Position numbers and translations under genes: made by a program
Part shown: one piece after another, positions 1 to 18,209 of the stretch
How the letters are laid out: each line of letters begins with the position of its first letter
Position numbering within the stretch: position 1 is the stretch's first letter
DNA from: a virus
DNA length: 18,209 nucleotides
Reading direction: 5' to 3' (one strand)
Virus record (IMG/VR): IMGVR_UViG_3300045988_089479
Span: 1-18,209 of that record
Notes under the pieces: generated by a model
Database searches by the model: none
Told to the model about the DNA's origin: nothing
Seen by the model: only the letters and a program-made list of their open reading frames with translations

Positions 1-99
1 ACTATCATGCAAATAGGAAGGGTGAGTGATATGTTCGATTCGGTGCTTATTATTTGCGCATGCGTTATCGGTATTGTTGTTGTTTTTGGTATGATATAG
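1..99. repeat. Left inverted terminal repeat (99 bp)
   Basis: Bases 1-99 equal the reverse complement of 18111-18209, compared base by base. Identity stops at position 100 (gag... versus tat...). ITRs are the hallmark of protein-primed linear phage genomes. Confidence 0.97.
87..95 (+). promoter_or_regulatory. Extended -10-like box TGGTATGAT inside the left ITR, reading inward
   Basis: The sequence matches TGnTATGAT. A GTG codon in frame with the first ORF starts at 102, exactly 6 nt after the hexamer, which is leaderless geometry. This is a motif match only. Confidence 0.4.
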
Positions 100-101
100 G
101 A

Positions 102-299
102 GTGGTTGCTTTGTTGGTCTTACGGTTCATCGGGTGTGCGATTTTGTTTTTCGCGCTTGTGGTGGGTATTTCTTTCACTGTTGTCGGCTTGAGTGATGCC
201 ACGCATGATGATTTTCGTAACGTGATGTCGTTTATTGCTGTCACGGTGACATTGTGTTTGGTTGCCGCCGCTCTACTGATTTTTATTTGTGGCATGTGA
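102..299 (+). CDS. Small early membrane protein with two predicted TM helices; start uncertain
   Basis: The track ORF is 54..299. Its first 16 codons (MRMRYRYCCCFWYDIG) lie in the ITR and look non-coding. Candidate starts are GTG 102 (leaderless spacing from the -10 box) or TTG 111/114 after GGAG at 99-102. The protein has two hydrophobic stretches, ALLVLRFIGCAILFFALVVGISFTVVGL and VMSFIAVTVTLCLVAAALLIFICG. Confidence 0.5.
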   Translation: MVALLVLRFIGCAILFFALVVGISFTVVGLSDATHDDFRNVMSFIAVTVTLCLVAAALLIFICGM

Positions 300-317
300 T
301 TAGGGAGGATGATTGAA

Positions 318-539
318 ATGCGTTATGGTGATATTCGTGTTGGGAAATTCAATAGCCCTCATATGGGGGGTGATGTGCGTATCGAATACTGCACGCACCA
401 ACATTTGTTTTACTTGGCGTATAATTTGACTGTGGGAGTCGCACGATGTGGCTATGACCCTGCGAAGGCGACTGAAATGCGTGCTATGGTGTTGGATGCG
501 ATGGACATTGCGGACACGCCGCTTAAGGAGAGGAGTTAG
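318..539 (+). CDS. Hypothetical early protein (73 aa)
   Basis: The track ORF is 309..539. An in-frame ATG at 318 sits 9 nt after GGGAGG (303-308). The ATG at 309 directly abuts the SD. No recognisable motif. Confidence 0.5.
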   Translation: MRYGDIRVGKFNSPHMGGDVRIEYCTHQHLFYLAYNLTVGVARCGYDPAKATEMRAMVLDAMDIADTPLKERS

Positions 540-541
540 CC

Positions 542-745
542 ATGTATTTTCGTGGTTGGATACACTCGTGGATATGCGTCACGTGTCCGGACGCTGACAG
601 TTATTGGCGGCTGCGTGCTTTTTGGGCTGGGAGGCAGCATAAGCGGAGCGCCACCAATCCGCCGAAACGCTGCCCTGACCGACAATTGTGGGCGGCTATG
701 TGGCTGTATGGGGACAGTGATTTTGTGGATGAATTGGAGTTTTGA
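542..745 (+). CDS. Hypothetical early protein (67 aa), Trp/Cys-rich
   Basis: A strong SD, AAGGAGAGGAG (525-535), lies 6 nt before ATG 542. The stop codon is 3 nt before the next start. I prefer this over the overlapping 552..782 (+) and 536..877 (-) ORFs on RBS and operon context. Confidence 0.45.
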   Translation: MYFRGWIHSWICVTCPDADSYWRLRAFWAGRQHKRSATNPPKRCPDRQLWAAMWLYGDSDFVDELEF

Positions 746-748
746 GAC

Positions 749-925
749 ATGTATAGCACTTTTGTCGCTCTCGCATATTTGAGGGACGCGCGTAAACCCC
801 CTATCGAAGTCGGTTACGCGTCCTCTTACAAGGATGCTGCGGACTTGATTAAAAAGTGGGCGTCTATCCGCTCTCATACGGAGAATATCAGCTATTTTCG
901 CGTCGAGGAACGGTATTATGTTTAG
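749..925 (+). CDS. Hypothetical early protein (58 aa), absent from the ORF track because it is under 60 aa
   Basis: My translation is MYSTFVALAYLRDARKPPIEVGYASSYKDAADLIKKWASIRSHTENISYFRVEERYYV, ending at TAG 923-925. GGAG at 736-739 lies 9 nt upstream of the ATG. The ORF fills an otherwise empty gap and overlaps the next start (918) by 8 nt, which suggests translational coupling. Confidence 0.5.
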   Translation: MYSTFVALAYLRDARKPPIEVGYASSYKDAADLIKKWASIRSHTENISYFRVEERYYV

Positions 926-1433
926 GCGCGGTGATGACAGGCGTTCTATCTACTGCATGCGCGACTTTGATGACGCGATCATGGAAAGCAAGCGTATTGT
1001 CCGCGCCACGAAAGGCCATAAGCGCGAGCTTAATCTTAAACGCTTTGACATGGGGTTTGGTGATTTTGAAACCTGCTGTCGTGCCGTGAACATGCTGTGT
1101 GAACTGTGGCGGGACGCCCCGAGCGAATGGTTTTCGCAAGCGGTGGTCATGGTATCGCAAATTGCGGGCAGTCTAACCATGTGGGATGGACTCGCCGCTG
1201 CACTATCCCGCACGTTCGACGTCGAATATTTGGACGGCTCCATCAATCCCCCTAACCTGATTGCATGGTGTGCGGTGTGCGCGGTCAAGGGCGGCACGTC
1301 ATATGACTGTTGCACGATTTTTGATAATCCGCAGGCACAAAACTTGATTATCGCCGTGTTTAAAAATTTTGACAGACTAGACACGACACGGTATAATGAC
1401 AATGAATTGCAAAAAATCTTACAAGGAGTGTGA
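918..1433 (+). CDS. Hypothetical early protein (171 aa), Cys-rich
   Basis: The ORF has GAGGAA (905-910) 7 nt upstream of its ATG. I recognise no family motif. Confidence 0.6.
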   Translation: MFRRGDDRRSIYCMRDFDDAIMESKRIVRATKGHKRELNLKRFDMGFGDFETCCRAVNMLCELWRDAPSEWFSQAVVMVSQIAGSLTMWDGLAAALSRTFDVEYLDGSINPPNLIAWCAVCAVKGGTSYDCCTIFDNPQAQNLIIAVFKNFDRLDTTRYNDNELQKILQGV

Positions 1434-1437
1434 ACAC

Positions 1438-1752
1438 ATGGCTAGAACCAAAACCGATATTTTCCGCACACGTGTGTACGCCGTGCTCAAGGGCATGGAA
1501 TTGGTGGACGGCGACTTCATGGAAGCCGAGCATGTTATCGATGGACGCCTTAAGGACGCCCGCGCGTATTCGATTCGTGCGAAGAGACTGTTTCCGAATT
1601 TCATTCCGCGTTCCATCAACATTTTTTCGCAAAAAGTCTCTATGAATGAAGAGACTTTTTACAAGTATGCGACTTTTGAGGAACCGCAGAAGTGGAACCC
1701 AGAGGAACATACAAAACGACACGCCGATGTTGAAAATAATGACGGCATGTGA
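1438..1752 (+). CDS. Hypothetical early protein (104 aa); occupies the position of phi29 p6 (dsDNA-binding protein) by synteny only
   Basis: The track ORF is 1396..1752. An in-frame ATG at 1438 follows AAGGAG (1422-1427) and avoids overlap with the upstream gene. The gene lies immediately upstream of the SSB-like gene and has the same length as phi29 p6, with an acidic C-terminus. I saw no sequence similarity to p6. Confidence 0.55.
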   Translation: MARTKTDIFRTRVYAVLKGMELVDGDFMEAEHVIDGRLKDARAYSIRAKRLFPNFIPRSINIFSQKVSMNEETFYKYATFEEPQKWNPEEHTKRHADVENNDGM

Positions 1753-1758
1753 TATAAA
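1750..1758 (+). promoter_or_regulatory. Extended -10-like box TGATATAAA
   Basis: The box overlaps the stop codon of the upstream gene and lies 56 nt before the SSB-like start. Motif match only. Confidence 0.3.
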
Positions 1759-1813
1759 AGATTTTAGGCGCAAGCCTGAAAACAAATAACAACAATCTAG
1801 GAAAGGTTAAACA

Positions 1814-2251
1814 ATGGAAAACAACAATAACACCGCACTCGTCGCATTTAACACCGAAAACACCGAACTCGGCACCGTCCAGCACTTCATCGACACTTCG
1901 ACCCGTGAAGGCAAAATCAAGCTTTACAGCGCATTGCAGAACGCCGAAAAGCTCGATGAACACCTCAACGAGCCGTTGAACATGACGAACGCAGTCGCAC
2001 AGGCGGTACAGGTGACGGACGACCAGACGGGAGAAATCTCCAATACCGTGCGCGTCATTATCGTAACCGAAGATAACAAGGCGTACGCGGCCACCTCTCC
2101 GACCCTCGCCGCAGGACTTAACACCATGTTCGGCATCTTCGGCACGCCGAACACTTGGGCGGAACCGCTGTGCATCAAGGTGGTCGAACGCCGTTCCCGT
2201 CGCGGTTTCAAGTTTTTCAGCATTGAGCCGGTGGACGAAGAGACGAAGTGA
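1814..2251 (+). CDS. Single-stranded DNA-binding protein, phi29 p5-like
   Basis: By-eye alignment to remembered phi29 p5 gives three matching blocks: EGKIKLYSALQN ~ EGQIKIFNAQTG, AVAQAVQVTD ~ AIAQYKQVSD, and IKVVERRSRRGFKFFSIEP ~ VKVVQGTSSKGNVFFSLQL. The protein starts MEN..., is of similar size, and sits upstream of the TP and polymerase genes. The RBS is GGAAAGG. Confidence 0.65.
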   Translation: MENNNNTALVAFNTENTELGTVQHFIDTSTREGKIKLYSALQNAEKLDEHLNEPLNMTNAVAQAVQVTDDQTGEISNTVRVIIVTEDNKAYAATSPTLAAGLNTMFGIFGTPNTWAEPLCIKVVERRSRRGFKFFSIEPVDEETK

Positions 2252-2254
2252 ATT

Positions 2255-2263
2255 TGCTATAAT
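2255..2263 (+). promoter_or_regulatory. Extended -10-like box TGCTATAAT
   Basis: This is a perfect TGnTATAAT, 4 nt after the SSB stop codon and upstream of the TP/polymerase genes. Confidence 0.4.
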
Positions 2264-2282
2264 CGCAATGTGAGTTCACCAT

Positions 2283-2307
2283 GAGAGCACCCTTATTGGG
2301 TGCTCTC
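2283..2307 (+). terminator. Stem-loop (10-bp perfect stem, 5-nt loop); partial terminator or 5'-UTR stabiliser
   Basis: gagagcaccc (2283-2292), loop ttatt, gggtgctctc (2298-2307). It is followed by pyrimidine-rich tctatct, which is only a weak U-tract. It lies between the -10 box at 2255 and the RBS of the next gene. Confidence 0.4.
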
Positions 2308-2329
2308 TCTATCTGAAAGGACTGCAACC

Positions 2330-3391
2330 ATGTCACGGAAGAGGAAGAAGCCAGCACCCCGCGCAGTCGTATCACGAAACTATCGCACACACCAAAATCC
2401 GGACATTAGCAACATTGCCATCAAAGCAGATAGACAGCAACGCAAGCGTGTCAAGAAGATTCAGGCCGCGCAAGCCCGCGCCGCACGCGACGTCAAACAA
2501 CTCGGCTCATACTCCCACTCGAATCTCGCCAAAACCGCAGACAAACAACTAGTCAACATCGCCAAAACGCTAGGCAAGGAGTGGGAACGGCAGAAGAAAC
2601 AGGCCATCGCGGAAGCGAAGGCAACACCCTACCATGCCACCGCCGTAGAAAAACCGACGAAAAAAGACTACATGTTCGCCCAGCGTACGCCTCTAACAGA
2701 TGCGCAGATCAGCGCGGAGCCGGTGGTGAAACGGCGTAAACTGCTCAGGCAGCAGCAGCGGAAAATCAATGCGGCACGACGGAAAATCAACGAATGGAAC
2801 AAGGCGCAGGCCATGCCCGCGAAAAGCGTGTATGACCAACGTGTGGCCGAAATCACCGGAACCACCGGTGAGGGTTTCGGACGCAATCAGATAATCCCGT
2901 CAAAACTCACCGATTTTCTTCAAATGACGAATGTGCTGAGTGATGAAGCGTTTGTGCGCTCCCAATTGGAGAGCGGCCACCGTAACGAGTTGCTTGAGCA
3001 GATGCATGACGCCGCCGAAATACTGGGTTTGCGTACCGAGCGGAAAAGCATCCCGTCCAAAAAGCGGGGAGCGGGCAGGCGGAGTAAAGACTTGTACGGC
3101 GAGCATGAGTGGCCGTCGTACATGAGTAGCGGACGCTACGAGGTGTTTGAGAAGATTCTCGCCACTACGCTCGGTTCGAAACGCCTTAAGCGGTTCCGCA
3201 GTCTATCCGACGCGCAGAAACGCGCGTTTATCGAACAGACCGACGCCCCCCGAATCGTATTCGACTGGGCGGTGTACGACCCAGTTCGGCACCTCTTCAA
3301 ATCGATATTCCGTGATAACAGCAAGGGTTATCAGCGCTCAAGACGGCAGTTTGACAGGTGGATGTCGGAAGCGGGCGCACTGGAAAAGTAG
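2330..3391 (+). CDS. Putative terminal protein (353 aa, very basic)
   Basis: The gene sits immediately upstream of the protein-primed polymerase, as in phi29 (gene 3 then gene 2). The genome has ITRs. The protein is strongly K/R-rich, with an N-terminal MSRKRKKPAPR. ATG 2330 follows GAAAGGA (2316-2322). The track start at 2300 (GTG) would run through the hairpin. I saw no direct sequence similarity to phi29 TP. Confidence 0.55.
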   Translation: MSRKRKKPAPRAVVSRNYRTHQNPDISNIAIKADRQQRKRVKKIQAAQARAARDVKQLGSYSHSNLAKTADKQLVNIAKTLGKEWERQKKQAIAEAKATPYHATAVEKPTKKDYMFAQRTPLTDAQISAEPVVKRRKLLRQQQRKINAARRKINEWNKAQAMPAKSVYDQRVAEITGTTGEGFGRNQIIPSKLTDFLQMTNVLSDEAFVRSQLESGHRNELLEQMHDAAEILGLRTERKSIPSKKRGAGRRSKDLYGEHEWPSYMSSGRYEVFEKILATTLGSKRLKRFRSLSDAQKRAFIEQTDAPRIVFDWAVYDPVRHLFKSIFRDNSKGYQRSRRQFDRWMSEAGALEK

Positions 3392-3418
3392 CGGACGGCA
3401 AACAAGGGAAGTTGTACC

Positions 3419-4873
3419 ATGACCATGCGGCAAGATAAAAGAGTGGGATTATGGTGTGTGGATAACGTCATACGTTTTACAGATGGGACTGTCATGCGCG
3501 ACATTGCCGCGCCCAATCGCCTTTTGGCGTCCATCATGTCAGGCGGCAAACTCACCGTCTACGTGACTGATCCAGAATTGCTTGAACCGTTTATGGCTCA
3601 CGTCGTACACTCCCTCCCGCACAACGAGTACAATGCTAGCTTGAGTTGGGATGCGATAGTGTCGAAAAAAGGCAAATTTTTCAGCTTCACGGCACGTGTT
3701 GACCGCGATAATTCCGCACGATTTTTCGACATATCGAATCTTTTACGAGAGAACTGCCGTATCACCATGACCGACACGCAACTGCTCAACATCCTGAAAG
3801 AATACGACAACCGTGGCTTGTGCAAAATCACCGCAGGTGGTGCAAGCATGGAAGCGTTCGCGTCCGGTGAATGGAAATGGTATTACGACAAATTTCCACA
3901 ACTGGAAACCGACGTCAAAAAGTCATTGCGTGACGCCTATATCGGCGGTTTCATGTTGGTCAAGGAAGGGATGTATGGCAAGGCTATCGACGTTGACTGC
4001 AATTCCATGTATCCGTCCATATTGCGAGATGAGTGGCTTCCGTGGGGCGAACCGGAACCATACGACGGAAAATATGAGCAGGATGATGACATGCCGTTGC
4101 ATTGTGATGAAATCACGTTTCGCGCGGAATTAAAACCGAACGGATACCCCTTTCTACTCGACAATCGAAGCGTGTACGGACTCAACCGTCTCACTTCGAC
4201 ACGTGGATATATCACGCGCGTGCTGACAGACATTGACCAACGATTATTGCACGAAAATTACGAAGTGAGCGTCTACAAGTATGTTAGGGGGTGGAAATTC
4301 CGACGCTCCAAAGGTTTCTTCCGTTCGTTCATTGATGACTGGGGGGGCTTGAAACAGCGGGCGACGGGTGAGAAACGGCAAATGGCGAAACTGATCATGA
4401 ACGCTCTTGTAGGCAAAATGGCGAGTCTGCCAAAAGGCGCCGTCATGCTACCGACCTCAAAAGACGGCATCACCCTCGACTGGGATGTCGCACAACGCGA
4501 AGAATCGAATTTGAAAACCGACTATCTGCCCGTACCAGTATGGGTCAACGCCTACGCGCGCGGCAAGCTCATGGACGTGTGCCACGCGAATGCCGATAGA
4601 CTCCTGTATGCGAACACGGATGGTTGTATTTTGAGCGGTTGGGGGCCGGTAAAGTCGTGTGACATACATCCAACCGAACTCGGCAAGTGGAAGATCGCCG
4701 CAAAATACGAGAGACTGACTATCCTTGGAATGAACCGTTATCAAGGATGGAGAGAAGACGGTGAAGTGGACGTCTGCATGGCCGGGAACATGCTCTCCCA
4801 GCCTATCCCCTACGAGAAGTTTAGACATGGCGTGCAAGTGCGAGATGATTACGGAACCGCGGTTATGCTATAA
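3419..4873 (+). CDS. Family-B protein-primed DNA polymerase (484 aa)
   Basis: The phi29-type motifs are present. Pre-motif A is YIGGF (phi29 YRGGF). Motif A is DVDCNSMYPS (phi29 FDVNSLYP). Motif B is KLIMNALVGKM (phi29 KLMLNSLYGKF). VNAYAR matches phi29 ITAWAR. Motif C is YANTDG (phi29 YCDTDS). The KxY region is LGKWKIAAKYERL (phi29 LGYW...KRAKYL). The A-to-B and B-to-C spacings leave room for TPR1- and TPR2-like insertions. Confidence 0.9.
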   Translation: MTMRQDKRVGLWCVDNVIRFTDGTVMRDIAAPNRLLASIMSGGKLTVYVTDPELLEPFMAHVVHSLPHNEYNASLSWDAIVSKKGKFFSFTARVDRDNSARFFDISNLLRENCRITMTDTQLLNILKEYDNRGLCKITAGGASMEAFASGEWKWYYDKFPQLETDVKKSLRDAYIGGFMLVKEGMYGKAIDVDCNSMYPSILRDEWLPWGEPEPYDGKYEQDDDMPLHCDEITFRAELKPNGYPFLLDNRSVYGLNRLTSTRGYITRVLTDIDQRLLHENYEVSVYKYVRGWKFRRSKGFFRSFIDDWGGLKQRATGEKRQMAKLIMNALVGKMASLPKGAVMLPTSKDGITLDWDVAQREESNLKTDYLPVPVWVNAYARGKLMDVCHANADRLLYANTDGCILSGWGPVKSCDIHPTELGKWKIAAKYERLTILGMNRYQGWREDGEVDVCMAGNMLSQPIPYEKFRHGVQVRDDYGTAVML

Positions 4874-4874
4874 T
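4866..4874 (+). promoter_or_regulatory. Extended -10-like box TGCTATAAT overlapping the polymerase stop codon
   Basis: This is a perfect TGnTATAAT (TG 4866-4867, TATAAT 4869-4874). The predicted transcription start is around 4879-4881. Confidence 0.45.
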
Positions 4875-4879
4875 ATCTA

Positions 4880-5047
4880 TGTCTTGTGAGCGCCAATTTT
4901 TGACTGGGAGCGACACAGGTCGGACTACCACGGCTGAGAATGCCGCCGACGGTGATTTGCTGTTGTGGTAACAGTGCCCTACGAATTTCAATTTTGCGCT
5001 CTGATAGGACAGTCAGACCCTCGCGTGATTGCGGGGGTCATTTTATT
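4880..5047 (+). ncRNA. Candidate structured non-coding RNA of about 168 nt with a phi29 pRNA-like fold (hypothesis)
   Basis: The region is bounded by the -10 box and an intrinsic terminator, and it lacks an SD-led ORF. Hand-derived pairings follow. A terminal helix pairs 4880-4893 with 4996-5011 (14 bp with a 2-nt bulge). A second stem pairs 4914-4916 and 4919-4923 with 4946-4950 and 4952-4954. It carries a 7-nt one-sided bulge, ACUACCA (4924-4930), and a capping hairpin 4931-4945. A third hairpin spans 4960-4974 and has loop GUGGU (4965-4969), which is complementary to the bulge. Confidence 0.45.
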
Positions 5048-5049
5048 TT
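5016..5049 (+). terminator. Intrinsic terminator at the end of the early/replication region
   Basis: A 9-bp GC-rich stem pairs gaccctcgc (5016-5024) with gcgggggtc (5031-5039), including one G-U pair. The loop is 6 nt and is followed by attttatttt. Confidence 0.75.
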
Positions 5050-5059
5050 GCTTGCGGCA

Positions 5060-5068
5060 TGATATAAT
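5060..5068 (+). promoter_or_regulatory. Extended -10-like box TGATATAAT (candidate late promoter)
   Basis: This is a perfect TGnTATAAT just downstream of the terminator. It lies 36 nt before the scaffold start codon, whose RBS is TAAGGAG (5091-5097). Confidence 0.5.
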
Positions 5069-5103
5069 TTTGGTGAAAACACTACCAGCGTAAGGAGTTT
5101 TGC

Positions 5104-5391
5104 ATGGCAGACCCAAATACCGAAGGCGAGGAAACCACTACTCCGCCGCCGACCGAAGAGGAACAGCAGACGGAAACCGTGAACGATGAAGTCAAGCCGA
5201 AAGAGGAACAGGAACCGGAACCGAAGCAGGAGCCGGACGTTTCCGCACGCCTTGACAGCATCGAAAAGGAATTGGCCGCACTGAAAGCCATGATGGACAC
5301 GCTCGGCTACACCGAACCCACCCCCACCGACAACGACAACGATGGCGACGGCGACAACGACGGCGAGTCAATCGAAGATTTGTTCGACTAA
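5104..5391 (+). CDS. Putative scaffolding protein (95 aa, highly acidic)
   Basis: The gene lies immediately upstream of the capsid gene, as phi29 gp7 does, and is of similar size. It has a central helical segment (ARLDSIEKELAALKAMMDTL) flanked by E/D/P/T-rich tails. Confidence 0.6.
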   Translation: MADPNTEGEETTTPPPTEEEQQTETVNDEVKPKEEQEPEPKQEPDVSARLDSIEKELAALKAMMDTLGYTEPTPTDNDNDGDGDNDGESIEDLFD

Positions 5392-5411
5392 AATAGTTAG
5401 GAGATAATATA

Positions 5412-7124
5412 ATGTCCGATATCCGACCACTTGCAGGCAAAGGTGACGTTGAGATCTTCAACGCCGTCCGCTCCGCCACATCCCCCCAGTTTCAGGTGCG
5501 TATCCCGTCCGCGACTCAAGGCAATATCCGCAACGCGGTGGACACCATGCGCAGCTTTCCCTACTTGCGCGACGAGTTCACCGGCGTGCTAATCCAGCGT
5601 TTGATTGGACTGTATATCCAGCATGCGGATTGGGATGATCCGCTCAAGCTGATTGGTTCGCCGCGCACCCTCAAGCGTTACGGTAGCACTTATGAGCAGG
5701 CCGCAGTGGGACTCGTCAAAGCCCGCACCCGTAACTTCAACAAAGAGTACCTTGGGGGTGACGTGTATGGGCGTTACTCATTGCCGACTGCTTCGGTGTT
5801 CCACCCCCTAACTTTCGACCACTATTACCCCGTGACCATTCCGGAAGACGCCTTGCTGACGGCTTTCGACGGCGAAAGCGGCATGTCGGATTATATCAGC
5901 GAAATTATGAACGCTCCTATCCTCTCGGATAGAAACGACATGTATTTGATGAAGACGCAGACGTTCGCCGAATACGCTCGTAAGGGCGGTTTCTACCGCG
6001 TGCATACCCCCGACGTTGGCAAGGCCGACTCTGCCGAGGCCGACGCGAAGGGCCTGCTGCGACTCATTCAACAGGTGGCGAACGAACTCAAGGCGTCGCC
6101 AATGAGCGCCATGCCGCGCTATAACGCCATGAGCTGGGTGACTCCGTGGCGTGATTCGGAAGCCATTCTCTTCGCTACGCCGCAGGTTATCGCCGCACTC
6201 AACGTCGAAGCCCTCGCCGCCGCGTTCAACATCGATAAAGTGAACATTCCGTATCGCATTATCCCAATTCCGGAGGATATGTTCGGCATCGGTGGCGCGG
6301 CCGGTAAGGTTCAGGCCGTCCTGACCACGGAAGACTTCTTCTTCTGCTGGGACGAAATGCTTGAGACCACGAATTCCCCCGTGAACCCGATTGACGGAAC
6401 GCGCAACATCTTCTACAAGCACCGTGGGTCAATCACCCCTAACCCGTTCGCGAACGCGGTACTGTTTTGGACCGGTGAAGGTTCCAGCGAGTCCGTGACC
6501 CTGCCGGATACGCTCACCACCTCCACGCCTAAGTTCGAGCTGCGCGTGAGGAAGTATGGTCAGCTTGCCATCACTCCGCAGAACGTGTCGCGTGGTGACT
6601 TGGTGCAGGTGGTTTCCACCATCACGAGCGCCAACGAGGAGACGGCTACGTTCCAGCCGACAGGCATTAAGTATGCCGTCGAAGGCGCCACTTCTCAGTT
6701 CACCACCATTGACAATGACGGCATTCTGCGTTGCGGCCTTGACGAAACCGCCGAAACGCTGAAAGTCACCGCTCAGGCAACCTACATCAACCCGGCCACG
6801 CCTGAAATCGACCAGACGGTTTCCGCCGCACTGTCCGTGCCGGTGGTCGGCCAATGGCTCGGAGGCTGGAAAGCCGGAGCCATCGAGTCCATCGAGATTC
6901 AGGGCGAAAAGACTGTCAAGAACGGCGGTCATGTCGCACTCAAGGCGATTGCCACCAAGACGGACGGCAACACCGCGGACGTGACCAACCTCGCCATGTG
7001 GACTGTGGACAAAAACGCAACCATCACCCCCAACGGCGTGCTGACCGGGACCACTGCCGGTACCGCCAACGTTACTGCGAAATTCGCGGGAGCCACCGGA
7101 ACGGCAAAGGTCACCGTCGCATAG
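5412..7124 (+). CDS. Major capsid protein, phi29 gp8-like, with C-terminal Ig-like (BIG2-type) domains
   Basis: By-eye similarity to phi29 gp8 includes VEIFNAVRS ~ YDIVNAIRNS, LIQRLIGLY ~ LVDRIGLV, and FANAVLFWTG ~ FANAVAFVSG. The C-terminus contains two segments typical of Big_2 domains (YAVEGATSQFTTIDNDGILRCG...LKVTAQAT and WTVDKNATITPNGVLTGTTAGTANVTAKFAGATGTAKVTV). Confidence 0.9.
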   Translation: MSDIRPLAGKGDVEIFNAVRSATSPQFQVRIPSATQGNIRNAVDTMRSFPYLRDEFTGVLIQRLIGLYIQHADWDDPLKLIGSPRTLKRYGSTYEQAAVGLVKARTRNFNKEYLGGDVYGRYSLPTASVFHPLTFDHYYPVTIPEDALLTAFDGESGMSDYISEIMNAPILSDRNDMYLMKTQTFAEYARKGGFYRVHTPDVGKADSAEADAKGLLRLIQQVANELKASPMSAMPRYNAMSWVTPWRDSEAILFATPQVIAALNVEALAAAFNIDKVNIPYRIIPIPEDMFGIGGAAGKVQAVLTTEDFFFCWDEMLETTNSPVNPIDGTRNIFYKHRGSITPNPFANAVLFWTGEGSSESVTLPDTLTTSTPKFELRVRKYGQLAITPQNVSRGDLVQVVSTITSANEETATFQPTGIKYAVEGATSQFTTIDNDGILRCGLDETAETLKVTAQATYINPATPEIDQTVSAALSVPVVGQWLGGWKAGAIESIEIQGEKTVKNGGHVALKAIATKTDGNTADVTNLAMWTVDKNATITPNGVLTGTTAGTANVTAKFAGATGTAKVTVA

Positions 7125-7144
7125 TGACAATTGCCAACCGCTAG

Positions 7145-7185
7145 AATAGGTGTGGATAGACTTATATCCACACCTATTATTTTTT
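7145..7185 (+). terminator. Strong intrinsic terminator after the capsid gene
   Basis: A 14-bp perfect stem pairs aataggtgtggata (7145-7158) with tatccacacctatt (7165-7178). The loop is 6 nt and is followed by atttttt. AGGAGG and ATG 7197 follow immediately. Confidence 0.8.
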
Positions 7186-7196
7186 AGGAGGACCTT

Positions 7197-9425
7197 ATGA
7201 GCGCGAACGACCTGCCGATTAATTTCTCGTACGCCAAGTGGACGCCGAACACACGGTTCAAGCTTTGCAACGTACCGTGGGATATGGGATATAGGGATAT
7301 CGTAAAATGGGACAGGCAATCTCAAAAATCGTATTTCGACCGACTGGACGGCATCGAGTTCTCGGACTGCACTATGGCGAAATACGGCTTGCCGGTACGA
7401 CTGCCGATTCCGTTCGCACAAGCCAGTCAATATAACTACCTGATTGCCACGAATGACTACGACTTCGACACCCCACGTTCATGGTATTATTTTGTCCAGA
7501 CGTGCGATTACGTCAACGCGCACACCACACAACTCAATATCCAACTGGACGTATGGCAGAGTTTCCAACATGATATCCAACTCGGCAACGCCTATGTCGA
7601 ACGGGGGCATGTCGGAGTTGCGAACGAAAACGCGTGGAAAGACTATGGCCGCACCTATCTCGACCTACCCGAAGGACTGGACACAGGAAAGGCAATGGTA
7701 GTCACTGGGCAGCAATACAAGAGTTTGATTGGCGAAACGAACGGGTACACCACCTTCGGCGTGATCGTAGTGTCCACTACGAAACTGGACACTGACCCCG
7801 GCACGGCAAGCGCGCCGAAAACCACGTGCGCGGATGGCAGCGCATTTGAAAACCACACAAACGGCACAGCATTATACTATTTTTCGGACGCCTTGGACTT
7901 CCTTGCCGTCATGGGCGCGGGCGCGGAATACCCTTGGGTGACACAAGGTATTTGCGGCATCTACGCTATCCCCCAGCTTCCGGAAGCCCTTTTAAAAAAT
8001 CAGCAGAAGCCGGGCGTGTTCTTCAATCACATGATTGACTGGCGCGGCGACTGCTACCGGTTGGAAATACGCCACAATGACGCTAAAAGCCGCTACGCCG
8101 ACATCATCCATATCAAGGATTTCCGCGATAATTTCAAACTCCCCGAACGGTACAGGTATCTGCAAAAATTCCGCACCGCACCATATGCGGTACTGGAGTG
8201 CTCGTGCCTTAACGGGACTGTGATTACTTATAATCCCGAGCAGATTCCGAGTGCTGACTTGACTATCCGGGAGTCGTGGGACTACGCGCCGCCATCTCCG
8301 CGACTTAATTTTTATCCGCGCGGGTACAACGCAGGCGGTGTCAGCGAACAATCGCCGTTGCCGAACGATTCCGGATTGCCGATTGATTCCGGCGAAATGC
8401 TCAACGCGAGTTTCGGCATCACCGATTTTCCAACCTTCATGACAGTCAACAACGGTAGCGCCCTTGCCCTTGCCAATTCCGCGTATACGCGCCAATATGC
8501 CCAGCAGAGCGCGGATTGGAGTTTTCAGAAAACGCAGATGGGCATTAACAACGCCTACGCTCAAGCGCAACTTGGCACGCAGTATGCGAGTGCCCAGAAT
8601 CGACTTGGCACCTCGAATCGTAATGCCATGAATGCCATTAGCAACCAGAGCGCGCAAATGAGTACTGACCTGACACTGAAAAACCTTGGGTTTAACAATC
8701 AAATGTCACAGCTCAACACTATCGGCAGTGGCGTGGCGAACGCGGTTGGCTCCGCCGTCGCGGGTAATGTTGGCGGCGTGGCCGGTGCCATTGCTGGAAC
8801 CGCAATCGGCGCATGGACAAACCAGATGACCTATGATAACAACGTGTCAACCGCGAACCAGCAATTGGCGAACACGCAAACCACTAACAACGCAAGCACC
8901 TCACAGGCCAATGCCTACTCGCTTGCGCAAACCAATTTGTCCAACCAACAGACAATGCAGTTCGCGGATATGAACAAGCAACTTGCTCAGGCCACGGCGC
9001 AAGGCGATTATGAGAACACGATTGCGGGCATTAATGCGCAGGTGCAGCAGACTCAGACAGTACCCCCTACCACGTCGGGAGCGCTTGGTGGAGACGCATT
9101 TAACCTTGCCAACGGGCTAATTGGCGTGATGATACGCTTCCGGCAGATACCGCCCGCAGCCATGCGCTCCATTGGCGAAGTATGGCTAAGATACGGGTAT
9201 TACGTGCAACGCTTCATGAAGCTGCCGGAAAATCTCATGGCAATGACCAATTTCACCTACTGGAAACTTCATGAGCTGTACGTGCGTTCGAGCACGTGCC
9301 CCGAAGAGTATCGCTTGACCGTAAAAGGTATTTTTGAAAGTGGCGTTACCGTATGGACAGACCCTAATAAAATCGGTGTCACCGACTATGCGGACAACGT
9401 GCCGCTCAGCGGTATCGCATACTAA
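7197..9425 (+). CDS. Tail knob / distal tail tube protein, phi29 gp9-like (742 aa)
   Basis: The N-terminal region aligns by eye with phi29 gp9. FKLCNVPWDMGYRDIVKW matches RILADVPFSNDYKNTRWF. SWYYFVQTCDYVNAHTTQLNIQLDVWQSFQHDIQLGNAYVERGHV matches [46 protein letters not shown]. The gene lies just upstream of the portal gene, as in phi29. Confidence 0.85.
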   Translation: MSANDLPINFSYAKWTPNTRFKLCNVPWDMGYRDIVKWDRQSQKSYFDRLDGIEFSDCTMAKYGLPVRLPIPFAQASQYNYLIATNDYDFDTPRSWYYFVQTCDYVNAHTTQLNIQLDVWQSFQHDIQLGNAYVERGHVGVANENAWKDYGRTYLDLPEGLDTGKAMVVTGQQYKSLIGETNGYTTFGVIVVSTTKLDTDPGTASAPKTTCADGSAFENHTNGTALYYFSDALDFLAVMGAGAEYPWVTQGICGIYAIPQLPEALLKNQQKPGVFFNHMIDWRGDCYRLEIRHNDAKSRYADIIHIKDFRDNFKLPERYRYLQKFRTAPYAVLECSCLNGTVITYNPEQIPSADLTIRESWDYAPPSPRLNFYPRGYNAGGVSEQSPLPNDSGLPIDSGEMLNASFGITDFPTFMTVNNGSALALANSAYTRQYAQQSADWSFQKTQMGINNAYAQAQLGTQYASAQNRLGTSNRNAMNAISNQSAQMSTDLTLKNLGFNNQMSQLNTIGSGVANAVGSAVAGNVGGVAGAIAGTAIGAWTNQMTYDNNVSTANQQLANTQTTNNASTSQANAYSLAQTNLSNQQTMQFADMNKQLAQATAQGDYENTIAGINAQVQQTQTVPPTTSGALGGDAFNLANGLIGVMIRFRQIPPAAMRSIGEVWLRYGYYVQRFMKLPENLMAMTNFTYWKLHELYVRSSTCPEEYRLTVKGIFESGVTVWTDPNKIGVTDYADNVPLSGIAY

Positions 9426-9426
9426 T

Positions 9427-9465
9427 ATAATGGAGAGAGTATAACTACTCTCTCCATTATTTATT
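9427..9465 (+). terminator. Intercistronic stem-loop (15-bp perfect stem) with a weak T-tract
   Basis: ataatggagagagta (9427-9441) pairs with tactctctccattat (9446-9460). The loop is 4 nt and is followed by ttatt. Confidence 0.5.
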
Positions 9466-9480
9466 AGGATGGTGAACAAC

Positions 9481-10419
9481 ATGGGTAAGCGCAATAACGC
9501 ACGTAAGGCGACGCACTGGGATAATCAAAGCGTGCTTGGTAGCATGTGGGGCAATCTCAATCTGCCTGAAATGCGGCAGTCACTCAGAATCAATCAGTAC
9601 ATGAAGCTGATTGAAATGTTGGCGGTGTCCCGTTTCAGGTGGATCAATCTGCCGCCGTATATCGACGAAAGATATTTGGAGCTGACTCTGTTCGAAAACG
9701 GCCTTGCCCTCTTTTTCCCCGACAAACGCAAGGGAGTACACCGTTTTATGGTCACTTCCGGCAACATTGGCGGAGTGAACAATTACAATAATCCTACGCT
9801 TTTTCAGCCCGTCGCCACCAATTATTCACACCCGCAAATCGGGAGCAAGCAGTGTGTGCCGATTTGGGATAATCAGTTGCGTTGCACCATGATTGATGTC
9901 ATGTGGAATTACGCGACACGTTTGGCTATCGCGGACAGGGCGCTTGACGTCAACTTGGACAATATCAGCGTACCGCTGATTATCGCCACGTCCGAAACCA
10001 ACAAACTCACCGCCGAAAATCTAATGAAGGCGCGTGAAGACGGAGACCCCTACGTCTACACGTATGACAGCGCCGATATCACCGGCATGTTTCAGACGTT
10101 CCCCAACATGACGCCATTCCTCGCGGATAAAATCATCACCACCAAAACGCAGGTATGGAACGAACTCGTCAATTATCTCGGCATTGACAACAGTACGACG
10201 GAAAAGAAGGAGCGACTGCTTGAGTCGGAAGTGACGGCAGGTAATTCGCGTACGAACGTTTTCCGCCTGAGCTATCTCAAGGCACGTCAACAGGCGTGCG
10301 ACACCATTAACCGACTGTGGCCGCAAATGGCCGATTCAGGAAAACCAATTAGTATCGAATGGAACGACACCACCAGCGGTGGCTTGCTGGACGTCGATGG
10401 AAACAAGGAGGAAGAATAA
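9481..10419 (+). CDS. Portal / upper collar connector protein, phi29 gp10-like
   Basis: By-eye alignment to phi29 gp10 gives FRWINLPPYIDERYLELTLFENG ~ [23 protein letters not shown] and WNELVNYLGIDNSTTEKKERLLESEV ~ [26 protein letters not shown]. The track start at 9469 has no spaced SD. ATG 9481 follows AGGATGGTG (9466-9474). The start is uncertain by 12 nt. Confidence 0.9.
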   Translation: MGKRNNARKATHWDNQSVLGSMWGNLNLPEMRQSLRINQYMKLIEMLAVSRFRWINLPPYIDERYLELTLFENGLALFFPDKRKGVHRFMVTSGNIGGVNNYNNPTLFQPVATNYSHPQIGSKQCVPIWDNQLRCTMIDVMWNYATRLAIADRALDVNLDNISVPLIIATSETNKLTAENLMKAREDGDPYVYTYDSADITGMFQTFPNMTPFLADKIITTKTQVWNELVNYLGIDNSTTEKKERLLESEVTAGNSRTNVFRLSYLKARQQACDTINRLWPQMADSGKPISIEWNDTTSGGLLDVDGNKEEE

Positions 10420-11231
10420 TGGTGCAGGACTTGAGCATGTACTCCATCAAAGACAGCATGGCGGATTGTACGCTGACGCTTGGCAATCTGATCGCACGCG
10501 GTTTCGACACGGACGAAAAACTGCACTTGAGTCCGCAATATTACCCGATTTTCGATGAAAATTATAGGGCGAAACTTAACGAGAAAATCGTGGCACACTA
10601 CGCGTTGCGTGAGATTGGTTCGGAAACGCCGCAGATGTTCGTCTTTTACTTGGGGCGTACCATGCGTGAGCAGATGGACTATTTCAACCAACTGTATTTG
10701 TCCGCGCAACGCAAGTTCGACCCTTTTATCACTTCGGACATTCGGCAGGAAATGGACTCGACCAGCACGAACGAGTCCAGCGGAAAATCGAGCGGCACAC
10801 AGTCGAACGAGTCCACGGCGAACAGCACGTCCGACACTAAGGCCGACAATTCGTCAATGACTTTTAATTCGGAGTTTCCGCAGACTCGTATCGATGATTT
10901 TAGGCAATACGCCACCAGCGCGTCGCAAACCGACTCGACCGGCAACACGCATACAAGCACGCAACAGGACAGCAGCACCACCGCGTCCAGTACCAGCAAC
11001 ACCGATTTTTCACATTCGTCTGACAAAGGCAACAGCGTGTCGCATACGCTCGGCACTAGTGGCTCGCAATCCCAGCTTTTGCTTGACTGGCGTAATACCA
11101 TGCTCAACATTGATATGATGGTTGTAAACTCACTCGAAGAACTCTTTCTTGGTATGTGGGGCAGTGGCGACAATATGACCAACGTGCCGCAGCTTTACAG
11201 CACGAGTCTCGCTTACAACTTAGGTCACTAG
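10419..11231 (+). CDS. Lower collar protein, phi29 gp11-like (270 aa)
   Basis: The gene follows the portal gene, as in phi29. ATG 10419 overlaps the portal stop codon (TAATG) and follows AAGGAGG (10405-10411). The motif YPIFDENYRAKLNEKIVAHYALREIGSETPQMF resembles the conserved N-terminal region I recall for gp11-type proteins. The central part is S/T-rich low complexity. The track start at 10359 would overlap the portal gene by 60 nt. Confidence 0.7.
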   Translation: MVQDLSMYSIKDSMADCTLTLGNLIARGFDTDEKLHLSPQYYPIFDENYRAKLNEKIVAHYALREIGSETPQMFVFYLGRTMREQMDYFNQLYLSAQRKFDPFITSDIRQEMDSTSTNESSGKSSGTQSNESTANSTSDTKADNSSMTFNSEFPQTRIDDFRQYATSASQTDSTGNTHTSTQQDSSTTASSTSNTDFSHSSDKGNSVSHTLGTSGSQSQLLLDWRNTMLNIDMMVVNSLEELFLGMWGSGDNMTNVPQLYSTSLAYNLGH

Positions 11232-11263
11232 GGTATACTTGACATTGACGGATTGGAGGATAT

Positions 11264-11863
11264 ATGGACGGACTTAACATGTGCGCCGCCCCCTTGGACA
11301 TTGACCCACGGCAACGCTATTTCACGACGGTGCAGCCTTTTAGCTACCGCGATACGTTGACGGTGCTCGGTTACGTGCAGGAGGTGGCCGAACATGTGGA
11401 CGAATTGCGCGAACAGCTAGACAATCTCGCCAAAGACGAGAACGCGGACGTCGAAGCCATCAAACAGCTGATAGCCGGTTTTAACGAGCAGTTCGAGCGC
11501 ATCAATAAAACCTTGGATGACTTGGAAAAGCAGGTTGGACAATACGAAGACTCGGCTCTTACGTATAATCCGACGCGCGGCAAGTATGAAGACTCGAAAA
11601 ACACGAACCGCGACATGTACCGTGAATTGGCCGTGTTCGGCGCACGAGTCAACCAAATGGCACAACTATCCACGCCAATGGCCGCCGCGCACACATGCCT
11701 TGAGTTCGCAGTGCTCGGCAACAAAACCATTTTCCACAACGACGAGCCACGCATCACACCACGCGACGTGCACGTGGATGACGGCGAACCCGTCAACCCT
11801 CTGTCGGTCGAAAATCTCGCCAATGGCGTCGTGGTCAACAATTTTATGAAAACCGCTCAGTAA
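11264..11863 (+). CDS. Putative tail/appendage structural protein with a coiled-coil segment (199 aa)
   Basis: The RBS is GGAGGA (11254-11259). A heptad-like helical stretch is present (HVDELREQLDNLAKDENADVEAIKQLIAGFNEQFERINKTLDDLEKQV). The gene lies between the collar and appendage genes. I recognise no family. Confidence 0.4.
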   Translation: MDGLNMCAAPLDIDPRQRYFTTVQPFSYRDTLTVLGYVQEVAEHVDELREQLDNLAKDENADVEAIKQLIAGFNEQFERINKTLDDLEKQVGQYEDSALTYNPTRGKYEDSKNTNRDMYRELAVFGARVNQMAQLSTPMAAAHTCLEFAVLGNKTIFHNDEPRITPRDVHVDDGEPVNPLSVENLANGVVVNNFMKTAQ

Positions 11864-11878
11864 TATAAGGAGAGACAA

Positions 11879-12232
11879 ATGGTACAGAAGACACCGAATT
11901 ATAATTTGGAGAAATATAGCTCGACCGATGCGCCGAATCTTGAAGGCTCGTACAATCGTTCGATGGATATTCTTGATACGACGCTGAAAACGCAGTCGGA
12001 TAGGATTGACGCCATTCCCACCCCAGAATCTTTGCCGGAAGGTTTGGGGGCGTTCGCCACCGCTCTTGGACTGAGCGCCGCGAACGCCGAAGCGCTCGGC
12101 ACCGCCCTTAATCATTTTCTTAATCGTGTTCCAGCAACCGGTGGCGGACAGTACACCGTCAAAAACCTTAATGACACGAAGGTCACTGCGGAAGGTCTGC
12201 CGTTCGTTTCCACCACCGCTTCAGGAGATTGA
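11879..12232 (+). CDS. Putative appendage/fibre protein (117 aa) carrying the shared N-terminal module
   Basis: The RBS is AAGGAGAG. Residues 7-36 (NYNLEKYSSTDAPNLEGSYNRSMDILDTTL) align without gaps to the N-termini of the next two genes. Confidence 0.6.
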   Translation: MVQKTPNYNLEKYSSTDAPNLEGSYNRSMDILDTTLKTQSDRIDAIPTPESLPEGLGAFATALGLSAANAEALGTALNHFLNRVPATGGGQYTVKNLNDTKVTAEGLPFVSTTASGD

Positions 12233-12237
12233 CGGTC

Positions 12238-12420
12238 ATGACGAACAGTCAGCAGACCACGCCCGTGGACTCCGCCGCATACGATGTGACGCGACATTGG
12301 GGGTTGCCCCTCTACAATGACGCGACACCAATGGACTTGCGCGACGGCTACAATCGCGCCATGCGCATGATTGACCAGATTTTAACCCAACTCAACACGC
12401 AAATCAGGGAAAAGGACTGA
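12238..12420 (+). CDS. Small protein (60 aa) made up almost entirely of the shared N-terminal module
   Basis: The track ORF is 12229..12420 with a TTG start. ATG 12238 lies 10 nt after AGGAG (12223-12227). Residues 20-49 (HWGLPLYNDATPMDLRDGYNRAMRMIDQIL) are identical to the 644-aa protein's module at 17 of 30 positions. Confidence 0.55.
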   Translation: MTNSQQTTPVDSAAYDVTRHWGLPLYNDATPMDLRDGYNRAMRMIDQILTQLNTQIREKD

Positions 12421-12424
12421 CAAA

Positions 12425-14359
12425 ATGGCTACCGTATACGCAAAAACAGACAATTACGGTCTAAACTTGTATGGCGACAATGACCCCGCCGATCTACGCG
12501 ACGGTTACAACGTTTCCATGCGTACCATTGATGATACACTCGAAAAGCACCTCAACCGCATCGAGGGCGTAGAGTCGCGTGAGACTCACGACGAGGAAGT
12601 GGTGAAGGCGCTGATTGGCGACAATACGGTTGACAGCGCCACCGCATCGAAAAACAAGTGGGATAAATCAATTTCGGACGCCGCGGCCGCAACCTCCGCC
12701 GCCGTAGCCGCCGCAAGCAAAGCAGACGGCAACACGGCGATTCTCGCCGCGTTGGGAGCAGGCTCAACCACTGCCGCCGCCGCAAATAAGTCGAAGTGGG
12801 ATAAAGCGGGGGCGGACGCGACAACCGCCATACGCAAGGCCGACAACAACACGGCAATCCTCACCGCACTGGGGGCAGGCTCGACCACTGCCGCCGCCGC
12901 GCAAAAAACCAAGCTGGACAACACCGCCACCAAGGTCAACGAACTTGAGAACGCCCGTGTGGACAGCAAGCTATCCTCTCATTTCATCATCCACGCGCAT
13001 CGTGGTTCCTACCGGTTCCCGGAAAACACCATGGAAGGCATCATGTGGGCGGTACGTCGCGGGTATGTTCCGGAAGTCGATGTGCAGCTCACGTCGGACG
13101 GCGTGCCGGTAATCCTGCATGACACGTCAACCGCTCGCACCATGACAGGCTCCGCCGCCAATGTATCCTCTATCACATATGCGGACTTCATGGGCCGTGA
13201 GGTCAAGGCGAAAGTGCATGGTGGTAATACCGGCAGGCCGGTGAGCATGGAGCAGGTACTTCAAGCAGTGGGCGATAGTCCGGTTGATTTCGAAATCAAG
13301 TCGCTGACCAACGCCACCACGGACGCAATGCTGGAATTGCTGCGAAAGTATAACGCCACCGCAATCCATGAATTGACGTCGTTCAGTTGGGAACAGTGTG
13401 TCCGCGCCGTTGAGGGTGGAGCGAAATACGTGTCCTACACGTGGGATACGGACGCAATGCCGCACTCTTGGGCTGATATGAGGCATGCCGGTATTTTCTG
13501 TGGCAACCCGCGCGAAGACAAACTCACTTCCTCGATGGTCAGTGCCGCGCATTTGGCTGGGATCAAGATTAATCCGTGGCTTATCAATGACCCAGTGGCC
13601 TATGAGCGTGTTACCACGCTTGGAGTTGATGGCATCACCTCCAATTGGCCGGATTACTCTAGCGGACAGTTGGAGCGCAACTTCACCCCGTTCAGCACCG
13701 GTCAGAACGTTTTCATGCGCCCCAACTATTCTCCACAAGGCGGTGTGGTATCAAAGGAAATACCGGAAGAGGTTAGGGCGAAAAGCTCATATCTTGCACC
13801 GGGCGGGCTGTTCCAACTCGGAGATGCGGACTCTCAAATGTTGGTGGAATTGGTTGAATGTGGCACGGTGACGCTGCCGGTCAGTATCGACCTTGAGGGC
13901 TTCGAGTCACGAGTTCAGATTGGCGAAAACGGCGAAACGAAGAACATTGCAGTAATCGCAGTGAAGGAGTCAACCCCTATCGGCCAATTCAACGACGTGG
14001 CAACGGCTGGACAGGTTGGTATCATTGCGGGCGTTCGACGTAACGGCGCTACATTCGGCGGTTTCTATCAGGACAATGTGACAACAGTTGCTTTCGATAA
14101 CACTGAACCGGTAACACCGTCCGTGCCAAACGACAAAGCCGTAGGTGTGCATGCGTCCTTCGTTCTCGATCGTGACCATGCTCGAATCATTTGGGCATAT
14201 TCGAATGGACAATCCGGTGATGTGACCACAGGCAACAACAAAAGGGTTACGTTGCCGGACACTAATAAATACCGTCTGTTCGTACGTCTCAATCGCAATT
14301 TTAAAAGCGCGTGGAAAATCAGGGTACGTCCCACCGACGGTTACCTCTACGAAAGCTGA
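12425..14359 (+). CDS. Tail appendage / receptor-binding protein with a glycerophosphodiester phosphodiesterase (GDPD) domain (644 aa)
   Basis: The GDPD signature residues are present in order: HAHRG (H192, R193), PENT (E200), PEVDV (E217, D219), ILHD (H232) and a C-terminal GVDGITSNWPD. The protein also has the N-terminal shared module (aa 10-39), an Ala-rich repeated stalk (aa 75-160) and a C-terminal region of about 230 aa of unknown fold. Confidence 0.85.
   Translation: MATVYAKTDNYGLNLYGDNDPADLRDGYNVSMRTIDDTLEKHLNRIEGVESRETHDEEVVKALIGDNTVDSATASKNKWDKSISDAAAATSAAVAAASKADGNTAILAALGAGSTTAAAANKSKWDKAGADATTAIRKADNNTAILTALGAGSTTAAAAQKTKLDNTATKVNELENARVDSKLSSHFIIHAHRGSYRFPENTMEGIMWAVRRGYVPEVDVQLTSDGVPVILHDTSTARTMTGSAANVSSITYADFMGREVKAKVHGGNTGRPVSMEQVLQAVGDSPVDFEIKSLTNATTDAMLELLRKYNATAIHELTSFSWEQCVRAVEGGAKYVSYTWDTDAMPHSWADMRHAGIFCGNPREDKLTSSMVSAAHLAGIKINPWLINDPVAYERVTTLGVDGITSNWPDYSSGQLERNFTPFSTGQNVFMRPNYSPQGGVVSKEIPEEVRAKSSYLAPGGLFQLGDADSQMLVELVECGTVTLPVSIDLEGFESRVQIGENGETKNIAVIAVKESTPIGQFNDVATAGQVGIIAGVRRNGATFGGFYQDNVTTVAFDNTEPVTPSVPNDKAVGVHASFVLDRDHARIIWAYSNGQSGDVTTGNNKRVTLPDTNKYRLFVRLNRNFKSAWKIRVRPTDGYLYES
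12647..12901 (+). repeat. In-frame tandem duplication (period about 117 nt / 39 aa) in the stalk of the GDPD appendage gene
   Basis: KADGNTAILAALGAGSTTAAAANKSKWDK (from nt 12719) recurs as KADNNTAILTALGAGSTTAAAAQKTKLDN (from nt 12836). A KNKWDK element precedes the first copy. Confidence 0.8.
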
Positions 14360-14378
14360 CAGACTGTCCTAAGCAATG

Positions 14379-14406
14379 GCCATATCCTCTATAATGAGGA
14401 TATGGC
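14379..14406 (+). promoter_or_regulatory. 11-bp perfect inverted repeat flanking a TATAAT hexamer and covering the next start codon
   Basis: gccatatcctc (14379-14389), TATAAT (14390-14395), gaggatatggc (14396-14406). ATG 14402 begins 6 nt after the hexamer, which is leaderless geometry. The GAGGA is only 1 nt from the ATG, too close to act as an SD. Confidence 0.5.
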
Positions 14407-15625
14407 TATTACTTTTGACGAGTGGGTAAAACAAACGCAAGGCCGCTACTGGGATATGGACGGCGCGTATGGCGCCCAATGTTGGGACTTGTGGGCCAAG
14501 TACTGTATGGACTTGTACGGCGCGTCGGTGTCCGATTGCATCACGCCAACCGGATACGCGGAAGGGAACTACACAAGATTCCCCACAAACGCGAAAATGT
14601 CGCAAATTTTCGAAAAGAAACCTGCCGACTACAGCCCCGTGAAGGGGGATGTGGCGTTTTGGAATTTCTCAAGCCAACACACCGGCTCACACGTCTCTAT
14701 CGTGATGGAGGACGGCGTGCATAACGGCCGTATCACAGTGTTGTCGCAAAACCCTAACCCAGCCCAACGCATGACGTTCGACATGACGGCGTTTTTGGGA
14801 TATCTGCATCCAAAAGCACTGGGCGAAGGGGGTGGTACAACATCGACTGAGAAGAATCCGACTGGGGACAACAGTCATGGTTCCGCCGACTCCGCACGTG
14901 GTGGCGCGTGGATCCATTGGCAAGGCGACAACCTCTACTTGCACGAGAGTGACAACGCGGGAGCGCGGACACGTGTCTTTTACAGGACAACGGCAAACAA
15001 TTTTTCCGAAAAAGCGTCACAACCACAGCCGTCCGGCGACAATGGTCAGGCACACCCGTCCGTATCATTGTCGGCGGAAAACTCGTACACACTGTATGTG
15101 GTCGGCGCGGTAGAGGCCGGTTTGAGATGGGACGCGGTAGAGGCGGCCAACCTGCAAGGCATTGGTATCGCGCAATGGAGCTTCGAGCGCCGACTTCAAG
15201 TGTTGAACGCGATGAAGTCGGCCGACCCAGCCGGATATGCCGCATTTAAAACCGCCGCGCCTGAAATCGCGGCACTCATGGAGTCGGGCGGCACGTTCAA
15301 ACGTTCGCTCACCTCAGCGGAAGCGGCCGCATTCCAAACATGGGCGAGACGGAGTGAGTCACGTGATGGCCAACGCAAGCAGTTCGCCGCCGACTACGCG
15401 GAATACCCCAAAGAGTACAGTGATACTAAAATGCAGATTCTTTGGGTGACCGCATACCACCAATCGCCCGCGAACGCGCTCAAGGTACCGAAGGCGTCGA
15501 ACCTAGCACAATTAAAAGGCAATATTCTATCAACGTTCCCGTTCGGCCCGTATACGACGCGATACAATCAGGCGTATTCGTTATTGAGTGTTTGGGATGG
15601 CAAGTCTAATCCACCCGCGTTCTAA
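14402..15625 (+). CDS. Virion-associated peptidoglycan hydrolase: N-terminal CHAP domain plus a C-terminal lysozyme-like domain (functional analogue of phi29 gp13)
   Basis: The CHAP catalytic pattern is present: DGAYGAQCWDL (Cys27), GSHVSIV (His97), SQNPN. The C-terminal region contains GAVEAG...GIGIAQWS, which resembles the GNMQSES...GFGLVQWT pattern of the phi29 gp13 N-terminal lysozyme-like domain. The gene sits at the end of the tail gene block. Confidence 0.75.
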   Translation: MAITFDEWVKQTQGRYWDMDGAYGAQCWDLWAKYCMDLYGASVSDCITPTGYAEGNYTRFPTNAKMSQIFEKKPADYSPVKGDVAFWNFSSQHTGSHVSIVMEDGVHNGRITVLSQNPNPAQRMTFDMTAFLGYLHPKALGEGGGTTSTEKNPTGDNSHGSADSARGGAWIHWQGDNLYLHESDNAGARTRVFYRTTANNFSEKASQPQPSGDNGQAHPSVSLSAENSYTLYVVGAVEAGLRWDAVEAANLQGIGIAQWSFERRLQVLNAMKSADPAGYAAFKTAAPEIAALMESGGTFKRSLTSAEAAAFQTWARRSESRDGQRKQFAADYAEYPKEYSDTKMQILWVTAYHQSPANALKVPKASNLAQLKGNILSTFPFGPYTTRYNQAYSLLSVWDGKSNPPAF

Positions 15626-15629
15626 AAGT

Positions 15630-15638
15630 GTGGTATAC
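15630..15638 (+). promoter_or_regulatory. Extended -10-like box TGGTATACT
   Basis: The box matches TGnTATACT and lies 5 nt after the upstream stop codon. The 9-mer GGTATACTT also occurs at 11232-11240, just after the lower-collar stop codon. Confidence 0.35.
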
Positions 15639-15699
15639 TTAATAGTGGCAGTGGTTGTATGATGACCTTTCCCCTTGAACGGCTGCCAATGATAGGTTG

Positions 15700-15743
15700 G
15701 TGGAGGGCGTGCGAGTCATGGCGCACGCCCTCCACTAGTTTTT
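15700..15743 (+). terminator. Strong intrinsic terminator immediately upstream of the packaging ATPase RBS
   Basis: A 14-bp perfect GC-rich stem pairs gtggagggcgtgcg (15700-15713) with cgcacgccctccac (15722-15735). The loop is 8 nt and is followed by tagttttt. AGGAGGG (15744-15750) and ATG 15759 come next. Confidence 0.75.
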
Positions 15744-15758
15744 AGGAGGGTTGCAAGC

Positions 15759-16826
15759 ATGACATTGCAAACGCTTAACGAGAGCGATTATTACGATTTG
15801 CACAATCTGTTGACGCGAAACGCGCCGTGGAACTTCATAATCGGCGCACGCGGACTAGGCAAAACGTTCGCCGCGAAACGGTATGGTATCAAAGAGTACA
15901 TCAAACACGGCCACGAATTCATTTATCTTCGGCGCACCGACGTGGAACAACATCGCAAGGAGACCTTCTTCAAGGATATCCAAGAGTTCTTCCCCTTATA
16001 TGAATTTCGTGTCAATGGCGAAAAAGGGCAGATTCATAAGACGTCGTGGGACGAGAAGGATTGGCGGACATGTTGCTATTTCGTCGCGCTCTCGCAAGCG
16101 GGCGGACTCAAGTCAGTGGCCTATCCAAAAGTACACTTGATTATCTTTGACGAGATTTTCCCCGACAACCTACGCTTTCTAAGCAATGAAGTGAACTCGT
16201 TCAGCGAGTTCTACAATACCGTTGATCGTTGGCAGGATAGGACAAAAGTACTATTCCTTTCAAACGCAGTGCAAAAGGCTAATCCATATTTTGCAAAATA
16301 TCGGCTGGACATTGGTGCACAGCAAACCAACCGGCAACAATACAAACTCTATTGCGGCGGGTTTATCTGTTTGGAATTGGCTGACTATGGTGGCTTCTCG
16401 GCAAAAGTAGCACAATCCAAGTTCGGCAGGTTTCTTGAAAAGTACGATGGCGACTACGCGGATTATGCGATCCGCAACAAATTCCGCGACGAGTCGGACA
16501 CTTTGATATCGCCAATTCCTAGCGACGGCGAGCTGTCTTACATTTTGGACACTACCGATTACGCACGTTTTGGAATATGGGTTTCCATATCCGAGCGCGA
16601 CGGACATGTTTCACAATATGTTTCACGACGTATTCCAAAAGACAACAATCGCCCCGTCTATACGCTCGACCCGAACCACGTTGACGAAAAAACATGGTTC
16701 GTCAAAAAATCAGATGATATAATACGGCGACTCACAACCGGCTACCGGCTTGGTAAAATAAGATTCGATGACTCTCAGGTCAAAGCCGATTTTGGCTTGA
16801 TTATAGGCAAGCTGTTAGGCAAGTAG
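15759..16826 (+). CDS. DNA encapsidation (packaging) ATPase, phi29 gp16-like
   Basis: The Walker A region NFIIGARGLGKTFA matches phi29 NFVIGARGIGKSYA. FIYLRR matches FIYVRR. The Walker B region LIIFDEIF matches TIVFDEF. LSNAVQKANPYF matches LSNAVSVVNPYF. The size is similar (355 versus 332 aa). Confidence 0.92.
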   Translation: MTLQTLNESDYYDLHNLLTRNAPWNFIIGARGLGKTFAAKRYGIKEYIKHGHEFIYLRRTDVEQHRKETFFKDIQEFFPLYEFRVNGEKGQIHKTSWDEKDWRTCCYFVALSQAGGLKSVAYPKVHLIIFDEIFPDNLRFLSNEVNSFSEFYNTVDRWQDRTKVLFLSNAVQKANPYFAKYRLDIGAQQTNRQQYKLYCGGFICLELADYGGFSAKVAQSKFGRFLEKYDGDYADYAIRNKFRDESDTLISPIPSDGELSYILDTTDYARFGIWVSISERDGHVSQYVSRRIPKDNNRPVYTLDPNHVDEKTWFVKKSDDIIRRLTTGYRLGKIRFDDSQVKADFGLIIGKLLGK

Positions 16827-16845
16827 GAAGGAAGGAACAGCAACA

Positions 16846-17208
16846 ATGACAACAGCGGACGTATGGTGCGCTATCGCAGTCACATTCTTCATTGTCACCG
16901 ACTATGTGACAGGCGTGGCGAAAGCCATCATGCAGAATAATTTAAATTCAAAAAAAATGCGGGAGGGTCTAGGCCACAAGTTCGCCTACTTCATCCTCGT
17001 ACTGACAGCATGGTTCGTCGACGAAATAAATCTACATGTCGACTTAGGACTGCCGGTGTCCGTATTCATCTTCACCGTTGGCGGAATATGCATAATCGAG
17101 CTTACATCGATTTTGGAAAACGTCACAGCGATCAATCCGGAATTAGCGGACTCGCCATTCATGTCGATATTTTCCCAAAACACGCCTAACGCGAAGCACA
17201 GCAAATGA
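16846..17208 (+). CDS. Holin (phage_holin_4-type, about 3 TM segments)
   Basis: TDYVTGVAKAIMQNNLNSKKMREGLGHKFAYFILVL matches the D-Y-x-T-G...S-K-K...G-x-x-K signature of the holin family that includes TcdE-like holins. The protein has three hydrophobic segments and lies upstream of the endolysin. Confidence 0.8.
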   Translation: MTTADVWCAIAVTFFIVTDYVTGVAKAIMQNNLNSKKMREGLGHKFAYFILVLTAWFVDEINLHVDLGLPVSVFIFTVGGICIIELTSILENVTAINPELADSPFMSIFSQNTPNAKHSK

Positions 17209-17381
17209 ACACTATCAGCTCATATTGGATACTGAGCGGGCTTACGACAATTGGAATTGCGATGTGGTTCGCATCCTTCACCGTCCAATATCCGCAGTTC
17301 CACCGTGCCGCATTCATCTTCATGCTCACCACGGCAACGCCGTGGGTGACGGCAACATTATATCTGACACAAACAATGTAA
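17205..17381 (+). CDS. Small two-TM membrane protein (58 aa), absent from the ORF track; possible holin partner or antiholin
   Basis: My translation is MNTISSYWILSGLTTIGIAMWFASFTVQYPQFHRAAFIFMLTTATPWVTATLYLTQTM, ending at TAA 17379-17381. Its ATG overlaps the holin stop codon (ATGA). It ends 10 nt before the endolysin start and fills the only gap in the lysis cassette. Confidence 0.55.
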   Translation: MNTISSYWILSGLTTIGIAMWFASFTVQYPQFHRAAFIFMLTTATPWVTATLYLTQTM

Positions 17382-17391
17382 GGAGCGAAAA

Positions 17392-18057
17392 ATGAATATC
17401 CAAGAGTGGATTAACTCAGTCAACGGCAAAACCATCGACATGGACGGCGCGTACGGCGGACAATGCTGGGACTTATGGAGCAGCTACGCGCGCAACGTGT
17501 ATGACATTCCAGCCGCCGACACCAACACCGTAGACGGATATGCGGCAAGCGTGTACACTGCACGATATGACCGCTCTCGCGCATTGCAAAACGCTTTCAC
17601 CAAAGAGTCAGCCAATTACACGCCAACCTACGGTGACGTGGCATTCTGGAAACGCAAGGGCATGAACCACGTCGCCATCGTAGTGCGAGACAATGGCAAT
17701 GGCACTCTACAGACTATCAGTCAAAACCCCAACCGCGCCGGATATGTCAATATCAGCAAAAGAGGTATCATAGGCTACTTTCATCCCCGAGACAACAACG
17801 GCGGCAACGGTAATACCAACACCGTCGCGATCACCGCGCGCACCTATCGCGTCAACGTGCCGGCGCTCAACGTGCGCGAGGCACCCAGTACTCACAGTCA
17901 GATCGTGGCGCAATACCACAAAGGACAGGCTGTCAACCTCATGAGTGGCGGCACAATCGCAGACGGATTCATTTGGGCACACTATATCGGTGGCTCAGGC
18001 AAGACCCGATATGTCGCACTAAAAGCAGTGGATGGTACAACGCAATACCTTGTATGA
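17392..18057 (+). CDS. Endolysin: N-terminal CHAP domain plus a C-terminal SH3b-like cell-wall-binding domain
   Basis: The CHAP pattern is present: DGAYGGQCWDL (Cys25), NHVAIVV (His93), SQNPN. A Gly/Asn linker follows. The C-terminal segment YRVNVPALNVREAPSTHSQIVAQYHKGQAVNL...FIWAHY is typical of SH3_3/SH3b domains. The RBS is AAGGAG (17380-17385). Confidence 0.88.
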   Translation: MNIQEWINSVNGKTIDMDGAYGGQCWDLWSSYARNVYDIPAADTNTVDGYAASVYTARYDRSRALQNAFTKESANYTPTYGDVAFWKRKGMNHVAIVVRDNGNGTLQTISQNPNRAGYVNISKRGIIGYFHPRDNNGGNGNTNTVAITARTYRVNVPALNVREAPSTHSQIVAQYHKGQAVNLMSGGTIADGFIWAHYIGGSGKTRYVALKAVDGTTQYLV

Positions 18058-18067
18058 CACATGAGTA

Positions 18068-18107
18068 AAAGCCCCTAGGCCGTCAGCCTAGGGGCTTTAC
18101 TTTTTGT
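18068..18107. terminator. Bidirectional intrinsic terminator between the endolysin and the right ITR
   Basis: A 13-bp perfect stem pairs aaagcccctaggc (18068-18080) with gcctaggggcttt (18086-18098), with a 5-nt loop. On the + strand it is followed by actttttgt. On the - strand the same hairpin is followed by ttttact. Confidence 0.85.
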
Positions 18108-18110
18108 ATA

Positions 18111-18209
18111 CTATATCATACCAAAAACAACAACAATACCGATAACGCATGCGCAAATAATAAGCACCGAATCGAACATATCACTCACCCTTCCTATTTG
18201 CATGATAGT
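18111..18209. repeat. Right inverted terminal repeat (99 bp)
   Basis: This is the exact reverse complement of 1-99. Confidence 0.97.

What the first reader, a model, noticed from the sequence alone, without database searches (positions are those of the whole stretch)
4866..5049. Candidate packaging-RNA (pRNA)-like gene between the polymerase and scaffold genes
The 230-bp gap between the early and late modules has three elements in order. The first is a perfect extended -10 box (TGCTATAAT, 4866-4874). The second is about 168 nt with no SD-led ORF. The third is a good intrinsic terminator (5016-5049). The predicted size is close to that of the 174-nt phi29 pRNA, and the genome encodes the gp16-type ATPase and gp10-type portal that work with pRNA in phi29.

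Folding by hand gives the same element order as phi29 pRNA domain I:
- The predicted 5' end (4880-4893) pairs with 4996-5011 in a 14-bp helix with a 2-nt bulge, resembling the A helix.
- A second stem pairs 4914-4923 with 4946-4954. It carries a one-sided 7-nt bulge, ACUACCA (4924-4930), and is capped by a small hairpin (4931-4945). This resembles the C/E helices with the right-hand loop.
- A following hairpin (4960-4974) has loop GUGGU (4965-4969), resembling the D helix with the left-hand loop.
- ACCA (4927-4930) in the bulge is complementary to UGGU (4966-4969) in the loop, and the pairing can extend to 5 bp. phi29 uses a 4-bp AACC/UUGG inter-loop pairing to build the pRNA ring.
- U-rich unpaired stretches sit at the junction.
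- The terminator hairpin would correspond to a 3' domain II.

As far as I know, pRNAs are established only for Bacillus phi29 relatives and are encoded at the left genome end. A pRNA at the early/late boundary of a divergent phage would be new.
Basis: partly seen in the sequence, partly recalled or inferred. Interest (0 to 1): 0.85.

Follow-up and report, generated by a model that had tools for sequence, protein, structure and literature searches.

The report
pRNA-like structured RNA gene, Bifidobacterium phage
Between the polymerase and head genes, this small phi29-type Bifidobacterium phage encodes a conserved, about 170-nt folded RNA built like the phi29 "packaging RNA", which suggests that RNA-containing DNA-packaging motors are not confined to Bacillus phages.

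Summary
The window is a complete 18.2-kb phi29-type podophage genome with 99-bp inverted terminal repeats. Its closest relatives are Bifidobacterium phages BP1 and BD811P1-3.

The 230-bp gap from polymerase to scaffold gene contains, in order:
- a conserved extended -10 box
- a variable 6-7 nt spacer
- a 133-nt structured core (4880-5012)
- a variable linker
- a terminator hairpin whose stem covaries
- a second conserved extended -10 box

About 95 related genomes carry the element at the same place. That fold is a terminal A helix, a three-way junction, a C helix with a 7-nt one-sided bulge capped by a 4-bp E hairpin, and a D hairpin. In 90 distinct sequences, 24 of 41 pairs show compensatory changes, against 9.8±1.7 in shuffles.

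The bulge/D-loop pairing RCCA/UGGY covaries (G-C 72, G-U 10, A-U 8, no mismatch), with several independent changes on a tree.

Element order and sizes match my folds of the phi29 and GA-1 pRNAs. The genome encodes gp16-type ATPase and gp10-type portal proteins.

Rfam RF00044 does not match. It also misses the annotated Nf and GA-1 pRNAs, so this is uninformative.

A role in packaging, and pairing between separate molecules, remain inferred. My verdict is that a real RNA gene is nearly certain and that it is a pRNA equivalent at about 0.6.

The parts
4866..4874 (+). Extended -10 promoter TGCTATAAT for the RNA. It overlaps the polymerase stop codon (TAA, 4871-4873).
   Evidence: In 80 relatives the box is TGCTATAAT (62), TGTTATAAT (9) or TGCTATGAT (7). 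Mean pairwise identity is 0.95, against 0.38 for the spacer that follows.
4875..4880 (+). Variable spacer and predicted transcription start, 6-7 nt after the -10 box. The RNA would begin where the A helix begins.
   Evidence: The spacer is 6 or 7 nt long in 79 of 80 relatives. Its pairwise identity is 0.38. The start site is inferred and was not measured.
4880..5012 (+). Structured core of the RNA, equivalent to pRNA domain I (133 nt).
   Evidence: RNAalifold on 80 sequences. 99.1% of cells are paired and 20 pairs show compensatory changes, against 9.2±1.5 in shuffles. On 90 distinct sequences, 24 of 41 pairs do so, against 9.8±1.7, and slid controls give 4-8. The covariance model R1 scores 132.8 bits here and has no other hit above 19 bits in the window.
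4881..4908 (+). 5' strand of the interrupted A helix: 4881-4885, 4888-4893, 4895-4896, 4900-4902 and 4906-4908.
   Evidence: Pairs are listed. Covariation is seen at, for example, 4892/4997 (G-C 68, A-U 11). GGG/CCC shows A-U replacements in L197 and L007.
4914..4923 (+). 5' strand of the C helix (4914-4916 and 4920-4923).
   Evidence: It pairs with 4946-4949 and 4952-4954. Four of seven pairs show compensatory changes (helices 6 and 7).
4924..4930 (+). One-sided 7-nt bulge ACUACCA (CE-loop-like). Its last four bases, ACCA (4927-4930), are complementary to the D loop.
   Evidence: 4927/4969 is G-C 72, G-U 10, A-U 8, with no mismatch in 90 sequences. 4928/4968 is C-G in all 90. 4929/4967 is C-G 86, U-G 4. 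4930/4966 is A-U 80, G-U 1, with 9 mismatches. On a tree of the flanks the bulge base changes 4 times and the loop base 6 times, never giving A-C.
4931..4945 (+). E hairpin CGGC-UGAGAAU-GCCG. It is followed directly by the 3' strand of the C helix.
   Evidence: The stem is almost invariant (helix 9). The loop is UGAGAAU in 56 sequences and UGAAAAC in 21.
4946..4954 (+). 3' strand of the C helix.
4958..4976 (+). D hairpin: 7-bp stem (4958-4964/4970-4976) and loop GUGGU (4965-4969). UGGU (4966-4969) is complementary to the bulge.
   Evidence: All 7 stem pairs show compensatory changes on 90 sequences and 99.7% of cells are paired (helix 10). The loop GUGGY stays constant while the stem sequence is completely replaced in L197, L235 and L290.
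4977..5010 (+). 3' strand of the interrupted A helix.
5016..5049 (+). Intrinsic terminator hairpin (stem 5016-5039) plus U-run. It is a possible counterpart of pRNA domain II.
   Evidence: Four of six stem pairs show compensatory changes (helix 11). The loop GUGAUU(G) is the same in 73 of 80 relatives, which is unusual for a plain terminator.
5060..5068 (+). Second extended -10 box, TGATATAAT. It is the promoter of the late (scaffold/capsid) operon.
   Evidence: It reads TGATATAAT in 73 of 80 relatives (71 with, 2 without the following T) and has pairwise identity 0.97.
3419..4873 (+). Context: protein-primed-type family B DNA polymerase, the last gene of the early operon.
   Evidence: Pfam DNA_pol_B_2, 1.4e-28. 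PHROG 1907.
9469..10419 (+). Context: phi29 gp10-type portal (connector) with a basic N-terminus, MVNNMGKRNNARK.
   Evidence: Pfam Phage_connector, 6.5e-40. Translation.
15759..16826 (+). Context: phi29 gp16-type packaging ATPase. In phi29 this protein docks on the pRNA.
   Evidence: Pfam Podovirus_Gp16, 3.1e-44. Matches full-length phi29 gp16 (PDB 7jqq) at E = 1e-36, residues 8-341 against 3-318.

Best explanation
Positions 4880-5049 encode a non-coding RNA of about 165-170 nt.

Transcription. It is transcribed from its own extended -10 promoter (4866-4874) and ended by the hairpin at 5016-5049. Read-through early transcripts from the polymerase operon would end at the same terminator.

Fold. 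The 133-nt core folds like domain I of phi29 prohead RNA:
- The 5' and 3' ends form a long interrupted A helix.
- A three-way junction carries a C helix with a one-sided 7-nt bulge capped by a 4-bp E hairpin.
- A D hairpin follows.
- The last four bases of the bulge (RCCA) pair with the D loop (UGGY).

Proposed mechanism, inferred by analogy with phi29:
- The bulge/loop pairing forms between neighbouring molecules, so that several copies close into a ring around the gp10-type portal of the prohead.
- The A helices project outward and dock the gp16-type ATPase.
- The ring is needed for packaging the protein-capped linear genome and is released afterwards.

What is shown here: the conserved promoter/spacer/RNA/linker/terminator layout, the fold, its strand, the bulge-loop covariation, and the presence of the protein partners.

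What is inferred: the transcript ends, the intermolecular nature of the pairing, binding to the prohead, and the role in packaging.
For: 1. Conservation. The element is present at the same site in all 5 GenBank relatives, in 80 IMG/VR relatives, and in further contigs. None of the GenBank records annotates it.
2. Modular conservation. Pairwise identity is 0.95 for the -10 box, 0.38 for the spacer, 0.82 for the core, 0.51 for the linker, 0.85 for the terminator and 0.97 for the second -10 box.
3. Fold. It was recovered independently by RNAalifold. Covariation is strong.
4. Strand. 10% of paired cells are G-U. Pairing would drop from 99.1% to 89.4% on the other strand, so this is a plus-strand RNA.
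5. Kissing pair. 4927/4969 is G-C, G-U or A-U and never A-C, with at least 4 and 6 independent changes of the two bases. The window itself (A-U) sits next to a G-U relative inside a G-C clade.
6. Match to true pRNAs. My folds of phi29 and GA-1 domain I compare with this RNA as follows:
   - bulge on the 5' side only: 9, 6 and 7 nt (phi29, GA-1, this RNA)
   - E stem: 4 bp in all three
   - E loop: 6, 6 and 7 nt
   - no base between the E stem and the returning C strand in any of the three
   - C-to-D junction: UUU, none, AUU
   - D stem: 6, 8 and 7 bp
   - D loop: 5 nt in phi29 and here
   - kissing bases at the 3' end of the bulge in phi29 and here
7. Protein partners. A gp16-type ATPase and a gp10-type portal are present.
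8. Genome order. The order polymerase then RNA at the end of the early operon is the same as in phi29, Nf and GA-1.
9. Other clades. RNAs of similar architecture lie at the same site in other actinobacterial phi29-type clades.
Against: - No sequence or covariance-model similarity to known pRNAs was found. RF00044 is absent even at E ≤ 10, and my model R1 does not find phi29, Nf or GA-1 pRNAs. RF00044 also misses the annotated pRNAs of Nf and GA-1, so this test has little power.
- Only one of the four kissing pairs covaries, and the terminal A-U pair is broken in 9 of 90 sequences.
- Nothing distinguishes an intermolecular kiss from an intramolecular pseudoknot.
- There is no expression, prohead-binding or packaging data.
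- A loose descriptor of this topology hits about 20 places per 18 kb in shuffled sequence. Topological resemblance alone is therefore weak. The case rests on covariation plus context.
Confidence: 0.6

Rival explanations
1. It is a structured RNA whose bulge/loop pairing is an intramolecular pseudoknot, and it acts on transcription at the early/late boundary. One possibility is a put-like element that makes RNA polymerase read through the terminator at 5016-5049. Another is a switch that times late gene expression.
For: It lies directly upstream of a strong terminator at the boundary between the replication and structural modules. All genes are on one strand. Loop-bulge contacts within one molecule are geometrically possible across three-way junctions (general knowledge). 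The fold and covariation fit any structured RNA.
Against: A nearly invariant extended -10 promoter (5060-5068, identity 0.97) sits between the terminator and the late genes, so read-through is not needed. The linker to the terminator is variable, and I saw no alternative pairing with the terminator arms (by inspection; not tested formally). The element-by-element match to pRNA and the presence of gp16 and gp10 homologues would be a coincidence under this model.
Confidence: 0.2
2. It is the structured 3' end of the early (polymerase) mRNA. The fold plus terminator protect the early transcripts from 3' exonucleases or insulate early from late transcription, and the RNA has no function in trans.
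For: It follows the polymerase stop codon directly and ends at a terminator. Early transcripts must run into it.
Against: A protective 3' structure does not need 133 nt with invariant loops, a conserved bulge and loop that covary with each other, or its own conserved -10 box placed 6-7 nt before the first paired base.
Confidence: 0.1
3. It is a riboswitch or attenuator-type leader. It would sense a ligand or protein and control the downstream scaffold and capsid genes through the terminator.
For: A structured RNA followed by an intrinsic terminator upstream of genes is the classical arrangement.
Against: No Rfam family matches. The closing helix does not overlap the terminator. A variable linker and an independent conserved promoter lie between the terminator and the genes.
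Confidence: 0.05
4. It is not a functional RNA. The conservation would reflect DNA-level signals, such as promoters and regulator binding sites, and the fold would be a chance result.
For: Two real promoter-like boxes flank the region.
Against: 24 of 41 pairs show compensatory changes, against 9.8±1.7 in shuffles and 4-8 in slid controls. G-U pairs are strand-specific. The D stem is fully replaced in divergent members while pairing is kept.
Confidence: 0.02

Closest known systems
Prohead/packaging RNA (pRNA) of Bacillus phage phi29 and relatives (Rfam RF00044; Nf, GA-1, M2, SF5, B103)
   Same: - It is encoded by a small protein-primed podophage with a gp16-type ATPase and a gp10-type portal.
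- It has its own promoter, at the end of the early operon downstream of the polymerase gene.
- Total length is about 170 nt, with a structured domain of about 120-133 nt followed by a 3' hairpin.
- The terminal A helix is formed by the two ends.
- The three-way junction, the C helix with a one-sided bulge, the 4-bp E hairpin and the D hairpin are all present.
- Four bases at the 3' end of the bulge are complementary to the D loop.
   Different: - There is no detectable sequence or covariance-model similarity.
- The host is an actinobacterium and the RNA is G+C-richer (52% against roughly 35-40%).
- The junction from the A helix to the C helix has 5 unpaired bases instead of 1.
- The A helix is broken by several internal loops and has no obvious CCA bulge.
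- The early operon runs in the same direction as the late operon, so the gene abuts the scaffold gene instead of the genome end.
- Function and ring formation are untested.
Putative pRNAs proposed for Streptococcus phage Cp-1 and annotated in Actinomyces phage Av-1 (misc_RNA 16295-16402)
   Same: They are predictions of a pRNA in phi29-type phages outside Bacillus. Av-1 also infects an actinobacterium (PMC6266182 cites the Cp-1 proposal).
   Different: Those were single-sequence predictions without comparative support. The Av-1 feature overlaps ORFs on the other strand near the right genome end. Model R1 finds nothing in either genome. A published covariance model built from Nf and GA-1 could not reliably find the Cp-1 candidate (PMC6266182).
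RNAs of similar architecture seen here in other actinobacterial phi29-type clades: Curtobacterium phages Pize/Grotle/Ayka, the IMG/VR clade L091-L099, L095, and Bifidobacterium asteroides phages BadAztec/BadAargau
   Same: They lie at the same site, upstream of the scaffold and capsid genes and followed by a terminator. Most are preceded by an extended -10 box. They have a closing helix, a C helix with a 6-8 nt 5'-side bulge, a 4-bp E hairpin with a 5-6 nt loop, and a D hairpin.
   Different: Neither nhmmer nor R1 detects them from each other. Support is thin: 6 sequences for L091-L099 (92.4% paired, 4 compensatory pairs) and fewer for the others. Bulge/loop complementarity there is 3-5 bp and does not covary in my samples.
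HK022 put RNAs and other cis-acting processive antitermination RNAs
   Same: They are structured phage RNAs located just after a promoter and before a terminator.
   Different: As I recall, put RNAs are two-hairpin elements of about 70 nt, without a three-way junction or bulge/loop complementarity. Here an independent conserved promoter follows the terminator.

Membership tests
phi29-type prohead RNA (pRNA) | Encoded by a phage that has the gp16-type packaging ATPase and the gp10-type connector | tested here: met
   Podovirus_Gp16 at 3.1e-44, Phage_connector at 6.5e-40 and Phi29_MCP at 2.3e-56. PDB 7jqq (phi29 gp16) at 1e-36.
phi29-type prohead RNA (pRNA) | The 5' and 3' ends of a domain of about 120 nt pair to form the A helix | tested here: met
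   4881-4908 pairs with 4977-5010, giving 19 bp in five segments. Compensatory changes occur in 4 of the 5 segments on 80 sequences and in all 5 on 90.
phi29-type prohead RNA (pRNA) | Three-way junction carrying a C helix with a one-sided (CE) bulge capped by the E hairpin, followed by a D hairpin | tested here: met
   RNAalifold consensus. Helices 6, 7, 9 and 10. The element sizes match my folds of phi29 and GA-1.
phi29-type prohead RNA (pRNA) | Watson-Crick complementarity between the CE bulge and the D loop | tested here: met
   RCCA/UGGY. 4927/4969 is G-C 72, G-U 10, A-U 8 with no mismatch. There are several independent changes. The terminal pair is broken in 9 of 90 sequences.
phi29-type prohead RNA (pRNA) | The bulge/loop pairing forms between molecules and builds a ring on the prohead | not testable with these tools
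   This needs native gels, trans-complementation of loop mutants, or cryo-EM of proheads.
phi29-type prohead RNA (pRNA) | Required for DNA packaging (RNase-sensitive packaging; absent from mature virions) | not testable with these tools
   No experimental data on BP1, BD811P1-3 or relatives were found in the held literature.
phi29-type prohead RNA (pRNA) | Match to the Rfam model RF00044 | tested here: not met
   There is no hit at the gathering score or at E ≤ 10 on 4700-5250. As a control, RF00044 finds phi29 (145 bits) but not the annotated pRNAs of Nf and GA-1. The model therefore covers only part of the accepted family.
phi29-type prohead RNA (pRNA) | Own promoter, at the end of the early operon downstream of the polymerase gene, with a 3' hairpin domain or terminator | tested here: met
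   The conserved -10 box, the 6-7 nt spacer and the terminator are shown. The same gene order is annotated in phi29, Nf and GA-1. Transcript ends were not measured.
Riboswitch / transcription attenuator | The closing helix of the sensor competes with the terminator, and the regulated gene has no promoter of its own downstream | tested here: not met
   A variable linker separates the core from the terminator. A conserved TGATATAAT box (5060-5068) follows the terminator. No Rfam family matches.

The most novel reading that the evidence does not exclude
A packaging RNA is not a peculiarity of Bacillus phi29 relatives. It would instead be an ancestral and general component of the gp16/gp10-type packaging motor. 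Under this reading, the Bifidobacterium phage RNA described here and the similarly built RNAs at the same site in Curtobacterium, B. asteroides and uncultured actinobacterial podophages are all pRNAs.
Probability: 0.4. Interest if true: 0.8.

Novelty: new member of a known kind. Interest (0 to 1): 0.66.

Why it matters
The phi29 pRNA is the only known RNA that is an integral part of a viral DNA-packaging motor. Reviews still describe it as unique to phi29 and its Bacillus-infecting relatives (PMC5066667, PMC11476376).

A pRNA-like gene with comparative support in gut Bifidobacterium phages, and probably in other actinobacterial podophages, would have four consequences:
- It would move the origin of the RNA component back to the common ancestor of these phages.
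- It would supply very divergent natural sequences for working out which features of pRNA matter for ATPase docking and ring formation.
- It would give new building blocks for pRNA-based RNA nanotechnology.
- It would add a missing gene to the annotation of a common family of human-gut phages.

The idea can be tested directly, because BP1 and BD811P1-3 are cultured.

Tried and rejected
- Rfam at gathering and permissive thresholds gave no family. Only weak hits driven by the terminator appeared.
- The single-sequence MFE pairs 4926-4934 with the D region.
- Covariance model R1, built from 80 relatives, was searched with filters off in Cp-1, BadAztec4, Av-1 and Pize. It was searched with default filters in 23 further loci, including phi29, GA-1 and Nf. 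Nothing was found. The family is not recognisable beyond its own clade at the sequence level.
- I wrote a hand-made descriptor for the pRNA topology plus a 4-bp kiss.
  - The loose form finds the Nf pRNA and this RNA. A version loosened in some constraints and tightened in others gives about 20 hits per 18 kb in shuffled genomes.
  - That second version loses the true pRNAs.
  - I dropped it because it does not discriminate.
It added only 4 true members.
- An nhmmer profile of the Curtobacterium element does not reach the other actinophage clades.
- The second largest non-coding gap (15626-15758) was considered as an alternative pRNA site. It holds a promoter-like box and a large hairpin, but it is not conserved even in BP1, so I rejected it.
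- A structure-guided alignment across clades, with a covariance model built from true pRNAs, could not be made.
Full report
**What the window is.** The 18,209-bp window is a complete linear phage genome.
- Its two ends are a perfect 99-bp inverted repeat, and every sizeable gene is on the plus strand.
- The genes are those of a phi29-type podophage:
  - a family B polymerase of the protein-primed type (3419-4873)
  - a Phi29_MCP capsid protein (5412-7124)
  - a gp10-type connector (9469-10419)
  - a lower collar protein
  - a 355-aa Podovirus_Gp16 packaging ATPase (15759-16826), which aligns over its full length with phi29 gp16 (PDB 7jqq, E = 1e-36)
- The nearest cultured relatives are Bifidobacterium phages BP1 and BD811P1-3, at 77-79% nucleotide identity.
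- In all of them the gap between the polymerase gene and a small scaffold-like gene is 227-230 bp, and nothing is annotated there.

**Check of the observation.**
- TGCTATAAT lies at 4866-4874 and overlaps the polymerase stop codon.
- A terminator has its stem at 5016-5039, followed by a T-run.
- A second extended -10 box, TGATATAAT, lies at 5060-5068.
- Perfect TGNTATAAT boxes are rare in the genome: 5 against 0.40 expected, with 0 of 200 shuffles reaching 5. Those on the plus strand sit at module boundaries.
- No ORF longer than 42 aa lies wholly within the gap.
- The RNA from 4880 to 5049 folds better than shuffles (z = -3.3), but the MFE of the single sequence mispairs the D region.

**Comparative evidence that it is a real structured RNA.**

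*Distribution.*
- I collected the homologous region from 5 GenBank relatives and 80 IMG/VR contigs found through the capsid protein.
- Sixteen more sequences were added to the alignment: 11 new IMG/VR and 3 metagenome contigs found by a pattern scan and covariance-model or HMM searches, plus two earlier loci cut off at a contig end.
- Every relative has the element at the same place.

*Modular conservation.* The spacer length puts the expected start site at the first base of the terminal helix.

| Segment | Mean pairwise identity |
|---|---|
| First -10 box | 0.95 |
| Spacer of 6-7 nt | 0.38 |
| Core | 0.82 |
| Linker | 0.51 |
| Terminator | 0.85 |
| Second -10 box | 0.97 |

*Pair counts.*
- On that alignment, 99.1% of cells are paired.
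- 20 of 47 pairs show compensatory double changes, against 9.2±1.5 in shuffles (0 of 500 shuffles reach it) and 1-6 in slid controls.
- On 90 distinct sequences of the core, the figures are 24 of 41 pairs, against 9.8±1.7 in shuffles and 4-8 in slid controls.
- All seven pairs of the D stem covary.
- In the most divergent members (L197, L235, L290) the C and D stems are entirely different sequences that still pair, while the bulge and loop motifs stay the same.

*Strand.* Ten percent of paired cells are G-U. On the opposite strand pairing would fall to 89.4%. The structure therefore belongs to a plus-strand RNA.

**Anatomy in window coordinates.**
- The interrupted A helix has five segments:
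  - 4881-4885/5006-5010
  - 4888-4893/4996-5001
  - 4895-4896/4988-4989
  - 4900-4902/4982-4984
  - 4906-4908/4977-4979
- There are five unpaired bases at 4909-4913.
- The C helix pairs 4914-4916 with 4952-4954 and 4920-4923 with 4946-4949.
- The one-sided bulge ACUACCA lies at 4924-4930.
- The E hairpin CGGC-UGAGAAU-GCCG lies at 4931-4945. The returning C strand follows it directly.
- The junction AUU lies at 4955-4957.
- The D hairpin pairs 4958-4964 with 4970-4976 and has the loop GUGGU.
- After a short linker comes the terminator hairpin. Its stem covaries, but its loop GUGAUU(G) is the same in 73 of 80 relatives. This hints that the hairpin is more than a terminator.

**The bulge/loop pairing.** ACCA (4927-4930) is complementary to UGGU (4966-4969). 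The counts across 90 sequences are as follows.

| Pair | Counts |
|---|---|
| 4927/4969 | G-C 72, G-U 10, A-U 8, no mismatch |
| 4928/4968 | C-G in all 90 |
| 4929/4967 | C-G 86, U-G 4 |
| 4930/4966 | A-U 80, G-U 1, mismatch 9 |

- On a neighbour-joining tree of the flanking coding sequence, the bulge base changes at least 4 times and the loop base at least 6 times. The combination A-C never appears.
- The window itself (A-U) is sister to a G-U sequence inside a G-C clade. This is the classical path through a wobble intermediate.
- This is real but narrow support, since only one of the four pairs is informative.
- It does not tell whether the pairing forms within one molecule or between molecules.

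**Comparison with known pRNAs.**
- Rfam's RF00044 does not match the window, either at the gathering score or at E ≤ 10.
- As a control I ran Rfam on phi29, Nf and GA-1. It finds the phi29 pRNA (145 bits) but not the annotated pRNAs of Nf and GA-1. The negative result therefore says little.
- Published work states that pRNAs share only about 12% sequence identity but keep their secondary structure (PMC5066667).
- I folded domain I of phi29 and GA-1. The element order is the same as here, and the sizes are close:

| Element | phi29 | GA-1 | this RNA |
|---|---|---|---|
| Bulge on the 5' side only | 9 nt | 6 nt | 7 nt |
| E stem | 4 bp | 4 bp | 4 bp |
| E loop | 6 nt | 6 nt | 7 nt |
| Bases between E stem and returning C strand | 0 | 0 | 0 |
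| C-to-D junction | UUU | none | AUU |
| D stem | 6 bp | 8 bp | 7 bp |
| D loop | 5 nt | 3 nt | 5 nt |

- In phi29 and here, the kissing bases are the last four of the bulge.
- Genome position also agrees once the direction of transcription is considered. In phi29, Nf and GA-1 the pRNA gene has its own promoter at the end of the leftward early operon, downstream of the polymerase gene. Here the early operon runs rightward, so the same position abuts the late operon.
- There are also differences:
  - There are five unpaired bases between the A and C helices.
  - The A helix is more interrupted and has no obvious CCA bulge.
  - The RNA is G+C-richer.
  - There is no recognisable sequence similarity. 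My model R1 does not find the Bacillus pRNAs either.

**Other clades.** These leads were followed only in part.
- Curtobacterium phage Pize has a 115-nt RNA (z = -4.2) with the same layout, followed by a terminator, just before its scaffold and capsid genes. It is conserved in Grotle, Ellison17, Prophecy and Ayka, with compensatory changes in the closing and C helices seen by eye.
- An uncultured clade (L091-L094, L097, L099) has the following elements in order:
  - an extended -10 box
  - a closing helix
  - a C helix with the 7-nt bulge AUCGGCU
  - an E hairpin CACC-GUGAUA-GGUG
  - a D hairpin
  - a terminator

  On its six sequences, 92.4% of cells are paired against 35-52% when slid, and 4 pairs are compensatory.
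- BadAztec/BadAargau phages have TGCTATAGT at the polymerase stop codon, a closing helix with two compensatory pairs, and a GC hairpin.
- Bulge/loop complementarity of 3-5 bp can be drawn in each clade, but it does not vary within my small samples.

**Rival explanations.**
- A transcriptional role is the main alternative. It could be put-like antitermination, an attenuator or a riboswitch, because the element precedes a terminator at the early/late boundary.
- Three things argue against it:
  - A nearly invariant promoter lies between the terminator and the late genes.
  - A variable linker separates the core from the terminator, with no evident competing pairing.
  - The detailed match to pRNA architecture occurs in a genome that carries the two proteins pRNA works with.
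- A purely protective 3' structure for early mRNAs would not need invariant loops, a covarying bulge/loop pair, or a dedicated promoter.
- A chance fold is excluded by the covariation.

**Literature.**
- Within the held library I found no report of a pRNA in Bifidobacterium, Curtobacterium or related actinophages.
- A 2024 review of phi29-like phages that includes BD811P1 calls pRNA a feature unique to phi29 and related Bacillus phages (PMC11476376).
- Earlier single-sequence proposals exist for Cp-1 (cited in PMC6266182). The Av-1 GenBank record also annotates a 'packaging RNA'.

**Verdict.**
- A conserved, independently transcribed, structured plus-strand RNA is close to certain.
- That it is the functional counterpart of pRNA is the best-supported reading, at about 0.6. 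Its role in packaging and the intermolecular nature of its kissing pair remain to be shown.
- It would be a new and very divergent member of a known kind, and the first with comparative support outside the Bacillus phages.

Noticed in passing
window 1-99 and 18111-18209: A perfect 99-bp inverted terminal repeat. The window is therefore a complete linear genome of the protein-primed type. The ORF at 2300-3391, upstream of the polymerase gene, has no family hit and may be the terminal protein.
   Followed up: partly
window 15626-15758: This is the second largest non-coding gap, between the endolysin and ATPase genes. It has an extended -10-like box TGGTATACT (15631-15639) and a 16-bp hairpin (about 15698-15737) followed by UAGUUUUU. 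It folds with z = -4.2 but is not conserved even in BP1.
   Followed up: yes
window 5025-5031 (loop of the terminator hairpin): The loop GUGAUU(G) is identical in 73 of 80 relatives while the stem covaries. This is unusual for a plain terminator and suggests a sequence-specific role, possibly like pRNA domain II.
   Followed up: partly
window 4935-4941 (E loop): The loop has two main forms, UGAGAAU (56) and UGAAAAC (21). The G-to-A and U-to-C changes are linked: only 2 sequences have G with C, and none has A with U. The forms are scattered over the tree. This may reflect recombination or a G-U/A-C isosteric contact.
   Followed up: no
L111 (GA-1) 1719-1879 and L112 (Nf) 120-290: The Rfam model RF00044 (gathering score 100 bits) detects the phi29 pRNA but not the annotated pRNAs of GA-1 and Nf. 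The Rfam family covers only part of the accepted pRNA family.
   Followed up: yes
L089 (Curtobacterium phage Pize) 3936-4050; L113-L116 about 362-480: A conserved structured RNA with a pRNA-like layout, followed by a terminator, lies upstream of the scaffold and capsid genes of Curtobacterium phages. The D-loop region contains the palindrome UUGCAA, and the bulge carries part of the same motif.
   Followed up: partly
L091 1981-2091 and homologues in L092, L093, L094, L097, L099; L095 944-1048: Uncultured actinobacterial phi29-type contigs carry an extended -10 box, an RNA of about 110 nt with the same layout (7-nt bulge AUCGGCU, E hairpin CACC-GUGAUA-GGUG) and a terminator at the same genomic site.
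   Followed up: partly
L087 (Bifidobacterium phage BadAztec4) 3745-3930: TGCTATAGT lies at the polymerase stop codon. It is followed by a closing helix GUGAGCG/CGCUCAC, an inner helix with two compensatory pairs relative to BadAargau2, and a GC-rich hairpin. A bulge AAACC next to a hairpin with loop UUAAGU can be drawn, but the fold is ambiguous.
   Followed up: partly
L088 (Actinomyces phage Av-1) 16295-16402: The GenBank record annotates a 'packaging RNA' that overlaps two minus-strand ORFs near the right genome end. It is not detected by Rfam or by R1. The site syntenic with the element studied here (about 4508-4600) holds only a short region plus a terminator.
   Followed up: partly
window 2255-2263 and 16715-16723: Two further perfect TGNTATAAT boxes lie on the plus strand. 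One is just before the ORF at 2300-3391, and the other is inside the 3' end of the ATPase gene, before the last gene cluster. They are probably promoters.
   Followed up: no

Follow-up and report, generated by a model that had tools for sequence, protein, structure and literature searches.

Three consecutive genes of a phi29-like phage from gut Bifidobacterium encode proteins of 117, 60 and 644 amino acids (aa) that begin with the same module. All three genes are real, because they have Shine-Dalgarno sites, fixed lengths in more than 220 clusters, and dN/dS ratios of 0.06-0.20. By analogy with the fibre anchors of other podophages, we tentatively interpret the shared stretch as a neck-anchor module of about 45 residues and its carriers as three separate, co-operating components of the neck. 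Phi29-like phages are the textbook minimal tailed viruses, in which the neck is thought to need only a portal, a lower collar and one appendage protein. The trio of module proteins may be pointing to an undescribed way of building a phage neck.

The window, meaning the whole 18,209-nucleotide stretch of DNA that was analyzed, is the complete 18.2-kb genome of the phage. Its ends carry an exact 99-bp terminal inverted repeat, and Pfam matches include Phi29_MCP (E = 2.3e-56), phi29_gp9_C (E = 2.6e-7) and Phage_connector (E = 6.5e-40). Pfam and PHROG together identify genes of the phi29 type for the major capsid protein, the tail knob (gp9), the connector (gp10), the lower collar (gp11) and a gp16-type packaging ATPase. 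The core structural genes, small linear genome and terminal inverted repeats that characterize phi29-like podophages are all present. The closest relatives in culture, at 77-78% nucleotide identity, are the Bifidobacterium phages BP1 and BD811P1-3. The cassette that holds the module genes lies directly after the lower collar gene:

9469..10419, + strand: portal (upper collar connector), from the Phage_connector match
10419..11231, + strand: lower collar (adaptor Ad4), from PHROG 3225 adaptor Ad4 (E = 1.5e-28), PHROG 5472 lower collar and the BP1 annotation
11264..11863, + strand: p199, a 199-aa coiled-coil protein, first gene of a four-gene cassette (p199, mid, stub, fibre)
11879..12232, + strand: mid protein, 117 aa, with the putative anchor module, one fibre-type stalk repeat (LPEGLGAFATALGLSAANAEALGTALNHFLNR) and a conserved C-terminal element
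12238..12420, + strand: small or "stub" protein, 60 aa, with a variable lead of 15-19 residues, the putative anchor module and about three further helix heptads
12425..14359, + strand: fibre/receptor-binding protein, 644 aa, with the putative anchor module, a repeated α-helical stalk, a glycerophosphodiester phosphodiesterase (GDPD) domain and a C-terminal domain

The open reading frame (ORF) of the lower collar is listed from 10359, and a start at 10419 gives a protein of 270 aa that matches BP1 gp9. Together with the portal, this protein is the presumed docking platform for the module proteins. The modules themselves are placed as follows:

11888..12040, + strand: module of mid, residues 4-54 (BLASTP versus fibre; alignments A1 and A3)
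12271..12390, + strand: module of stub, residues 12-51 (BLASTP versus fibre)
12428..12595, + strand: module of fibre, residues 2-57 (BLASTP versus stub and mid)

A preliminary description of this DNA had reported a gapless N-terminal block of 30 residues in the three genes, at 11897-11986, 12295-12384 and 12452-12541; these coordinates and the accompanying translations are exact. BLASTP with the full proteins confirms the block and aligns 20/40 identical residues between the 60-aa and 644-aa proteins (E = 1e-10), 19/51 between the 117-aa and 644-aa proteins (E = 2e-8), and 10/32 between the 117-aa and 60-aa proteins (E = 3e-4). These values put the similarity far beyond chance. The homology exceeds 30 residues, covering 40-51 residues and running from about Thr8 to Ile46 in the fibre (alignment A1). 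Within the 30-residue block, identity is 9/30 for the 117-aa and 60-aa proteins, 13/30 for the 117-aa and 644-aa proteins, and 18/30 for the 60-aa and 644-aa proteins, the last having been given as 17/30, off by one. Alignment A3 remains gapless over 29 modules from 14 phage lineages, with N29 invariant and T8, L13, L24 and D36 at least 90% conserved. In PDB, Pfam, PHROGs and NCBIfam the module has no match, either by sequence or by fold; PDB profile searches with A1 and A3 gave nothing at or below E = 0.2, and Foldseek with the predicted models gave no match.

Downstream of the module, BLAST detects no similarity among the three proteins of this window. The earlier statement that these parts are unrelated fits this BLAST result but is not general, since in at least one other lineage, L091, the mid protein and its fibre have shaft repeats in common. 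The distal features are:

12590..12940, + strand: fibre stalk, about 2.5 copies of a 39-residue repeat (…KADxNTAILxALGAGSTTAAAAxKxKWDKA…), from protein self-comparison
12998..13654, + strand: fibre GDPD domain, residues 192-410 (PF03009, E = 4.8e-23)
13655..14356, + strand: fibre C-terminal ~230 residues
12149..12220, + strand: mid C-terminal element, residues 91-114, QYTVKNLNDTKVTAEGLPFVSTTA (family consensus TVxxLxxxKVTAxGxxYIP)
11765-11860, + strand: p199 C-terminal extension, residues ~168-199

The architecture first proposed for the 644-aa protein is upheld. Self-comparison of the stalk has its best offset at 39 residues (28/96 identical), with no tandem repeat at the DNA level. The PF03009 match scores 83 bits against a Pfam gathering threshold of 23.6, and the GDPD domain is also matched in NCBIfam and in PDB (down to E = 6.5e-12, including phage GP-PDE protein 9euf). 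PHROG matches of the fibre are to tail fibre and phosphodiesterase families. The last ~230 residues have no Pfam or PDB sequence match and presumably form a binding or β-rich domain. In more than 70 loci the N-terminal ~55 aa of the fibre are 70-98% conserved while the C-termini differ, and the module begins at fibre residues 2-10 in all of them. The fibre has a dN/dS of 0.07 over its first 69 codons, and purifying selection is seen in all three genes.

The mid protein follows a Shine-Dalgarno site (AAGGAGAG) 4 nt upstream of its start. Its family comprises 268 clusters, nearly all of exactly 117 aa, with a dN/dS of 0.20 (dS saturated) and no Pfam, PHROG or NCBIfam match. The tail of this protein had been called Ala/Gly-rich, which is incomplete: it consists of a fibre-type stalk repeat and then the conserved C-terminal element, which 81-aa family members retain despite having no middle region (alignment A2). 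The AlphaFold2 monomer (mean pLDDT 74.5) has β residues at 3-4 and 11-12, a helix at 22-45 and further helices at 56-62 and 67-82, and its C-terminal hairpin at 100-110 is predicted with pLDDT 59-69.

The stub protein is preceded by AGGAG 9 nt upstream of the ATG at 12238. This ATG is the conserved start; a TTG start at 12229, which would give 63 aa, was rejected as the codon is missing in many relatives. The family has 228 clusters, all of 60-65 aa, a dN/dS of 0.06 (dS saturated), and no Pfam, PHROG or NCBIfam match. Its earlier characterization as anchor-only is borne out, as stub aligns to the fibre over residues 12-51 and has nine residues extra. In the AlphaFold2 monomer (mean pLDDT 79.6), a β-bridge joins 16-17 with 24-25, and residues 32-59 form a canonical amphipathic helix (pLDDT 85-93). 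Every near-invariant residue of the anchor loop is retained in stub (A3). In BP1, BD811P2, BadAztec1, L084, L091 and L094-L098, the gene immediately before that of the fibre encodes a homologue of 49-60 aa.

The first protein of the cassette, p199, is a candidate partner of the module proteins. In each of the lineages inspected, a homologue or analogue of 172-215 aa separates the lower collar gene from the module genes. In family libraries p199 gives only coiled-coil noise, the single trace of fibritin being PHROG 1056 "fibritin neck whisker" at E = 0.06, which is not significant. Its C-terminal extension is confined to phages that have a mid protein, and the resemblance of this extension to the C-terminal element of mid is consistent but weak (E = 0.05-7 per protein).

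A profile search with the module, which the preliminary description had suggested, retrieves 696 representative proteins with a bimodal length distribution, and the set recurs in a large, hitherto unstudied group of phi29-like phages. The module lies at or near residue 1 in the best 150 of these 696 matches, P0348 excepted. Long module proteins bear GDPD, GDSL, pectate-lyase or NosD domains, which indicates that the distal domains are freely exchanged. The full trio of mid, stub and fibre is found in clade A (52 loci), in BadAztec1 (gp08, gp07 and gp06), and in L084, L091 and L096, the last three being metagenomic and unrelated lineages. Stub and fibre alone make up the set in BP1, BD811P, L094, L095, L097 and L098, mid and fibre make it up in L087 and L088, and L093 has three module proteins. 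Of the fibre-retrieved loci, seven include upstream sequence, and each of these seven has one or more short module proteins immediately before the fibre. The cassette gene order is fixed, and neighbours overlap by 4 nt or are spaced by 1-12 nt. It had been considered that the small ORFs might not be conserved in relatives; they are conserved, each keeping a fixed length in more than 220 clusters, and are under purifying selection.

The three proteins are members of ancient, distinct paralogue families, as orthologues are closer than paralogues: identity is 17.1, 15.3 and 14.4 of 30 between orthologue modules and 11.4-13.7 of 30 between paralogue modules. Co-retention of such paralogues across deeply diverged phages argues for non-redundant, co-operating roles. 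The stub and fibre modules also co-vary within each phage (15.6 versus 13.7 of 30, permutation p = 0.001, uncorrected for phylogeny), and an Arg-Asp pair is jointly present or absent in the two. This co-variation need not mean a common binding site, as gene conversion between adjacent paralogues could also produce it; a natural chimera, P0131, exists.

AlphaFold2 predicts the same short β-hairpin, loop and long helix for the mid and stub monomers. The helix begins at residue 22 in mid and 32 in stub, after the β-hairpin and loop, and a hydrophobic 3-4 spacing (M-I-L-L-I) is legible directly from the module sequence. The receptor-binding proteins gp15 and gp17 of the Staphylococcus phages Andhra and P68, which are picoviruses, have a 36-38-residue N-terminal loop followed by a coiled coil, and they contact the portal and the stem protein (PMC9710869). 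In Andhra the loop touches the portal at its stem/clip as well as the collar domain of the stem protein, and receptor-binding proteins that are otherwise unrelated have the loop in common (PMC9710869). As in our phage, these are phi29-like podophages in which a constant segment at the extreme N terminus carries a variable head. The layout predicted here may also be alike: in P68 and Andhra ~30-38 nonhelical residues precede a trimeric coiled coil, and in the monomer models of our phage the helix comes after the β-hairpin and loop. P68 and Andhra differ in having one anchor-bearing protein and not three paralogues, no 60-aa anchor-only protein or 117-aa mini-fibre is reported for them, and Andhra has an unrelated 403-aa "RBP anchor", gp6. 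Profiles and Foldseek detect no sequence or fold relation between the module and these anchors, and the P68 gp17 N terminus has no alignable motif. The likeness is thus an analogy of architecture only.

A common docking role, as first suggested, would still be the most reasonable reading of the module, because it sits at the extreme N terminus of differing fibres whose distal enzymes are exchanged, and because its predicted loop and helix resemble those of P68 and Andhra in shape. The module would comprise a short β-hairpin followed by a conserved loop (T-x-N-Y-x-L-x-L-Y…D-L-R-D-G-Y-N) and then the first three coiled-coil heptads, and it may fix trimeric appendage proteins to the portal/lower-collar ring. 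The fibre would carry a long, exchangeable enzymatic head whose GDPD domain could cut glycerol-phosphate polymers such as teichoic acid. The mid protein may be a mini-fibre whose C-terminal hairpin element, related to the p199 tail, probably links it to p199. With only an anchor and a short coiled coil, stub could partner the fibre anchor, either by taking neighbouring or equivalent anchor sites or by packing on the fibre base, and would complete the anchor ring without adding a bulky head. Docking at the portal and collar, the trimeric state, presence in the virion and the division of labour among the three proteins are all inferred in this scheme. Its best reading of stub and the mini-fibre is as obligate structural partners and not as alternative appendages.

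A possible but less probable arrangement is that the modules co-assemble in one mixed bundle at each fibre base, for example as stub helices packed into the coiled-coil grooves of the fibre or as a mixed anchor of stub, mid and fibre. In that case the short chains would fit a three-fold fibre to a twelve-fold collar. The strict gene adjacency fits co-translation and assembly, the stub module tracks the fibre module in each phage (including the Arg-Asp pair), each fibre inspected has a short partner, and mid is adaptor-like in having two modules that are each common to a different neighbour. The three N termini of one Andhra trimer are likewise non-equivalent (PMC9710869). However, the set of partners varies (stub, mid, both or three), which is hard to square with a fixed hetero-complex, and a mixed coiled coil from which chains drop out along the way is physically awkward. 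Long fibres are headed by stub-like as well as by mid-like modules (P0365, P0387, P0334), and each type can therefore support a fibre alone. It is somewhat less probable again that there is one obligate hetero-oligomeric hub, in which stub and the two-ended mid co-fold with the fibre N terminus. If true, this would resolve the mismatch between three-fold fibre and twelve-fold collar, tie the fibre to a second neck protein (p199), and represent a fibre-attachment architecture that is not known from any tailed phage.

We consider it doubtful that stub, and perhaps mid, is an assembly factor that in the cytoplasm binds transiently to the fibre anchor or imitates it, and is absent from the finished particle. 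Such a factor might nucleate trimerization, stop premature aggregation or set the number of fibres on the collar. The very small size of stub, its amphipathic helix and lack of a distal domain, the adjacency of its gene to the fibre gene and its co-variation with the fibre anchor would all suit this role. Yet stub retains all of the near-invariant anchor-loop residues, as expected if it docks like the fibre, and it is as constrained as the fibre N terminus (dN/dS 0.06 versus 0.07). Known fibre chaperones of the Tfa and gp38 type are encoded downstream of the fibre and act on its C terminus. Stub and mid do not fit chaperones like Tfa, gp38 or gp57, as they are encoded upstream of the fibre, share its N terminus and match no chaperone family.

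The preliminary description had also suggested that the three proteins may be alternative appendages that compete for one collar site. On this reading each particle would carry a variable mixture of them, and the short ones would be dispensable variants or decoys. The anchor is indeed common to all three, and in some relatives (L073, with 582 and 485 aa, and L082) it heads two full-length fibres. Redundant competitors should often be lost, whereas each family keeps its fixed length and signature across lineages diverged to ~50% module identity, and no fibre without a short partner was found among the inspected loci. Competition is accordingly improbable, as these distinct ancient paralogues have stayed together in phages that diverged deeply. 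It is very improbable, and effectively already refuted by the data on selection and conservation, that the small ORFs are nonfunctional recombination remnants or upstream ORFs for translational coupling. Recombination does take place at the module (the chimera P0131; L056, with a decayed stub remnant and a truncated second fibre), and gene finders sometimes leave the stub ORF uncalled (L084). However, dN/dS is 0.06-0.20 at saturated dS, protein length and motif persist across lineages of unrelated DNA, and both ORFs have good ribosome-binding sites.

Three known systems resemble parts of the proposed scheme of co-operating neck components. Adaptors of the gp37 type in podophages such as SP6, K1-5 and K1E have homology with the T7 fibre gp17 in its N-terminal domain only. 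The tailspikes of these phages have no anchor and hang on the adaptor, which is several times larger than 60 aa. Like stub, such an adaptor is a stand-alone virion-binding N-terminal domain of a fibre, encoded beside tailspike genes. It belongs to a different fold family and phage group, and the fibre of our phage differs in keeping a complete, highly conserved anchor. No homology of stub to adaptor families was detected, with Pfam and PHROGs silent. T4 fibritin (wac), which forms collar whiskers, is anchored to the neck by its N terminus, continues as a trimeric coiled coil and ends in a small β-hairpin element, the foldon; it helps and positions the long tail fibres without itself binding the host. 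Mid and, more loosely, p199 may follow this design, the mid model having a predicted β-hairpin where fibritin has its foldon, and the helper role is of the kind proposed here. The proteins in our phage are much shorter and the phage type is another; mid shows no homology to fibritin. In adenoviruses with two fibre genes, a shared N-terminal tail binds the penton base, so that fibres of different length use one short docking motif on the same capsid platform, as may be the case here. In adenoviruses, both are complete, knob-bearing fibres and none is anchor-only, and the sequences and viruses are unrelated. No described equivalent of the trio appears in the literature searched, the preliminary description having likewise named none for the 60-aa protein in phi29-like phages, and no virion proteomics or cryo-EM of these phages was found there.

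These genomes define a phi29-like branch with a conserved four-gene neck cassette in which one anchor is common to three members. The only lytic podophages of Bifidobacterium known in culture belong to this branch, as do hundreds of genomes from gut metagenomes. An anchor-only protein of 50-60 residues that is maintained at dN/dS ≈ 0.06 implies an unrecognized structural or assembly requirement for fibre mounting. The constant anchor and the mandatory small partners would set the boundaries for swaps of receptor-binding heads that retarget Bifidobacterium phages. The stub family could be annotated at once; its gene is readily overlooked by gene callers (for example in L084) and is labelled "hypothetical" everywhere.

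Three consecutive genes in the window encode proteins of 117, 60 and 644 aa (mid, stub and fibre) that begin with a common N-terminal module. The module translations and coordinates in the preliminary description matched the sequence exactly on re-check, and its gapless alignment of 30 residues stood, with 9/30, 13/30 and 18/30 identical residues in the three pairs; only the count for the last pair, stub and fibre, changed, from 17 to 18. Full-length pairwise BLASTP detects stub against fibre (E = 1e-10, 20/40 identical), mid against fibre (E = 2e-8, 19/51 identical) and mid against stub (E = 3e-4), and we judge the similarity of these sequences to lie beyond chance. It also exceeds the 30 residues, beginning about 4 residues earlier and extending about 16 further into a helix in the module alignment A1. 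The first similar residue is a Thr that is invariant in A1 and at least 90% conserved across the 14 lineages of a second alignment (A3, 29 modules). Past the module the three proteins of the window have no detectable mutual similarity, as had been described, and the fibre is correctly laid out as a repeated stalk, a GDPD domain and a C-terminal region. The stalk holds about 2.5 copies of a 39-residue repeat at the protein level only, and no tandem repeats were found in its DNA. The GDPD domain occupies residues 192-410 (E = 4.8e-23) and is followed by an unassigned C-terminal region of about 230 residues.

The small ORFs are real genes. Homologues of stub form 228 clusters at 90% identity, all of 60-65 aa and mostly on contigs of about 18 kb, and those of mid form 268 clusters, nearly all of exactly 117 aa. 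In samples of about 50 distinct sequences per gene, dN/dS (Nei-Gojobori, with dS near saturation) is 0.06 for stub, 0.20 for mid and 0.07 for the first 69 codons of fibre. The preliminary description had allowed that the small ORFs might not be conserved in relatives; given these fixed-length clusters and low dN/dS, they clearly are. Both small ORFs have good Shine-Dalgarno sequences with proper spacing, and no internal promoter or terminator splitting the trio rises above shuffle expectation. In GenBank the homologues are labelled 'hypothetical protein'. Fusion by readthrough or frameshifting was rejected: mid and fibre share a frame but are separated by two stops, and stub lies in another frame. 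On the minus strand, ORFs of 149, 67 and 61 aa run across the mid and stub genes (window positions 11666-12297); they are most likely spurious, given the strong purifying selection on the plus-strand genes.

The window ends in exact 99-bp inverted repeats (1-99 and 18111-18209) and is therefore a complete linear phi29-like genome, presumably protein-primed. The genes that frame the trio are as follows.

Genes of the window around the module genes
5412-7124, plus strand: Phi29-type major capsid protein
7197-9425, plus strand: gp9-like tail knob
9469-10419, plus strand: connector
ending at 11231, plus strand: lower collar / Ad4
11264-11863, plus strand: p199, a 199-aa coiled-coil protein
11879-12232, plus strand: mid
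12238-12420, plus strand: stub
12425-14359, plus strand: fibre
14402-15625, plus strand: CHAP tail lysin
further plus-strand genes: packaging ATPase, holin and CHAP-SH3 endolysin

The module-gene block thus sits between the lower collar and tail-lysin genes, the same genome position as that of the phi29 appendage gene gp12. The closest cultured relatives are the Bifidobacterium podophages BP1 and BD811P1-3, with about 77-78% nucleotide identity in conserved parts; BadAztec, a phage of Bifidobacterium asteroides, is more remote.

A module HMM run on 80 IMG/VR loci retrieved with stub split them into two clades. In clade A, which comprises the window and about 50 loci, all members carry mid (117 aa), stub (60 aa) and fibre, and clade B (BP1, BD811P and about 28 loci) carries only stub (54-58 aa) and fibre. 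The first 55 or so residues of fibre are near-constant across both clades; the full protein is 326-651 aa long, with different distal domains. The trio also occurs in four only distantly related phages, and other loci hold different combinations. At least one short module protein lies immediately 5' of fibre in 7/7 loci that were retrieved via fibre and have upstream sequence present.

Module proteins in phages and metagenomic loci outside clades A and B
BadAztec1, trio: gp08 (79 aa), gp07 (55 aa) and gp06 (449 aa; database protein P0347 is a close homologue)
L084, trio: 108 aa, an uncalled 50-aa ORF and 499 aa
L091, trio: 89, 57 and 604 aa
L096, trio: 113, 53 and 416 aa
L094, L095, L097 and L098: stub and fibre without mid
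L087 and L088: mid and fibre
L093: three module proteins of 157, 121 and 438 aa

The uncalled stub gene of L084 (2932-3093, about 50 aa) was missed by the source gene finder despite a clear module, and the family is probably under-annotated in metagenomic phage genomes. A fourth architecture appears in L093 (4137-4610), where the 157-aa protein joins the module to a β-rich globular C-terminal domain; its gene lies 5' of those for the 121-aa mid-type protein and fibre. In some clade-B phages there are two fibre genes with one and the same anchor, or a shortened extra fibre gene next to the degraded remains of a stub (L073 4159-7408; L082 4171-6478; L056 5692-6331; L061 5658-5969), a pattern suggesting gain and loss of whole stub-fibre cassettes.

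The three proteins form separate paralogue families. With one phage taken per lineage, orthologous modules are identical at 17.1 (fibre), 15.3 (stub) and 14.4 (mid) of 30 positions and paralogous pairs at 11.4-13.7. Orthologues are closer than paralogues, so the duplication is older than the split of these lineages, and every copy bears a signature of its own. Stub modules typically read …LPLY…DLRDGYN-x-AM…ID-x-x-[IL]-H-x-L…, and mid modules are without the Arg-Asp pair (…DL-x-TGYN…). Stub and fibre modules match better within a phage (15.6/30) than between phages (13.7/30; permutation p = 0.001, ignoring phylogeny), and the Arg-Asp pair is gained or lost jointly in both; the mid module does not track in this way. 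This co-variation may stem from a common binding surface or from contact between the two modules, or alternatively from gene conversion between neighbours. In database protein P0131 (53 aa, on a 17.9-kb contig) the first half of the module is of fibre type and passes at DLRDGYN into the C-terminal helix of a clade-B stub; this natural chimera shows recombination or gene conversion between paralogous modules.

Known relatives were sought by several routes. No credible match was found in Pfam, PHROGs or NCBIfam for the three modules or for whole stub or mid; a VasL match to stub (E = 6e-4) fell under the cut-off and was set aside as helix noise. PDB sequence and profile searches with fibre, A1, A3 and p199 returned only GDPD enzymes or noise, and Foldseek searches with mid and stub models gave no match better than E = 5 and no structural neighbour. 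Among cultured phages the module is confined to Bifidobacterium podophages, the only hits apart from chance matches when the fibre N-terminus was compared by tblastn with 50,697 phage records. Protein P0360 found the same podophages and a single faecal 'Bacteriophage sp.' record lacking annotation, none of them at E below 0.1, and L093 p204 had one unrelated record as its sole tblastn match. A word-index search with the first 60 residues of fibre gave 12 short fragments, including the chimera P0131, and no full-length fibres. An exhaustive module profile search collected 696 representative proteins at E <= 1e-3; of the 150 best matches listed, every one except P0348 has its module at or close to residue 1. 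Match lengths fall into two groups, about 50-130 and 380-680 aa, and the long proteins bear GDPD, GDSL/SGNH, pectate-lyase-like or NosD β-helix domains. In the literature we found mid, stub and fibre nowhere described, and for BP1, BD811P and BadAztec we found neither virion proteomics nor a structure.

The AlphaFold2 monomer of mid, made with an alignment (mean pLDDT 74.5), has predicted β residues 3-4 and 11-12, a loop and a helix at 22-45 (pLDDT 83-95), then two short helices and a C-terminal hairpin. That of stub (mean pLDDT 79.6) has a disordered lead, a β-bridge (16-17/24-25), a loop and a helix at 32-59 (pLDDT 85-93). In all three sequences the module helix has a regular 3-4 hydrophobic pattern (M, I, L, L, I), and in several distant stubs it is a textbook coiled coil. 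The mid-family alignment (A2) contains a second conserved piece, a C-terminal element of about 22 residues (TVxxLxxxKVTAxGxxYIP) that is kept even in 81-aa members without the middle region, and longer members such as P0308 have fibre-type stalk repeats inserted. Mid is therefore a miniature fibre, and stub is the anchor plus three heptads.

The C-terminal element of mid may have a counterpart in p199. In every lineage a gene for a coiled-coil protein of 172-215 aa separates the lower collar gene from the module genes. Where mid exists (the window clade, L084, L096, L087, L088 and L093), this protein ends in an extra 25-30 or so residues with a motif resembling the mid element, as in L088 (LDVDSINDAQVDGNGYVYVP vs LTVSKLSSAKVTAGGTVYIP) and in the window, where the p199 C-terminus (11765-11860) reads …LSVENLANGVVVNNF… and that of mid (12149-12220) …YTVKNLNDTKVTAEGLPFV…. 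Where mid is absent (BP1 and clade B, L094 and L097), it stops just before the extension. Searched against 1,298 ORFs, an HMM built from the mid element finds, at weak E values (0.05-7 each), the C-termini of 5/6 extended p199-type proteins. The statistical support per protein is weak but the co-occurrence is consistent. A relationship between the extension and the element is suggestive, not proven. If true, mid resembles fibre and stub at one end and p199 at the other.

Of the systems that are understood, the picovirus receptor-binding protein (Andhra gp15 and P68 gp17) comes closest; in it an N-terminal loop of 36-38 residues precedes a coiled coil of 34-38 residues. This loop binds to the portal stem/clip and to the stem protein's collar domain, is conserved between otherwise unrelated receptor-binding proteins, and differs in conformation among the three N-termini of the trimer, giving sideways attachment (PMC9710869). 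The module has no detectable homology to this anchor but resembles it in position, predicted layout and constant-anchor/variable-head behaviour, and on that likeness our preferred reading is that in this phage group it would serve as the anchor at the neck and as the point where trimerisation starts.

The module is a solid observation, and we infer a mechanism in which mid, stub and fibre would be co-operating neck components. Fibre would be the exchangeable enzymatic receptor-binding protein, and its GDPD head in the window plausibly acts on glycerol-phosphate teichoic acids, judging from family membership. Mid would be a mini-fibre or whisker, possibly connected to p199, and stub would partner the anchor of fibre. 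There is perhaps one chance in four that the three anchors instead form one mixed hub, and it is rather improbable that stub is a transient assembly factor. The option of alternative or competing appendages, raised in the preliminary description, is unlikely, since the deep joint retention of the three proteins argues against it. The mechanism of co-operating components is directly testable on three sets of cultured phages.

That modular phage fibres carry a conserved anchor at the N-terminus is already known as a principle, and stand-alone anchor domains exist elsewhere, for example the SP6/K1-5 adaptor. What is new is that three paralogous anchor proteins are kept as one cassette, with an anchor-only member of 50-60 residues and a two-ended mini-fibre, in a large and essentially uncharacterised branch of phi29-like phages.

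Minor observations concern the genes that flank this cassette. The lower collar ORF, listed from 10359 (to 11231), shares 61 nt with the portal gene; reading from 10419 instead yields 270 aa, equal to BP1 gp9. In the 290-aa reading the protein has a long Ser/Thr/Asn-rich low-complexity insert at about residues 130-240. The window encodes two CHAP proteins, one of 407 aa in the position of the phi29 gp13 tail lysin (14402-15625) and one of 221 aa, a CHAP and SH3-like endolysin 3' of the holin (17392-18057), and their N-terminal 30 or so residues are visibly alike (…WDMDGAYGAQCWDLW… vs …IDMDGAYGGQCWDLW…).
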